DNA of 64,000 nt from an uncultured delta proteobacterium (GTDB taxonomy: Bacteria; Myxococcota_A; Polyangia; Polyangiales; B10-G4): NCBI GenBank assembly GCA_963727445.1, contig CAVSGI010000008.1, forward strand, positions 320,001-384,000, written 5' to 3'. Below are positions 1-64,000 of this stretch, piece by piece. The notes under the pieces are model-generated. The model saw only the letters and a list, made by a program, of their open reading frames with translations, did no database searches and had not been told where the DNA came from. Made by a program: the position numbers and the translations under genes. Numbering within the stretch: the first letter of the stretch is position 1; each line of letters begins with the position of its first letter.

Positions 1-1
1 G

Positions 2-172
2 GTCACGGCCAGCGTGGGCGCCGCGGCAGCCACCATGATCTCCGACGACGGGACCGGCTGGCGCAACCCTCGAGAGGTGATCGTCGAGGCCCTCGGGCGG
101 GCGGACGAGGCGCTCTACGAAGCGAAAGCGAGCGGGCGCAACAAAGTCGTCCTGCATTCGCGCGACGCGTAG
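2..172 (+). CDS. 3' end of a GGDEF diguanylate cyclase (partial, runs off window start)
   Basis: Frame 2 reads VTASVGAAA...ADEALYEAKASGRNKVV...*, the typical GGDEF C-terminus; TAG at 170-172. Not in the supplied ORF track. Confidence 0.85.
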   Translation, partial: VTASVGAAAATMISDDGTGWRNPREVIVEALGRADEALYEAKASGRNKVVLHSRDA

Positions 173-189
173 AAAGAAAACGCCCGACG

Positions 190-2045
190 GAAAAGCAGAG
201 GGGCGACCCTTTCGGATCGCCCCTCTTGGAAAGTCGTCGTTGGTGCATGTCGTCTTTCGAACGACTGGGACCGTTTTTCGCGGCCCGCGCACCATGTGGA
301 TGCGAGTTACGTCGCACCCACGGTGACCGTCATCATGTGGGCTCACCGCTTCTTGCCGCCGTCGGTTGGAGCTCCTCTCGAAGCTTCCTCCCTGTTTGAC
401 CAGTTCGCGCTGGTGGCGTGCGCGGGGGATGGGGCTATTCGCCGTCACCCGCTTCGATCGTCTCCAGTGATGACCCCACGAGAGGAGCGCATTCGAAAAT
501 AAACTCTTCGCGGTCTGTGGCCCCCCTCCGTTGCTCTGCGCCACGGTGACTTCTCAGTCCCGTTGCACCTCGAGGTAGCCTTGTCCATCACGGCCCGATC
601 TCTGACGTTTCATGTCGCTCCGCAGGTGCCGTGTACGAGCTTCTCGCGCCCGCACCCGATCTCCGTTCACCCCGCATCCCCGAAGGGTGCGTCGGCCGTC
701 GGACCTGCTTCGCCAGACACGGTCGTCACCCGCCCTTGTTTAAGGGGCGAGCGCGTCGCCGCGCCGAAACGCCTTCCGTCGTCCATCGGTCCTTCGAGCG
801 TAGCTCGAAGTGCAGCTTCGACTTTCTCCTGGCCTGGAGAAACATCGGAGCTCCCGCACCCGTTTCACATCGAAGACTCACCCGCGACCGCGTCGAACGT
901 TTCGCGAGCTCTCTTCGCTGCTAGCGCATCCCGACCACACGACCCTTTCGAGCCGCCCGGAGGATGTGCAAGGGGCACGTCGTGGCGACGTTTGCAGCCC
1001 ACATTCTTCAGTTTTCAACGACGCTCATCCACGTCTCGTGCAGCTACCGTTTCGCTCGGGGACCGAAATCCCTCTGCTCTCCGGTCGAGCGTACCGTTCA
1101 CGGCGGAACGCTCGGCTTCGGCGGACCGGTCGTAGCGGTGAAGCCTTTTCGACTCCGTTTTCCCGCCCGTTTCCGGCCGAACCTCTGACGCCCCGTCGTC
1201 TCCGCCTCGGATCGGGCGCCCTTTCGGGACCTTCTCCTTCGCTTCGACCTAGCCCGCTTCTACCGCCTCCCCGTGAGGGCGACGGCTTGTTCCCGGACCG
1301 GGACGCCTCCACCGACAAGACCTCCGAAGAGGTGCTTTCGAAGCGACGCCTCTCGACGCCTCTCGATGACCCGATGCTCTTCACCTTGGATCCTTCGGAC
1401 CCTCCGCTAGACGGTTTCACGTTCGCGACTCTCGCCGCTCTCGCTCCCCCGCCAGGCATCGCCTGTCGGCTTGTGCAGCTTTTCAAAGACACGACCCGCG
1501 GACAAATCCGCGATTCCGATCCCCGTGTCCGGTGTTTCGGACGTTGGGTGACGTGCTCCGGGACGAGCCCGAAACCGCCAGCCGAGTGTCGCCTCGCGAG
1601 GAGCGCCAGCCTCCGCCAGCACCTAGCCCCGCTCGCCGACTTTCCCGAGCATCCGTGTCGCCTCCCCGAATCCCGAGGGCCGAGAAGGTCCCTCGTACCA
1701 TCGAAAAGGCCAAGGCCCCGCTTTGCAACGCGCCCCGCGAAGGGCGCATCTAGGCTGCGGACCGGATGCCTTCCACCATCGACCCTCGGGTGCGTCCGAG
1801 CCCCTTTTCAGAGCCCGCCCGCGTCACTCCCGAATCGTCCTTCCCGTGACTGTTGCCACCCACGAGACGGCGATGCCTCTTGTGCCTCCCAGAGCCGCCC
1901 ACCTTCGACGGGCATCACGACCTCGGAAGACTCGACCGACCCATCAGAGCGCGAGAGCCTCGCTACCCCTCTGAACCGCCCGCAGCATCTCGACAGCTTC
2001 TGCGACCGTGGAATCTCGCGAACTCACGTACCGCGACCTTCCGAG
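190..2045 (-). ncRNA. Putative very large structured non-coding RNA of unknown family
   Basis: No ORF here shows the genome's codon pattern or a recognisable protein. There are many hairpins with GNRA/UUCG loops and G-U pairs that work only on the minus strand, which is purine-rich. A candidate promoter and a terminator flank it. Confidence 0.65.
191..226 (-). terminator. Intrinsic terminator-like hairpin, possibly also serving the convergent GGDEF gene
   Basis: Minus strand AGAGGGGCGATCC-GAAA-GGGTCGCCCCTCT (13 bp stem, one G-U pair) followed by GCTTTT. Confidence 0.7.
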
Positions 2046-2049
2046 AGTC

Positions 2050-2078
2050 TTTATGCCGGAACCGCCAACTCTCTGCAA
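2050..2078 (-). promoter_or_regulatory. Candidate sigma70-type promoter for the putative ncRNA
   Basis: Minus strand TTGCAG-N17-CATAAA preceded by a T-rich tract; the predicted start near 2043-2045 coincides with the 5' closing stem. Confidence 0.4.
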
Positions 2079-2106
2079 CAAGAAAATGCGCCTCAATGCT
2101 CTTTTT

Positions 2107-2159
2107 TTATCCACAGCGGCACCCCTGAACTATCCACAGCTATCCACAGCCACTCCACA
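2107..2159 (+). promoter_or_regulatory. DnaA-box cluster
   Basis: TTATCCACA at 2107-2115 (perfect), CTATCCACA at 2130-2138 and 2140-2148, degenerate CACTCCACA at 2151-2159. Confidence 0.7.
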
Positions 2160-2378
2160 AAGGGGCTATCACTAGGGGTTTTTGAGCGGAACACCAACGC
2201 CGACCGCTGTGCAGACCTCGGACATTGGCGTGCTTGATACCAATCTTCTCCAATTGTTTTTCGCCCGTGAATAGCGTTTGAGTCGTGCACGCAACCGGAG
2301 CCTCGGAGCGGTCGCTCAGCCCTGAAAGCCGTGGGTTTTCGCTACGCACGGGGGCGTGGCTTTCGTTTCGGCAAAGGG

Positions 2379-3803
2379 TCAACGCCCTCGGCGTCGAAGC
2401 ACCAAGAGCACGGCTAGGAGCAATGCGCCGCGAGGCAACGCCCCCACGGGCTCCGCAGCGAGAGTAGAGGTGTCGCAGCCGCTGCTCCGTTCCGCATGCG
2501 TCGGTGTCGCCGGCACGACCGCCGCCGCCTCGGCGTCAGGGACGTGTTCGGCCTCGGGGGTCGTCGTTTCCGGCCCGGGCGGTGGCTCGGGGCGCCGGAT
2601 CAGCGACTCCGGGAGCCAGCCTTCGCGCCCGAAGAGGTCGCGCACCCGGACCATGTCGCCGCGCGTCTCGAGCTCGCGCAGCAGGAACCCGCCCTTGATG
2701 GTGCCGAGGCTCTCGGCGCTTTCCTCCAGGGATGCGCGCAGCTCGCCCTCGCCCTCGGCGCGCAGCTGAAAGTGGCTGAGCAGCACGTCGTTCTCGCGCC
2801 GCTTGGTGATGATCACGTTCGAGATCAGCTGTTGCATCGCGAACGCACCCGCGACGTGGCCCACGCGCACATCGTCGAGACCGCGACCCCGAAGCTCTTC
2901 CACGTCGTCGTCGCTCAGGCCGAGGTCGCGCGCGAAGGCGCTGCCCCGCGCGCGGTCGCGCGCCGAGGCGAGGCGCGACTGCTGTAGGTAGAAGTGACTG
3001 GTGGTGTGCAGCACCCGGCCCTCCCCTTCCACGAAGGTCACGGCGATGGCCGCCTGACCGTAGCGACGCCGCATCTCGTCGCTGGTCAGCAGCACCTCCA
3101 CGCGGCGCGGGTCGAGCACGCGGATCGGATAGCTCGAAGACTCGAGCCACCAGCGGAGCTCGTCGCTGGTCCCCTGCACGTTGTCCATGAAGGGATGGTC
3201 CTGGTCGAGCACCTCGACGGTGACGACGTCGTTGCCGGTGTCGCGCCCGCCGCGGCGGATCGTCTCGGGGAAGGCGCGCGTCGCGAGGCGCAAGGCCCAG
3301 TCGGTGGTCACCAGGAAGCCCCCCGTCTCCACGAAGCGCCGGAGCTTGTCCACGCCGGCCCGGCTCATGTTCCCCGGGCAGTTCACCATCACCGTCTGGG
3401 TGCTCATCAGCGGCAGCTGCGCCACCAGGCGGGGCGGGAGCACCACGTGGTCCGTCTCCAGCGCCGTCAGAACGTCCTGGACCCGATCGAAGGTGCCGCG
3501 GACGACGATCACCTCGGCCTGGCGTGCGTTTTCGAGGAGCTCGAGATCGTGGGGCCGCGACGAGCGCAAGCGCCGGCGCACCAGTTGAGACGCGACCGAG
3601 TTCGCCTGGCGCATCTCCTCTGAACCGAGCGTCCCCGTGGCGTTGCCGTCAGTCGCCTGACGCCGCGCCCGCGCCGGCATCGCCTGGTAGGCGTTGTCCA
3701 TGAAGTACTGCTCTTCGGCGGCCTGAGCCCCCACCAGCGCCGGCGCCGCGCCCCACAAGAGGCTCGTCGCGACGGCGCACCCCACCAGGTGTCGCATCGT
3801 CAT
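2379..3803 (-). CDS. Secreted protein with class I glutamine amidotransferase-like domain, SH3-like domain and MYXO-CTERM-like sorting tail
   Basis: Signal peptide MTMRHLVGCAV...AQA; VMVNCPG...LRRFVETGGFLVTTDWA; VRVRDLFGREGWLP; C-terminal SSGC...LLLAVLLVLRRRGR. Start re-assigned within ORF 2379..4448. Confidence 0.7.
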   Translation of the reverse strand: MTMRHLVGCAVATSLLWGAAPALVGAQAAEEQYFMDNAYQAMPARARRQATDGNATGTLGSEEMRQANSVASQLVRRRLRSSRPHDLELLENARQAEVIVVRGTFDRVQDVLTALETDHVVLPPRLVAQLPLMSTQTVMVNCPGNMSRAGVDKLRRFVETGGFLVTTDWALRLATRAFPETIRRGGRDTGNDVVTVEVLDQDHPFMDNVQGTSDELRWWLESSSYPIRVLDPRRVEVLLTSDEMRRRYGQAAIAVTFVEGEGRVLHTTSHFYLQQSRLASARDRARGSAFARDLGLSDDDVEELRGRGLDDVRVGHVAGAFAMQQLISNVIITKRRENDVLLSHFQLRAEGEGELRASLEESAESLGTIKGGFLLRELETRGDMVRVRDLFGREGWLPESLIRRPEPPPGPETTTPEAEHVPDAEAAAVVPATPTHAERSSGCDTSTLAAEPVGALPRGALLLAVLLVLRRRGR

Positions 3804-3854
3804 GGGGGGTGCGACGGGTGGGATCCGCCGAGGATCTAGAGGAAGATGCCGGCC

Positions 3855-4670
3855 ATGAGTGAAGGAAGAGCTGGCCAGGGAGAGGGCCAGAGAATTGCCC
3901 TGGTGACGGGCGGAACCGGCGCCATCGGGGAGGCCATCGTGCGCGGGCTCTGTGCGCGGGGGTTTTCGGTCATCACCACCGCCCGCAGCGAGGCCAAAGG
4001 AGCGGCGACGACCAAACGCATCCAAGAAGCCGTTCCGGGCGCCGAGGTTCGCGCGCTCCAGGGAGACGTGAGCACGGCGGCGGGCGTGACCGACCTCCGC
4101 GCCCACGTCGACGGTCCCCTCCACGTCCTCGTCAACAACGCCGCCGAGTGCCCGAAGCGTCGCGAAGAGACCGAGGAGGGCGTCGAGCGCCAATGGGCCA
4201 CGAACGTCCTCGGCTACTACCGGATGATCCTCGCCTTCGAGGACCTGCTCGCGGCGTCCGCGCCCGCGCGGGTGGTGAACGTGGCGAGCTACTGGGCGGG
4301 CGGCCTCGACCTCGACGATCCCGAGTTCGTGGAGCGGCGCTACGACAACGACAGCGCCTACCGGCAGAGCAAACAGGCAGATCGCATGATCACCGCGGGG
4401 CTCGCCGAGCGCCTCGCGACGAAGGGGATCACCATCAACGCCTGTCACCCCGGCGACGTCCCCAGCAAGCTCGCGCGCGATCTCGGCTTCGGCGGCTCCT
4501 CCACCCCAGAGCAGGGGGCGGCGACGCCCCTCTTCCTCGCCGCCGACGCGAGCGTGGAGGGCGAGACCGGCGGGTACTATGCGCGCTCGCGTCGCGAGGA
4601 CGATCCCTTCACTCGCGATCCCGCAGAGGTCGAGCGGCTCCTGCTACTCTGCGCCTCCTACGCTCGATGA
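3855..4670 (+). CDS. Short-chain dehydrogenase/reductase (retinol dehydrogenase-like)
   Basis: VTGGTGAIG, NNA, VVNVAS and YRQSK motifs. Confidence 0.9.
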   Translation: MSEGRAGQGEGQRIALVTGGTGAIGEAIVRGLCARGFSVITTARSEAKGAATTKRIQEAVPGAEVRALQGDVSTAAGVTDLRAHVDGPLHVLVNNAAECPKRREETEEGVERQWATNVLGYYRMILAFEDLLAASAPARVVNVASYWAGGLDLDDPEFVERRYDNDSAYRQSKQADRMITAGLAERLATKGITINACHPGDVPSKLARDLGFGGSSTPEQGAATPLFLAADASVEGETGGYYARSRREDDPFTRDPAEVERLLLLCASYAR

Positions 4671-6286
4671 TTCGGCTCGACTCGGTCTCCAAACAACACG
4701 GCTCCCAGATCCTCTTCCTCGAGGCGTCGATGAGCGTCTTCAAGGGCGAGAAGGTCGGCCTCGTCGGCCCGAACGGCGCCGGCAAGTCCACCATCTTCCG
4801 CATGATGGTCGGCGAGGAGCAGCCCGACGCGGGCCGCGTCGTCCGCGAGAAGAACCTGACGATCGGCTACTTCGACCAGAACGTGGGCGAGATGAGCGGG
4901 CGTTCGGTGGTGGCCGAGACCATCGCCGGCGCAGGCGAGGTCGCCGAGCTCATGGCCGAGCTCCGCACCCTCGAAGCCAGGATGGCCGACCCTTCCCACG
5001 CCGACGAGCTCGAAAGGGCGATCGAACGATTCGGCGAAGTCCAGGCGCGCTTCGACGAGCTCGATGGCTACGGGCTCGAAGCCCGCGCGCGCGAGATCCT
5101 CGCCGGCCTCGCCTTCCCCGAAGCGCGGGTCGACCGCGACGTCGGCGAGCTCTCGGGCGGCTGGAAGATGCGCGTCGCGCTGGCGCGCATCCTGTTGATG
5201 CGGCCCGACGTGCTCCTGCTCGACGAGCCGACGAACCACCTCGACATCGAGTCGATCGTCTGGCTCGAAGGCTTCCTGCGCGACTTCGAGGGCGCGTTGG
5301 TCATCACCTCCCACGACCGCGATTTCTTGAACCGACTGGTCACGAAGATCGTGGAGATCGACGGCGGCGAGCTCACCACCTACAGCGGCGACTACGACTT
5401 CTACGAGCAGCAGCGCGCGCTCGCGGACGCGCAGCAGGAGGCGCAGTTCGCACGCCAGCAGGCGATGCTCGCCAAGGAGAAGGCCTTCATCGCGCGCTTC
5501 AAGGCGCGCGCCAGCCACGCGGCGCAGGTGCAGTCACGAGTGAAGAAGCTCGACAAGATCGACAAGATCGAGCCGCCCAAGCGGCGCAAGGTGGTCCAGT
5601 TCGAGTTCCGCGAGCCGCCGCGCTCGGGTGACGACGTCGTCCAGCTCGACCACGTGCACAAGGCCTACGGCGACCACGTGATCTACGACGACTTCGATTT
5701 CCTGATCCGGCGCCGCGAGCGCTGGTGCGTGATGGGCGTCAACGGCGCCGGCAAGTCGACGCTGCTCAAGCTGGTCGCGGGCGCTACCGAGCCGGACACG
5801 GGTGAGGTGGTGGTCGGGGCCAGCGTGAAGATGGGCTACTTCGCGCAGCACGCGATGGAGGTCCTCGATCCCCAGAAGACCGTCTTCGAGTCCCTCCTCG
5901 ATGAGCACCCGCGCGCCTCCATCGGTCAGCTCCGCACCCTCGCGGGCGCCTTCGGCTTCAGCGGAGACGAGGCCGACAAGCCCTGCCGCGTGCTGTCCGG
6001 CGGCGAGAAGGCGCGCCTGGTCCTCGCCCGCATGCTCTACGACCCGCCGAACTTCCTCGTCCTCGACGAGCCCACCAACCACCTGGATCTCGCGACCAAG
6101 GAGATGCTGGTGGAGGCGCTCCGCGACTTTCAGGGGACGATGCTCTTCGTCTCCCACGACCGCGAGTTCCTCCGCGGGCTCGGCACGCGCGTCCTCGAGC
6201 TCACGCCCGAGGGCGTGCATCGCTACGAGGGCAGCTACGCCGAATACGTCGAGCAGACCGGACACGAGGCCCCCGGGATCGGCTGA
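4667..6286 (+). CDS. ABC-F family ATP-binding protein
   Basis: Two ABC domains (GPNGAGKS/LSGGW/LLLDEPTNHLD and GVNGAGKS/LSGGE/LVLDEPTNHLD), no TM segments; ATGA overlap with the SDR. Confidence 0.93.
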   Translation: MIRLDSVSKQHGSQILFLEASMSVFKGEKVGLVGPNGAGKSTIFRMMVGEEQPDAGRVVREKNLTIGYFDQNVGEMSGRSVVAETIAGAGEVAELMAELRTLEARMADPSHADELERAIERFGEVQARFDELDGYGLEARAREILAGLAFPEARVDRDVGELSGGWKMRVALARILLMRPDVLLLDEPTNHLDIESIVWLEGFLRDFEGALVITSHDRDFLNRLVTKIVEIDGGELTTYSGDYDFYEQQRALADAQQEAQFARQQAMLAKEKAFIARFKARASHAAQVQSRVKKLDKIDKIEPPKRRKVVQFEFREPPRSGDDVVQLDHVHKAYGDHVIYDDFDFLIRRRERWCVMGVNGAGKSTLLKLVAGATEPDTGEVVVGASVKMGYFAQHAMEVLDPQKTVFESLLDEHPRASIGQLRTLAGAFGFSGDEADKPCRVLSGGEKARLVLARMLYDPPNFLVLDEPTNHLDLATKEMLVEALRDFQGTMLFVSHDREFLRGLGTRVLELTPEGVHRYEGSYAEYVEQTGHEAPGIG

Positions 6287-6350
6287 AATTATCGCGATCT
6301 TCACCCAACGGGAGAGCTTTTCGGGGTTCTGCCCGTATGAAGGGAAGTCG

Positions 6351-7247
6351 GTGGAGAGGAAGGACGAGGCTTCTGAGCGGAAGCGGCGCTGGCCCGCGCC
6401 AGGCGTGGTCGGCCTCCTCGCGCTCTTCGCGTCCACCGGCCTGCACGTCGTCGTCTTCCTGTTCTTCGTCGGGAGCGCTCGGCTCCCAGCCCCCGACATG
6501 AGCTCGGCGACCGCGGAGCTGCTCGTGGACGTGACCGTGCCCGGGCTCGGACCTCCCGGCGCGCCGGCAGGTGATCTCGCCAACGTCCAGGAGGCCGACC
6601 CCCTCGCCGAAGAGCTGGACGCACCGGTGATGCCGCCCCCGCGGGCGGAGCGCCCCTCGACGGTCGACGCCACCGAGACCGCACCCACCGAGCTCTCCCC
6701 GGAGGGGGAGCCAGCCGAAGTCGCGGAGACGGCGTCTGAGGCCGGTGCGGTCGATGGTGACGCCTTCATCGACTCGCTCATCGCCCGCCCGCGGGCCGGC
6801 ACCGGCGCCGGCGCCGGCGGCAATGGCGGCGCGGGATGCGAGGATCCGATCGAGGGCGTCTGGCACGTGCGCAAGTACCGCTCCGGCGAGGGATGGTGGA
6901 CCACCTTCACCCTGCACATCGAGCGGGACGGCGACGAGCTCCGCGGACGCGTTGTGCAGCACGGATGGAACGGCAACGCGGACGACCAATCGCCGCCGGC
7001 CTGCACGCCCGGCATGTTCGAGCATCGCGTGGAGATGTTCGGCGAAGGGTTCGTGCACGGCGACCAGGTGCGCTTCGACGCCGTGGGCCCGCCCCGGCGC
7101 ACGGTGCTCTGCCGCGGCCTGCCCCTCGGCTACAATCTCGATCACTTCACGGGCACCGTGCGTGGCAACCGGCTCCTCGCGGTGAACAACGACGGCGGCC
7201 GCGACGTGAACGCGCCTTACGTCTTTCGTCGCACGAGTTGCCGTTGA
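6351..7247 (+). CDS. Membrane-anchored hypothetical protein (N-terminal TM, acidic Pro-rich linker, C-terminal beta-rich domain)
   Basis: GTG start in frame with ORF 5901..7247; TM GVVGLLALF...FLFFV; C-terminal IEGVW...YNLDHFTG...YVFRRTSCR. Confidence 0.7.
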   Translation: MERKDEASERKRRWPAPGVVGLLALFASTGLHVVVFLFFVGSARLPAPDMSSATAELLVDVTVPGLGPPGAPAGDLANVQEADPLAEELDAPVMPPPRAERPSTVDATETAPTELSPEGEPAEVAETASEAGAVDGDAFIDSLIARPRAGTGAGAGGNGGAGCEDPIEGVWHVRKYRSGEGWWTTFTLHIERDGDELRGRVVQHGWNGNADDQSPPACTPGMFEHRVEMFGEGFVHGDQVRFDAVGPPRRTVLCRGLPLGYNLDHFTGTVRGNRLLAVNNDGGRDVNAPYVFRRTSCR

Positions 7248-7321
7248 GGGTTGGGCACGGCGAAGGACTTTTGCAAGCCGGAGCTCCGTCGTTCGTGTTT
7301 TCATTCCGAGCAGAGCGCTGC

Positions 7322-8116
7322 ATGTCCATGCCGACCCGTCATCATCCCGCCTCTCCACTGCTTCGGATCTGTGTTGCCGCCGTGATCGCGCAGGTCGGAT
7401 GCGGTGCGCCGTCGACGGAGCGGGAGACGGCGGGACCGGCGACGCCCGCCGCTCGTCGCGAGCCAGCGCCCGCTCCCCCACGGGACGCTCCCGCACAGGA
7501 CACGCGCGCCGATGACGAGGGAGCGCCGGCCCCGAACGAGGACGTCGACGGCGCACCAGAAGCCGACGCGCCCCCCGAGAGCTCACCGGCGCTGCCCGAG
7601 CCCGTGTGCTTCGATCCTGGGAGCTGCGAAGGGCTGGCGTGCGTCGTAGAGGACGGCGCGGCGGCGTGCGCCGACCGGGAGTGCTGCGGTGACGATGCGT
7701 GTGCTCAGCGATGCCGCAGCCCCGGAGACTGCCCGCGCTGCCGTCCGAGCTGCGAGGAAGACGGGTCGGTGAGCGTGTGCGCCGAGGTCGCGCCCTCGGC
7801 GGCGGCCGCGGAGTGTCGGCGCGACGCGGAGTGCATCCTCGTCGACCGCCCACTGCCGTGCCAGGTCTGCGGTTCCTGCCCTTCCGTCCCGCAGGTGTGG
7901 ACGCGCCGCGAGTGGAATCGAGCGCTACGAGAGGCCCGTGCCCAATGCGGACGACGACGCGGTCGCGGCCACCCGCGCTGCTCGCCGTGCCGTCCCCTCC
8001 CCTCCGAGCGCTACGTCCCGGAGGAAGCGATCTGCGTCGACGGTCGCTGCGTGCCGCACGGTGGAGGGATCATCTCCACCAGCGCCGATCCGCTCGAATC
8101 CCTGGATACGATCTGA
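7322..8116 (+). CDS. Cys-rich lipoprotein
   Basis: Lipobox-like AQVGC, Pro/Ala linker, about 20 Cys in short repeats. Confidence 0.65.
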   Translation: MSMPTRHHPASPLLRICVAAVIAQVGCGAPSTERETAGPATPAARREPAPAPPRDAPAQDTRADDEGAPAPNEDVDGAPEADAPPESSPALPEPVCFDPGSCEGLACVVEDGAAACADRECCGDDACAQRCRSPGDCPRCRPSCEEDGSVSVCAEVAPSAAAAECRRDAECILVDRPLPCQVCGSCPSVPQVWTRREWNRALREARAQCGRRRGRGHPRCSPCRPLPSERYVPEEAICVDGRCVPHGGGIISTSADPLESLDTI

Positions 8117-8140
8117 CAGCGGGGACGTTCTGCCTTCCCC

Positions 8141-8719
8141 TCAGGGGCAAACGCTCACGGTCACATCGCCCATGAGCGAAGCGCCGCCGATGCCGACATC
8201 CAATGTGCAGCTCAGCGAAGCCGCCGTCGGATCGATGGGATCGCACACGGCTGCTGTCGCGTCGCCCGACCGATCGGCGCCGACTTGGAACACCCCATCT
8301 TGAATGGTGAAGATGACGTTGTCGCTTGCGTTGGTTTCGCCGTTCAGGGTGATCCCCAGGGTCGCCCCGTCGTTGTCGAGACCGGGGCTGATGCCCACGT
8401 CCAGGTCCGTTCCGCACGAGACGACGAGAGAGCTCACGACCAGAAGGTAGTTCTCGCCGAAGAGACCGCTGAGGGTCGTTCCCATGACCACGTCCCCATC
8501 CTGGACGTGGGCGAGAAATCCGTACCTCATCTCGAATGGATAGGTGTCACCGCGGTCCGTCGCGACCCCATCGAGAGGACCCGACTCCAAGAGCACGCCG
8601 GCCCCCATGGAGCTCGCATCAGAACCAGGACCTCGGGTCCTGGAGTCGCCACACCCACCGAGCACGAGCCCGAGCAGAGCCGCCACCAGCACGAGAATCA
8701 GAGTCGTCGAACGCTTCAT
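8141..8719 (-). CDS. Hypothetical lipoprotein
   Basis: MKRSTTLILVLVAALLGLVLGGC signal with lipobox; GGAGG SD upstream. Confidence 0.75.
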   Translation of the reverse strand: MKRSTTLILVLVAALLGLVLGGCGDSRTRGPGSDASSMGAGVLLESGPLDGVATDRGDTYPFEMRYGFLAHVQDGDVVMGTTLSGLFGENYLLVVSSLVVSCGTDLDVGISPGLDNDGATLGITLNGETNASDNVIFTIQDGVFQVGADRSGDATAAVCDPIDPTAASLSCTLDVGIGGASLMGDVTVSVCP

Positions 8720-8756
8720 GATTACCCCTCCGCTCCATCCTATCGTCGATACGACA

Positions 8757-9015
8757 TCACGGGGCCGGCGGCCCTTTCGTGCCTTCGACGCCTTCGGGGA
8801 CGAGCGCGGCTCCCTCGGCGTCGAGCGTCAGGGGGTTAGAAGGTGTGAGCGACGCGAAGCCATTGGGCGGCGGTAGAGAGGTGGATGAAACCCTCGCTGT
8901 CGAGGCTCGGGACGCGATAGTCGCCGACGGCTTCTGCGGCGCGCCACGCGGCGGCCTCGGTGATGTGGAAGAGTAGCCTCGCGTCCTGCGGAACACCTTT
9001 CGGTCGCTTGGGCAC
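8757..9015 (-). pseudogene. Truncated DUF952-family gene
   Basis: GTG at 9015 gives a 59 aa peptide, LLFHITEAAAWRAAEAVGDYRVPSLDSEGFIHLSTAAQW...F, with stop at 8836-8838. A probable C-terminal remnant PLTLDAEGAALVP follows in another frame; the central part is absent. Confidence 0.65.
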
Positions 9016-9039
9016 GGCGCGCTACTCTAACAAGTTCCG

Positions 9040-9453
9040 ATGGGCGAAAGCGAAGCAGACGATGGGGCGGCGCTCATCGCACAGGGCCGCGGCATCTTCT
9101 CCCTCGGCGCGGGACTGATCATCACGATCAACCTCGCAGCGGCGCTCGTGCGCTTCTCGATCACGGGCAATCCGCTCGGCTTCGGACGCGTGGCGCTGAT
9201 CGCCATCTTTCTCTTCGCTGTGTACCGCGGCGCGCCGTGGGCGCGCTTCGTCGTCACGGCGCTCCTCTTCGTGGGCGCGCTACTGTCCTTCATCGGGGCG
9301 GCGATCGCCCGTGAAGTCGCGATGCAGCTCATCTTCCTCGGCAACGGAGGGATCGATCTGGCCTTCGCCGGCGCGCTGATCTGGTCGAAGCCGCTGCGCC
9401 GCTTCCTCGACGCGCAAGCCCTCGCTCGCGAGGTACGTCCCCCCGAGGACTGA
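9040..9453 (+). CDS. Small integral membrane protein (about 4 TM)
   Basis: Four hydrophobic segments; genome-like codon usage. Confidence 0.7.
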   Translation: MGESEADDGAALIAQGRGIFSLGAGLIITINLAAALVRFSITGNPLGFGRVALIAIFLFAVYRGAPWARFVVTALLFVGALLSFIGAAIAREVAMQLIFLGNGGIDLAFAGALIWSKPLRRFLDAQALAREVRPPED

Positions 9454-10354
9454 TCAGCCGAAGGCCTCGAGCGCGGCGCGCGCGACCACCTCGCCCTGCT
9501 CCTGAACGAAATGCCCCGCTTCGGGGAGCACCAGCGGCTCGGGGCAACCCTTCAGGATCATCTGCATCATCTTCATCACCGGCGGGCCGAGCACCGGGTC
9601 CTTCTCGCCGACGGCCATGAAGATCTTGCCGTCCCACTCGCCGCTCCAGAACGCGCCGGCGCGCTTGCCCACGTCGGCGCCTTCCATCTCGGGTGTGATC
9701 GGCACGAGCGCGGGAAAGGTGCGCACGCCCGCCTTGTAGCGATCGTCCGGGAACGGCGCGGCGTAGGCCGCGGCTTCGGCGTCCGTGAGGCCATCGCACG
9801 AGCGTTTCATGAGCCGCGCCACGTCGAAGCCTGGCGTGTTCGCGACGTAGTCGCGCCACTCGAGGAAGCCCTTCGAGACCGGCATGTCGCCGGTGACGAT
9901 GGCGGTGTTCATCACGATCAACCGATCGAAGCGCCCCGGCATGTCCATCGGCAACGTCAGCCCGAGGATCCCGCCCCAGTCCTGACAGACGAGGGTCACG
10001 CCGCGCAGATCGAGGCGCGTGACGAAGCGCATCAACGCGCCGCGATGGAAGCCGAAGGTGTAGACGGCGTCGTCGACGGGCTTGTCGGAGCGGCCGAAGC
10101 CGAAGAAGTCGGGCGCCACCACGCGATGACCCGCCGCGACGAAGACCGGGATCATCTTGCGGTAGAGGTACGCCCACGTCGGCTCGCCATGCAGGCACAA
10201 GAAGACGTGCTCCGCGTCGGCGGGCCCCTCGTCGAATCCAGTGCATCCGGAGGCCTTCGTACCCTTCGAGGTCGTCGACGTAGTGCGGCGCGTAGGAAAA
10301 GCCGTCGAGATCGGCGAATCGCTCGTCGGGGGTGCGAAGGGCTGGGGTGCTCAT
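9454..10354 (-). CDS. Haloalkane dehalogenase (one +1 frameshift near 10236)
   Basis: LRTPDERFADL...LRMHW(I)DEGP, CLHGEPTW, QDWGG and EAGHFVQE motifs split over two frames. Confidence 0.88.
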
Positions 10355-10377
10355 GGCGGGGACGCTACCATCGTCCG

Positions 10378-11556
10378 ATGCACCGCACATGGGCTCTGAC
10401 CGCCTCTCTTCCGCTGCTGCTCGCGCTCTCGGCCTGCGGCGACGACTCCGCGCCCGCGGACACGGGAGTCGACACCGGCACCGTGATGGACACCGGAACC
10501 ACGATGGACACGGGTACGGTGACCGATACCGGCACCACCAGCGACAGCTCCGCGGACAGCGCCGTCGCGGACACCCTCGCGCCGGCCCGCGACCGACTCA
10601 TGTATGTGAGCACGGGCCAGTCCCGCCTCGCCGTCGTCACCCTCGCCGCCGATGGAACGATGAGCGCCGTCAGCGACTTCGAGCTGACGCTGCCCAATGG
10701 CTCGGGGGCGATGACCTACGCGCGCTCGGCCCAGCGCCTCTACCTCGGCGTGGGCGGCGACATCGCCACCGTCGACCTCGACACCGACGGCCGCCCCAGC
10801 CTGGCCGGCGTCACCTCGGGAACGGGCACCCCGGTGTACCTGCAGCCAAACGCCGACGAGAGCGTGCTGGTCAGCGCGTATTTCGGCGACGATCTCTTGC
10901 GCACGAGCGACGTGACGGGCGCGCCCCCCCATCCCGAGCTCGATACGGCGATGACACCCGACGAGCCCCACATGGCCACCTTCGGCCCGAACGGCATGCT
11001 CTACGTGCCTCACCGCAATGGTGAGGTCGTGGAGTGGTACGACGTGGGCGCCGACGGAACGCTGGCGCGCCAGGGGAGCCTCGACTCGGAGGCCGGCGCC
11101 GGCCCCCGCCACGCCGCCTTCACCCCCGACGGCGCCTTCGCTTACGTGATCAACGAGTTCGCGGACAGCGTCAGCGCGCACACCGTCGCGGCCGACGGGT
11201 CGCTCACCCGCATCCAGACCCTCACCACCCTCCCCGCTGGCTTCGACGGCGACATGAACACCTGCGCCGATGTGCACGTCACCCCCGATGGACGCTTCGT
11301 CTACGGCAGCAATCGCGGTCACGACTCGATCGCCATGTTCGAGATCCAGTCGGACGGGATGCTCTCGCCGCTGGGCACCGTGAGCACCGAAGCGACGCCG
11401 CGGGAGTTCGACGTCAGTCCCGACGGCCGCTTCGTCGTGGCCGCCGGCCAGGGCAACGGATTCCTCCAGAGCTACGTCGTCGAGTCCGATGGGACGCTCA
11501 CCAGCGTCAATCGGCTGATGGTGGGCGGGAGCCTCCGCTGGGTCATCATCGACTGA
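10378..11556 (+). CDS. Lactonase-family (6-phosphogluconolactonase-like) beta-propeller lipoprotein
   Basis: LSAC lipobox, DTG-repeat linker, GAGPRH, AYVINE, HVTPDGRFVYGSNRGHDSIA. Confidence 0.85.
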   Translation: MHRTWALTASLPLLLALSACGDDSAPADTGVDTGTVMDTGTTMDTGTVTDTGTTSDSSADSAVADTLAPARDRLMYVSTGQSRLAVVTLAADGTMSAVSDFELTLPNGSGAMTYARSAQRLYLGVGGDIATVDLDTDGRPSLAGVTSGTGTPVYLQPNADESVLVSAYFGDDLLRTSDVTGAPPHPELDTAMTPDEPHMATFGPNGMLYVPHRNGEVVEWYDVGADGTLARQGSLDSEAGAGPRHAAFTPDGAFAYVINEFADSVSAHTVAADGSLTRIQTLTTLPAGFDGDMNTCADVHVTPDGRFVYGSNRGHDSIAMFEIQSDGMLSPLGTVSTEATPREFDVSPDGRFVVAAGQGNGFLQSYVVESDGTLTSVNRLMVGGSLRWVIID

Positions 11557-11573
11557 AGTGATACCCTCGGCGG

Positions 11574-11897
11574 ATGGCGGTGAAACGACGCAAGCTTCGC
11601 GGAAAGCGGCTCCTGATCGTGGCCGGCACCCTGGCCGGCGCGACGCTGATCGGGTGTGGGGACGACGGGAGCCCGATGGATGCTCCAGTGGCCAACCTGC
11701 TCCCGCCGATCGACTCGGCGGTGGACGCCCCGGCGGACAGCGCCGCCGATAGCGCCACCGACGCCCCGCCCAGCGACAGCTCGATGGACGCCACCACGGA
11801 CGGCGCTACCGACGCTGCCAGCGACACGTTGATGCCCATCGACGCCCCGGTCGCCAATCTTCTGCCACCCCCCGATTCCAGCGCCGACGGGGCATGA
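11574..11897 (+). CDS. Asp-rich lipoprotein-like peptide with two PVANLLPP cores (candidate precursor 1)
   Basis: Basic N-region, hydrophobic core, TLIGC lipobox; DAPVANLLPPID and DAPVANLLPPPD. Confidence 0.8.
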   Translation: MAVKRRKLRGKRLLIVAGTLAGATLIGCGDDGSPMDAPVANLLPPIDSAVDAPADSAADSATDAPPSDSSMDATTDGATDAASDTLMPIDAPVANLLPPPDSSADGA

Positions 11898-11909
11898 TAC
11901 GCTCCCCCC

Positions 11910-12209
11910 ATGGCCAAGCGTAGACGTCTCAGGGGAAAGAAGTTGCTCATCGTCAGCGGTGCGATCGCGGGCGCGAGTTTCATCGGGTGTGGGGATGACG
12001 CCACCGCGAATCTGATCGCGCCGCCCGACACCGGCGCGATGGACTCGTCGGCGGACGCCGCGGACACCGGCGCCACCGACACTGGGATGCCTTTCGACGC
12101 GGTCGCGAACCTACTCCCGCCGCCCGACAGCAGCGTGGACGCGACCCCCGACGCGAGCGGTGACGGAAGCGCGGACGGCAGCACCGACGGCAGCGCCGAC
12201 GGCGGCTGA
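11910..12209 (+). CDS. Asp-rich lipoprotein-like peptide with two ANL(L/I)xPPxD cores (candidate precursor 2, paralog of the previous gene)
   Basis: MAKRRRLRGKKLLIV...SFIGCGDD; DATANLIAPPD and DAVANLLPPPD. Confidence 0.8.
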   Translation: MAKRRRLRGKKLLIVSGAIAGASFIGCGDDATANLIAPPDTGAMDSSADAADTGATDTGMPFDAVANLLPPPDSSVDATPDASGDGSADGSTDGSADGG

Positions 12210-12212
12210 TCG

Positions 12213-13097
12213 ATGGCCACGCCCGAGCTCTTCGAGCTGGAGATGCTGGGCGGGCCGATGGAGCGGCGCTACCGTCGCCAGCGGCCCGAGGTCGAGGCCA
12301 TGCCCTGGGGCACCCTCGACGCGTCCGAGTATCCCGACAACCTCGTCTTCGCGGCGCGCAAGTCGTGGACCCGCGCGGCCTTTCAGGAGTACCGCACCGG
12401 CACCGCCTGCGCGCTGACCGTCAAAGCGCTCTACGAGGCGCGCGCGCCGCTGGACCTCACCGCCCTCGCCACGCGCTTCCCCCTCGACGAGCTGGTGCAC
12501 GTCGAGCTGACCTCGCGCATGGCGATGGAGCTCGGCGGGGGCGTGCCCGTCTACATGGATCCGGACAACATGATCGTCCGGCCCATCGACGAGAGCCCGG
12601 TGCTCCGCTGCTCGGATCTCGTGGTCCGCTTCTTCTGCGTGGGCGAGGCGCTGTCGATCCCCATGCTCCGCGGAACGTGGAAAGCAGCGGTTCATCCGCT
12701 GTCGAAGGCGGTGCTCGGGCGCATCGTCCGGGACGAAGCCGCGCACGGGTCTTTTGGTTGGGTCTACCTCGACTGGGCGCTGCCGCTCCTCGACGAAGAG
12801 GAAGGGCCGCGCGCGCGAGAGGTGCTGGCCCAGGCCGCGGACGCCACCATCGAGCGGGTGAAGGCGAACTGGGAGCACATCCGCAACCAGCCCTCGGGGC
12901 CGGACAGCGCGATCCACGCCCTCGGCTGGCTCTCCACCGACGCCTACCTGAAGCTCGCCAAGCTGAGCCTCGAGCGCAACGTGCTGCGCCCGCTTCGAAA
13001 GCGGGGCATCCCGATCACCAGCACCGCCGAAGACGTGCCGCTCCGCAACGAGGACGAGATGGCCGTCGAAGCGGCCGACCCCGTCGGCACTACCTGA
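12213..13097 (+). CDS. Ferritin-like diiron domain protein
   Basis: Four-helix-bundle ligand pattern E...DExxH...E...DExxH (FQEY, DELVH, VGEA, DEAAH). Confidence 0.8.
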   Translation: MATPELFELEMLGGPMERRYRRQRPEVEAMPWGTLDASEYPDNLVFAARKSWTRAAFQEYRTGTACALTVKALYEARAPLDLTALATRFPLDELVHVELTSRMAMELGGGVPVYMDPDNMIVRPIDESPVLRCSDLVVRFFCVGEALSIPMLRGTWKAAVHPLSKAVLGRIVRDEAAHGSFGWVYLDWALPLLDEEEGPRAREVLAQAADATIERVKANWEHIRNQPSGPDSAIHALGWLSTDAYLKLAKLSLERNVLRPLRKRGIPITSTAEDVPLRNEDEMAVEAADPVGTT

Positions 13098-14467
13098 GCG
13101 GGATCTCGGCGAGCAGCTCCCGCGACAGCGGCGGATCGTTCGCCTCCTCGGGCACCGTGGAGACGTAGAGCTTGTAGAAGCGGACGGCGCGCGCGTCCTC
13201 GCTCGCCTCGGAGAGGGGCCCAGACGCGCTCACCCGGCGAAAGAACGCTTCGAAGCGTCGCGTGTCTGCGCGCGCGCGCTCGTGCGAGCCGAGGAGGCTC
13301 CAGGACAGTGCCCACCAGCGCTGGGAGAGCCCGTCCGGGCTCATCCACTCGACCGGCACCGTCTCGGTGCGCCCGTCGCCGTGCACGAGCTCCACCTCCA
13401 TCACGGGCAGGCGCGCGGCCACCGTGCGATGGAACTTCGGGTAGCAGGCGAAGGGCCACCCGTCGCTGATCCCGAGCGCGCCGAAGACGAGGTTGCCGGC
13501 GACGAGGATGGCGCCGACCACGTAGACGGCGCGCCCGGCCGCGCGCTTCGCGCCCTGTGCGGCGGGGCGCGCGACCGGGCGTACCGATCTTCGCGCGCAC
13601 CCAGCGGTAGGCGTCGGTCCACGGCACGAAGGCGACGTAGGTGAGCCAGAGCGCGGGGAAGTGCAGCCCCATGAAGTACGCCGTGAGCTGGTGGAAGAGG
13701 AGCGCGCCGATGACCGCGATGAGCCGGGTCCGCCGGAAGAGCACCAGCACCACGAAGCTCAGCTCGAGGATGACCACCGAGAGCGCGCCGAGGCGCAAGA
13801 GCGTGGGGTAGTGGTCGATGCGAAAGAGCGGCTCGAGCCCCGGGATCTGAAACCACTTGGCGTACATCTGGTTCTGCAGGTTGTCGCTCCAGATCCAGCC
13901 CCAGCCGCTCTCGAGGAGCTTCCACAGGCCGGGGAAGAAGAAGACGATCCCGATGAGGATCCAGACGAAGCGCAGCGGCACGCCATGGGCGAGATCGGCG
14001 ACATTCGGCACGGAGCGCCCGCGGCGCCGCGCGATGAGCGCGTCGATGGAGAGCGCGTCACCCGAGGGGCTCGCCGCGAGCAGGGCCGCAAACCAGATCA
14101 GGTGGTGATAGTGGAACGCCGAGCCCGCGAACTGGGGGATACCGAGGAGGTAGAGGCCGACCACGGTCACCACGAGCCAGCTCGTTCGGGAGAAGAGGCC
14201 GACCGTGCCCGAGACGATCGCCACCAGCATCACCCAGTAGGCGACCCGGGCCAGAGGAACTGTCATCGGGATGGTGCCGATGACCCAGGCCAGACCGATC
14301 GGCGGAGTTCGAACGGCGTCCGAGAGGGCGGCCCAGCGAACCGCGGCGTGGAGGTCGGGGAGCCGGAGCAGGACCAGGCCGACGACGACGCGGAACACGG
14401 CGAGATCCACGGCCGGGCTCTCGGCCCAGCGGGAGAGGCGCTCGATCACCCTCTTTCGCGCCGTCAC
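13090..14467 (-). CDS. HTTM-domain membrane protein (one +1 frameshift near 13560-13580)
   Basis: DLAVFRVVVG, SPSGDALSIDAL, FFFPGLWKL, LLFHQLT...MG; the C-terminus with WPFACYPKF lies in a second frame (13090..13521). Confidence 0.75.
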
Positions 14468-14565
14468 GGGCGAACCCTAACCCCGGAAGGGGCCGGTCAA
14501 AAACAGCACGTGAAGGCCCCCGTTTCGGGCTATTCTCCCGCGCGCGGGGGACCTGAGGAGCCACA

Positions 14566-14940
14566 GTGCAGCGGATCACCGTCAATCTCGTCGTCGATTC
14601 CATCGAGGCCTGCCTTCCCTTCTGGGAGGGGCGCCTGGGGTTCGACCGCGCGGTAGAAGCCCCGGAAGGCGACGTTCTCGGCTTCGTCGTCCTCGAGAAG
14701 GACGGCCTCGAGATCAACATGCAGACCCCGCAGAGTCTGGCGAACGACATCGTCGAGCTCTCCGGCGATCGCTATCGCAGCTTCATCTACATCCACGTGG
14801 ATGACCTCGAGCCGATCCGCGGAGCCCTCGTCGACCACGCCAAGGTCATCCCGGAGCGAGAGACCTTCGACGGCGTCAAAGAGCTGGTCGTCCGCGACCC
14901 CGCCGGCAACGTGGTGATCTTCGCACAACAAGTGGATTGA
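14566..14940 (+). CDS. VOC/glyoxalase family protein
   Basis: NLVVDSIEACLPFW...LGF, IYIHVDDL, ELVVRDPAGNVVIFAQ. Confidence 0.85.
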   Translation: MQRITVNLVVDSIEACLPFWEGRLGFDRAVEAPEGDVLGFVVLEKDGLEINMQTPQSLANDIVELSGDRYRSFIYIHVDDLEPIRGALVDHAKVIPERETFDGVKELVVRDPAGNVVIFAQQVD

Positions 14941-15902
14941 TGCGGGGAGCGGGGGGCCTACTCGCCCTGCTCGCGCTCGCGGGCGGGTGCGGGAGTGAGC
15001 GGCAGAGAGAGCCGCCGTTAGCGGAGACCCGCGAGCGCCCCGAGCAAGGCGCGGAGGAGACCTCGGACGAGGCCTCGTCCGACGAGACGCCCGAGGCGGA
15101 GGCGCGGCTGGCGGCGCCCACGTGTGAAGAACGTCGCGCCGAGATGGACGCATCGATCGCCGCCGTGGTCGCTGCGCATGCGGAGTGCACCTACGACGTC
15201 GAGTGCGTCGCGGCGCCGGGCGGTGGCGATTGCGCGACCGGTTGCGACGTCGCGGTCCATCCACGGGGCGTCGGCGCGGTCCACGAGGCGGTGCGACGGA
15301 TCTCCGACGCGCTCTGCCCACCCTTTCTCGAAGCCGGGTGCGAGGCGCCCCCCGCCGAGTGTGCGCGGAGCACGGCCCGATGCGCGTCGGGGCGCTGCGC
15401 GATGGAAGAGGGCGAGGCGCCGCTCCGCGAGCTGGCGGTGCCGGCGGAGAACGAAGCCCGCCGAAGCGAAGATCCGCCGCCGCGCCCGTCCCCTGGAGAC
15501 GCGGAAGAGGAGCGGGCCCGGCGCCTCTTCGACGCCGTGGTCCACGACGAGCCCGAGCGCGCTTCCGACTTCTTCTTCCCACGCGAAGCCTTCGCCGTGG
15601 TCAAGGCCATCGCCGACCCCGACGGCTACTGGAAGCGGCTCCATGGCCGCTACGTGCGGGACATCCACGCCCTCCACGCCGAGCTCGGCGACCTGTCGGA
15701 CGCGGAGTTTCAGCGCCTCGAGATCATCCGTCGTGGGGGCTGGGTCCAGGTCGGGGAGGAGGGCAACGCCCTGCCCTACTGGGTCGCGCGCCACAACCGC
15801 CTCTACTACAGGGTCGGCGGCGAGGAACGGAGCTTCGAGGTGCGCGTGGTGATCACCTGGGGCGATCGCTGGTACATCACCCACCTGAGCGAGTTCCACT
15901 GA
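14940..15902 (+). CDS. Lipoprotein with Cys-rich domain and C-terminal alpha/beta domain
   Basis: LAGGC lipobox; CTYDVEC...CASGRC; C-terminal FFFPREAF...VITWGDRWYITHL. Confidence 0.7.
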   Translation: MRGAGGLLALLALAGGCGSERQREPPLAETRERPEQGAEETSDEASSDETPEAEARLAAPTCEERRAEMDASIAAVVAAHAECTYDVECVAAPGGGDCATGCDVAVHPRGVGAVHEAVRRISDALCPPFLEAGCEAPPAECARSTARCASGRCAMEEGEAPLRELAVPAENEARRSEDPPPRPSPGDAEEERARRLFDAVVHDEPERASDFFFPREAFAVVKAIADPDGYWKRLHGRYVRDIHALHAELGDLSDAEFQRLEIIRRGGWVQVGEEGNALPYWVARHNRLYYRVGGEERSFEVRVVITWGDRWYITHLSEFH

Positions 15903-15951
15903 GGCACGAGAGCATGGTCCCCCACAGGGCGCCTGTGGCATCCTCGGCGCG

Positions 15952-16851
15952 ATGAGGTTCATCGTCTCAGCGCTCCTCGCGATGCTGGCCCTCGCGGCCA
16001 CGGCGCCGAACGCCCGCGCGCAGGACGACGGCGAGGGCGACGGTCAGGAGCAGGACCAGGACCAGGGGCGCGGGATGACCGAGGCCGATCGCGAGTCCCG
16101 CATCCACTTCGAGGCCGGGCAGGCGCACTACGAGCGAGGCGATTACGAGAGCGCCGCGCGCGAGTTCGAAGCGGGCTACGCCCGCCAGCCGCTCAGCGCC
16201 TTTCTCTTCAACCTCTACTTGACCTACGAGCGCATGGGCGACTTCGCGGGCGCCGCCCAGCGCCTCGACGAGTACCTCCAAGCGGAACCGAACGTCGAAG
16301 GGCGAGACGTCCTGGACGATCGTCTACAGAACCTGCGCCGTCGCGCGGCCAATCAGGCGGGGACCGAGACGGAAGCGGGGACCGAGACGGAGACGGGGAC
16401 CGAGACCGGGACGGAGACGGAGACCGGGACAGTGACGGAGACGGAGACCGGGACGGTGCCGGTCGTGGACGCGGACACGGACTCCGCCGCGGAATCGGGC
16501 GGCTCCGACTTCACGGTCCCCGCGATCATCGGCTTCGCCGTCGGCGGCCTCGGGCTCGCGGCCTTCGGGGTCTTCGGGGCGCTGACCCTCGCCGAGGACT
16601 CGCGCCTCTCCGACGTGTGCGGGACCGACTACGGTATCGGGGGCGGCTACTGCACCTCCGACGAGGTCCAGGCGGAGCGCACCTTCGGCCTCATCGCGGA
16701 CATCGGCCTGGGCATCGGGCTCGCCGGCGCGATCGCGGGCACCATCCTGCTTCTGTTGAGCGGGGGAGAGGCGGAGGAGACGACCGCCCGCTTCAGACCC
16801 GTCGTCAGCGACACCGCCGTCGGCATGAACGCGGAGGTCGCGCTCCCATGA
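15952..16851 (+). CDS. Secreted TPR protein with ETETGT linker and C-terminal hydrophobic segments
   Basis: Signal peptide; HFEAGQAHYERGDYESAAREFEAGY and LFNLYLTYERMG TPR-like helices. Confidence 0.8.
   Translation: MRFIVSALLAMLALAATAPNARAQDDGEGDGQEQDQDQGRGMTEADRESRIHFEAGQAHYERGDYESAAREFEAGYARQPLSAFLFNLYLTYERMGDFAGAAQRLDEYLQAEPNVEGRDVLDDRLQNLRRRAANQAGTETEAGTETETGTETGTETETGTVTETETGTVPVVDADTDSAAESGGSDFTVPAIIGFAVGGLGLAAFGVFGALTLAEDSRLSDVCGTDYGIGGGYCTSDEVQAERTFGLIADIGLGIGLAGAIAGTILLLLSGGEAEETTARFRPVVSDTAVGMNAEVALP
16361..16458 (+). repeat. Degenerate hexamer repeat (GAGACG/GGGACC) encoding a Glu-Thr/Gly-Thr linker
   Basis: Directly visible tandem 6-mers. Confidence 0.8.
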
Positions 16852-17552
16852 AGCGAGCGCTCATCCTGCTCTTCCCGGCGCTGCTCTCGTCGTGCAGCCT
16901 GGCGACCGATCCCGATCGCCACACCACTGGCGCGCCCGTCAGCGCCGAGAATTTCTGCGACGAATACGCGAACACCGTCTGCGCGGCCAACATCGCTTGC
17001 TGCGCCACGCCGACCGATGGATGCCTCACCGTTGTCCGGACCGTCTGCATGCTCTACGGACCCGCCATCCAGAGCGACCTCACGGGCTTCAACCCGCGTC
17101 GCGCCGGGCGGTACCTCGCCGACTATCGCGAGCGCGCTTCGACCTGCGATCCCTCGGTCTCCGAGGTTCTCGATATTCGTCACACGATGCGCGCGCTCTT
17201 CGATGGCACACGTGCGGCACACGAACGCTGCGACCCGACGGGCACTCTGGACGTCGTTCCTTTCGCCTCCTGCCTCGGCGACCTGGAGTGTCAGCTGACG
17301 ATCAGCAGAACCTTCGAGTGCGCAGAACCGGGCACGCAGGGAGATCCTTGCATTTCCTACCTGTCGTGTGCAGAAGGCCTGACCTGCCTCGACGCCGCCA
17401 CGGGATCTCCCGGCCACTGCGACCAGCCTCTGGGCGACGGCATGGCGTGCACCGACAACAACCAGTGCGCCAGCCTGCGCTGCAGCGCTTCGCACGGCAA
17501 CACGTGCCAGCCCCGCACCGTGGAGTCGGCGTACTGTTCCGCCGACCCCTGA
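16848..17552 (+). CDS. Cys-rich lipoprotein
   Basis: MKRALILLFPALLSSC; about 18 Cys; ATGA overlap with the TPR gene. Confidence 0.75.
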   Translation: MKRALILLFPALLSSCSLATDPDRHTTGAPVSAENFCDEYANTVCAANIACCATPTDGCLTVVRTVCMLYGPAIQSDLTGFNPRRAGRYLADYRERASTCDPSVSEVLDIRHTMRALFDGTRAAHERCDPTGTLDVVPFASCLGDLECQLTISRTFECAEPGTQGDPCISYLSCAEGLTCLDAATGSPGHCDQPLGDGMACTDNNQCASLRCSASHGNTCQPRTVESAYCSADP

Positions 17553-17562
17553 GCGCGAAGAT

Positions 17563-19314
17563 CTAGATCGAGATCGACCCCTCGCGGAACTTGCTCTTCG
17601 CGAGGTGCACGTTGATGAGCACCGGCTTGCCCTCGGCGGCGATGGACTTCGCCTCCTCCAGGGTCTCGTCCACCTTCGTCGGGTCGGTGAGCAAGAGGCC
17701 CTTGCCGCCGTAGCCCTCGGCCACGTCGTGGTAGGACGTGCGAAGGAGCGTGGTGCCGACCTCGTCACCGAGGATCACCACCTGGTCGCGGGCGATCTGT
17801 GCCCAGCTGGCGTCGGTCCCGACCACGCCGATCGGGGCGAGGCCGTGACGGGCGTAGGTGTCGAACTCGCTGATGCTGTAGGCGCAGGATCCGTCACCCC
17901 AGATGATCCAGACCTCCGAGCCCGGGCGCACGTAAGAAGCGCCCACCGCGAAGCCACCGCCGACGCCGAGGGTCCCGAAGACGCCCGGGTCCAACCAAGA
18001 GAGCGGCGAGCGCGGACGCAAGATGTAGGCAGCCGTCGCCACGAAGTCGCCGCCGTCCGCGACGATCACCGAGTCGTCGCTCATCTTCTGCTCGAGGCGC
18101 TGAAAGAAGTGGATCGGATCCACCAGCTCCGAGTCGCTACGGCCCTCGGCGGCGATCTCCGCGTCGCGGGCCGCCTCGCGCTCCACCAGCTTTTCGAACC
18201 AGTCGTCCCAGCGCCCCTCGCTGCGCCCTGCCTCGCGCGCCAGCGCGACGAGGAAGTCCGCGGCGTTGGTCTGGATCGCGATCTCCGGGCGCCGGTTCTT
18301 CCGCAGCTCCTCGGCGCTGAGGTTGACCGCCACCAGCGTCGCCTTCTTGCTGATCGAGAGCCCATACTTGAGCCGGAAATCGAAGGGGAAGCCGCAGACG
18401 ATCACCAGGTCGGCCTCCTTGAGGGCGCGACCGCGCTTGTGTCGAAACTGGATGTCGCTGTGGCGTCCGAGCAGGCCGCGGGCGGTTCCACCGAGCCAGG
18501 TCGGAACGCCCAACGTGTTGACCGCATCGGCGAGCGGGCGCGGGTCGGCGCAGTTCACCATCGTCTGGCTGCCGACCACCAGCGCGGGCCGGCGCGCCTT
18601 GCGCAGGAGCGAGGCCACCTTGCCGAGCTGGGCGTCGGCGAACGCGCGCTTGGGCAGATCGAGCCCCGGCATCGGGAGCTCCAGGCTCACGTGCGGCATG
18701 TGGAACTGCCGGTAGAGGTGGCCCTTCAGATAGAGGCCGAGGGCGCGCGCACCGATCCCCTTGGCGTCTTCGACGCCGGCCTCTTTCAGGTACCAGTCGC
18801 GCACCACGTGCTCCGGATAGAGGATGTCCACCGGCACTTCGATGAAGACAGGTCCTGGCACCCCACCCTTGGCGATCTCGAAGGCCCTCTCCACCGTCGG
18901 TCCCAGCTCGGCCACGGTGGAGACGCTGGTCGCCCACTTGGTGCAGGGACGCATCAGCGCCAGCTGGTCGATGTCCTGCAGCGATCCCCTGCCCTTCAGG
19001 ATCGTCGCCGTCGCGCCGCCGAAGAGCACCATCGGCGTCTGCGCCATCTGGGCGTTCTTGAGCGCGGTGATGGCGTTGGTCACGCCGGGTCCGGCGGTCA
19101 CCGCGGCGACACCCGGCCGCCCCGTCATGCGCGCGGTGGCGTCGGCCGCGAAGACCGCGTTCCGCTCGTCGCGACAGTCGACGACCTTGATGCCGCGCTC
19201 CTTGGCGCCGATCAGGATGGGGGAGATGTGTCCGCCGCAGAGGGTGTAGACGAAGGGCACCCCGTGACGGGAGAGAACCTCGCCGACGATCGCGCCGCCG
19301 TGGGACTTGGGCAT
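17563..19314 (-). CDS. Thiamine pyrophosphate-dependent enzyme (acetolactate synthase-like/2-hydroxyacyl-CoA lyase-like)
   Basis: [46 protein letters not shown]. Confidence 0.9.
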
Positions 19315-19448
19315 GTGGCCTCGCTTGTCGTTCTTTCTGCGGCGAATTCTGCCGCCGCGCGGGCCGTAATAGCGCCCACGGCTCCCCCCGTCGAGGGGCG
19401 GCGGAGCCCGGGCAGAAGCCGGGCGCACAAAGGGCTACTCTGCGCTCG

Positions 19449-20291
19449 ATGGACGTCGCTCTCGCCACCTGTCAGTCGCTTCCGGAGCCCGATCACGACG
19501 AGGCGCCCCTCCTCGCCGCCCTCGGCGCCCGCGGCCTCTCGGCGCGCCCCCTCGCCTGGGACGATCCCCGCTCGGACTTCTCCCAGGCGACGATTACGCT
19601 GCTTCGCTCCACCTGGAACTACTACCGCCGCATCGACGACTTTCTCGCCTGGGCCGCGCACACGGCGAAGGTGTCGACGCTCTTGAACGACCTCGAGGTC
19701 GTGCGATGGAACCACGACAAGCGCTACCTCCTCGAGCTCGAGTCGCGGGGCATCCCCATCGCGCCCACCGAACGGCTCCCGCGCGGGGACGCGCGCAGCC
19801 TCGAGCAGATCCTGGCCACTCGCGGCTGGCGGGACGCCGTGGTCAAGCCTGCTATCTCGGCGGCCTCCTTTCGGACGATCCGGGTTCAGGCCGAGGACAC
19901 CGCCGCGGGAGAAGCCCACCTGCGGGAGCTGCTCGAAGAGCGCGACGTGCTGGTCCAACGCTACCTGCCGTCCGTGGAAGGCCACGGAGAGCGGTCCCTC
20001 ATCTGGATCGACGGCGTGCTCACCCACGCGGTGCGCAAGACGCCCCGCTTCGGTGACGAAGACGAGCACGTCTCGGACGCGGTCGAGATCGCGGAGGACG
20101 AACGGGCGCTGGCCGCGCGCGTCATCGACGCCGCCCCGGTCTCCATCGTCTATGCCCGCATCGACATCGCTCGGGACGACGAAGGCGCGCCGGTCCTGAT
20201 GGAGCTCGAGCTGATGGAGCCCTCGCTCTACTTTCCCCAGAGCGAAGACGCGCTCGAACGCATGGCGACCGCGATCGCCGCGCGGCTCTGA
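19449..20291 (+). CDS. ATP-grasp (RimK-like) protein
   Basis: LRSTWNY, WNHDKRYL, VVKPAISA, YARID, LMELELMEPSLYF. Confidence 0.85.
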   Translation: MDVALATCQSLPEPDHDEAPLLAALGARGLSARPLAWDDPRSDFSQATITLLRSTWNYYRRIDDFLAWAAHTAKVSTLLNDLEVVRWNHDKRYLLELESRGIPIAPTERLPRGDARSLEQILATRGWRDAVVKPAISAASFRTIRVQAEDTAAGEAHLRELLEERDVLVQRYLPSVEGHGERSLIWIDGVLTHAVRKTPRFGDEDEHVSDAVEIAEDERALAARVIDAAPVSIVYARIDIARDDEGAPVLMELELMEPSLYFPQSEDALERMATAIAARL

Positions 20292-20292
20292 G

Positions 20293-21366
20293 TCACTCCT
20301 CGGCGTCTTCGCCAGCGGCGCCTTCCTGGGCGCCCTCTTCGCGGTGTCGTCCACCGACGAGCACGGGCGTCGCGAAACGGACCAGGCGGCTCATCTGCAG
20401 CTGGGTGAGCGAGAGCTGCAGATGCAGCTCGCCGCCTTCCGCCTCGAACTCCGCTCCTTGGATGGCGGAGCTGAGACCGAGCAGCGAGAGCATCGGGTTG
20501 TCGGCGTACTCGAGTCGCCGCGAGTCCCAGAACGCACGCGCCTCCGCCGCTTCGGCCGGATCGTCGAAGGAGCCTTCCCAACGCGCCGTCACGTTCCCGT
20601 TCTCGTCGCCCCAGATGCGCACCTTGAAGCGATCGGGATAGTGCGGCCGCTCTTCTTCGCCGCCCATGATGCCGCGACCGGAGCCCATGAGCCCTGCGCC
20701 TTCGTCGACCACCGACCCCCCGTCCCAGGGCATGGGGAAGCCCGGCACCAGCTCGGTCCCCTGCGCCCGTGACAGCGCGATGAATCGCGCCACCTCGGCG
20801 CTCGGACCGAGGACCAGCCAGTTGTCTCGCGGCAGCGCCACCGACTGTTCGACCTCCGGCTCGCCTGGCCAATCAGCGGTCGGGATCCCCTGGTGCTCGC
20901 CCCACTCCACCGTGCGCCCCTGGCTCTGTGCGATGTCGATCACGAACTGCTTCACCTCGTCGACGGTGGAGTTGTGACGCGCCAGCATCACGTACTCCTT
21001 GCTGCCGCGACCCGGCGCAGCCGCGATGATGGAGTCGATGTCGTTGATCGGATCGAGGTCGCTGACCTCGAGGACCGCTCGCCACTGGGGGATCGCTTCG
21101 AGCAGCCGCCGGATCTCCGGCTCGAGAGGCGTGCCCCGCACCTGCGAGACGTCGCTGCGGATGATGTAGCGATACGGCTCGTCGAGGACGACGGAGGTGG
21201 AGCGCGAAGGGTCGGGCAGAGGGAGGAGGTCGTGGACCTCGGGCGCCTCGTCACCGGTGGTCGCCACCGTCTCGGTCCCGCCCGTCGCCTGGACGTCGGT
21301 CGCGCCTCCCCCGCATCCGGCGAGCACGAGGAGCAGGACGGCCGAACAGCAGGCGGGGGATCGCAT
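20293..21366 (-). CDS. Hypothetical lipoprotein
   Basis: LVLAGC lipobox; genome-like codon usage. Confidence 0.7.
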   Translation of the reverse strand: MRSPACCSAVLLLVLAGCGGGATDVQATGGTETVATTGDEAPEVHDLLPLPDPSRSTSVVLDEPYRYIIRSDVSQVRGTPLEPEIRRLLEAIPQWRAVLEVSDLDPINDIDSIIAAAPGRGSKEYVMLARHNSTVDEVKQFVIDIAQSQGRTVEWGEHQGIPTADWPGEPEVEQSVALPRDNWLVLGPSAEVARFIALSRAQGTELVPGFPMPWDGGSVVDEGAGLMGSGRGIMGGEEERPHYPDRFKVRIWGDENGNVTARWEGSFDDPAEAAEARAFWDSRRLEYADNPMLSLLGLSSAIQGAEFEAEGGELHLQLSLTQLQMSRLVRFATPVLVGGRHREEGAQEGAAGEDAEE

Positions 21367-21428
21367 GGGCGAAGCCTGCCACGGCCCCCGCCGGGTTGCA
21401 CGAGCCAGCGCTAGGCTATGATCGGGCC

Positions 21429-22314
21429 GTGGGACTCCTTCGCTTTTTCACCCTCTTCGTCCTCTCGGCCGTCTTGGCACTGGCCTGTGCCGCCGGCCGG
21501 CGCGGCTCGACGCCGACCACCGACAGCGGGACCACCGACGCCCGCATGGATACGGGGACGACGATGGACACGGGTGCCCCGCCGGATACGGGCGCTCGGA
21601 CCGACAGCGCGCCAATGGACACCGGGACCGGCGGCGACGCAGCCCCGGTCTGTGCGCCGGCGACCTCCGCCGAGAACACCAACGCGCTCTGCGGCAACGG
21701 CCTCGACGACGATGGCGACGGGCTCATCGATTGCGCGGACCGCTCCTGCTCGCGTCACCCGAGCGTCGACGTCTGCCAGGAGTCGAACTGCAGCAACGGT
21801 CTCGACGACGACGGAGACGGCTTCTACGACTGCGCCGATTTCGACTGCGCGGGCTCCGCGAGCTGCCCCCCGCCGAGCGAAGGCGGCGGCGCCTGTGACA
21901 ACATGCTGGACGACGACGGCGATGGATTCGTCGATTGCGCGGACTTCGACTGCAACGGGTTCTCCGGCTGCGCCGCGGAGACCAACTGCACGAACGCCTT
22001 CGACGACGACGGGGACGGGTTCACGGACTGCGACGACTTCGACTGCCAGCTCGGCGGCAGCTGCCCGGGCCTCGAGGTCACCAACGCCACATGCGACGAC
22101 GGCATGGACAACGACGGCAACGGTTTCACCGACTGCGACGATTCTCAGCTGCGCCCACAGCCCCGCGGTCACCATCTGCGAGGGCAACGCCGAGACCTGC
22201 TCCGACGGCATCGACAACGACTGCGACGGCTTCGTGGATTGTGAGGACTTCGGCTGTCGCGCTTGCGACACCCCTTACGCCGCCGCGACCTGCGAGCGCT
22301 GCCCCGCGCCCTAG
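21429..22314 (+). CDS. Lipoprotein with six CxNxxDDDGDGxxDCxD putative Ca/metal-binding repeats (+1 frameshift near 22142)
   Basis: ALAC lipobox, DTG linker, repeats such as CGNGLDDDGDGLIDCAD; the last repeat is in the frame of ORF 21418..22314. Confidence 0.8.
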
Positions 22315-22329
22315 TGCCTGGTCCAATGA

Positions 22330-23277
22330 CTAGCTCGGAGCGAGCCAGCCGCGACGATAGAACCAGCCGAGCATCCCGGTCGCGACCAGCGCCATCGCTC
22401 CGAGGCAGAGCGGATAGCCGTAGTGCTCGTGCAGCTCGGGCATCCAGGCGAAGTTCATGCCGTAGATGCCCGCCAAGAGCGACAGAGGCATGAAGACCGC
22501 GGAGATGACGGTGAGGATGCGGAGGCGGTCCTCGGTCCGCCGCTGGTAGAGCATCTGCAGCTGCCCCTCGAGCTGCCGCGCCCGCGTCTCGAGGCGATCG
22601 AAGGAGCGGTCGATGTAGCGCACCAGCCCGACGGTGGCCTGATGCGGCTCGATCGCCAGGGGGACCGCCTCCCGAACCGCAGGCGCCTCGGTCGACGCCA
22701 TGCAGTAGACCTGATCCTCGCAGATGTTCCCGCACGTCTGGATGTCGATCTTCAGCTGGAAGATGTCCGGATAGGAGACCGAGTCCGGGTCGTCGTGGAT
22801 TCGCGCCTCGACCTCGTCCACTTTGGCGCGGAGCTCTTGGAGCGCGAGCTCGTCGGCGCGCCCAGAGGCAAAGAGGATCTCGCCCATCGGTCCGGTGGCG
22901 CTGTCCATCCCGCGCTCCACCACACCCTGTCGGAGCTCCTCGAGATAGGGGATCGGACTCTCGGTCGCCGTGACGAGCGTTCGGCCCCGGATCACGTAGC
23001 GGAGGTACGTGCGCGTCCACTCGCCGGGGATCTGGAGCGGCAGGGTGCATACGAAGGCGCGCGCATTGACCATCGCGCCCGGATGAGGCGAGCGGCTAGA
23101 GGCCGTCTCCACGACAGCCGCCGAGACGCCGAGGCCTTCGAGCTCCCGTTCGAGCTCCCCCGGCTCCGGCGCCAGCACGTGTATCCACGCGAACTCCGTT
23201 CCGTCGTCGTCGACCGAGGGCGCGCTCTCACGCTCCTCGACGTTGTCGTCTCGCACCAGATAGTAGAAGGTCGCCAT
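22330..23277 (-). CDS. corA: CorA-family divalent cation transporter
   Basis: LTVISAVFMPLSLLAGIYGMNFAWMPEL signature and two C-terminal TMs. Confidence 0.9.
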   Translation of the reverse strand: MATFYYLVRDDNVEERESAPSVDDDGTEFAWIHVLAPEPGELERELEGLGVSAAVVETASSRSPHPGAMVNARAFVCTLPLQIPGEWTRTYLRYVIRGRTLVTATESPIPYLEELRQGVVERGMDSATGPMGEILFASGRADELALQELRAKVDEVEARIHDDPDSVSYPDIFQLKIDIQTCGNICEDQVYCMASTEAPAVREAVPLAIEPHQATVGLVRYIDRSFDRLETRARQLEGQLQMLYQRRTEDRLRILTVISAVFMPLSLLAGIYGMNFAWMPELHEHYGYPLCLGAMALVATGMLGWFYRRGWLAPS

Positions 23278-23354
23278 GGTCGCGAAGTCTACTCCGCCCT
23301 CGCGGGTCGGTTGGGTGGATCAGACCGGGCAGAAATCGCGCTATGCTCCGCGCC

Positions 23355-24128
<774 letters not shown>

Positions 24129-24143
24129 TCTCGGGACCCGGGC

Positions 24144-26615
24144 TCAGCCTTTGACGCCGCGCAGCGAGAGGAGCGCGGGCAAGGCGATGATCGCGGCGGC
24201 CACGCAGGTGATCTCGCTGATCGACATCGCGGCGCCGAAGCTGTTCAGCGCCTGGTTGCTGCTCGCGTAGAGCGAGATGTAGCCGAAGATGGTGGTCATC
24301 GAGCAGAGCACCACCGCGCCGCCTGTCGCTTCGATGGCGCGCCGCGCGGCGCCGCTGCCCTTCTCTTCTTCCTGGACGAAGCGCTGCATGTAATTGACGC
24401 CGTAGTCGACGCCGTTGCCGAAGGTGATCGGGAAGGCCAGGAAGTTGAGGAAGTTGATCTTGAGGCCGCTCAGGGCGATCAGCGCCGCCATCCACAGGAT
24501 GCCCACCAAGAGGCTCCCGAGCGTCAACAGGCGGTCGCGCCAACGGCGGAAGCCGATCATGAGCAGGATCGAGGTGAGCAGGAGCGCGAGCCCCACGGCC
24601 TTGGGCGCATCGACGAAGATCGCGTCGAGGAGGTCCGCGAAGACGCCGGCGTTGCCGGTCATGGGGGGGCGCTCGCCGCCCGGCAGGCGCACCTCGCGCA
24701 TCTGCTCGGCCCAGCGCAGCATGAACTTGCCGTCCCAGCTGTTCCCCGAAGGGTCGTGTCCCACGAAGACGATCCGCCCCAGCGTGCCGTCCTTTTCGGT
24801 GAAAGGTCGCGCCGCCGTCTCGGGGATGTCGGCCGCGGTCAGCGGCGTGATCTCCTCGGGGGGCGTGTGGGCGTCGATGTCCTCGAGCTGGTCGTCGTCC
24901 GCGTAACGGCGAATGTCGAGGAGGAGTGTGCGGATCTCGCCGAGGATCGCGATCTTGTCCTCTTGGCGCGACGGAAGGATGTCGTCGATGCTGGTGATGT
25001 CGCCGAGCACCCCGGGCCGCTCGGCCTCGATCTCCTTCAGCTGCGCAGTGACATCCGAGACCTCGTCCGCATCGGGGACCAGCATCACCATCGCGCTGCC
25101 GGTCATCGACTCGCTGACCAGCTCGCCCTGGCGATCGTTGACCCACTGAACGCGGCTCGCCGGATCGCGCTCGCTCTGGAGTTTGCGGAAGTCGTATTCC
25201 ATCGGGTCGGAGGCCACGTAGTCGTAGACCTTCCAAACCGACAGCGCCGTGATCACCGCCGCCAACACCACCACGAAGCGCGGGGCCTTGAGGGCCGCCC
25301 AGCGAAAGGCCACCCCGTAGATGTTGCGGCGCGCTGCCTCGCGGCGCTTGATGGGCCGGATGCGCTCGAAGAGAGAGGCGAGGGACGGGAGCACAAGGAT
25401 GCATCCCACCCAGCACGCGACCATTCCGAAGCCGCCGATGATCCCGAAGTCCCTGAAGCCGCGGAAGTCGGTGATGATGAGCGAGCCGTAGGCGAGCGCA
25501 GCGGCGAGCGAGGCGGTGAGCGTCGCAGCCCAGGTGCCCTTGTGGGTGTTCTCGATGGCGATGGGCACCGCCGTGCCCTCACGCCGCTCCTCGAAGTAGC
25601 GCGCGAGCCAGATCACGTTGGGGTTCACCCCGTTTCCGATGACGATGCTCGCCAAGAAGGCGGACGACGAGTTCAGGTAGTCCACCGTCAGCTCGGCGAA
25701 GCCGAAAGTCACCAGCACCGGGCACACCAGCGCGAGACCCAGGAGCGGGATCGATCGGTTGCTGAGGAAGAACAGATAGACGCTGAAGAGGACGAGGACG
25801 ACGGTGGCGATGGTGGCGATGGCCACCTCTCCGATCAGCGCCTCGGCCTCCTCGACGCTGTCCATCAGGTCCGAGCCGAGGTCCCATTTCACGTCGGACA
25901 GGCCCGTGTCGGTCGCGACCCGCCGCGCCCGCGCCTCCACGGCGTTGGCCAGGGCGCGTCCCTCGACGTGCTCGCCCATGCGGACGTCGGTGCGGATGAA
26001 GATGCCGATCAGCGGCGTCTCGGCGCTCTCGAAGAAGTCGGACTCGATGCTCGCCTGGCCGGCCTCCTCACCTTCGCGCAGACGGTCGATGAGCGACTCG
26101 AAGTCCGGCGGCTCTTCATCGTCGAGCTGGATGTAGAACGGGTTGCTCCGCGCCGCTTCGTACTCCTTGCGCTCCTTCAGGGCGTCCCGGATCTCCACCA
26201 GGTCGTCGTAGTCGGCGAAGAGGAAACGGTTGTCTTCGATGTAGTGGTCGAGCGCGCCTTCGTTCCAGTCGATGGCGACCACGTGCTCGGGCGAGTCGCT
26301 CTCGAGGTCGTTCACGAGCGCGCGTGCGAAGGTGCGTACATCCTCGCGGTCCTCGCCGTGGACGATGACGGTGAGCGTGGTGGCCTGACCGACGCGGTCC
26401 TGCATCTCTTCGAGGTCCACCACCGCCGGGGCGTTCTCCGGCAACAGCGCCGTGAGGTCGCCGCGCAGCTCGAGCTGCCCGATGAGCGGGAGCGAAAGTA
26501 CGGAGAGGATCACCGCTGGCATCACGTAGCGCAGCGGCCGCGATGCCTGATCCGGGGCGAGTCGCTCGAAGAAGCGGTCGACCTTCTGGCCGATCGCCAC
26601 GAGCCGGTCCTTCAC
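24144..26615 (-). CDS. MMPL/RND-family lipid transporter
   Basis: Two repeats of a large soluble loop plus TM bundle; IVIGNGVN and ITFGNGVDYGV motifs. Confidence 0.88.
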   Translation of the reverse strand: MKDRLVAIGQKVDRFFERLAPDQASRPLRYVMPAVILSVLSLPLIGQLELRGDLTALLPENAPAVVDLEEMQDRVGQATTLTVIVHGEDREDVRTFARALVNDLESDSPEHVVAIDWNEGALDHYIEDNRFLFADYDDLVEIRDALKERKEYEAARSNPFYIQLDDEEPPDFESLIDRLREGEEAGQASIESDFFESAETPLIGIFIRTDVRMGEHVEGRALANAVEARARRVATDTGLSDVKWDLGSDLMDSVEEAEALIGEVAIATIATVVLVLFSVYLFFLSNRSIPLLGLALVCPVLVTFGFAELTVDYLNSSSAFLASIVIGNGVNPNVIWLARYFEERREGTAVPIAIENTHKGTWAATLTASLAAALAYGSLIITDFRGFRDFGIIGGFGMVACWVGCILVLPSLASLFERIRPIKRREAARRNIYGVAFRWAALKAPRFVVVLAAVITALSVWKVYDYVASDPMEYDFRKLQSERDPASRVQWVNDRQGELVSESMTGSAMVMLVPDADEVSDVTAQLKEIEAERPGVLGDITSIDDILPSRQEDKIAILGEIRTLLLDIRRYADDDQLEDIDAHTPPEEITPLTAADIPETAARPFTEKDGTLGRIVFVGHDPSGNSWDGKFMLRWAEQMREVRLPGGERPPMTGNAGVFADLLDAIFVDAPKAVGLALLLTSILLMIGFRRWRDRLLTLGSLLVGILWMAALIALSGLKINFLNFLAFPITFGNGVDYGVNYMQRFVQEEEKGSGAARRAIEATGGAVVLCSMTTIFGYISLYASSNQALNSFGAAMSISEITCVAAAIIALPALLSLRGVKG

Positions 26616-27652
26616 GACGCCGGCTCCTCGCTGGGGGCCGCGGCTTCGACGGTCGCGGCAGAAGGTGCGGCTTCGGAAGCTTCGCCGCGGGCGGCGGCTC
26701 GGATGTCATCCACGCCGCCCCAGAGCGCGAGCCCGGTGAGCGACGAGGTCGCGATCACGATCTGAGAGATGCGAGCGAGCAGGGCGATGGACACGGCGCG
26801 TGCCGGATCGTCGGCGAAACCGAGCGCATCGGCAAAAAGGCGGTAGGCCCCCTCCACCACACCCACCTGATTGGGGATGAAGTCGCCGGCGAAGGCGCCG
26901 ACCAGGTGAACGCCCTGGGCCAGGAGCGCCCCGCCCACGGTGAAGGCCCCACCCACGGCTACCAGCGCGATCCCGTACTGCACCGTCTGGGAGACGCGGC
27001 CCAGGATGTTCACCCCGAGGGCCTTGAGCAGCGTCTTTCGCGGCACCCGAAGCGCCCCGTCCAGGTGGTCGCCGACGTGCATCATGCGACGGATTCGCTT
27101 CCCCAAGAAGCGACCGACCCGCAGTCGGCGGGCCACGATCAGGATCGCCCCGCCGCCGACGAGGGTGATCGTCGCGTTGACGGCCATGAGCCAGGTCAGC
27201 GCGTGATCGAAGCCGAGGACCGACCCGACCGAGATCAGGCACGGGATGCTGATGACTGTGTTCGCGAGGAGCGAGATCGCCTGAGCGTTCGTCGCGGCGG
27301 CCGCGGCGCGCCCGGCGCCGACGCGATCGTTGATCGCGGTCGCGCGCGCGACCTCGGCGCCGGCGCGCCCCGCGGGGACCAGCACCATGAACACGTAGGT
27401 GATGAGCTGGGCCCGGATGTACACCGGCCACGGGATCTTCTTGGCGTCCTCCTCGAGCAGGATGCGGTGGCTCGCCACCTCGCTGATGAACCACCCCGAG
27501 TCGAAGATGATGAGGAAGACCATGAAGGGGCCGGCCGCGAGCAGGGTCTCGAGGACCCGCCTGGGACCGACCTCGTTGATCAGATAGGCGACGACGGCGA
27601 TGCCGATGACGAGGGCGGCCCACTTGAGGGCGCGTTTCACCTTCGTCGACAC
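26612..27652 (-). CDS. Lysylphosphatidylglycerol synthase TM-domain (UPF0104/flippase-like) membrane protein
   Basis: Multi-TM; VPAGRAGAEVARA, IPNQVGVVEG, ALLARISQ; GTGA overlap with the MMPL gene. Confidence 0.8.
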   Translation of the reverse strand: MSTKVKRALKWAALVIGIAVVAYLINEVGPRRVLETLLAAGPFMVFLIIFDSGWFISEVASHRILLEEDAKKIPWPVYIRAQLITYVFMVLVPAGRAGAEVARATAINDRVGAGRAAAAATNAQAISLLANTVISIPCLISVGSVLGFDHALTWLMAVNATITLVGGGAILIVARRLRVGRFLGKRIRRMMHVGDHLDGALRVPRKTLLKALGVNILGRVSQTVQYGIALVAVGGAFTVGGALLAQGVHLVGAFAGDFIPNQVGVVEGAYRLFADALGFADDPARAVSIALLARISQIVIATSSLTGLALWGGVDDIRAAARGEASEAAPSAATVEAAAPSEEPAS

Positions 27653-27663
27653 GACCGCCTACC

Positions 27664-28951
27664 TCAAACCTGCCTCGCGCGGTCGGCGAGCTCGTGGCGC
27701 GCCGCCCACACCTCGGAGAAGATCTTCGCGTACTGCTCCACCGTCTCGCGGCTCTGCGCGATCAGGGGGCACGACTGAGAAAAGAGGACCAGCGACTCGG
27801 AGAGGAGCGCTCGCGCGACGGGATAGCGGGTGGGGTCGTAGTTGTCGGCGAGGCGCGAAAGGAGCGCTTCCGGCACGGGCCAGCCCTGGCCCCGGGCGAG
27901 CTTTTCGGCGAAGAGCGGATGGCCGGGGAGGATCTCGGTCTGCCAGTACACGACCTCGAGGCCCTCTTCACGGAGCGCCGCGACCAGCGCGTCGCGGAAA
28001 GCGATGGGCGAGACGCCTTCGAGGCCAGCGGCGGCCAGATCGAAGCGGACGCGATACTTGTGGTGCACGCTCTCGCGATCGCTCGGGACGACCGGGGGCA
28101 GGACGCCCTCGAGCTCGGCGAGCCGGGAGGAGAGCCAGGCGGCATTCTGCTGAGCGGCCTTCGTGCGCGCCGGGAGCTTCGCGAGCTGCGCCGAGGCGAA
28201 CGCGGCCATCATCTCGTTGCCGCGGTACATGCTGCCCACGAAAGACGAGACCAGGCGGGCCTCCGTCGAGAGGGCGGCCGAGGTCGAGCGTGCCGCCCGG
28301 CGCGCCGACGTTCTGGCCGAAGTTGCGGATGCGGTTCGCGTGGGCCCAGGCCTCGTCGTCGTTGGTGACGAAGACCCCGCCCTCCCCGCAGCCGAGGTTC
28401 TTGCTCGACTGGAGCGAGAAGCCCCCGGCCGCGCCCAGCGCGCCGACCGGCGCGCCCTCGTAGGTCGCGAGGTGCGCCTGGGCCGCGTCCTCCACCACGA
28501 CGAGGTCGCGGGCCCGCGCGAATTCGAGGATCGCCCCGAGGTCCGCCGGGCAGCCGTGAACGTGCACCGGCATGATGGCCTTGGTGCGCTCCGAGAGCGC
28601 CGCGCCCAGCAGGGCCGGGTCGAGGTTCCCGCTCTCGGGCAGGACGTCGACGAAGATCGGGATCGCGCCGCGGAGCAGTGGGGCCATCGCGGTCGCCACG
28701 AAGCTGTACGCCGGGATGATGACCTCGTCACCCGCCTCGACGCCGGCAGCCGCCAGAGCGACCTGGAGCGCGCTCGTCCCGCTGTGCGTCAGAAGCGCAT
28801 GCTCGGCGCCGACGCTCTCGGCGAACGCCTCTTCGAAGGCGCGGGCCGCGGGCGCGTTCGAACCGGAGAGGACGCCGCGGTCGAGGACCGCGAGGACCGC
28901 GCGGCGCTCCTCGTCCTCGACGATGGGCCAGAGCTGGTGCTGAAGCTTCAT
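27664..28951 (-). CDS. DegT/DnrJ/EryC1/StrS-family aminotransferase (frameshift near 28260)
   Basis: SGTSAL, PAYSFVAT, IMPVHVHG, EDAAQAH, FSLQSSKNL (PLP Lys); C-terminal half in ORF 27664..28731. The true start may be the ATG at 29022 if a second indel lies near 28950. Confidence 0.85.
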
Positions 28952-29029
28952 TTCCCCATTCCCCGAACGACAGCGGCGCCACCGCCCGCGGGGAGCGATG
29001 ACGCCGTCGTCACAGTCGACATGGAAGCC

Positions 29030-30232
29030 TCAAAGGCCCTTGTCGATCCAGCTGTAGAGGTTGCGCTCCTGATTGAACAGGTCGTGCTCGGGCTTGCCGT
29101 CGCGGGTGTAGGGCGACTTGAAGAACATCGCCAACTGCTCCTGCGGGCCCTTCTCGCCGCGCGTCTTCGCGAGGTCGACGAGGCGGACGAGGTCCATGAC
29201 GAGCGGCGCCGCCAGCGCGGAGTCCTGGCAGAGGAAGTTGACCTTCATCTGCATCGGGATGTCCGCGAAGCCGGAGATGTCGATGTTGTCCCAAGCCTCC
29301 TTCGCGTCGCCGCGGGGCTTGTAGTAGTGGATGTGAACCTGGTGGTTCTCCACCGGGTAGCCGAGGATCGAATCGAGCACCGACTGCTTGCTCATGACCT
29401 TGGTCTTGTTGGAGTCGGGGGAGTCCAGGACCTTGCCGTCGCTGTTGCCGAGGAAGTTCGTCGAGTACCAGCCGTCGACGTTGAGACGGCGCGCGCGGAA
29501 CATCGAGGCCAGGGCGGTCTTGACCAGGGTCTGGCCCGTCTTGCCGTCCATGCCGGCATAGGGGTTCGCGTTCTTGTCGGCGTGCTCGATGAGCGCCGGA
29601 ATGTTGGCGAGGCTCGGGGCGAAGTTGACGTGGGGGATGCCCATCTCGTTCGCCGCGTAGAAGTAGCGCATGGTGGGCGAGACGGCGGGGTCATTGTCGT
29701 CGATCGCCTTCTCGAAGGCCGCGAGGGTGTCGTAGGCCGGGACGTGGTCGAGCCACTTCTCGGTGGACGCCAGGTTCACCAGCACCACGCGGTCGAGGCT
29801 GTTCTCCTTCTTGAAGACCTCGATGTGGTTCTTGATGGCGGCGATCTGCTCGCGGTGCGTGCCGGTGGTGACGTGCTCGCCTTCGAGGTTCTTCGCGTAC
29901 TCGCGATCGAAGATCGCGGGCCACGCCACCATCGACGCCAGCTCGTTCTTCACGGGCTCGACCTGGTCGGGGCGGAAGATGCCGTGACGCGAAACCGCGT
30001 CGTGCACGTTGTTCCGCTTGATGTCCCACCCGCCGAAGACGATGTTCTCGAGCTTGGGGAAGTCCACCTTGCCGTGGAGCCCACCGACGTCACCGTCCGC
30101 AGACTTCTCCGTGAGCATGCCGCGACGCGCGACCGCACCCTTGACCATGAGCCGCGTGGCGGCGATGAGCGTCGAGGAGACCGCGCCGTTGACGCCGACG
30201 ATCACCACTCCGAGACGATCCGTATTGCTCAT
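29030..30232 (-). CDS. ino1: myo-inositol-1-phosphate synthase
   Basis: GVNGAVSST, FGGWD, NLASTE, GMDGKTGQT, NFLGNSDG, DSALAAPLVMDL. Confidence 0.92.
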   Translation of the reverse strand: MSNTDRLGVVIVGVNGAVSSTLIAATRLMVKGAVARRGMLTEKSADGDVGGLHGKVDFPKLENIVFGGWDIKRNNVHDAVSRHGIFRPDQVEPVKNELASMVAWPAIFDREYAKNLEGEHVTTGTHREQIAAIKNHIEVFKKENSLDRVVLVNLASTEKWLDHVPAYDTLAAFEKAIDDNDPAVSPTMRYFYAANEMGIPHVNFAPSLANIPALIEHADKNANPYAGMDGKTGQTLVKTALASMFRARRLNVDGWYSTNFLGNSDGKVLDSPDSNKTKVMSKQSVLDSILGYPVENHQVHIHYYKPRGDAKEAWDNIDISGFADIPMQMKVNFLCQDSALAAPLVMDLVRLVDLAKTRGEKGPQEQLAMFFKSPYTRDGKPEHDLFNQERNLYSWIDKGL

Positions 30233-30294
30233 TTCACTCGAACCTTTCTTCGCACACTGGGGAGGCTGACGAGCCGCCCCTCACTGCCCTCGGA

Positions 30295-31863
30295 TCACCC
30301 GGCGTAGCCGCGCAGTATCTGCTTGCGGCGGTCGTCGAGGATGCGGGGAAACTTGGTCTGGACGCTGCCCGAGCCGGCCTCTTGCATGAAGCGCTTCACC
30401 GAGCCGCTGGGCAGCAGAACCAGCTCGGGGGGAAGGATGGCGGTGTCTCCGGAGCGGTGCTCGCGGTAGACCCGGTTCTCGCGACAGAGGGCGTCGTCGA
30501 AGGCGCCGATGAAGGCGTCGACGTCGTTCGGGTGTTGGCCGCCGTCGAACTCGGCGAAGAGCACGTAGCGGCTCTTGGCGCTGTCGTCGATCCCGACATC
30601 GGCCCCGACGCCGTAATCGACCACGGTGCCCTTGGCCGCATTCAGGGCAGCGTCCATGGCGCGCTGGATCTCGACGTGGGTCGTGAGCTCCTGCGTGGTG
30701 GAGAGGCAACCGGAGAGACGGCCGGCGAATTCGACGACATGGGGAGCGGTCGAGGTGAAGCGAACCAGATCGCCCAGCTGGTAGCTGTACATGCCCGAGG
30801 CGTTGGTCACGACGATCGCGTAGTTGGTGTCGGTCTCGACTTCCCACAGCGGCACACGGCGCTGGCTCAGCTGGCCGTCGCTCGTGAGGGGCACGAACTC
30901 GAAGAAGACCCCGCGGTGCGGGATCATGAGCATGCCCTCCCTGCCCGACGCGAAGGCCGTCGAGGCGAAGACGCCGCCCTCGGTGGCGTTGTAGGTGTCG
31001 ATGAGCTCGATCTCGTGGCCCACGCGCTCGCGGATCACCGGCAGGTACGGCGCCGCCGCCACGCCGCCGCCCAGAAGGACGCGCAGGTTCGGCCAGAGCT
31101 CGCCCACGCTGGAGACCTTGCGTCCGCGCCGCTGCGCCGCCTCGAGGAGCTTGTCGAAGAGCAGGGAGAACCAGCAGGTGGTGCCGGTCACCATCCGCAC
31201 GTCGTAGTCGAGGTAGCGGTCGGCGATGCGGTCGAGCTTCGCGTCGTAGTCCGCGATGCACATCGTCGGACGATCGGGCAGGTACACCGGCTTGGTGAGC
31301 GCCGGCAGGTTCTTCGCCATGAGCGCCGGGTTGCAGGTGACCTTGATCGGCCCCTCCTGGCGCATGGTGAGCGGCGGAACCAGGTTCATCACGAACCCGT
31401 CGGTGAAGTCGCGGACGTCGCGCGCCACCAGGTAGCGCGAGAGCGCGTCACCGCCGTTGCCGCGCTGATAGGCGACCTGGCGATCGGTGATCGGCAGGTA
31501 CTTGACCTTGTGCTCGTTGGTGCTGCCGGAGGAGTTGCCGAAGTGCTCGACGAACTCGGGCACGAGGATGTTGCGCTCGCCGCGACGCATCCGGTCGAAG
31601 GAGACCGCGTACGTGTCGTAGTCGGCGACCGGGACGCGGCGACGGTAGTCGTCGTAGCTTCGGATCTCGGCGAAGCCATGGGCGCGCCCGAACTCCGTGT
31701 CCTTTGCGTGACGGAGGAGATCGAGGAGCTGTTTGGTCTGGGCAGCCTCGACGTTTTCGAGGGCCCGATCCCATGCGTGCGTCCGGACGTGAGCCACGGC
31801 CAAAAGGCCCAGCCCAGCGACCCTGGGCATGCCGCTCGAGACGAGCGTGCGGCCGCCCACCAT
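30295..31863 (-). CDS. GH3-family (auxin-responsive promoter family) adenylating amide ligase-like protein
   Basis: TEFGRAHGF, SSGST, YNATEG, FFEFVP, VTNASGMYSYQLGDLVRF, QTKFPRI; AAGGAAG SD upstream. Confidence 0.88.
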   Translation of the reverse strand: MVGGRTLVSSGMPRVAGLGLLAVAHVRTHAWDRALENVEAAQTKQLLDLLRHAKDTEFGRAHGFAEIRSYDDYRRRVPVADYDTYAVSFDRMRRGERNILVPEFVEHFGNSSGSTNEHKVKYLPITDRQVAYQRGNGGDALSRYLVARDVRDFTDGFVMNLVPPLTMRQEGPIKVTCNPALMAKNLPALTKPVYLPDRPTMCIADYDAKLDRIADRYLDYDVRMVTGTTCWFSLLFDKLLEAAQRRGRKVSSVGELWPNLRVLLGGGVAAAPYLPVIRERVGHEIELIDTYNATEGGVFASTAFASGREGMLMIPHRGVFFEFVPLTSDGQLSQRRVPLWEVETDTNYAIVVTNASGMYSYQLGDLVRFTSTAPHVVEFAGRLSGCLSTTQELTTHVEIQRAMDAALNAAKGTVVDYGVGADVGIDDSAKSRYVLFAEFDGGQHPNDVDAFIGAFDDALCRENRVYREHRSGDTAILPPELVLLPSGSVKRFMQEAGSGSVQTKFPRILDDRRKQILRGYAG

Positions 31864-32229
31864 TACTTCCTTGGGTGAAAACACGGGATGAAGTCCCCTC
31901 CGATTCGCGGCACCCTTATACGCTTGAAAATTCGACGCGCAAGCAGCCGCCCGGAGCATGCCCTGGGCCCTCTGCGGAATCTCATGCGTAGCGAATTGCG
32001 CACTGAGTCTGGGTGGATGGAGCACGCCACGGAGTGCTGCAGCCGACGTACCAGCGAGGTCGACGCGAAAAGACTGGCCGAACGGCCGGCATTGAGCGTG
32101 CCTAATCCGCCCACCTGAGGTCGGGCGTTCACAGACGGGCGGGATCGGCCTGCGAAAGGCGCTACGCACCTGGGATCGCCCGGCATTCGGCCGGTTGCGG
32201 TGAGGCAGGCAGAACATTAAACCCCCGCC

Positions 32230-33825
32230 ATGCAGACCGTGACGCGCTCCGAGGGTGGAGCCGAATCGGGGGGCCAGCTCACCGGGACGTCGCCGGTGGA
32301 CGGGCGCCCTCTATCCCCCGTGCCGATCGCGACGGCCGCCGACGTTCGTCGCGCTGTCATCGAGGCGCGGGCGGCACAGCGTGGATGGGCAAAGCGATCC
32401 GTCAAAGAGCGCATCGATGCGATGAAGCGTGCGGCCCGACGCATGCTCGACGACCGGGCGACGATCCTCGCGATCCTCGGTCAGGAGATCGGCAAGTTCG
32501 AGGTCGACGGGATCTTCAGCGAGGCCCTCGGCCCGATGGACGTCGTGACCCAATGGGGCTCCGTCGTGAAGAAGGGGCTCGCCGAAAAGCGCGTGCTCTT
32601 GAACCCGGTGGGCTTTCCCGGAAAGAAGGCGAGCCATCGCCTGGTGCCGCGCGGCGTCATCGGCTGCATCACGCCGTGGAACTATCCGATCGCCACCTTC
32701 TTCCGTCCGGTGATCCCCGCGCTCCTCTGCGGCAACGGCGTCGTCATCAAGCCGTCGGAGCACGCGCCGCGCGCGGCCGATTGGTTCGTGACGCACCTCT
32801 GCGCCGAGCTTCCCGAGGGCCTGGTGCAGGTGGTGCACGGGCGCGGTGAGGTCGGCGCGATGCTCCTCGACAGCGGCATCGACGCCTGCACCTTCACCGG
32901 CTCGGTCGCGACCGGCAGGAAGGTCGCCGCGAAGTGCGCGGAGCTCCTGATCCCCTCGAGCATCGAGCTCGGCGGCAAAGACCCGGCGATCGTCCTCGAC
33001 GACGCCGACCTCACGCGCACGGCGGCGGGGATCGCGCATTGGTCGCTGCACAACGCGGGTCAGGCGTGCGCGGCCATCGAGGTGGTGATCGCACAACGCG
33101 GCATCGCCGATGCCCTGGTCGAACGACTGAAGCGCGGCTTCGAGCGACTGAGCGTCGGGGCGGACCGCTTCGCCGAGACCGATCTCTCACCCCTCGCCAC
33201 CGAGGCGCAGCTCGAGACCGTCGAGCGTCACGTGAAGGACGCGCTCGACAAGGGCGCTACGCTTGTGACCGGCGGGAAGCGCACGGGCGAAGGGCTCTGC
33301 TACCAGCCGACGATCCTCGACGGCTGCACCGAGGACATGCTGGTGGTGCGCGAGGAGACCTTCGGCCCGGTGGTGGCCATCGTCCGCGTGGACGGGGTCG
33401 AGGACGCGATCCGGTTGACCAACGCGTCGCAGTACGGCCTCACCGCTTCCGTCTGGAGCAAGGACGTGGCGCGGGCCGAGCGCATCGCCGAGCGCCTCGA
33501 GGTGGGCACGGTGACCATCAACAACCACTCGGTCACCGGCGCGATGACCGCCCTGCCCTGGAGCGGCACCCGCAACACCGGCCCCGGCATCGCCAATTCG
33601 TCGTACGCGCTGACGCTCTTCTGCCGCCCGAAGTCACTCCTGGTCGACAAGAACAAGGACCCGGATCCCTTCTGGCTGCCCTTCGACCGCGATCTCTACG
33701 ACCTCGGTGATCTGCTGGCGGACGCCATGATCGGGCGCGTCGGTCAGGCTTTCCGAATCCCCCTTCTGGCCCTGGCGCGCACCAGGACCATCAAGCGTTT
33801 CTGGGGACCCCGGGGAGGCGCGTGA
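32230..33825 (+). CDS. Aldehyde dehydrogenase
   Basis: ITPWNYP, KPSE, FTGSVATG, ELGGKDP, NAGQAC, EETFGPV. Confidence 0.93.
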   Translation: MQTVTRSEGGAESGGQLTGTSPVDGRPLSPVPIATAADVRRAVIEARAAQRGWAKRSVKERIDAMKRAARRMLDDRATILAILGQEIGKFEVDGIFSEALGPMDVVTQWGSVVKKGLAEKRVLLNPVGFPGKKASHRLVPRGVIGCITPWNYPIATFFRPVIPALLCGNGVVIKPSEHAPRAADWFVTHLCAELPEGLVQVVHGRGEVGAMLLDSGIDACTFTGSVATGRKVAAKCAELLIPSSIELGGKDPAIVLDDADLTRTAAGIAHWSLHNAGQACAAIEVVIAQRGIADALVERLKRGFERLSVGADRFAETDLSPLATEAQLETVERHVKDALDKGATLVTGGKRTGEGLCYQPTILDGCTEDMLVVREETFGPVVAIVRVDGVEDAIRLTNASQYGLTASVWSKDVARAERIAERLEVGTVTINNHSVTGAMTALPWSGTRNTGPGIANSSYALTLFCRPKSLLVDKNKDPDPFWLPFDRDLYDLGDLLADAMIGRVGQAFRIPLLALARTRTIKRFWGPRGGA

Positions 33826-35771
33826 ACGCACCCCACCCTCGTTTCGGCGGGCTACTCCCGGCCCCCTCGCTGACCCGCGATCAGCGCTTCTCGAAGCGCA
33901 CGCGGCGGCTCGTGCTCGCTTTCGCGGAGGCGATCCTTCCCGGCGGCGAAGGCGCGCCCGGCGCGGACGAGCGTGTGGTGGACCTCATCGAGCAGTACCT
34001 GGCCCGCAAGGGGATGGAGCCGCTGATGCCGGTGGTGGGCGCGGCCCTGGGCGCTCTCGATGCGACCGCGCTGGTCTTCTACCGCCGTCGCTTCGTGAAC
34101 CTCAGCCGGGCCGAGCAGCAGGAGCACCTCGATCGACTCTCCCGCAGGCGGGCGACGCAGATCCCGGTCCATCTGCTCGCCGCGCTCCTCAAGCTCCTCC
34201 ACTTCGACCAGACCCAGGTCCTCGAAGCTCTGGGGGGCGAGCGCAAGAAGGTCCTCCCGGAGGCACCGCCGAGCTGGAAGCAGAACGTGATCAGCGCGGC
34301 GCGCTGGGACCCCGAGGAGACCATCGAGTGCGACGTGGTCGTGGTGGGTACGGGCGCCGGAGGCGGTGTGGTCGGCGCCGAGCTCGCCGAACGCGGTCAC
34401 GCCGTCCTCTTCGTCGAAGAGGGCGAGTACTACGACCGGAGCACCTTCGAGCACAGTCAGGTGGAGGCCTTCGAGCACTACTACCACAACGGCGTCTGGG
34501 TCTTCGGCAACAACGTGTTCCCGATCTTCAGCGGCAGGATGGTCGGCGGGTCGACCGCCGTGAACACCGGCACCTCGCTCAGGCCGCCGAACTTCATCAT
34601 CGACGAGTGGGCCGAGCGCCTGAAGTCGGACGACTTCTCCGTCGAGGGTCTCGAGCGCTACTTCCACCGCGTCGAACAGCGGCTCGGCGTGACCACGCAC
34701 TCCCCCGAGCACATCGGGCCCATCGGAGACGTGATTGCCCGCGGCTGCGACGCCCTCGGGTGGAGCCACTACGCCCTGCCTCGGAACGCCCCGGACTGCA
34801 CCGGCGAAGGCTTCTGCTCCTACGGGTGTCGCACGGGCGCCAAACGAAGCACCGACGTCAGCTACGTCCCCGCGGCACTGAAGAACAGCGCCATGCTGCT
34901 GACGGGAATGCGCGCCGACGAGGTGATCGTCGAGAACGGACGCGCGGTGGGGCTCCGCGGCCATGCGAAGGCCAATGGGCAGCACATCGAGGTCCGCGCC
35001 AAGAAGGTCGTGATCAGCGGCAACGCCATCAACACCCCTCTGATGTTGATGAAGCAGGGGATCTGCAATCGAAGCGGTCAGCTCGGCCGTAACCTCACGC
35101 TGCATCCGTCCACGGGTCTGTCCGGGCTGTACGACGAGCTGATCGACGGCACGCACCACATCCCGCAGGGCTACGGAACGCAGCAGTTCATCGACGAGGG
35201 GATCCTGATCAACGCAGCGAACGCCGATCCCACGGTGTATCCGATGATCCTCGCGCTCACCGGCCGGCCCCTGATGCAGCACGTCGCCCTGCAGGACCAC
35301 ATGGTGGGGCTCGGGATCCTCGCGCACGATCACGGAGACGGCGGGCGTGTGTGGTGGAGCGCCAAGGGCCACCCCCTCATCACCTACAACCTCACGCCCG
35401 CGGACGTGCACTGCCTGCATCAGGGTCTGGTGCGCGGCACCCAGATGCTCGCGGCCGCGGGCGCCAAGAAGATCTTCCCGGGCATGATGAACATGCCCAT
35501 CCTCGAGGGCCCCGAGGACATCCAACGCCTCACCGACATGGACCCCAAGGCGGGCGACTTCATCCTGATCAGCTACCACCCGCTCGGCACCGCGAAGATG
35601 GGCCGCGACCCGCGCACCAGCGTGGTGGACCTCTACCAGGAGAGCCACGACGTGAAGGACCTTCACATCATCGACGGCTCGTCGATCCCCGGCGCCCCGG
35701 CGGTGAACCCACAGATCACGATCATGGCCTTCGCCACGCGCGCGGCCGAGCGCATCCACGACGGGCTATAG
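33822..35771 (+). CDS. GMC-family oxidoreductase (long-chain alcohol oxidase-like) with N-terminal helical extension
   Basis: DVVVVGTGAGGG, GRMVGGSTAVN, CxxxGFCSYGC, GRNLTLHP, YHPLGTAKMG, VNPQITIMA; GTGA overlap with the ALDH. Confidence 0.9.
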   Translation: MNAPHPRFGGLLPAPSLTRDQRFSKRTRRLVLAFAEAILPGGEGAPGADERVVDLIEQYLARKGMEPLMPVVGAALGALDATALVFYRRRFVNLSRAEQQEHLDRLSRRRATQIPVHLLAALLKLLHFDQTQVLEALGGERKKVLPEAPPSWKQNVISAARWDPEETIECDVVVVGTGAGGGVVGAELAERGHAVLFVEEGEYYDRSTFEHSQVEAFEHYYHNGVWVFGNNVFPIFSGRMVGGSTAVNTGTSLRPPNFIIDEWAERLKSDDFSVEGLERYFHRVEQRLGVTTHSPEHIGPIGDVIARGCDALGWSHYALPRNAPDCTGEGFCSYGCRTGAKRSTDVSYVPAALKNSAMLLTGMRADEVIVENGRAVGLRGHAKANGQHIEVRAKKVVISGNAINTPLMLMKQGICNRSGQLGRNLTLHPSTGLSGLYDELIDGTHHIPQGYGTQQFIDEGILINAANADPTVYPMILALTGRPLMQHVALQDHMVGLGILAHDHGDGGRVWWSAKGHPLITYNLTPADVHCLHQGLVRGTQMLAAAGAKKIFPGMMNMPILEGPEDIQRLTDMDPKAGDFILISYHPLGTAKMGRDPRTSVVDLYQESHDVKDLHIIDGSSIPGAPAVNPQITIMAFATRAAERIHDGL

Positions 35772-35788
35772 GATGACGAGCGCGCGAC

Positions 35789-36913
35789 TCACATGAACAT
35801 CCCGTCGCCGAAGCTCACGCCGACGTCGACGCACCACACGCTGATCCCGTCCAGGTCGTTCAGCGTCTTGCCCGCGGGCAGGGTGAGGGTCAGGGTGTCG
35901 CCCGAGTACCCGCCGGCGCGGATGATGTCGTCGCTGATGGCGAAGCCGGCGTTGTAGTCGCCGCCCAGGCCACCGTAGATGCGCACGTCGATGCCGGTGC
36001 CGTCGTAGCCGAAATCCTCGATGACGATGGTGCAGTCGTCGACGATCGTCGCGGTGCCGGTGGTCCCGTGGAAGAGCGTCGAGAGCATGGCGGTCTGGCC
36101 CACCTTCGCGTGCGTGCTGTCGCAGCCGCTCGAGCCGCTGTCGACGACGCCGCCGTCGCTCGTGGTGGCGTCGGGCACGCCGCCGTCGGGCGCGCCGCCG
36201 TCGGACATCGACATCTCTTCGGAGTGCTGCTCGACGTAGGCGACCACGTCGAGCAGCTCGTCGTCGGAGAGGCGGTCGAGACCCCAGAACGGCATCACGC
36301 CCCCGGTGAGCCCGTCGTAGACCGTGCTGTCGATCCGCCCGCTGGTGCGCACCCGTCGCGCGATGTAGTCGCGGGCGAGAGGCGCGAAGATGAGCGGCGG
36401 CGCCTTCTCCGTACCCACCGCGTCCTCGCCGTGGCAGGCCACGCAGCGCGTGTTGAAGAGCTCGCGGCCGTGCATCGGATCGCCCCCCGAGAGATTGGCC
36501 GGGGGCGTGCCGATCTGGATGTCGACCGCGGGGGCCGCGCCCGCGGGCGCCTGCGCTTCGAGGAACGCGAGGAGGCTCGTCCAGCGCGTGTCGGTCTCGG
36601 ACCACGCCGACCCGTTCATCCACTCCGTCACGCAGCTGTTGACCGCGTCGCGGAGCGAAGTGAGCGTCCCGCCCTTGTAGGAGGGCCTGTTCACCGCGTC
36701 CCCGATCGGGTGACCCGGCCGGGTGATGCCGTCGTCCGCTGGTTCGACGAGCGCGTGGCAGGTAGCGCAGGTGAAGGTGTTCCCGTCCTCCAGCGTCGAC
36801 AGATAGACCTCTTCGCCCGCCATCACGCTCCCCGCCGGAGGTGGATCCTCCCCGCAACCAGCGAGGATCGGGATGACGATGAAGCCGAAGAGAAAGCCCA
36901 GCCGATGGTCCAT
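35789..36913 (-). CDS. Diheme c-type cytochrome lipoprotein fused to a C-terminal DM13 domain
   Basis: ILAGC lipobox; CATCH and CVACH; HGTTGTATIVDDCTIVIEDFGYDG...ISVWCVDVGVSFG. Confidence 0.82.
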   Translation of the reverse strand: MDHRLGFLFGFIVIPILAGCGEDPPPAGSVMAGEEVYLSTLEDGNTFTCATCHALVEPADDGITRPGHPIGDAVNRPSYKGGTLTSLRDAVNSCVTEWMNGSAWSETDTRWTSLLAFLEAQAPAGAAPAVDIQIGTPPANLSGGDPMHGRELFNTRCVACHGEDAVGTEKAPPLIFAPLARDYIARRVRTSGRIDSTVYDGLTGGVMPFWGLDRLSDDELLDVVAYVEQHSEEMSMSDGGAPDGGVPDATTSDGGVVDSGSSGCDSTHAKVGQTAMLSTLFHGTTGTATIVDDCTIVIEDFGYDGTGIDVRIYGGLGGDYNAGFAISDDIIRAGGYSGDTLTLTLPAGKTLNDLDGISVWCVDVGVSFGDGMFM

Positions 36914-37067
36914 GACATGAGCGTAGTCGGCCGGCGCTGATTCGTTACACCCAATCACCGACTTGTGGGCTGCGATCGCACCTGTGCGCAGGACCTCCTA
37001 CGAAAATGCGTGTGGATCAAACTCGAGGTCTCCCCGTGCGATCCCGTCACTGATACCCCAACGACTC

Positions 37068-37319
37068 ATGAGCGACGCCTGCCACTTCACCACGATGCTC
37101 AACCGCGGCTCCCGCCGCTTGGGCGTAGTCCTGATGCCCTATCTCGGCCGTGCCCGTGCCCACCATCGTGGGAGCGTCATCGCCCAGACCCTCCTCGAGG
37201 GCCGCGGCGATCCGCTGAGCGTGGCGACGAGCCTGCTGCCCGAGCTTCCGGGTACGACGCGCCGGCGCGCGGCCGCGCACGTCGCACGCGCGTGGCTGAG
37301 CCTCAGCGCGGCTCGCTGA
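37068..37319 (+). CDS. Small hypothetical protein
   Basis: An 83 aa ORF fills the gap between two minus-strand genes; no recognisable motif. Confidence 0.4.
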   Translation: MSDACHFTTMLNRGSRRLGVVLMPYLGRARAHHRGSVIAQTLLEGRGDPLSVATSLLPELPGTTRRRAAAHVARAWLSLSAAR

Positions 37320-38925
37320 CCTCGATCACGACGAACATCGAGCGGGGCCGGCGCGATACGTCGCCCACCGTGAGCGTGCCCGCGCCGGTGTCGAGGAGGA
37401 GCTGCGGCGATCCGTCGAAGGGCGTGGTCTCGAAGTCCCGCGCGACGATGTCGGAGCGGGTCACTTCGCACGAAGCCCAGGCCTCTTCCGCGCCACCGTA
37501 GATGGCGTCCCCGCCGCAGCGCACGGTCAGGCGGCAATGGCCGCCGTCGGCGCTCGCGTCGTAGACGATGGCGCAGAACGATCCGTTCGCCGGCGCCCCG
37601 GGACCACGGGCCTGGGTCACGCGGCCCGGGTAGCTGCGCGGAGGCACGGCCCGGGTCTCGCAGCGGTCCTCGACGATCCGTCGCTCGCAGGCCTTCTCCC
37701 GATAGGCGCGCACGCGGCTGGGATCGTTCTGCACCAGATCCGCGAGGCGGATGCACGAGTCGGGGTGTCCTCCGTCGCAGGCCATGTGATAGAGGGGCTC
37801 CGCCTGCTCCGGGTCCTGCTCGACGCCTCGCCCTGCGTCGTACGCCGCGGCGAGCGCGCCGCACGCGCGGGGGATCTCACCCGTGTCACAAGCGCGGCGA
37901 AAATACTCCACCGCGACCGCCGCGTCGGAACGCCCGCGCCGATCGCGCTCGATCGCGCCCAGCCGATAACAGGCGAGGCCGCTCCGTCGCTCACAGGCCC
38001 GGGTGTAGAGCTCGCGCGCCCGCCCGGGGTTGGGGCGCCGTCCAATCCCCAGCTCTTCGATCTCACCCAGGTGCGCGCAGGCGGCCCAGTGCTCGGCGCG
38101 ACAACCTGCCTCGAGCAGCTCGCGGGCCTGACCAGTGTCGGGCGGGATGCCGTGATCGCCTCGCACGAAAGCCACGGCGAGGTGGGTGCAACCGTCGAGG
38201 TCCCCGCCGGTGCAGCCACGCTGCCAGAGCTCGCCGATCCGGCTCCGCTCCTCGGGCTCGTGGTCGCGCGCGAACATGTTGGCGAGCAGGGTGCAGCCGC
38301 GCGGGCGGTCGGCGTCGCACATGCTCTCGTAGAGCTGCACCAAAGACGCGCGATCGTTGAGTCCGACGTAATGATCGGCGACCTTGCGACAAGCGAGATC
38401 GTTCCCCGCCTCGCACCCCTTCTGGAAGAACGCGACCGCCCCTTCGATGTCGCGCGCCGAGCCGCGCCCGGCGTGAAGAAGCTCGCCCGCGGCCAGACAC
38501 GACTCGGGGTCGTCCGCGTCGCATGCGCGCCGCGCGGCGGTCAGCCCGAGCGCGTCGTCCGGGCCTTCGGGCCGTGCGGCCACGTAGACCCCGATCCGGC
38601 GGCACGCGTCGATAGAGCCACGCTCGCAACTGGCGCCGAGCAGTCTGAGGGCGCGACCCGGCTCGTGCTCGACCTCCTCGCCCTCGAGCAGAAAGACCCC
38701 CAGCGCATCGCAGGCCGCTCGCTCGCCGGCCGCGCACTCGTTGTCGAGGTCCATCACCACCAGGGACGCCTCGTGCGGATCGTGAAGGAAGCGCTCGACG
38801 ACCGCCTCGCAGCTCATCGCGTGACCACCGCAGCCGCCTTCGGGAGAGGTCGAGGGTGGGGGCGAAGAGGCGCCTCCACAACTGATGATGAAGACCCCCA
38901 AGACAGTGACTGACGCCCGACGCAT
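37303..38925 (-). CDS. Sel1-like repeat lipoprotein
   Basis: IISC lipobox; about 9 repeats of A..xxxxACxxGxxxACxxLG. Confidence 0.85.
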   Translation of the reverse strand: MRRASVTVLGVFIISCGGASSPPPSTSPEGGCGGHAMSCEAVVERFLHDPHEASLVVMDLDNECAAGERAACDALGVFLLEGEEVEHEPGRALRLLGASCERGSIDACRRIGVYVAARPEGPDDALGLTAARRACDADDPESCLAAGELLHAGRGSARDIEGAVAFFQKGCEAGNDLACRKVADHYVGLNDRASLVQLYESMCDADRPRGCTLLANMFARDHEPEERSRIGELWQRGCTGGDLDGCTHLAVAFVRGDHGIPPDTGQARELLEAGCRAEHWAACAHLGEIEELGIGRRPNPGRARELYTRACERRSGLACYRLGAIERDRRGRSDAAVAVEYFRRACDTGEIPRACGALAAAYDAGRGVEQDPEQAEPLYHMACDGGHPDSCIRLADLVQNDPSRVRAYREKACERRIVEDRCETRAVPPRSYPGRVTQARGPGAPANGSFCAIVYDASADGGHCRLTVRCGGDAIYGGAEEAWASCEVTRSDIVARDFETTPFDGSPQLLLDTGAGTLTVGDVSRRPRSMFVVIEVSEPR

Positions 38926-39041
38926 GGGCGGCGATTGTACACATGCGCGGGGGCTGGTTGGCTCGGGTCGATAGACTCCATCGTGCCAAGAACGCACGGA
39001 CGACGTGGGGGAAAGTCGTGCGATCTCCTACCCCCACATAC

Positions 39042-39057
39042 CGGCATGGCGCCTGCA
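39042..39057 (+). promoter_or_regulatory. Possible sigma54 promoter
   Basis: CGGCATGGCGCCTGCA has GG-N10-GC spacing and ends 13 bp before the ATG at 39071. Confidence 0.3.
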
Positions 39058-39070
39058 CAGGGGCGCGCCC

Positions 39071-40507
39071 ATGGGTGGCAATGGTTGGGCGAGGTCTGCC
39101 CTCGCAGTGATTTCTTGGTTTCTCTTCCTCTGGATGGCGGCCTGCAGCGCCGATGGAGGCCGCTCGCTGCGGGGCGACGGTGGGTCCACACCGCCCCCGG
39201 ACTCTGACAGCGGCACCACCACTCCGCCTCCGCCCACCGGCGACGGCGGCACCACGACGCCACCGCCGGCGCCGCGCCCCGGCGATCGCGACGCCGACGG
39301 ACTGCCCGACGAGGACGAAGCCACCCGCGGCACCGACCCCGACAACCAGGACACCGACGGTGACGGGATCAGCGACGGCGTGGAGGTGCTCGCCGGCACC
39401 GATCCCACCGACCCGGCGAGCTCCATCCCTGTGACCGACTTCTACGTGGTCCTTCCCTACATGGGATCGCCGGAGCTCCGCGAGCTCGACTTCCGCGCGC
39501 GGCTCGGCAAGGGCGACGTCTTCTTCCTGGTCGACACCACCGGCAGCATGGGCGTGGCCATCGGCAACGTGCGCTCGTCTTTGTCGAGCACCATCGTGCC
39601 GGCGGTGGAGGACGCCATCGCCGACGTTCGCATGGGCGTCGGCGATTACCGCGACTTCCCCACCGGATCCTACGGCGACGCCGGGGACTGGCCGTATCGC
39701 CTGAGGCAGGCGATGACCGAGGACGTGTCTGCGGTGCAGACGGCGCTCAACGCGCTCGCCGCCGGCGGCGGCAACGACGGCCCCGAGGCGATGCTCGAGG
39801 GGCTCCACGGCGCGGTGACCGGCGGCGGCGGCGCAGGCTTCGGCACCGCGGAGTTCCGCACCGACAGCCACCCGATCATCGTGGTCGTCACTGACGCCCA
39901 GTCGCACAACAACCCGACCGGCGACGCCAACTACGACTCCTCGGTCCCCGCGCACTCCTGGTCCGAAACCATGAGCGCGTTGAACGCGCAGAACGTGAAG
40001 ATCGTCGGCGCCGCCGTGGGCTCGTCGCCGATCCCCCTGCCCTTTCCCATCCCGGGCGGCAGCACCCGCGACCTCGAGCAGCTCGCCCGCGACACGCGCA
40101 GCAACGCGCTCGACGGCTCGCTCACCGTCTACGAGTCGCCGGGCGGCTCGGTGGACACCTCCGTGGTCGACGGTATCGTCGATTTGGTCGGCGCCGAGAC
40201 CCAGGACGTGACCTCCCGTCAGATCGACGACCCCTCCGACATGGTCGACGCCACCCAGTTCATCCAGTCGGTGGCCCCGCTCCGCGCCACGCGCGCCACG
40301 AGCTTCGACGCGACCACCTTCTACGGCGTCGCCGGCGGCACGACCATCACCTTCCAGGTCACGTTCCTGAACGACTTCCTGCCGGAGCAGACCTACGTGC
40401 AGATCTTCCAGGCGCAGATCGAGGTGCACGACGTGCCCGCCGAGACGCGCCTCGACATCCGCAACGTCTACATCGTGGTCCCCGCCATCGGCGGCACGCT
40501 GATCTGA
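39071..40507 (+). CDS. VWA-domain lipoprotein with TSP3-like Ca-binding repeats
   Basis: MAAC lipobox; DADGLPDEDE...DTDGDGISDGVE; DVFFLVDTTGSM (MIDAS-like); GGNDGPEA; VVVTDA. Confidence 0.85.
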   Translation: MGGNGWARSALAVISWFLFLWMAACSADGGRSLRGDGGSTPPPDSDSGTTTPPPPTGDGGTTTPPPAPRPGDRDADGLPDEDEATRGTDPDNQDTDGDGISDGVEVLAGTDPTDPASSIPVTDFYVVLPYMGSPELRELDFRARLGKGDVFFLVDTTGSMGVAIGNVRSSLSSTIVPAVEDAIADVRMGVGDYRDFPTGSYGDAGDWPYRLRQAMTEDVSAVQTALNALAAGGGNDGPEAMLEGLHGAVTGGGGAGFGTAEFRTDSHPIIVVVTDAQSHNNPTGDANYDSSVPAHSWSETMSALNAQNVKIVGAAVGSSPIPLPFPIPGGSTRDLEQLARDTRSNALDGSLTVYESPGGSVDTSVVDGIVDLVGAETQDVTSRQIDDPSDMVDATQFIQSVAPLRATRATSFDATTFYGVAGGTTITFQVTFLNDFLPEQTYVQIFQAQIEVHDVPAETRLDIRNVYIVVPAIGGTLI

Positions 40508-40514
40508 GCCGGGC

Positions 40515-41468
40515 TCAGTCCTTGTTCCGCTCCCGACGGCGACGCTTGCGCTCGTTGCGGCGACGGCGACGCCGCTCCTCAGGCGTCTCGCCCTCGCCTT
40601 CGTCTCCGTCGACGTGCACCGGTCCCGCGGGATCCTGTCCGTAGACGTCGCGGAGCATGGCGTAGAGCTCCGGGTGCCCGTCGCGCAGGCGTGTGGGGCG
40701 CTCGAAGAAGGCTTCGGTGGCGACGGCGAAGAACTCGGCTTCGTTGGTGGCGCCGTAACCCCGCAGCACGGATTGGTGCTTTTCGATCCGCCCCACCTCG
40801 TCGTGAACCAGGCGCAGCCAGCCCTTGACGGCGGCCCAGGGCATCAGGGCCGGAACGCCGTCGGCCGATCCGTCCCCGAAGTCGAGGACGTGGGCCAGCT
40901 CGTGGATGCCGACGTTCGTTCCGTCGTGCTCCGCGCGGAAGCCCTGTCGCAGCGCGCGGGCGGAGAAGATGATCGGACCCTGGCTACCCACCTGTCCGAG
41001 GATGTTGCCGCTCTCGGAGATCTCGTAGTCGTCGTCGAAAGCGTCCGGATAGACCACCACGTCGCGCACCCGGCCCCAGACGTAACCGGGCATGCCGAAG
41101 GAGAGGATGGCGGCGGCCGCACCGACCAACACCTTCAGCTCGTCCTCCACCTCCGCGCCCCCGGGACCGGTGATGGTGTGCTCGTCGATGAAGTAGCGGA
41201 CGTCGCGCTCGAAGCGCGCCTTGTCCGCGGGGTCCTCGAGATCGTCGTAGAAGTCGACGTACTCCTCGAGCACATCGCGCCAAGCCTCGGGGAAAGGATT
41301 GCGGTCGACCTGGCTTCGGGCGAAGGTTCGGTAGTTGAAGCCGACGAGGAAGACGACCAGCGCGACCGCGAAGCCCGCCGCGCCTCCCATCGGCCCGCCG
41401 GTCATGACCAGCGCCGCGGTGCCCACCACGACCGAGAGCACCGCGGCCTCGACCCAGCGAAGCTTCAC
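40515..41468 (-). CDS. MtfA-like (peptidase M90) zinc-dependent peptidase with two N-terminal TMs
   Basis: VVVYPDAF, NVGIHELAHVLD, YGATNEAEFFAVATEAFFE; GTGA overlap with the thiolase. Confidence 0.88.
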   Translation of the reverse strand: MKLRWVEAAVLSVVVGTAALVMTGGPMGGAAGFAVALVVFLVGFNYRTFARSQVDRNPFPEAWRDVLEEYVDFYDDLEDPADKARFERDVRYFIDEHTITGPGGAEVEDELKVLVGAAAAILSFGMPGYVWGRVRDVVVYPDAFDDDYEISESGNILGQVGSQGPIIFSARALRQGFRAEHDGTNVGIHELAHVLDFGDGSADGVPALMPWAAVKGWLRLVHDEVGRIEKHQSVLRGYGATNEAEFFAVATEAFFERPTRLRDGHPELYAMLRDVYGQDPAGPVHVDGDEGEGETPEERRRRRRNERKRRRRERNKD

Positions 41469-42671
41469 CCCACGCGCTCCAGCACGGCCGAGACGGTGAC
41501 CCCGGCTCCGCCGCATATCGAGACGACCGCCAGTCGTCCGTCGCGGCGCTCGAGCTCGTCGAGCGCAGAGGAGACGAGCATCGCGCCGGTGGCGCCGAGC
41601 GGGTGTCCCATCGCGATCGCGCCACCGTTCGGGTTGAGCGCCTCGGGGTCGAGGTCGAAGGCCCGCTGGTAGTGCACCACGGTCGCGGCGAAGGACTCGT
41701 TCACCTCGAAGACGTCGATGTCGTCGATGGTCGCCCCGGCAACCGAGAGCGCCCGCCGGGTTCCTTCGACGTTGCCGGTCAGCATCAGCACCGGCTCGAC
41801 CGAGAGCGTGGAAAAGCCTCGGAGCCGCGCGCGGGGCGTCTTGCCGATGCGCCGCGCGCCCTCGGCGCTGGTCACGAGCAGCGCGGCCGCCCCATCGGCG
41901 AGCGCCGGCGAGACGCCCACGTGGTGGTGGTGCTCGACCGCCGCGAGCTCGGGATAGCGCGAAAGCGCCAGCGCGTCGCCACCGTTTGCGCCCGGCTTGA
42001 CGAAAGCCGGCTCGAAGCGAGCGAGCGTCTCCACGCTGGTCCCAGGCCGAAGGTTCTCTTCGTGGTTCAACAGGAGCGCCCCGTCGCGCGCGCGAACCGG
42101 GACGCGCGAGTCGGTGGCGCGGCCCTCCCGCTCGGCGCGCTCGGCGCGCGCGTGGGAGGAGACGGCGACGGCGTCGAGGTCGCTCCGGCTCAAGCCCGCG
42201 CGCGTCGCGAGGAGGTCCGCGGCGACGCCCATGTGGACGAAGCCGGTGGCCTGCGCGACGACGGGATCGCTGAACCACGCCCCCTCGTCCGCGAACATCG
42301 GCACGCGCGACATCGACTCCACGCCGCCGGCGACCACGATTCTGGTGACCGCCGGCCGAGACCGCGAGGGCGGCCATCCGCAGGGCGTCGAGGCCCGACG
42401 CGCAGAAGCGATTCAAGGTGACGCCCGAAACGCCGTGGTCCCAACCCGCGTAGAGCGCCGCGATCTTCGCGATGTCTGCGCCCTGCTCTTTCGTCTGGGT
42501 GACGCAGCCGAAGATCACGTCCGCCACGAGGGAGGTGTCGAGGTCGTTCCGCTGGGCGAGGGCACGAAGCACCTGGGCCGCGAGGTCGATCGGCGGGAGC
42601 TCCGAGAGCGCCCCGCCCGGCCGACCCTTCCCCCGCGGCGTACGGGGAGCGTCGAGGATGAAGGCGTCCAT
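41465..42671 (-). CDS. Acetyl-CoA C-acyltransferase (thiolase; +1 frameshift near 42340)
   Basis: RTPRGKG, LNRFCASGL, AGGVESMS, EVNESFA, GHPLGATG, SICGGAG. Confidence 0.9.
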
Positions 42672-43903
42672 CAACGACCCACGACGAAGCTGACGGTCGT
42701 GGTGGCCGAGCCGCCGATGTTCAGGGTCTGGGCGCGGCGCGCGTTCGGGACCTGCATGTCCCCCGCGCGCCCAGCGATCTGCGAGCTCGCGTCGAGGAGC
42801 ATGCGCACGCCCGTCGCGCCCACCGGGTGACCTGCGCCGATCAACCCGCCGCTCGGGTTGAGGGGGAGCGCGCCGCCCGCGAGGACCGTGCCATCTTCGA
42901 TCGCGGAAAAGGCCTCGCCGGGTTTGTCCGAGAGGCCGAGGTGATCCACGACGGCGTAGCCGGTGATCGAGAAGCAGTCGTGAACCTCGTAGAGGTCCAC
43001 GCCCCGCGGCCCCTGCACTTCGGCGCGGCGCCAGGCATCCGTCAGGGTTCCGCGCAGATGCGGAAAGACCCAGCGCTCACCGCGCGAGGCGACGAGCTTG
43101 TCCTCGAGGGACATCTGACTCGTGCGGTGGCCCCAGCCGATGATCCGCGGGATCGCGTCCAGGCTCTGCGCGGTCCGTGCGGCGTACCGTTCGGCGAAGC
43201 GTTTGGAGGCGAGCATCACGACAGCCGCCCCATCGGTAATCTGCCCACAATCCATCCGGCGGATCCGACCCTCCACCGTCGGGTTGGCTTCGTCGTCGGC
43301 GGTGAAGCTCGCGTCGCTGAAGCGCCAGCTCCGGGTCTGGGCGTTCGGGTTGTTGCGGCCGCTCTCGAAGGCGTTCTTCGCCCACGCCATCAAGTGCGCG
43401 TAGTCGAGGCCGAAGCGCTCGTCGTACTCGTCGGCGAGGCGGCTGAACATCGACGGCCAAAGATAGGTCGCGCCCGCGCCTTCGCGCCCGGCCCAGGCAG
43501 CGCAGCCGAGGTGCTCCGCCGCTTCGGTGCCCGAGACGTTGCGCATCTGTTCGATGCCCACCACGCAGGCGACGTCGTAGACTTCCGCTGCGATGTCGCG
43601 CATGGCCGCGAGCACCGCCACGCTCCCCGAAGCGCACGCCGCCTCGTGACGCGCGCTCGGCAATCCGTCGAACGCGGGATCCAGGGACGCGAACAAACCG
43701 CCCAGGTGGCCCTGGCGCGAGAAGAGCTCGGCAGTGAAGTTCCCCACGTGCGCGACGTCGACCTCTTCCGGCTCGACCTTCGTCGTCTCGAGCGCGAGGC
43801 GCACGGCGTCACCGAGGATCTCGAAGAGCCCCGCGCCCTGTCGACTGTAGTTTCGGGCGAAATCGGTCTGCGCCCCACCGAGGACGAAGACGGGGGCGCT
43901 CAT
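42671..43903 (-). CDS. SCP-x-type thiolase-like protein
   Basis: EAACASGS, ITDGAA, EVHDCFS, GHPVGATG, LNIGGS. Confidence 0.88.
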   Translation of the reverse strand: MSAPVFVLGGAQTDFARNYSRQGAGLFEILGDAVRLALETTKVEPEEVDVAHVGNFTAELFSRQGHLGGLFASLDPAFDGLPSARHEAACASGSVAVLAAMRDIAAEVYDVACVVGIEQMRNVSGTEAAEHLGCAAWAGREGAGATYLWPSMFSRLADEYDERFGLDYAHLMAWAKNAFESGRNNPNAQTRSWRFSDASFTADDEANPTVEGRIRRMDCGQITDGAAVVMLASKRFAERYAARTAQSLDAIPRIIGWGHRTSQMSLEDKLVASRGERWVFPHLRGTLTDAWRRAEVQGPRGVDLYEVHDCFSITGYAVVDHLGLSDKPGEAFSAIEDGTVLAGGALPLNPSGGLIGAGHPVGATGVRMLLDASSQIAGRAGDMQVPNARRAQTLNIGGSATTTVSFVVGR

Positions 43904-45330
43904 CGGGCGCTTCCGTCGAGCTCGGCGCCGGTCACCCAGGTGGCGTGGAAGCCGAGGGGCACCCGGCGTGGGAGCTCCACCCGTGCGATCGGTCCGGCTT
44001 CGATGTCGCGCGCCGAGAGCACCCAGCACTCGCTCTGTCGCGCGTTGCGGTCGTCGACGTAGGTGACGAGGTATCCGTCGTCCTCTCCGCGGCCGCCCTC
44101 GCGAGGCGCGAAGGCGACCTCGCTGCCGAAGCAACCCTCGGGGAGCTCGAAGGTCGACGACGTGCCGGCTTCGTGGTCGTACTTGACGATGCCGTCGAAG
44201 ACCAGGGTGCGTGCCGCCGGGATCCGCATGTTGTAGGCGTAGCGGCTCCGCTGCCCCGCGTAGGCGAGATTGATCGCGGGAAATTCGCTCGAGAGATCGT
44301 CGAGAGGCTCCTCGCGGGTCTCACCCGTCGTCAGATCGAAGGTCCAGCGATGAAGCGTCGCCGTCAGTCGCAGGTTGGCGAGCATCCGCGCCAGGTCGCC
44401 GTCGGCCGGGTCGGGCTGCGGCGTGGGGTCGACGCAGCGACAGGCGATCATCACCACCTGGTCGCCTCGATCCCAGGCGTTGACGACGTGGTAGATGTAG
44501 CAGGGCTCGGCTTCGAACCAGCGGATGCTCTCGGGAGCGCCGCGGCGCGGCAGGATCCCGAATCGCGCCGGCATCTCCGGGTAGTAGCCGACGATCCACT
44601 TCTGCTTCTCGAGGGCCTCCGGTCGGTAGAAGACGGGGAGGTCCATCAGAATGGCGTGCTTGTCGGTGAACGCCATGTCGTGCGGCAGGCGGGGCCCAGG
44701 CAGATCGATCGGCACGTGATGCGCGAGGGTTCCGTCCGACTCGATCACGCCGTAGCGCATCAGCGGAGGCCTCAGGCCGTAGTCGAAGAAGAGCAGCTCG
44801 CTGCGCTTCTTGTCGGTCTTGGCGTGGGCGCTCATGCGGAGCGGCTCGCCATTCGGCTTCGACAGTACGCCGCGGGTGTCGAGCTCCTCGGCGCCGAGCC
44901 GGTGGCCCCCGCCGCAGATGTACCAGAGGGCGACGAGCTCGCCGCCGTGGAAGACGACGTCCGTGTTCGCCGTGTCCTTGTAGGGCGCGTCCTCGGGGTT
45001 GTCGCGGGTGCTCTCCATGAGGCCACGCCAGAGCGCCCCGCCGGCTTCGTCCTCGCGGGTCAGACCGTCGGTGCGCACCCACCGGCTCCGGTAGCGCGCG
45101 TCTCCGTCCTCGAAGCGCATGGCGTGGAGCATCCCGTCGCCGTCGAACCAGTGATACCGCCCGGGCGCGGCGTGCTTGCGGTTCGGCCCGTTGCGCACGT
45201 ACATCCCGGACAGGTCGCGGGGGAGCTCCCCCTCGACGCGGAGGTCGTCGCTGTCGACCTCGTCTCCCACGGGAGCGTAGGGACCACAGAGGTAAGGATT
45301 TTCCATGGGCAGGTTCCTCTCGCGGCTCAC
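43900..45330 (-). CDS. Carotenoid oxygenase family (RPE65/lignostilbene dioxygenase-like) protein
   Basis: YVRNGPN, HWFDGDGMLH, four Fe-ligand His (SAH, PHD, IYH, GFH), EDDGYL. Confidence 0.92.
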   Translation of the reverse strand: MSRERNLPMENPYLCGPYAPVGDEVDSDDLRVEGELPRDLSGMYVRNGPNRKHAAPGRYHWFDGDGMLHAMRFEDGDARYRSRWVRTDGLTREDEAGGALWRGLMESTRDNPEDAPYKDTANTDVVFHGGELVALWYICGGGHRLGAEELDTRGVLSKPNGEPLRMSAHAKTDKKRSELLFFDYGLRPPLMRYGVIESDGTLAHHVPIDLPGPRLPHDMAFTDKHAILMDLPVFYRPEALEKQKWIVGYYPEMPARFGILPRRGAPESIRWFEAEPCYIYHVVNAWDRGDQVVMIACRCVDPTPQPDPADGDLARMLANLRLTATLHRWTFDLTTGETREEPLDDLSSEFPAINLAYAGQRSRYAYNMRIPAARTLVFDGIVKYDHEAGTSSTFELPEGCFGSEVAFAPREGGRGEDDGYLVTYVDDRNARQSECWVLSARDIEAGPIARVELPRRVPLGFHATWVTGAELDGSAR

Positions 45331-46379
45331 GAGCTTCCGCTCGTCTCCCAGATCGGATGGTGGCGCGCGGGCTCGGCGACCTCGACTTCGAGCGGGACGA
45401 GGTCCGGTCGGGTCACGTTCCGGCCCTCACGGCGCCGGTGAGGACCGCGACGTCGGCGGAAGGGTCCGCGCAGATTGCCGTAGCGCGGACGCCGGCCGGG
45501 GCCCGACCAATCGACCCACTGCGCCGCCTCCTCACGCACGTCCAGGTGCACGAAGGAGCTGCGCGGATAGAGCCCACATCCCGTCTTGGCCAGCGAACGG
45601 CAGAAGTCCCAGAGCGCCCGCTTCGCCACGCCCGCGACCGACACGTCCACCGCGCGTCCGTGTACGTGTCGGCTCGTTTCGCGAGTGAAGCCACGCACCT
45701 CGCGGAAGCCGCTCACCACGCGCACCTCACGGCCGCCGAAGTGATCGCTGATCGCCGCGACCAGGATCGCGAGGCGCGGCTCGGGCGTCTCCACCGGCTC
45801 GGCCTCGGGGTCGTCGGGGTCGGGCTCGTCACCGCGATGCATGATGCGCGCGAGCGCTTCGAGGGACTGGCGCGGCACGCGGCCTTCCTCGTCGCGAAGG
45901 CGGATCGTCACCTCTTCGGTGCGCGTACGCAGTCGCACCACGCCGGGCTCCTCGGCGTCCCCCCAGTCTTCGGGCCCGGCCGGCGCGACCGTCGCGCGAA
46001 AGCCCGGGAGCCAGAGGCGCTGGCCGACGCGGAGGCGCTCCCCGGAACGGATGCCGTTCTCGCGCGCCAGCGCCTCGATGGAGCAGTGGTTGTCGCGGGC
46101 GATGTGGGAGAGCGTCTGGCCTGAACGCACGAAGACCTCACCCCGGTCGGGGATCAACAGCACCTGCCCCGGGCGCAGGTTACCGGCACGGCGCATGTCG
46201 TTGGCCGCTTGGAGGTTCTGGACACTCACGTGGTAGCGCCGCGCGATCCGCGCGAGGTTTTCGCCCGGGCGGACGCGATGCTGCCGCTCGGCGCTCGCCC
46301 GGCCGGGGGCGAGGCCCGCGCCGAGGGCGAAGAGCGCCCCCGCGAGGCTGATAATCAGCGCCTTTCGCAGACCGATCAC
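45327..46379 (-). CDS. LysM-repeat protein with DUF882/YcbK-like M15 peptidase domain
   Basis: Two LysM motifs; VVSGFR, SRHVHGRAVD, GCGLYPRSSFVHLDVR. Confidence 0.88.
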   Translation of the reverse strand: MIGLRKALIISLAGALFALGAGLAPGRASAERQHRVRPGENLARIARRYHVSVQNLQAANDMRRAGNLRPGQVLLIPDRGEVFVRSGQTLSHIARDNHCSIEALARENGIRSGERLRVGQRLWLPGFRATVAPAGPEDWGDAEEPGVVRLRTRTEEVTIRLRDEEGRVPRQSLEALARIMHRGDEPDPDDPEAEPVETPEPRLAILVAAISDHFGGREVRVVSGFREVRGFTRETSRHVHGRAVDVSVAGVAKRALWDFCRSLAKTGCGLYPRSSFVHLDVREEAAQWVDWSGPGRRPRYGNLRGPFRRRRGPHRRREGRNVTRPDLVPLEVEVAEPARHHPIWETSGSS

Positions 46380-46429
46380 GGCGAGGGGCGAGTATTGGGG
46401 AGCCCCCCGCCGCGGTCAACGCGACGCCT

Positions 46430-48074
46430 TCAGCGCCGGCGGCGCCGGATGGCGAGGGCCCCGAAGGCGAAGAGCAGGCCCAGACCGAGGCCGCCCGCCC
46501 CACCGCTGGCGCTGCAGCCGCCGCCTCCGCCGAGATGGATGCCGCGCTGGGTCGCGGTGGCACGGGCGCGATCGAGGTCGACGTAGGGTCCGTACATCCC
46601 GCCCGCGAGATCCTCGCAGTACTGCTCGTCGCTCCCGGGATAGCTGATGCCTTCCTGCACCACGAACTCGGTGCCGCTCGGCAGGATCAGCTTCTGCGGC
46701 GCGTGGAACTCGAAGTACTCGGGGGAGCACTCGGTGCGATAGGTGGCGCGATGGACGTTGTCGACCTCGGGCACGGCCTCGTTCAGATCGAAGACGGGGT
46801 CGAGGGTCATCTCGTCGGCGCTCATGGTGGTGAAGAGGCGCGTGAGCTGCGGGTGCGCTTCCACCAGGTCCTGTGCGTTCTGCCGGGGCTCGACGATCGC
46901 CTCGTTCAACGCGTCGACCAGCCCGTTCGGATCGAGCTCGAGGCCCGCGATGTAGGCGTCGTATTCGCCGCCGCAGAAACCGTTGGTGAGGCAATTGTAG
47001 AACTGATTGGGCGTCGCGCCGTCGGGCGGCGGAATGAAGCGAAGGAGGATGGCGAGGAGCTGGCTGTCGCCAGTGAAGCCACGCCCCTGCAGGATGCGAA
47101 GGAACTCCGCGGGGTCGCTCTGGGCGCGGAGGTCCTCGATGGACATGACGGTGAGGGCGAGCTCGGGGGTCTGTCCGGCGTAGTCGGTGACGAAAGCCTG
47201 CCCGCCCGCGTCGTCGACGGCGCGGGAGACGGCGTTCACGTAGCTCTCGCCGCCGATCCAGAAACCAGGGGACTCGAGGTCCGGCTCGGTGGACATGTAG
47301 TTCATGGGACGCGCGCGACTGTCGGCGAGGATGTAAGCCGTGATGGGCATGTCCGGCGTGGTGGCGATGGCGGTGAGCTTGATCGGCACGCAGGGCTTCT
47401 GCTCCGTGTAGCGGAGGACGACGGGCTGGAATCTCGCCGGTGCCGCGATCCTGCTGGAGCTTGAGGGCGACGAAGAAGTGGCCGCTGTCGACGTACTCCA
47501 TGAGGAGAGGGACGGAGGCCTCGGGGATGTCGTAGCCGTTGTCCATCAGCCAGTTGAAGAGCGCTTCCGCGTCGCCGGCGGAGAGCACCACCGCGTCGTA
47601 AGGACCCACGGCTTCCTGAAGCAGGACGTCGACGCCCGGATCGGTCGGCGGCGCGGTCCCGGCATCCGCCGCCGAGCCGGGCGCTCCCCGCTCGCCGTCA
47701 GCGAAGTAGAGATCGTCCGAGCGACAGGAAGGCGTGGGGCGACACTCCCCAGTGCGCTCGTAATCGAGAGGGAAGGCGGGATTCGTCGCCTGCCGGATCT
47801 GTTGGAAGAGCACGTCGGTGCCCACCCCCAGCTCTGGCACGGTCGGGACCGGCAGGATCCAGGCGAAGTGCTCGGAGGTCCCCTGATAGAGGATCTGCAC
47901 GTGCGTCTCCATCGACCCGTCCTCTTGAACGGCGAAGACGATGTTCTCGCCCGATTGATCGATGGGCACTCGGTTACAGAAGAAGCCGCCGCAAGCGAAG
48001 GCCGATGCCGGAGCGAGCGCGTAGGCCGTGGTGGCGAGGGCGAGGGCGCAGAGGCCAACCCAGATGCGGTTCAT
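46430..48074 (-). CDS. DUF2330 protein with MYXO-CTERM-like tail (+1 frameshift near 47431)
   Basis: AFACGGFFC, FAWILPVP, VGPYDAVVL, FFVALKL, PIKLTAIA, LTRLFTTMSADEMTLDPVF; GGGGCSAS...LAIRRRRR. Confidence 0.85.
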
Positions 48075-48106
48075 GGATACAATCCTCCCGAGAGTCCAAG
48101 AGTCGT

Positions 48107-48122
48107 AGCAAGGCGCGTACCT
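48107..48122 (-). promoter_or_regulatory. Possible sigma54 promoter for the DUF2330 gene
   Basis: Minus strand AGGTACGCGCCTTGCT (GG-N10-GC, perfect TTGCT), followed by a GGAGG SD and the ATG at 48074. Confidence 0.45.
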
Positions 48123-48202
48123 CCAGTAAATTGCTGAGGAAAGAGGGCTGGGACGCGTGCCATTCTGAGCCTCGGAGGGAGATTTCGTGACCGGTGGTCC
48201 CA

Positions 48203-48301
48203 GAGACGGAGACGGAGACGGAGAGCGGAGACGGAGACGGAAGACGGAGACGGTGACGGTGACGGTGACGGTGACGGAGTCGGTGACGGTGACGGTGACG
48301 G
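48203..48301. repeat. Intergenic hexamer microsatellite (GAGACG)n then (GTGACG)n
   Basis: About 16 degenerate 6-mers directly visible. Confidence 0.9.
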
Positions 48302-48309
48302 GATCATCG

Positions 48310-48431
48310 GACCCTGCGGCGTGTGTTGGTTTCCATGGCCGAAGGGGCGAAAGCTGCGCGCCAGGTGGACTGCCCTGGCACGGAGCTTTCGCCCGGGGTT
48401 GGCCATGGAAACCAACACACGCCTTCGGGTC
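48310..48431. repeat. Long imperfect palindrome (REP/REPIN- or MITE-like)
   Basis: Perfect 23 bp inverted repeat GGCGTGTGTTGGTTTCCATGGCC (48318-48340 / 48401-48423) enclosing further stems GGGCGAAAGCT/AGCTTTCGCCC and GCCAGG/CCTGGC. Confidence 0.85.
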
Positions 48432-48454
48432 GAGACGCCGACCCGTCCGTCCCC

Positions 48455-49270
48455 TCAGTCCTCTTCGGGCCGGTCCGCGACCTCGCCGGCCGCTTCGGCC
48501 GAGCCGCTGATCCACGTCCAGCCCTGACCGCGCTCGGTGGGGGCGCCGCGGGAGGGGAGCGTGAGGTCCGCGGAGACGCTCCCGGCCGCGGGGCCGTTGC
48601 CCACCACTGCGGGCAGGGTCTCGTCTGCGCGTGCGCTTCCGGCGGCGGGGCCGTTGCCCACCACCGCGGGCAGCGCTTCGTCCGCCGGGTTGAATCCGGT
48701 CGGGGGAACGTAGGGCTCCGGCTCGGCGGGCTCGGCGCTCTGGGCAGCCGCCAGGCGATTGACGGCGCGCACGTCGATCGAGGTGGAGACCGTCTTCGGC
48801 GCGTCGGGGATCGGCCCGGCGACGCGCAGGCTCTCGGCGCGCCGGCGCAGACACTCGAGCGACGCGTAGTTGACCGGCGCGGTCACGGAGGAGCGGGTGA
48901 CGGTGCCCGTCTCGGTCATCGTCACCGTCAATCGAATGGCGAACGCCGTGATCCCTTCGTTCACGGAGTCCGGACCGAGACACTCCGCGGGGTAGCCGTA
49001 GGCGTTCTTCACCCGGATGGCGAGGTCGAGCTCGGGCTCTTCCTCGCGAACCACCTCCTCGGTGGGCATGGCGTTCGCCGCTCCGGCGCCATTCGGCTGG
49101 TCGTCAGCCTGCCGAACGTTTTGCTCCTCTGACGTCGCGGAGAGCTGGTCGGGCGGACCGCCGACGCGTTCGTGACCCGCGCCGCGCTCGTTCCGCACCT
49201 CGGGCCCGCCCCGACAGCCCATCACGACCATCACGAGGGCGGCGAGCGCGGGGAGGAGGGGGCGCGACAT
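48455..49270 (-). CDS. Hypothetical lipoprotein with internal 19 aa tandem repeat
   Basis: VVMGC lipobox; a Cys-paired small domain; ADExLPAVVGNGPAAGS twice. Confidence 0.7.
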   Translation of the reverse strand: MSRPLLPALAALVMVVMGCRGGPEVRNERGAGHERVGGPPDQLSATSEEQNVRQADDQPNGAGAANAMPTEEVVREEEPELDLAIRVKNAYGYPAECLGPDSVNEGITAFAIRLTVTMTETGTVTRSSVTAPVNYASLECLRRRAESLRVAGPIPDAPKTVSTSIDVRAVNRLAAAQSAEPAEPEPYVPPTGFNPADEALPAVVGNGPAAGSARADETLPAVVGNGPAAGSVSADLTLPSRGAPTERGQGWTWISGSAEAAGEVADRPEED

Positions 49271-49331
49271 GATGGAATCCTAATGGCTTTGCCTTCGGGG
49301 CGAAAGCGAAGGGGCGTATAGTGACCCCCCC

Positions 49332-50537
49332 TTGAGCGAGTCGAAGGACGATGGAAACGGTGCGGCGCCCCTCTTCGGGATCGTCGCCGTGTTCCTCATC
49401 GCGGTCGTCGGACTGGCCTCCTGGGCCACCCCCACCCAGGTCCCCGTGGCGCGCGCGGACGAGACGCCAGAGGCGGCCGAGGGGCGGGTCCTCTACACCC
49501 GTTACTGTGCGCTCTGCCACGGCGCGCGCGCCGAGGGGCACGCCGCCGACCACGCGCCGGCGCTCGGCAATCCCGAGCTGCTCCGGATCGCCAGCGACAC
49601 CTACCTGACGCGTTCGATCCTCGAGGGTCGCGCGGGCACGCCCATGGCGGCCTTCGCCCGCGAGGCGGGCGGGCCGCTCTCCAGCGAGGAGGCGGCCAAG
49701 ATCGTCGCCTTCCTCCGCAGCTTCCAGGAGGAGCCGAGCATCCGCCTCTTGAATGCGCCGGTGAACGGCGACCCCGTGCGGGGGATGCCCATCTTCCGCG
49801 AGCACTGTCAGGAGTGCCACGCCATCGAGGGTCGCGAGACGAAGGCGCCGCGCCTCGACCACCCCGCCTTCCTCGCGCTCGCCAGCAACGCATTCATCGC
49901 GCGCTCGATCCGGGTCGGAAGACCGGGCACGCCGATGGAGGCCTGGCATGACAAGCTTCGGCCCGATCAGATCAACGACCTGGTGGCGCTGATCCGGAGC
50001 TGGGCGCCGCATGGTGAGGCCGAGGATGCCGCGCGGGCAGAGCTCTTCGCTCACGACCCCCCCGACGTCCAGGGCGACGAGGACCCCGCCGCGGAGATCG
50101 CCCGCATGTGGGAAGGTCTCAGCGACGCGGACCTCGTCCTCGGTGCCCCGGGTGCGCAGGCGCCCGCGTTCCACCTCGAGGGCCGCTGGTACGTGAGCGC
50201 GCGCGAGCTCCGCGCGGCGCTGTCGGCAGACCAGCGTCTGATCCTCCTCGACGCGCGCCCCATGAGCGACTGGCTCGCAGGGCATCTACCCGGCTCGCTT
50301 CCGGTGCCCTTCTATTCCGACCACGCATCGCTCAGCCGCATACCCGACGACGGCACCTGGATCGTCGTCTACTGCGGCTGTCCCCACGCCGCCGCCGACC
50401 GGGTCGCGCAGCGTCTGAGCGAGCGGGGCATCACCACCCTCTCCGTCCTCGACGAGGGGTTCTGGTTCTGGAAGGACAACGGCTTCCCCGTGGTCACCGG
50501 GCCCGAGCGCTTCGACGTGGCTCAGTCCGCGAGATAG
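49332..50537 (+). CDS. Diheme c-type cytochrome fused to a rhodanese domain
   Basis: CALCH and CQECH, each followed by GRxGTPMxA; ILLDARP...GHLPGS...IVVYCGCPH. Confidence 0.85.
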   Translation: MSESKDDGNGAAPLFGIVAVFLIAVVGLASWATPTQVPVARADETPEAAEGRVLYTRYCALCHGARAEGHAADHAPALGNPELLRIASDTYLTRSILEGRAGTPMAAFAREAGGPLSSEEAAKIVAFLRSFQEEPSIRLLNAPVNGDPVRGMPIFREHCQECHAIEGRETKAPRLDHPAFLALASNAFIARSIRVGRPGTPMEAWHDKLRPDQINDLVALIRSWAPHGEAEDAARAELFAHDPPDVQGDEDPAAEIARMWEGLSDADLVLGAPGAQAPAFHLEGRWYVSARELRAALSADQRLILLDARPMSDWLAGHLPGSLPVPFYSDHASLSRIPDDGTWIVVYCGCPHAAADRVAQRLSERGITTLSVLDEGFWFWKDNGFPVVTGPERFDVAQSAR

Positions 50538-53062
50538 AGGTCCCAGCGGATGCGGCGGTCCACGTCGTCCGCCACCGTGAGTCCGCCGGCGATCACGCTC
50601 CCGCTCCCGTCGCTGATGCGCACCCGCATCACGTCCTCGGAGAGCGCGTCCACCCAGTAGCAGGAGTCGCAGGTGGCGAGCTCCGCTTCGGACGCCGCCA
50701 GTGGGATCGCGGGCGCCTCGAAGGCCGCCGTGAGGGTGACCATGAGCGTCCCTCCGTCGGCGGTGGTGAAGCTCGCCGCGCCGGTATCGCTCGTGACGAA
50801 GCCCACCACGTCGTAGACGTCCGCCACGTCGGTGGGTCCGACGACGTCCGCGTTGGTCTCTTCGGCCAGCGTGTCGATGGTGGGATCGAGGAGCGGGATC
50901 AGATAGCCGTCTCGCAGGAACAGCGGCATCTGGTCGAGAGGCGCGGGGACGGTCACCACGCCTTCGTATACGGTGGCGTCTCGCCAATCGAGGTAGCGGC
51001 CGGCGGGGAGGTCGACGGTCTTGTCGCGCTGGTGACGATTCAGGACCGGCGCGACGAGCAGCGACGGACCGAGGTAGTAGACGTCGTCGACCGCGCGCAG
51101 GTCCGTGCGCTCCGGGTGCTCGAGGAAGACGTGACGCATCACCGGCGCGCCGGTGGCGTGCGCCTCCTCCGCGAGCGCCATGAAGTAGGGCTGTAGACGC
51201 GTGTGCAGGCGTGCGTAGGTGCGCCACGCGTTCATGGCATCGGGCGAGGTCCAGATGCTCGCCTTCTGTACGTCCTCGAGGTTGAACACGCACGCGTCCT
51301 GGTCCTGCATGTTGGAGCTCATCGAGCCCTGCTGGATCCACCGGGTCCAGAGCTCGCCGTTGGCGGCGCTCGCGCCGTCGGCGATGCAGTGGAAGCCGCC
51401 GATGTCGCCGCCCCAATGGGGCGCGCCGCTGATGCCGAGGTTGATCCCGGCCCGGGGCATGGAGGGCAGGCCGTCCGAGTCCTCGAAGCTCGCCGCGGGG
51501 TCGCCCGACCACACCTGCGGTGTCCACTGTGAGGCGCCGGTGTAACCGCTCCGCGCGAAGAAGAGCCACTCGCCGGCGAGGCGGGTCGTCTCGAGGTGTT
51601 CGTGGCCCGCCTTCTGGTAGAGGACGGGGTAGGCGTTGTGAAACTCCTCGCCCGTGCGGCCGTCGCTCGACATGGACGCGGGCTGCACGTACTCGCCGAA
51701 GTCGTACATCCAGCCGTCGTAGCCGATGTCGATCGCCCAATCGAGGGACTCGCCGAAGTATGCCGTCGCCGCTTCGGAGCTGAAATCGAGCTGGTACACC
51801 GTCAGGTACTCGCCGCTGATCAGCTCCACCTCGTCCGGCGAACCGTCCGCGGTGCGCACGAAGTAGCCCTCGTCCACGCCGCGCTGGACGAAGTCGGCGA
51901 TGGGCGCGTCGGGGGACGCGTCGTAGAGCGAGTTGTAATAGCAGTTCATCTTGTAGCCGAGGCCGTGGCCCTCCTCGACCCAGGCACGCAGCTCCGCCTC
52001 GCGCCCCACATGGCTCCCCGACGGCAGGAAGTGCACGGCGTCGTCGACGCCGGTGATCGCGAGATCGAGGTCGCGCATCGCCTGGATCTCGCTCACCCCC
52101 ATCTGCATGTCGTCGATGTTGATGCGGCGGCGCGGGCCGAAGGTCCACGCGGGCGGGATCATCGGACGCCCGACGGTCTCGGTGAAGAGGTCGATCAGCT
52201 GATACGGCCAGGGGCGCTCGTCACCGGGCTTCGGCACGTAGACCTCGTAGGCGAGGGTCGGACCAATCTCCCAGACGCGCCACGCGTCGCTGTAGTCCGT
52301 GGCGAAGTCGAACTCGCTCCGCCACGTCGTATCGAGCCAGAAGGCGTAGCCCTTCGTCGAGAGGAAGAAGGGGATCGGGTAATAGGTCATCGCCTCCCCG
52401 TTCGGCTCGGGATTGACCGGGCTCGCGATCTGCCCCTCGCCCGTGCCGAAGCCGCCCTCCTCGGTCCAGTTGTAGACCCGCACGCCGCGCTGGTCGGTCT
52501 CGTTGTAGCGCTCGCCGAGGCCGAGGAAGCCCTCGTCGGTGGGGGATGAGAAGGCCGCGCCAATCGCGCGCGGCTCGGCACCTTCGACGCGTGCCTCGAC
52601 GCGCAGGGTCGACGCGCGCAGGGCGTGGCGCACCACGACGGCCTCCTCGCCGTACCCACCGTCGCCACGGAGGGTCAGCGTGAGCTCGGCGTCGCCCTCC
52701 TCCGCCTCGACCACGGTCCAGCCCGTGCGCCAGGGATCCAAATCGGCGAAGAAGAACTGCTGGCCCTTGGTGAGGGGCGCCGGGCGCCAGCTCAGCTCTC
52801 CGGTCGTCCAACCAATCGTGTCGTAGGCGCCGCCGCGCGCGTCCACCGAGCCGAGCACCTCGCGTCCCTCTGCGTCGCGCACCACCAGCGCGTAGGGCTC
52901 GCGGGTGATGGTCACCTCAATCCCCTCGGCGTCGAGGGTCCACTCCACGGGAAGGTCGCTCCCCGGCGGCGGCCCGCTGTCGACGCTCGCGTCCGAAGTG
53001 GGCTCCGGATCCGAGCATCCGAGCACGGCCGAAAGGACAATCAAGACGAACGCGCGCACCAT
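50522..53062 (-). CDS. GH31 glycoside hydrolase lipoprotein
   Basis: VLGC lipobox; GLGERY, YYPIPFFLS, GWMYDFGEY, WSGD, DIGGF, YYLGPSLLVAPV. Confidence 0.9.
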   Translation of the reverse strand: MVRAFVLIVLSAVLGCSDPEPTSDASVDSGPPPGSDLPVEWTLDAEGIEVTITREPYALVVRDAEGREVLGSVDARGGAYDTIGWTTGELSWRPAPLTKGQQFFFADLDPWRTGWTVVEAEEGDAELTLTLRGDGGYGEEAVVVRHALRASTLRVEARVEGAEPRAIGAAFSSPTDEGFLGLGERYNETDQRGVRVYNWTEEGGFGTGEGQIASPVNPEPNGEAMTYYPIPFFLSTKGYAFWLDTTWRSEFDFATDYSDAWRVWEIGPTLAYEVYVPKPGDERPWPYQLIDLFTETVGRPMIPPAWTFGPRRRINIDDMQMGVSEIQAMRDLDLAITGVDDAVHFLPSGSHVGREAELRAWVEEGHGLGYKMNCYYNSLYDASPDAPIADFVQRGVDEGYFVRTADGSPDEVELISGEYLTVYQLDFSSEAATAYFGESLDWAIDIGYDGWMYDFGEYVQPASMSSDGRTGEEFHNAYPVLYQKAGHEHLETTRLAGEWLFFARSGYTGASQWTPQVWSGDPAASFEDSDGLPSMPRAGINLGISGAPHWGGDIGGFHCIADGASAANGELWTRWIQQGSMSSNMQDQDACVFNLEDVQKASIWTSPDAMNAWRTYARLHTRLQPYFMALAEEAHATGAPVMRHVFLEHPERTDLRAVDDVYYLGPSLLVAPVLNRHQRDKTVDLPAGRYLDWRDATVYEGVVTVPAPLDQMPLFLRDGYLIPLLDPTIDTLAEETNADVVGPTDVADVYDVVGFVTSDTGAASFTTADGGTLMVTLTAAFEAPAIPLAASEAELATCDSCYWVDALSEDVMRVRISDGSGSVIAGGLTVADDVDRRIRWDLYLAD

Positions 53063-53276
53063 GGACTCACTCTACATCCGATTCCGTTCGTGGGTAGCGC
53101 GAAGGTGGGGCGTCAATTTTCGAACGCCCGGCGCCCCGACCACGACATTCGTTTCCGGGTCAATCCCTGCGCGCGACATCACGCGCCTCGGCGGTCCTGG
53201 ATCGCGACTTGCGAAAGCGTGCGATGCGGAGACGCGCCTTTGAAACGGCGGGCCCGGGGATGGAGGCGAGTGTGCG

Positions 53277-54734
53277 ATGAACACGACGATCGCGCGATGG
53301 GTGACGTGCGCCCTTTGGCTCTCGGGCGGATGTGGGGGATGCGGGGACGACGCGCTGGTGGCGGACACGGGCAGCGGGCTCGACGCGACGTTGGACGCGG
53401 GGCCGGTGGATGCGGGGCCACCGGATGCGCGACGGGACAGCCGCTTTCCCGACGCCGTCGTCGAGCTGGGGTGTGGGGGTGAGGCGTGCGATCCCATGCG
53501 GGGCTGTGTAGGTGGTCGCACCTGCGTCGACGAGATGAACACCGACATCGGGGGCGCCTCCGACCCGCTGGTGGGGTGCGCGGACGGCGTCGTGTCCGTT
53601 CCGACCACGTCCTTCGCAGGCGGCTACTGCACCTTCCTCGCCCCCATCGACTCGGGCGGGTGCGACCCGGACGACGAGGAATCCTGTGGCGGAGTGGACT
53701 GCGCCCGATGCCTCTCCGCAGGCCAGACATCGACCGGCGTGCCCATCACCCTCTGTGCACCGACGTGCACCCCTTCACTGACGACCAACCCATGTCGCGA
53801 TACTTACCAATGCGCGCTTGGCACCAACGTCTGCCTGCCAGGCTGCGGGAGCGACCTCGAGTGTCAGGTCCGGCGCGCCGACACCAACGGCGATGGCGTG
53901 ATCGACCCCTACGACGCCACGGACAATCCCGAGGGCGATCGGCTGAAGTGCGAGACCGAGGTGCGGGCCTACTGCGACATGGCGACCGGGCGCTGCCGGC
54001 ACGAAGGCATCCCGGGCGCGCAGGCGGGCGACCCGTGCACCGACGACTTCGAATGCGAAGCGGACGGCGAATGCCTGGTGGACCGAGGCGCCGACGGGGG
54101 CTTCCCCGGCGGCTACTGCATCAAACGCGGCTGTGACCTCGCCGGCAACGAATGTGCCGGCGAGGGCAAGTGTCAGGAACGCGGCTTCGGCTTCCCAGCA
54201 TGCCTCGCGCCCTGCGAGGTGGCGGCGACCGACACTGCGGACGACCCCTTCGCGCCCTCCCGCGACTGCCGGGCCGGCTACACCTGCTTCTGGGATGGGA
54301 CCTCCGGCGCCAGCACGACGAATGGCGCTTGCATCCCCGCCAACGACAACGACGTGCGCACGCCCAACATCGGGGCCTCCTGCGCGAACGAGAGCGAGTG
54401 CTACTCGCCCTTCGGCCTCGGCCAGTGTCGCGACTTCGGCGCCGGCGACCACTGCACCCTCTTCGACTGCGCCGCGCCAGGCATGCCCGCCGACGTGTGC
54501 GGCGACGCTGCCGTGTGCGCCCCCGTCAGCGGGAGCGTCACCTCGATCTGCATCGCGACCTGCGAGAGTGCGGCGGACTGCCGAGAAGGCAACGGCTGCT
54601 GGGACACGTCGGTCGCGGGGATCGACACCGGCGGCGCCACGGTCTGCTTCCCGGGTTGCCTCGAGGACGGCCACTGCCTGCCGACCCAGCGCTGCGTGGG
54701 GGCCAGCATGACGAGCGTCGGGCAGTGCGAGTGA
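53277..54734 (+). CDS. Large Cys-rich lipoprotein
   Basis: GGCGGCGDD N-terminus; about 50 Cys; repeated FxGGYC and GxxCxxxxEC; DTNGDGVID loop. Confidence 0.8.
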   Translation: MNTTIARWVTCALWLSGGCGGCGDDALVADTGSGLDATLDAGPVDAGPPDARRDSRFPDAVVELGCGGEACDPMRGCVGGRTCVDEMNTDIGGASDPLVGCADGVVSVPTTSFAGGYCTFLAPIDSGGCDPDDEESCGGVDCARCLSAGQTSTGVPITLCAPTCTPSLTTNPCRDTYQCALGTNVCLPGCGSDLECQVRRADTNGDGVIDPYDATDNPEGDRLKCETEVRAYCDMATGRCRHEGIPGAQAGDPCTDDFECEADGECLVDRGADGGFPGGYCIKRGCDLAGNECAGEGKCQERGFGFPACLAPCEVAATDTADDPFAPSRDCRAGYTCFWDGTSGASTTNGACIPANDNDVRTPNIGASCANESECYSPFGLGQCRDFGAGDHCTLFDCAAPGMPADVCGDAAVCAPVSGSVTSICIATCESAADCREGNGCWDTSVAGIDTGGATVCFPGCLEDGHCLPTQRCVGASMTSVGQCE

Positions 54735-54750
54735 GCGCGCGCGGCAGCGC

Positions 54751-55278
54751 TCAGCGCATCATCCCCATGCGGCCGCGGCGGCGACGGGTCCGGGTGCGGG
54801 GCTCGGCGACGATGTAGAAGCTGAGGCCGTACATGTAGCCGTTGTCGAGCGCGTCGCCTTCGTTCGCGAAGGGCAGGTAGTCGTCGGCGGCGAGCTCGGC
54901 GGCGATGTCGTACTCGCCTTCGCAGAGCTCGGCGATGTGCTCGGCGCCAGGGATGAGCGCCACCGTGCGCGGGCACGGCCCGCTGAACCACACCACCAGG
55001 CCGTGCGGCGTGTCGTTCTTGACCAGCACCACCGGCCAGGCGTCCGGGCTCGCCTCGCCCGACTGCTGCACCGGCGGCAGCGCGCCGTGCTCGCCTTCGC
55101 GACGCGCCGTGACGCGATCGCTCATCAGGCGCGCCTCTTCCTGATCGAGGGGATCGTCTCCGTCCTCGCTGATCTCGTCGATGGTCACCACCAGCGGCTC
55201 GGGAGGCGGCGGCGGCGGCGCGGAGCCACACGCGCAGAGAAAGGAGCCGGCAAGGAGCCCGAAAAGGCGCACACGCAT
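54751..55278 (-). CDS. Lipoprotein with small beta-sandwich domain
   Basis: MRVRLFGLLAGSFLCAC; VKNDTPHGLVVWFSGP...GEYDIAAE. Confidence 0.75.
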   Translation of the reverse strand: MRVRLFGLLAGSFLCACGSAPPPPPPEPLVVTIDEISEDGDDPLDQEEARLMSDRVTARREGEHGALPPVQQSGEASPDAWPVVLVKNDTPHGLVVWFSGPCPRTVALIPGAEHIAELCEGEYDIAAELAADDYLPFANEGDALDNGYMYGLSFYIVAEPRTRTRRRRGRMGMMR

Positions 55279-55955
55279 CAGCGCACCCCCACTCGGTAAC
55301 GACGGCCCGGCTCGCAGCTGAAGCGACCCCGATAGTCCGCGCGACGTGGCGACTCGACCACGATCGTGTGCGCGCCCGGCTCGACGAAGATCGGGAACTC
55401 GCTGATGGGCGGGCCCGAGTCCAACGCCACCGTGACGTCGAGGCCGTTCGCCTGGACGAGCAGATGACAGGGCGGCGTGGTGTCGGTGAGACGCTCCGCC
55501 TGGGTCTGAACGGGCTGCCCCATCGCCGTCTCGCTGCCCTGCTCCTCGGTCATCGAGGAGAGACTCACCCCGTCGGTGCGGACGGTGGCGCCGCGGATCT
55601 GGACACTGATCTGCTCGCCCTCGCCCTCGATCACCGTCGCTTCGATGAAGAGCAGCGTCGGCGCTTCGAGGCGCCGGGCCAGCTCCGCGACGCAGCTCTC
55701 CTCCCCCGCGCATGCACCCGCGGTCCGACCGACACTCTCGAGCTGCGCACGGGTCGCGTGGGGCGGCGTCACCACGTAACCGTCGCTCCGCAGGATCGAG
55801 GCGGCCACCTCGAAGAGGTAGGCCTCGACGAAGTCATCCATCCCCTCGCCCACCGTCACCACCACCGCCGCGCGCGGCTTGGGTCCGTCGTCCGCTCGCG
55901 CACCGAACGCGACCAGCAGCACCAGCAGGGGCAGGATGAAGAGGCCGCGCCTCAT
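55278..55955 (-). CDS. Secreted protein with PEGA-like C-terminus
   Basis: Signal peptide; CAGEESCVAELARRL; IFVEPGAHTIVVE; overlaps both neighbours. Confidence 0.7.
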   Translation of the reverse strand: MRRGLFILPLLVLLVAFGARADDGPKPRAAVVVTVGEGMDDFVEAYLFEVAASILRSDGYVVTPPHATRAQLESVGRTAGACAGEESCVAELARRLEAPTLLFIEATVIEGEGEQISVQIRGATVRTDGVSLSSMTEEQGSETAMGQPVQTQAERLTDTTPPCHLLVQANGLDVTVALDSGPPISEFPIFVEPGAHTIVVESPRRADYRGRFSCEPGRRYRVGVR

Positions 55956-57739
55956 CGGTCCTCCCTCATCGTGTCCTCGAGACGGTCGATCCGGACCATG
56001 AACGCTCGGATCGCGTCCCTGGGCGCGCCGCGGGGCGGCACCCGCGACTTGAGCACGTTGAGCTGCGCGAGCTGCACCGGTGTCGGATCGTCACCGAGGT
56101 CGCGCTCCACCGCGCGCATCCGCCGCGTGATGAAGTCGTGCGCCGGGATCGACTGGGCGAGCGCCGTGAGCTCGCGGATGTCCGCCAGGGCGGCGGCGTA
56201 CTCGCCCGCCCGGGCGTTTTCATCCTGGCTGGCGTAGAGGAGCCGCGTCTGGGCGTGATGCTTCAAATCGCGAAAGCGAAGGCCGCGCTGGGCCAGCATC
56301 GTCTCGAGCGCGCGTCGCTCCCCCTCGTAGTCCTCTTGAACGGCGCCGCCCGGCATCAGCTCGGAGCCCTCGAGGTCGCCTCGCGGCATCTTGGTGAGCT
56401 CGAGATGCTGCGCGCGTCCCACCACCCGGAAGCCCTCTCCCGGGCTCGCCGCCTCCCCATCGCTCGTCGCCACGACCGGCGAGTCCTCCTCGGAGTCGGC
56501 GCGGAGCTTTGCGAGGGCGAAGGTCACTCCGAAGCTCACTAACACGAGGGCGACCAGGCCCCCAAGGATCATCCGGACGCGACGCGTCCGCTCTCGCGCC
56601 CCGAGCGCCGACGCCAGTGCGCGGTCTGCGTCAGCGTTCATGGTGAGGCCGTCGAAGGGGCGCTCGCTCATGGGCCCCGACTGAGTCGGTTGCGCGAGCT
56701 CCTCGGTCACCGCGCCCAGCGCCTCGGTGCCGAGGCCAGGACTGGCGAGGAGGTTGGCGGCCGGACCGGGATCGGGCAGGCGCTTTTCCAGCGTCCGGAG
56801 CTCCGCCGCGAGCACCGAGGCGTCCTGCGGGCGATCGTCGGGATTCTTTTCGAGCAGACTTCGAACGGCGCGGTCGAGCTCGGCGACGAGGGCCGCGTCG
56901 AGGTCCGGAATGTCGAGAGGCGCGGGGTCGTCCTCGATGTGCATCCCCAGCACCGCCGCGTTGGTCACGCCGATGAAGGGCGGCGTGCCGGTGAGCAGCT
57001 CGTACAGGACGATGCCGAGCGAGTAGATGTCGGAGCGAGAGTCGGCGTTCCTGCCCTTGATCTGCTCCGGAGACATGTACTCCGGCGTACCGAAGATCAT
57101 CCCCTGTCGCGTGAGGCGCCCGCCGCCGGTGCCGCCCGTATCGATCCCCTCCGCGAGCAGCGCGAGCCCGAAGTCGAGGATGCGCGCGTGCAGATCCTTG
57201 CCCTGGGCGTCGATCTGAACGTTCGCCGGCTTGAGATCGCGATGGACCACCCCCGCGCGATGCGCAGCCGACAGCGCGTCGGCGAGCTGGGCGGCGACGG
57301 CGATGGCGTGACGCGGGGGAAAGCGGCCGATGGCCGCGATGATGTCGTCGAGGGGAAGGCCGCCGACCTTCTCCATGACGATGTAGGGCGTGTCACCGCC
57401 CCCATCGCCGTACTCGAGCACCCGGACGACGTTCGGGTGATCGATGCCGGCCAGCGCGATGGCTTCCCGGCGGAAGCGCCGGACGTTGCGTCGGTCGCGG
57501 GTGCGCTCGGCGTAGAGCATCTTCACCGCGACCTCGCGCGACAGGCCGCGCTGCTTCGCCAGATAGACGAAGCCCATGCCTCCGGCGCCGAGGATCTCCT
57601 CGAGCTCGTACCGATTGTCGAGCACGACCCCCACGAGGGGATCGTGCTCGTCGGTGATCTCTTCGAGCGCGCGACCGTCCGAGGGGCAGTACTCGTTCTC
57701 CTCGGCCCAGACGCGGTGGCAGGTTGGGCAGCAGCGCAC
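55952..57739 (-). CDS. Membrane-anchored Ser/Thr protein kinase
   Basis: LGAGGMGFVY, VAVKML, HRDLKPAN, LDFGLA, GTPEYMSPEQ; N-terminal CPTC/CPSD; one TM. Confidence 0.95.
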   Translation of the reverse strand: MRCCPTCHRVWAEENEYCPSDGRALEEITDEHDPLVGVVLDNRYELEEILGAGGMGFVYLAKQRGLSREVAVKMLYAERTRDRRNVRRFRREAIALAGIDHPNVVRVLEYGDGGGDTPYIVMEKVGGLPLDDIIAAIGRFPPRHAIAVAAQLADALSAAHRAGVVHRDLKPANVQIDAQGKDLHARILDFGLALLAEGIDTGGTGGGRLTRQGMIFGTPEYMSPEQIKGRNADSRSDIYSLGIVLYELLTGTPPFIGVTNAAVLGMHIEDDPAPLDIPDLDAALVAELDRAVRSLLEKNPDDRPQDASVLAAELRTLEKRLPDPGPAANLLASPGLGTEALGAVTEELAQPTQSGPMSERPFDGLTMNADADRALASALGARERTRRVRMILGGLVALVLVSFGVTFALAKLRADSEEDSPVVATSDGEAASPGEGFRVVGRAQHLELTKMPRGDLEGSELMPGGAVQEDYEGERRALETMLAQRGLRFRDLKHHAQTRLLYASQDENARAGEYAAALADIRELTALAQSIPAHDFITRRMRAVERDLGDDPTPVQLAQLNVLKSRVPPRGAPRDAIRAFMVRIDRLEDTMREDR

Positions 57740-57770
57740 TGCCGCCTATTCTACCAAAGGTGACGTTCCG

Positions 57771-59180
57771 TTACGGGGTCGTCGGAACGAATGCGCTCAC
57801 GCCGCAGCGAACGAAGGTGCTGTCCATGAGCTCCGAATCCTGTCCGGTCTTGGAGATGACGAGGTAATAGGTCCCGGCGCCGGGCGGGGTGTCCATCGAC
57901 AGGTCGACCACCGCGCCGTCGGGCGGGGCCTCGGTGGCCATCCCGATGACCGCGTCGGTGGAATCGTGGATCTCTGCCTTGAGGCCCGTCACGCCGCTGC
58001 CGGCGGTGCGCGAGCCACAAGCGGCCACGATCACCTCTGAGTCCGCGACGTCGAAGGAGTAGTAGTCGACGTCGGCGTTGGTCGGCAGCTGCGCGAGAAC
58101 GAAGCCCGAGTTCACCATGGTGTCCATGTCGCGCTCCTGCGTCAGCGCCTCTGCACCCGCCAGGTCGCCGTTGGTGGCCTCCATGGTCTCGGCCGGGTTC
58201 TCCGTGAGCCCGGTGAAGGCCTTGAGGACGAAGAAATCGTTGGCGCCGGCGGCGGTCGCGTTGGTCTCCACGAAGAGGAGGTAATCGCCGGGATCGAGGG
58301 CCGGGCTGAGCTCGTCGTAGGCGTTCATCGCGTTGTTGAGGCGACCGTAGAGGGTCGTCCCCGTCGTGTCGGTGACGTAGATGTCGCCGATGTCGGCGGT
58401 CGAGCCGTAGCCCGTGGTGCCCGAGGGCATCATCGCGAAGGACGTCCGGTCGGTGACGCTGAAGGAGAAGACGTCGATGTCGGACTCGTCAGCGAAGGTG
58501 CCGAGGATCACGCCGAAGTTCATGTCGGTGTTGATCGCCTGAGCGCTCGCCGCGTCGTTGCCGGTCTCACCGTCCATGGTGACGATCGCCGCCATGGGGT
58601 CCACCGTCCCGGCGGTGAGGGTGTAGGTGAAAGTGGAATCGCCCTCGGCGGTGTCGCCATTCCAGTCGGAGAACTCGAGCACCCGGACGTAGTACGTCCC
58701 CGCAGTCGCCACGTGATAGATGATCTCGGAGTCGGTGTTGACCCGCGGCTGCGAGTCGTCGTTCTCGGCGACCATCATCGCCTCGGCAGGGCCCGAGAAG
58801 AGCTGGATGACCGTGTCGACCATGTCGGGGTCGTCGTCGGGGTTGGCGTCGGTGGCGAGGATCAGCCAGTCATCGGCCATCAGATCCACCTTGAAGAAGT
58901 CGCGATCGCCGGGGCTCTGGATGGCCTCCATCACGCCCATGCCGTCGTTGAGGGTGATGGCCACGGCGTCGGCGAAGGCGTCGTTCCCGTCACCCATCGT
59001 GGTGCCGGTATCCATCGGGGTGCCGGTATCCATCGGGGTGCCGGTGTCGGAGGGGGTGCCGGTGTCGCCCCCCATTCCGCTGTCGCCGGTCATGCGGGAG
59101 TCATCGCCGCAGCCGCTGTGGAGCGCTGGCAGGGCCAGCGCGACGATGAGTGAGATCGCGCTCTTCGAGTTCATTTCCAT
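57771..59180 (-). CDS. Lipoprotein with three PPC-like (pre-peptidase C-terminal) domains
   Basis: LHSGC lipobox; DRDFFKV, DIDVFSF, DVDYYSF; GTYYVRV, GDYLLFV, GTYYLVI. Confidence 0.8.
   Translation of the reverse strand: MEMNSKSAISLIVALALPALHSGCGDDSRMTGDSGMGGDTGTPSDTGTPMDTGTPMDTGTTMGDGNDAFADAVAITLNDGMGVMEAIQSPGDRDFFKVDLMADDWLILATDANPDDDPDMVDTVIQLFSGPAEAMMVAENDDSQPRVNTDSEIIYHVATAGTYYVRVLEFSDWNGDTAEGDSTFTYTLTAGTVDPMAAIVTMDGETGNDAASAQAINTDMNFGVILGTFADESDIDVFSFSVTDRTSFAMMPSGTTGYGSTADIGDIYVTDTTGTTLYGRLNNAMNAYDELSPALDPGDYLLFVETNATAAGANDFFVLKAFTGLTENPAETMEATNGDLAGAEALTQERDMDTMVNSGFVLAQLPTNADVDYYSFDVADSEVIVAACGSRTAGSGVTGLKAEIHDSTDAVIGMATEAPPDGAVVDLSMDTPPGAGTYYLVISKTGQDSELMDSTFVRCGVSAFVPTTP
59001..59067 (-). 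repeat. 18 bp tandem repeat encoding a (DTGTPx)n linker
   Basis: GGTGCCGGTATCCATCGG twice plus two variants. Confidence 0.85.
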
Positions 59181-59284
59181 CTCCAGGCAGAAGGCGCGGG
59201 AAGTTACGGGACAGGCCGGGCGAACGCAAACCGAGGGATGATTGTCCTTTGGGTACCGCCAGTTGCGGCATATCCTACCCCCGC

Positions 59285-59770
59285 ATGGGAGAGGTTCCGA
59301 CCACGCCCCACACCCAGGTCGTCTCGCGGATCTTCACCTCGAGTGGGTGGGTCGTCGGGACCTTCCACGTGCCGGCGGGCGACTCGCTCCTTTCGCATCT
59401 CGAGCGCTCGAAGTTCTTCACCCTCACGGACGTCGTCCTGCCTCAGGGCGGGGATGCCCTTCCCTTCTTCGCTCTGAGCCGGGATGCGACGGTGCTGATC
59501 TTGCCGGGGGAGCCCGAGGCGGTGAAGCCCTCGGCCCAGGGAGAGGTCCTGCATCAGGTCTCGTGCCTCCTCGAAAAGGGGGTGGTCATGGGCACCCTGC
59601 ATCTGCCGGGTGAGGTGCGGGTCTCGGACCATCTCCTCGGGACCGAGCGCTTTTTCGTGCTCGGGGATTGCACGGTGGGGATCGACGCGGGAGGTCGTGG
59701 CGGCAGCGTCGAGGCGGCCGCCGCGACCATCCTCAACGCGCAGCGCGTGGTGGGCGTCGCGGAGATGTGA
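59285..59770 (+). CDS. Hypothetical protein of two similar beta-rich repeats (DUF6812-like)
   Basis: VVGTFHVP...HLERSKFFTLTDV and VMGTLHLP...HLLGTERFFVLGDC. Confidence 0.7.
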   Translation: MGEVPTTPHTQVVSRIFTSSGWVVGTFHVPAGDSLLSHLERSKFFTLTDVVLPQGGDALPFFALSRDATVLILPGEPEAVKPSAQGEVLHQVSCLLEKGVVMGTLHLPGEVRVSDHLLGTERFFVLGDCTVGIDAGGRGGSVEAAAATILNAQRVVGVAEM

Positions 59771-59817
59771 CGTAACGCCCCCGGCGCCGCTGCGTACGGA
59801 CAAGTATTGGAGAATGC

Positions 59818-61185
59818 GTGCGCGCCGTCATCGTCGGTAACGGAGTCGCGGGAATCGAAGCTGCGCTCGCCATCCGCGAGCGGGAGCCGGAGGCGGAGAT
59901 CTGCATCGTCTCCGAGGAGTCGGATCACTTCTTCTCGCGGACCGCGCTGATGTGGGTCGCCTGTGGTCAGCTGAGCCACCAGGACATCGAGCCCTACGAG
60001 CGCGACCTCTACGAGCGCTCGGGCTTTCGGCGTGTGCGGGCGCGCGCGGTGGGCGTGCGGCCAGAGGCGCGAACGCTTCTCCTCGCGGGCGACGACCCCC
60101 TCCCCTACGACGCGCTCGTCATCGCGTGCGGCTCGGCGCCGCGGCCCGCGCCTTGGCCAGGCGGCGATCTCCGTGGGGTCGGCCACTTCGTCACGCTCTC
60201 CGACCTCGAGTGGCTGGAGCGCGAGCTCTACGGGGATCCGGTGCGCGAGCGACCCCCGCGGCCGGACGCGCACGTCGATCGATCCGTGGAGGGCTCTCCC
60301 TACCTCTTTCGCGAGCCGGCGTCGGCCAGCCGCGCGCGCCCACTCGAGCGCGCCGTCGTGATCGGTGGGGGCCTCGTGGGGATCGAGGCGGTGGAGGTCC
60401 TCCTCGCCGCTGGCAAGCAGGTGACTTTTCTGATTCGCGACGAGTGGTTCTGGCCGATGGCGGTCGATCGCGAGGAATCGGCCTTCATCGCCGCACGCTT
60501 GCGGGCACACGGGGTCGACGTCCGGACGGACGCCACCGCCGACAGGCTCGAAGGCGACGGCGCCGGCAACGTGACGCGCGTCGTCGCCGGCTCTGAGGCG
60601 ATCGAAACCGACGCGGTGGTGGTGGCGATCGGTGTGGTGCCGAACACCGCCTGGCTCGAGGGCTCCGCCATCGAACGCGACGACGCTGGAGGGATCGTGG
60701 TCGACGAGGGCCTCGCGACCTCGGCGCCCCACGTCTGGGCTGCCGGCGACTGCGCCTCGGTCCGCTGGTTCGACGGCTCGCGCCGCCCCGAGCAGCTCTG
60801 GTACACGGCGCGCGCGCAGGGACGGGTCGCGGCGCGAAGCCTGCTGGGCGACGAGGTCCGCTACCAGCGAGGCACCTGGTACAACTCCGCCAAGCTCGCC
60901 GACATCGAGTACACCAGCGTGGGGCTGGTGGGCACGGGCAGACCGGGCGAGGAGCGCTTCTTCTTCGAGGAGAAGGGCCCGGTGCACAGCACCACGCGCA
61001 TCGTGAGCGTGGACGGGCGCGTCATCGGCATCAATCTCCTCGGCCGGCGCTGGGACCACTCGGTGCTGATGCGCTTCATCGAAGAGCGGCGCAGCGTGGA
61101 CTTCGTCCTCGATCACCTCGCGGAGGCGAGCTTCGACACGGAGCTCGTCCCACCGCTCCGCCTGCCACCACGGAAGGCGGGCTGA
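59818..61185 (+). CDS. FAD/NAD(P)-dependent pyridine nucleotide-disulfide oxidoreductase-family protein
   Basis: VIVGNGVAG, VIGGGLVGIE, VAIGVVPN, VWAAGDCA. Confidence 0.9.
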   Translation: MRAVIVGNGVAGIEAALAIREREPEAEICIVSEESDHFFSRTALMWVACGQLSHQDIEPYERDLYERSGFRRVRARAVGVRPEARTLLLAGDDPLPYDALVIACGSAPRPAPWPGGDLRGVGHFVTLSDLEWLERELYGDPVRERPPRPDAHVDRSVEGSPYLFREPASASRARPLERAVVIGGGLVGIEAVEVLLAAGKQVTFLIRDEWFWPMAVDREESAFIAARLRAHGVDVRTDATADRLEGDGAGNVTRVVAGSEAIETDAVVVAIGVVPNTAWLEGSAIERDDAGGIVVDEGLATSAPHVWAAGDCASVRWFDGSRRPEQLWYTARAQGRVAARSLLGDEVRYQRGTWYNSAKLADIEYTSVGLVGTGRPGEERFFFEEKGPVHSTTRIVSVDGRVIGINLLGRRWDHSVLMRFIEERRSVDFVLDHLAEASFDTELVPPLRLPPRKAG

Positions 61186-61186
61186 G

Positions 61187-62317
61187 ATGGACCTTCAGGG
61201 ACAGAACGGCCTGATGCACACCTATCGCGAGGGGTGGCGCAGCCGCGGTCCGCTCGGCATCGCGATCGCGGTCGGCCTCATTGGCTTCTATCTCGTGCTC
61301 TATTTCGAAGACAAGCTCGAGCGCTACGCGGGGCTTCGCCCCTTGTCCGATCTCGCGGAGCATCTGGGCCTGCGCAACCGCTGGTACCTCTATGGGCTGC
61401 TCTACTCCGTCGCGATGATCGGCGGCGCCGTCTACTACCTCCGTCGCCACGGCAACAGCCGCTACAACCGCGTTCGCATCGCGGTCAACGTGGGCGTCCA
61501 GGTGGTGCTGGCGTTTCTGCTGCCCTTCGTGATGCCGCTCTTCGGCGGCACCGAGTTCTACGCGAGCTACTTCTGGCCGCTGAAGTACGACTACTTCTAC
61601 CCCAGCACCCTCGCCGACCTGCCCGTGTACCTGGCCGTCTACACCGTCGTCGGCTCCCTGATCGCCGCCCCCATCCTCGCGCTCTTCTACGGGAAGCGCT
61701 GGTATTGCTCCTGGGTCTGCGGCTGCGGCGGGCTGGCCAACACCTTCGGCGACCCCTTCCGTCACCTCACCAGCAAGTCCACACGGAGCTGGCGCTTCGA
61801 GCTGTACTCGATCCACACGGTTCTCGCGCTCACCCTCGTCACCACCGCGCTCATCGCGATCGACTACCTCGCTGGCGAGGCTCACCCGACCTTCCACGCC
61901 TTCGTCTCCGGGCAGCGCTGGGACGACTGGTCGCTGAAGTACCTCTATGGCCTGGTGGTGGGCTCCATCCTCGCCGGCGTGGTGGGCGTCGGCTTCTATC
62001 CGCTCTTCGGCCCGCGGGTCTGGTGTCGCAACTTCTGCCCGATGGCGGCGCTGCTGGGCTGGGTGCAGAAGCTCGGACGCTTCCGGATCCGCGTGAAGCC
62101 CGACATGTGCATCAGCTGCGGCAACTGCACGACGTACTGCGAGATGGGCATCGACGTCCGGAGCTACGCGCAGGCCAACGAGAGCTTCACCCGCGCCGCC
62201 TGCGTCGGCTGTGGGATGTGCGCCCACGTCTGTCCGCGCGGCGTCCTCAAGCTCGAGAACAGGGCGCCTGCGCATCCGGACGAGAAGAAGCGACGGCTAC
62301 CGATCGCCGATTTCTGA
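61187..62317 (+). CDS. Membrane 4Fe-4S binding protein (NapH/MauN-like polyferredoxin)
   Basis: Multi-TM; RWYCSWVCGCG, RVWCRNFCP, CISCGNCTTYC, CVGCGMCAHVCP. Confidence 0.9.
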   Translation: MDLQGQNGLMHTYREGWRSRGPLGIAIAVGLIGFYLVLYFEDKLERYAGLRPLSDLAEHLGLRNRWYLYGLLYSVAMIGGAVYYLRRHGNSRYNRVRIAVNVGVQVVLAFLLPFVMPLFGGTEFYASYFWPLKYDYFYPSTLADLPVYLAVYTVVGSLIAAPILALFYGKRWYCSWVCGCGGLANTFGDPFRHLTSKSTRSWRFELYSIHTVLALTLVTTALIAIDYLAGEAHPTFHAFVSGQRWDDWSLKYLYGLVVGSILAGVVGVGFYPLFGPRVWCRNFCPMAALLGWVQKLGRFRIRVKPDMCISCGNCTTYCEMGIDVRSYAQANESFTRAACVGCGMCAHVCPRGVLKLENRAPAHPDEKKRRLPIADF

Positions 62318-64000
62318 CGGTGCGCTCGGCGAAAAGTCGCCGAGGCGACGCTTTGCCTCGATGAGAATGATCGCGTTCGCGTCGATGTTCTCGAGGAAGC
62401 TCCGGCGCATCTCGGGATCGGCGATGTTCGAAGCGCGAGAGAGCAGGCGGGCCCGCGCGGCGGCGAGCACCTCCTCCGCCGCCTTCGTGCTGCCGGACGC
62501 ATCCAGGGCGCGGTAGAGGCCGAGTCGGGCGAGTCCCTCTCCGCGACCGGCTTGAGCCAGCGCCTTCGACACCACCCCCGTCAGGATTTCGATCGCCTCG
62601 GTGTACCGCCCCAGCTCCACCAGCACCGTGCCGAGAATGCCGCTCGAAAAGAGGGCGGCCACGGCTTCTGGCTCCACACCGGCGATGTTCTCGCGGGCGG
62701 CTTCGGCGGCCTCCTCGCGGCGTCCCGCTCGCCACAAGCAGAACGCGTAGTAGCCCTGGGCCACGCGCTGGGTGAAGTAGTCGCCGCTCTCTTTGGCCTC
62801 GAAGAGGATCTTCTGGATCATCGGCATCGCGGGCCCCACCTCACCGATCAGAACGCTGACGTGCGCGAGCTGAAGCTCCGCGTGACGAAGAGTCTGCGTA
62901 TCGGAGACCTCGTCCGCGATCTTCCGCGCGCGTGACAGCAACTCGATCGCGCGATCGTAGTAGCCGAGCTCGGTGAAGCCGAAGGCCATCGCCACCAATT
63001 GCCACGCCGCCTTTCCTCGCTCGCCGAGCCGTTCGAAGGCAGCGTAGGCCGCGGCGCAGTTCTCGATGTGATATTCGAGGTCACCGTGTGTGTAAGCGAG
63101 CCGAGCGCGCACGGTCCCGAGAGCAGCGATCGCCCATGGCTCGCCCGACTCCCCGAACGCGCTCTCCATGCGCTCGATGAGCGACTGCGCCAGCTGCTCG
63201 GGCCCGTTGTTGATGAGGTTGAAGGTGGTCGACGCGAGGGCGCTCGCGAGCGCAGGCGTCCGCAGCACCTCCGTGGGCGCCTCGGCCAGCGCCCTGGCGT
63301 CGTCGGGCGCGTCCGACGCACGGCGCACGGTCCGCGCGGCGACTCGTTCACCGAGCACCGCCCACCACTCTGGGCTCTTTTCGGGAAGCGCTCCGAGCGC
63401 CGCGGTGAAGCGCTCTTCGGCCTCGTCGAGCTGACCCAGCTTGACGTGTGCGCGACCCGCGAGGGCGAGCAACGGTCCGTGCGTCCACTCGTCGGCGCCA
63501 ATCTCGAGGGCACGCCCGACGCGGCTGAGCACCGCCATCGGGTCGTTGGCTGCCCACGCTTCGCCAGCGGCCTTGAGGAGCTGCTTCGCGGCCTCCGCGC
63601 GACGGTCGGCGTGGATCAGATGGTGGGCGAGGACGTCGGGCTCGGGATCGTCGCGCGCCGCTTCGAAGTCCGCCGCGAGGGTGTGCCCCGCCACCCGGTC
63701 TTCGGCGGAGAGCGACGCGTAGGCCGCGTCACGGAAGAGACTCTGACGGAAGCGATAGGCGTGCGCGTCCGACTCCCGATTGGTTCCGAGGGGGCGGATG
63801 ATCTCGGCGCGCACCAACGCCGAAAGCGCCCCCTCGAGCTCCTGACGATCGAACCCCACCCCGAGCAGACTCCCCACGCCCTCCACCCGGAAGGTCTCGC
63901 CGAAGATGCTCGCGGCCCGGACCACCGCGCGGAGCTTGGGGTCGAGGCGCTCGAGGCGCGAGGACAACACCGTCGCCAGCGACGCGGGGAGCATCCCTTC
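62297..64000 (-). CDS. C-terminal part of a large STAND-type ATPase/TPR protein (partial)
   Basis: LPASLATVLSSRLERL...AASIFGETF...YRFRQSLFRDAAYASL followed by TPR-like helices; runs off the window end. Confidence 0.8.
   Translation of the reverse strand, partial: EGMLPASLATVLSSRLERLDPKLRAVVRAASIFGETFRVEGVGSLLGVGFDRQELEGALSALVRAEIIRPLGTNRESDAHAYRFRQSLFRDAAYASLSAEDRVAGHTLAADFEAARDDPEPDVLAHHLIHADRRAEAAKQLLKAAGEAWAANDPMAVLSRVGRALEIGADEWTHGPLLALAGRAHVKLGQLDEAEERFTAALGALPEKSPEWWAVLGERVAARTVRRASDAPDDARALAEAPTEVLRTPALASALASTTFNLINNGPEQLAQSLIERMESAFGESGEPWAIAALGTVRARLAYTHGDLEYHIENCAAAYAAFERLGERGKAAWQLVAMAFGFTELGYYDRAIELLSRARKIADEVSDTQTLRHAELQLAHVSVLIGEVGPAMPMIQKILFEAKESGDYFTQRVAQGYYAFCLWRAGRREEAAEAARENIAGVEPEAVAALFSSGILGTVLVELGRYTEAIEILTGVVSKALAQAGRGEGLARLGLYRALDASGSTKAAEEVLAAARARLLSRASNIADPEMRRSFLENIDANAIILIEAKRRLGDFSPSAPSEIGDR

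Follow-up and report, generated by a model that had tools for sequence, protein, structure and literature searches.

It is concluded with high confidence that positions 191 to 2044 of the window (the whole 64,000-nucleotide stretch of DNA that was analysed), read on the minus strand, constitute a gene in its own right that specifies a non-coding RNA about 1,850 nt long, i.e., a new, expressed, large, structured and stable RNA; this confidence covers the identity of the locus and excludes its mode of action. A conserved promoter of the sigma-70 type drives transcription, which stops at an intrinsic terminator (Table 1). The product is a stable RNA of high abundance with extensive base pairing; its fold comprises several domains, and the long-range helices that close each of these have been maintained through compensatory changes. 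It belongs to an undescribed family (1.6–2.5 kb) that is limited to a portion of the Polyangiales. A first-pass annotation, made from the letters alone, had suggested that the minus strand encodes, between a promoter and a terminator, a structured RNA of rRNA size that is not yet described, and every named test that was run supported this proposal; the bounds were revised, as the conserved unit extends upstream to about position 2160 and includes a regulatory region with DnaA-box-like repeats. Compensatory pairs exceed those of slid and shuffled controls and the transcript is present in contigs, which reveal neither strand nor exact ends directly; the strand is taken from the orientation of promoter and terminator, the excess of G-U pairs and the loop types. 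Readings of the 191–2044 RNA as messenger, leader or antisense RNA, or as a mobile-element relic, were excluded.

Table 1. Features of the RNA gene and of the region upstream of it, in window coordinates; "others" are sequences outside the set from which the structure was derived, and "slid" denotes control pairings with slid partners.
Feature	Positions	Strand	Details
RNA	191–2044	-	About 1,850 nt; starts near 2044 (+/-3 or more) and stops at the U-tract of the terminator
Three DnaA-box-like 9-mers	2107–2148	-	Upstream of promoter; 2107–2115 is TTATCCACA
Two of these 9-mers	2130–2138 and 2140–2148		CTATCCACA on the + strand; read TGTGGATAA/G in the RNA direction
A7 tract	2102–2108	-	Directly downstream of the proximal box, at about -58 to -64 relative to the 5′ end; near-invariant AAAAAAA in alignments
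Promoter	2050–2078	-	-35 TTGCAG (2078–2073), 17-nt spacer, -10 CATAAA (2055–2050)
P1 hairpin	2016–2036	-	2036–2031 with 2021–2016, in near-invariant 5′ block GAAGKUCGCGG; 98% of cells paired in 76 others, 96.9% in A2
P2 hairpin	1978–2007	-	2007–2000 with 1985–1978; 98% paired in 76 others; also from structure-agnostic scan
Helix 1982–1972/1942–1933	1933–1982	-	Rich in compensatory changes; 81% paired in others; 13 bp, 9 pairs changed on both sides, 7–25 sequences with double changes per pair
Helix 1988–1984/1877–1873	1873–1988	-	Closes 5′ subdomain; 98% paired in others (slid 30–40%); also in structure-agnostic scan
Helix 1770–1764/1654–1648	1648–1770	-	96% paired in others; double-sided covariation in 6 of 7 pairs
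Long-range helices 1505–1497/1033–1025, 1494–1489/1041–1036, 1480–1477/1045–1042	1025–1505	-	Close central domain of about 470 nt; 93%, 80% and 90% paired in others (slid 27–54%); 8-bp run with 5 covarying pairs
Inner helices 1470–1462/1319–1311, 1307–1299/1195–1187, 1298–1293/1257–1252	1187–1470	-	87%, 80% and 91% paired in others
3′-half helices 992–983/785–775, 773–766/611–604	604–992	-	70% (controls 10–22%) and 97% paired in others; all 8 pairs of the second covary
Long-range helices 1024–1016/335–327, 1003–994/345–336	327–1024	-	Close 3′ domain (about 680 nt); pairing in others 69% and 72% (slid 27–38%), in the 13 training sequences 94% and 92%
Candidate 3′ strand of end-to-end helix	228–236	-	With 2042–2034, 9 bp in the window; tentative
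Intrinsic terminator	191–226	-	Stem-loop 226–197, 13 bp, GAAA loop, then U-tract

The region is conserved from end to end in other genomes, i.e., beyond chance, and 89 distinct collinear homologs with lengths of 1626–2506 nt were gathered. All homolog records that carry a title are Polyangiales-type MAGs, and 26 of 27 genomes gave a single match. The genome under study has two copies in total, the second being a paralog that is 61–65% identical and retains all conserved blocks. The conserved positions cluster in unique blocks at junctions and loops; in the variable regions the alignment of distant subfamilies is poor, and the MAFFT alignment was made without iteration from 27 sequences of 2.5 kb. 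Between loci L047 and L058 the RNA is 88% identical and the adjoining MscS gene 75%, in line with selection on the RNA. The expected homologs across Myxococcota were found in part: relatives keep the RNA, but it is only a part of Polyangiales, and not Myxococcota at large, that carries the family. Outside the order, weak covariance-model matches were obtained in seven genomes (E 1.7e-6 to 2e-4), four of which gave loci, and the full-length HMM confirmed none of these; they are treated as chance or as undetectably diverged. The same HMM did not confirm locus L196 from within the order.

It had been claimed that 173–2378 holds no credible CDS, and this holds true. The largest ORF (810–2237 on the plus strand, 475 aa) is rich in Arg, Ser and Pro and is lost in relatives, the same-genus copy L063 has open frames of at most 259 aa in any frame, and no conserved ORF was present among 45 homologs. 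Substitutions between homolog pairs lacked three-base periodicity (lags 3, 6, and 9) within the RNA, and the share of indels in multiples of three was 0/6, 0/14, 1/7, 0/16, 0/28, and 0/12 for six closer pairs. As a positive control, four flanking gene pairs from the same genome pairs gave peaks at lags 3, 6, and 9, clearly for MscS and the AI-2E transporter and more weakly for the other two. A codon-level pattern is absent from the homologs and covariation is present, and a protein-coding gene or pseudogene is ruled out by a frame that is not kept, absent periodicity and indels that are not multiples of three.

The structure derived from 13 sequences was kept in 76 others that were aligned by sequence alone, with 20,655 of 29,701 cells (69.5%) paired compared to 39–41% with slid partners. 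Within the 5′ 140 nt, 91.7% of the cells were paired (34–41% slid) and 121 cells had double changes as opposed to 15–51 in controls, and none of 500 shuffles attained the observed values. The domains closed by long-range helices measure 0.5–0.7 kb. The choice of the minus strand is supported by 5,060 G-U cells versus 2,319 A-C cells and by the four-base loops, which are of the GNRA or UNCG type in 208 of 626 cases on this strand versus 90 of 626 on the opposite one; the RNA is also purine-rich (58%), as had been noted. Mutual information with APC on 89 sequences placed 7 of the 100 top column pairs in the structure, and because subfamily-diagnostic columns dominated the signal the approach was dropped for tests of the structure against slid partners. 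As a whole the secondary structure is provisional; P1 competes with a predicted helix 2023–2011/1517–1506, and many helices of the variable regions are at background in distant subfamilies.

All hairpins that were initially read from the sequence are present where they had been placed, and those at 939–956, 673–691, 727–753, 792–810, and 1729–1748 match helices of the comparative fold. Comparative support does not extend to the hairpin at 368–388, which sits in a window-specific insertion, or to that at 1321–1332, for which 43% of cells are paired in other subfamilies, i.e., background. The hairpin at 1497–1512 is 73–82% paired but competes with the better-supported long-range helices. The stem 1922–1930/2037–2045, thought to close a 5′ domain, is a perfect 9-bp stem in the window but is not conserved, with 43% pairing in 76 others against a background of about 40%. 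A pairing of the two ends of the RNA with each other is tentative and statistically unsupported. In every subfamily a complement to the 5′ GAAGKUC block directly precedes the terminator, in differing registers, and a column-based test of this pairing failed as the register varies between subfamilies. In a weak test against random windows the mean best helix was 6.8 versus 5.9 bp, and 4 of 43 sequences were at rank 0.05 or better.

The predicted transcript was found: RNA libraries contain exactly the RNA stretch without its flanks, and among the 20 listed runs in which the stretch occurs, 16 are metatranscriptomes. In four studies, metatranscriptome contigs span 233–2033 at a word depth of 35–1,250, and cover of the flanks (1–167 and 2172–4676) was 0 except for 1.02 in one X7 bin (2840–3006). 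RNA-library cover is absent at 1–232 and 2034–2171, gaps from which the RNA ends are not fixable, and RNA-library pieces as long as 1,020 nt show differences at 12 letters. In metagenome collections 16 of 80 contigs, from relatives, begin 0–16 nt before the conserved 5′ motif GAAG (2041–2038). It is conceivable, but improbable, that the transcript serves as a precursor, from which several smaller functional RNAs are cut, instead of staying one molecule of 1.85 kb. The RNA contigs in four runs are fragmented (233–1027, 998–1721, 1692–2033, and 1000–2019) with several loose ends and joints, and the domains are individually closed by helices, as in precursors from rRNA operons. The contig breaks, however, fall at strain variants and at conserved blocks common to relatives, which is an assembly effect, and helices connect segments 470–690 nt apart. 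Furthermore, relatives have single contigs of 1.8–2.46 kb that begin at the 5′ motif and stop just short of the terminator, although contigs cannot prove one molecule. On the strength of these joined segments and spanning contigs this reading, the fallback of the first-pass annotation (several co-transcribed RNAs), is less likely.

In the search against described families, cmscan gave no match inside the RNA. The 4,227 models of Rfam 15, which included rRNAs, RNase P, tmRNA, 6S, group I and II introns, OLE, GOLLD, ROOL, HEARO, and raiA, gave a single match at E ≤ 1 in window positions 1–5000, to ncS16 at 2370–2451, outside the RNA and at 24.2 bits, below the gathering score of 48, and no match in seven homolog loci (58,067 bases). 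Literature searches found no published description of the family. Membership of the rRNAs was rejected, as the SSU, LSU, and 5S models matched neither window positions 1–5000 nor the seven homolog loci, and the neighbours are ordinary protein genes. The RNA does resemble 16S and 23S rRNA in its kilobase size, purine-richness, long-range helices closing domains and very high abundance in RNA libraries, and rRNA operons in a strong promoter that follows an A-rich upstream element and in a possible, here unproven, pairing of transcript ends. On the other hand it is outside any rrn operon, has no adjacent tRNA, 5S, 16S, or 23S, and is confined to part of one order. With group II introns it shares large size and several domains radiating from long-range helices, but the Rfam intron models gave no match, it is not inserted in a gene, it has no reverse-transcriptase ORF, and it has its own promoter and terminator. 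RNase P RNA, tmRNA, 6S, and SRP RNA are similar in that each is an abundant, trans-acting RNA from a separate gene that has a promoter and a terminator of its own; none had an Rfam match here, and the Polyangiales RNA is 5–20 times larger than these RNAs are known to be, and lineage-restricted.

GOLLD, ROOL, and OLE, with sizes of about 0.6–0.8 kb, are comparable in kind, as large, multi-domain, non-coding RNAs that are highly conserved with covariation and had no known function at discovery. The Rfam models of all three were without match, and the Polyangiales RNA is about 2–4 times as long and found in a different phylum. OLE sits with genes for partner proteins and GOLLD and ROOL are often in prophages, whereas the Polyangiales RNA is absent from viral contigs and without conserved neighbour genes. 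The flanking genes vary by lineage, which argues against a ribonucleoprotein of the OLE type with conserved adjacent partner genes; partners may be encoded elsewhere. According to PMC12286853, GOLLD, ROOL, and OLE all form homo-oligomeric RNA complexes, and by analogy such assembly could be one model for the action of the RNA described here.

Most likely the RNA would be trans-acting, forming the structural core of either a ribonucleoprotein or a particle made of RNA only. Given a structured RNA, a scaffold or particle core is modestly favoured, a ribozyme is unlikely, a regulator that sequesters a protein is a shade less likely still, and something else takes the remainder. A global regulator of this kind would be a sponge similar to 6S or CsrB and not a structural or catalytic core; it would fit an abundant, stable, purine-rich RNA with many GGA and GAAG motifs, encoded by a stand-alone gene with growth-linked promoter features. 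Against it, there is no repeated array of binding motifs or internal duplication, with few short two-copy repeats; conserved unique junction and loop blocks are kept together with many long-range helices, and the architecture goes far beyond the needs of known sponges, judging by their sizes.

Position and spacing of the promoter are conserved across subfamilies, with -10 TAGTAT or TAATAT in Sandaracinaceae-type copies. The promoter had been proposed from a single sequence, and conservation across homologs and transcript-like contig starts speak for it, while a strict consensus scan called 0 sites. The proposed terminator, a strong one, was recovered by a scan of the minus strand (9 of its pairs are G-C), and its stem is 96% paired in others with compensatory changes. 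Two to four DnaA-box-like repeats and an A-tract precede the conserved promoter. Box-type repeats are kept at -150 to -80, with at least one strict box in 54 of 89 upstream regions, and 55 of 86 boxes are at -90 to -80. Three of the four DnaA-box-like matches in the window are upstream of the RNA promoter, and of four DnaA-box clusters in the 9.47 Mb genome two are the promoters of the RNA and its paralog. The other two, at C15:112860 adjoining an AAA/TPR/cyclase regulator gene and at C6:166610 between ybeY and an HU-like gene, are not at dnaA and neither identified an origin; dnaA itself is on another contig, unlinked to the RNA gene. By its position the A7 tract would be UP-element-like. It is possible, if somewhat doubtful, that DnaA is the binder of the box cluster, as judged by consensus matches and conservation. 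Since an A-tract at the position of an UP element and a DnaA-box-like cluster are located just upstream, synthesis of the RNA would probably be strong and coupled to growth or to the state of replication. That the locus functions primarily at the DNA level, as a site that binds or titrates DnaA or as a replication element with incidental transcription, is very improbable: the boxes are conserved and make up half of the genomic clusters, but they take about 60 bp upstream, whereas the conserved part is the 1.85 kb downstream, which follows base-pairing rules of one strand and accumulates as RNA, with dnaA on another contig.

No reverse transcriptase, transposase or integrase was present among 105 flanking ORFs, consistent with the check for mobile-element genes, and the cargo of a mobile element or prophage and a retroelement RNA were rejected in view of the absence of linked genes, two copies of so low an identity and 0 matching viral contigs. 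A decayed protein gene or a mobile-element or prophage remnant that is transcribed by happenstance would account for a long stretch that is free of ORFs and poorer in G+C than the flanks, and for two copies in the genome, but can be dismissed almost entirely given conservation across families with covariation and no codon patterns, an RNA that is more conserved than the neighbouring gene, one copy in most genomes, the lack of mobile-element genes, terminal repeats and viral matches, and the conserved promoter and terminator.

Myxobacteria have giant genomes and complex behaviour. The new RNA family is restricted to one order of them, and non-ribosomal bacterial RNAs of such size and structural complexity are extremely rare; according to PMC12286853 the few known large ones each opened new biology or RNA architecture. 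The abundance of the RNA suffices for assembly from small environmental RNA libraries, and unless it is depleted as rRNA is, it could occupy part of the metatranscriptome reads from sediment and soil. It is tempting to speculate, though rather unlikely in full, that this is the largest class of non-ribosomal structured bacterial RNA (1.6–2.5 kb), of rRNA-like complexity, which would be the core of an unknown machine, be it a ribozyme, a ribonucleoprotein or a self-assembling particle, and be made in very large amounts under DnaA control. An RNA gene with defined ends and a partial fold backed by covariation is a concrete handle for a new ribonucleoprotein, ribozyme or RNA assembly, and may provide a link between DnaA and a non-coding RNA.

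The minus strand of window positions 191–2044 gives rise to a discrete, abundant, non-coding and structured transcript with its own promoter and terminator. No credible ORF was found between 173 and 2378, where the first-pass annotation had already seen none, and this gene-free stretch has a G+C content of 0.53–0.69 vs. 0.67–0.75 in the flanks. Its plus strand is rich in C and T with a GC skew of −0.13 to −0.31, which makes purines 58% of the minus-strand product (G 37.5%, A 20.5%, C 27%, U 15%). The end of the left neighbouring ORF presumably resembles a GGDEF-type tail; the 440-aa stretch encoded by 2382–3701 (minus) on the other side matched no Pfam family at E ≤ 1e-5. A terminator-like hairpin (2341–2360) lies directly past the stop of this minus-strand gene at 2379. 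Codon-level conservation was likewise sought among the homologs and none was found: there was no conserved ORF, no mismatch periodicity at lags 3, 6, and 9 in RNA pairs 60–95% identical, and, among the closer pairs, six had 0/6, 0/14, 1/7, 0/16, 0/28, and 0/12 indels in multiples of three, whereas distant pairs had 5–11 out of 27–45. Four flanking protein genes, compared as a control in the same genome pairs, did give peaks at lags 3, 6, and 9 (two clear, two weaker), and between loci L047 and L058 the RNA is 88% identical and the adjoining MscS gene 75%.

Sixteen of the 20 listed public runs with the stretch, drawn from 11 studies, are metatranscriptomes (sediment, salt marsh, mangrove, wetland). 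When four runs, one from each of four studies, were mapped to window positions 1–5000, run contigs covered 233–2033 (run X1), 397–2019 (X4 and X5), and 323–2027 (X7), with summed word depths over the RNA of 35–1,250. Depth was zero at 1–167 and 2172–4676 in all four, except for 1.02 in one X7 bin (2840–3006), and this silence of the flanks disfavours DNA carry-over. Near-identical long pieces were present (795 nt with 4 differences; 1,020 nt with 12). The sole other cover above trace in 1–5000 in these RNA libraries was a short conserved piece at 4743–4806, inside a plus-strand ORF (3846–4670 onward); its contigs continue into unlike sequence and the cover thus comes from other organisms. Loose ends resembling adapter adjoin 233 (X1) and 2028 (X4), a weak hint that these positions mark molecule ends. 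Among 80 fetched metagenome-collection contigs, 16 start 0–16 nt upstream of GAAG, where random contig ends would give an estimated ~0.5, and as the commonest offset is 3 nt (5 contigs) the 5′ end is placed near 2044. Five transcript-like contigs of the Labilithrix-type subfamily (L162, L171, L153, L108, L151; ~2.35–2.46 kb) stop within ~20 nt of one another at ...GGAAAGCGAAC, directly before the terminator hairpin, which hints that the hairpin is trimmed off the mature RNA. The contigs are strand-blind, and the minus strand, as first proposed, is assigned because of the orientation of promoter and terminator, the G-U vs. A-C cells in helices (5,060 vs. 2,319) and the four-base loops, of which 208/626 are GNRA/UNCG on the minus strand vs. 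90/626 on the other.

Features of the RNA gene and its neighbours (window coordinates; helices in RNA direction; paired, standard pairs in the 76 other homologs)
Feature	Position	Strand	Remark
Left neighbour ORF	stop at 170–172	+	56-aa end matched no Pfam family
Helix	450–446/431–427	minus	91% paired
Helix	773–766/611–604	minus	97% paired
Helix	992–983/785–775	minus	70% paired; controls 10–22%
Helices	1024–1016/335–327 and 1003–994/345–336	minus	69–72% paired; controls 27–38%
Helix	1298–1293/1257–1252	minus	91% paired
Helix	1470–1462/1319–1311	minus	87% paired
Helix	1505–1497/1033–1025	minus	93% paired
Helix	1770–1764/1654–1648	minus	96% paired
Helix	1988–1984/1877–1873	minus	98% paired
Hairpins P1 and P2 (5′ end)	2036–2031/2021–2016 and 2007–2000/1985–1978	minus	98% paired
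5′ block GAAGKUCGCGG	GAAG at 2041–2038	minus	near-invariant in alignments
−10 CATAAA	2055–2050	minus	alignments
−35 TTGCAG	2078–2073	minus	followed by 17-nt spacer
A7 tract	2102–2108	minus	alignments
DnaA-box-like repeats	2107–2115, 2130–2138, 2140–2148		upstream of promoter
Right neighbour gene	stop at 2379	minus	upstream of RNA promoter

The source genome carries one further copy only (G000:C23:11975–13921, i.e., L061:4976–6922), which has boxes, an A-tract, a promoter and a terminator of its own and is 65% (BLAST) or 61% (pairwise MAFFT) identical to the window copy. As the copy in a same-genus genome matches this paralog better (73%) than it does the window copy (60%), the duplication is older than the split of the two species. 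The distribution counts are lower bounds, because the filters were strict and the covariance model covers the 5′ domain alone. BLAST matches occurred in 9/41 relatives and 36/401 genomes of the order, and a profile HMM identified the short ones as 5′ ends of full-length collinear homologs. A 5′ pattern search returned 36 records among 185,579 species genomes, plus 85 metagenome contigs, and the resulting 89 distinct long homologs measure 1,626–2,506 nt from 5′ motif to terminator. All 36 genome records have MAG titles: 6 Labilithrix, 10 Polyangiaceae, 3 Polyangiales, 4 Sandaracinaceae, and 13 generic (Myxococcales, Myxococcota, delta- or Proteobacteria). The 5′-domain model matched 27/151 order genomes at E ≤ 1e-7, each with a single copy save the source genome, in Polyangiales families f1, f2, f5, f11 (4/9), f17 (9/23), f18, f22 (7/23), f23, and f24, and gave no match in f3 (0/15), f7 (0/10), f9 (0/23), and f16 (0/23). 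Among 151 genomes sampled from the phylum, the full-length HMM confirmed same-order matches only.

RNAalifold predicted a multi-domain fold from 11–13 sequences of the window-type subfamily. In an independent test, 89 sequences were aligned by a sequence-only HMM and the structure of 13 window-type rows was scored on the 76 others, where 20,655 of 29,701 cells (69.5%) held standard pairs vs. 39–41% with partners slid 1–3 columns. The 5′ 140 nt (49 sequences) were 91.7% paired vs. 34–41% slid, with 121 double-change cells vs. 15–51, and 0/500 shuffles reached the observed values; covarying pairs, for which the first-pass annotation had suggested a check, are thus present above slid and shuffled controls. 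A scan without energy model gave 18 antiparallel runs, part of them cross-matches among similar G+C-rich segments, vs. 5 parallel control runs. The terminator hairpin is 96% paired with compensatory changes. The long-range stem of 1922–1930 with 2037–2045 proposed earlier is only 43% paired and not conserved. The 5′ GAAGKUC block can pair with the segment directly before the terminator in every subfamily, in differing registers (here 2042–2034 with 228–236, 9 bp); a comparison of this pairing with random windows gave a weak result. Many variable-region helices do not rise above background in distant subfamilies, and certain predicted helices compete with one another; the full fold is provisional. 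Purifying selection acts on the base pairs of the RNA and on its unique junction and loop blocks. Two motifs occur twice in it (RNA sense), CGUCAGAGRUYSGGCCG at 591–607 and 1174–1190 and CGGGUGCGGGNGC at 646–658 and 850–862, each at the 3′ side of a helix that closes a domain, and may reflect repeated structural modules.

The upstream layout of repeats, A7 tract, −35, −10, and 5′ block is constant across alignments, with 2–4 repeats of (C)TGTGGAnAA upstream of the promoter. The sigma70-like promoter read at 2050–2078 is therefore conserved in position and layout, but a strict consensus scan finds 0 sites; by direct reading, the −35 and −10 hexamers agree with consensus at 3/6 and 4/6 positions. 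Sandaracinaceae-type copies have TAGTAT or TAATAT as −10. The terminator suggested at 191–226 was recovered by a scan at 226–197 (13 bp, 9 G-C, GAAA loop, U-tract). The DnaA-box consensus is near-universal, and by their match to it the upstream repeats are putative DnaA binding sites. The genome has 85 8-mer DnaA boxes and just four clusters of at least two within 250 bp, two of which lie at the promoters of the window copy and its paralog; dnaA (C15:317 kb) is on another contig than the RNA gene. Another cluster (G000:C6:166610–166758, L199:3111–3259) lies between genes for the ybeY endoribonuclease and an HU-like DNA-binding protein, and the last (G000:C15:112860–112960, L198:3361–3461) beside a large AAA/TPR/cyclase-domain regulator gene; neither adjoins dnaA and neither is obviously an origin.

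An Rfam 15 cmscan (E ≤ 1), suggested with the first reading, matched no known family inside the RNA; the sole match, ncS16 at 2370–2451 (24 bits vs. a gathering score of 48), overlaps the 3′ end of the minus-strand gene ending at 2379 and is probably due to chance. Full-text literature searches yielded no description, nor did a term search of one 2026 preprint about the non-coding space of prokaryotes. The closest counterparts of the RNA are GOLLD, ROOL, and OLE, which have large ornate folds and assemble as oligomers (PMC12286853), and rRNA, which is comparable to it in size, abundance, closure of domains and style of promoter. It is a member of none of these. At 31 loci, the 105 ORFs beside the RNA gene have unrelated functions (LysR, CitMHS, MscS, LigB, PGA_cap, response regulator, multihaem cytochromes, G6PD/OpcA, and others), and none encodes a reverse transcriptase, a transposase, an integrase or a Cas protein; synteny is confined to sublineages, and viral contigs searched with the 5′ pattern gave 0 matches.

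The RNA most likely acts in trans and forms the core of an RNP or RNA-only assembly: its architecture is much conserved, and it has no cis target, no array of repeated binding sites and no linked protein gene. It may instead be a ribozyme or a protein sponge. It is conceivable that the A-tract and boxes couple its synthesis to growth or replication.
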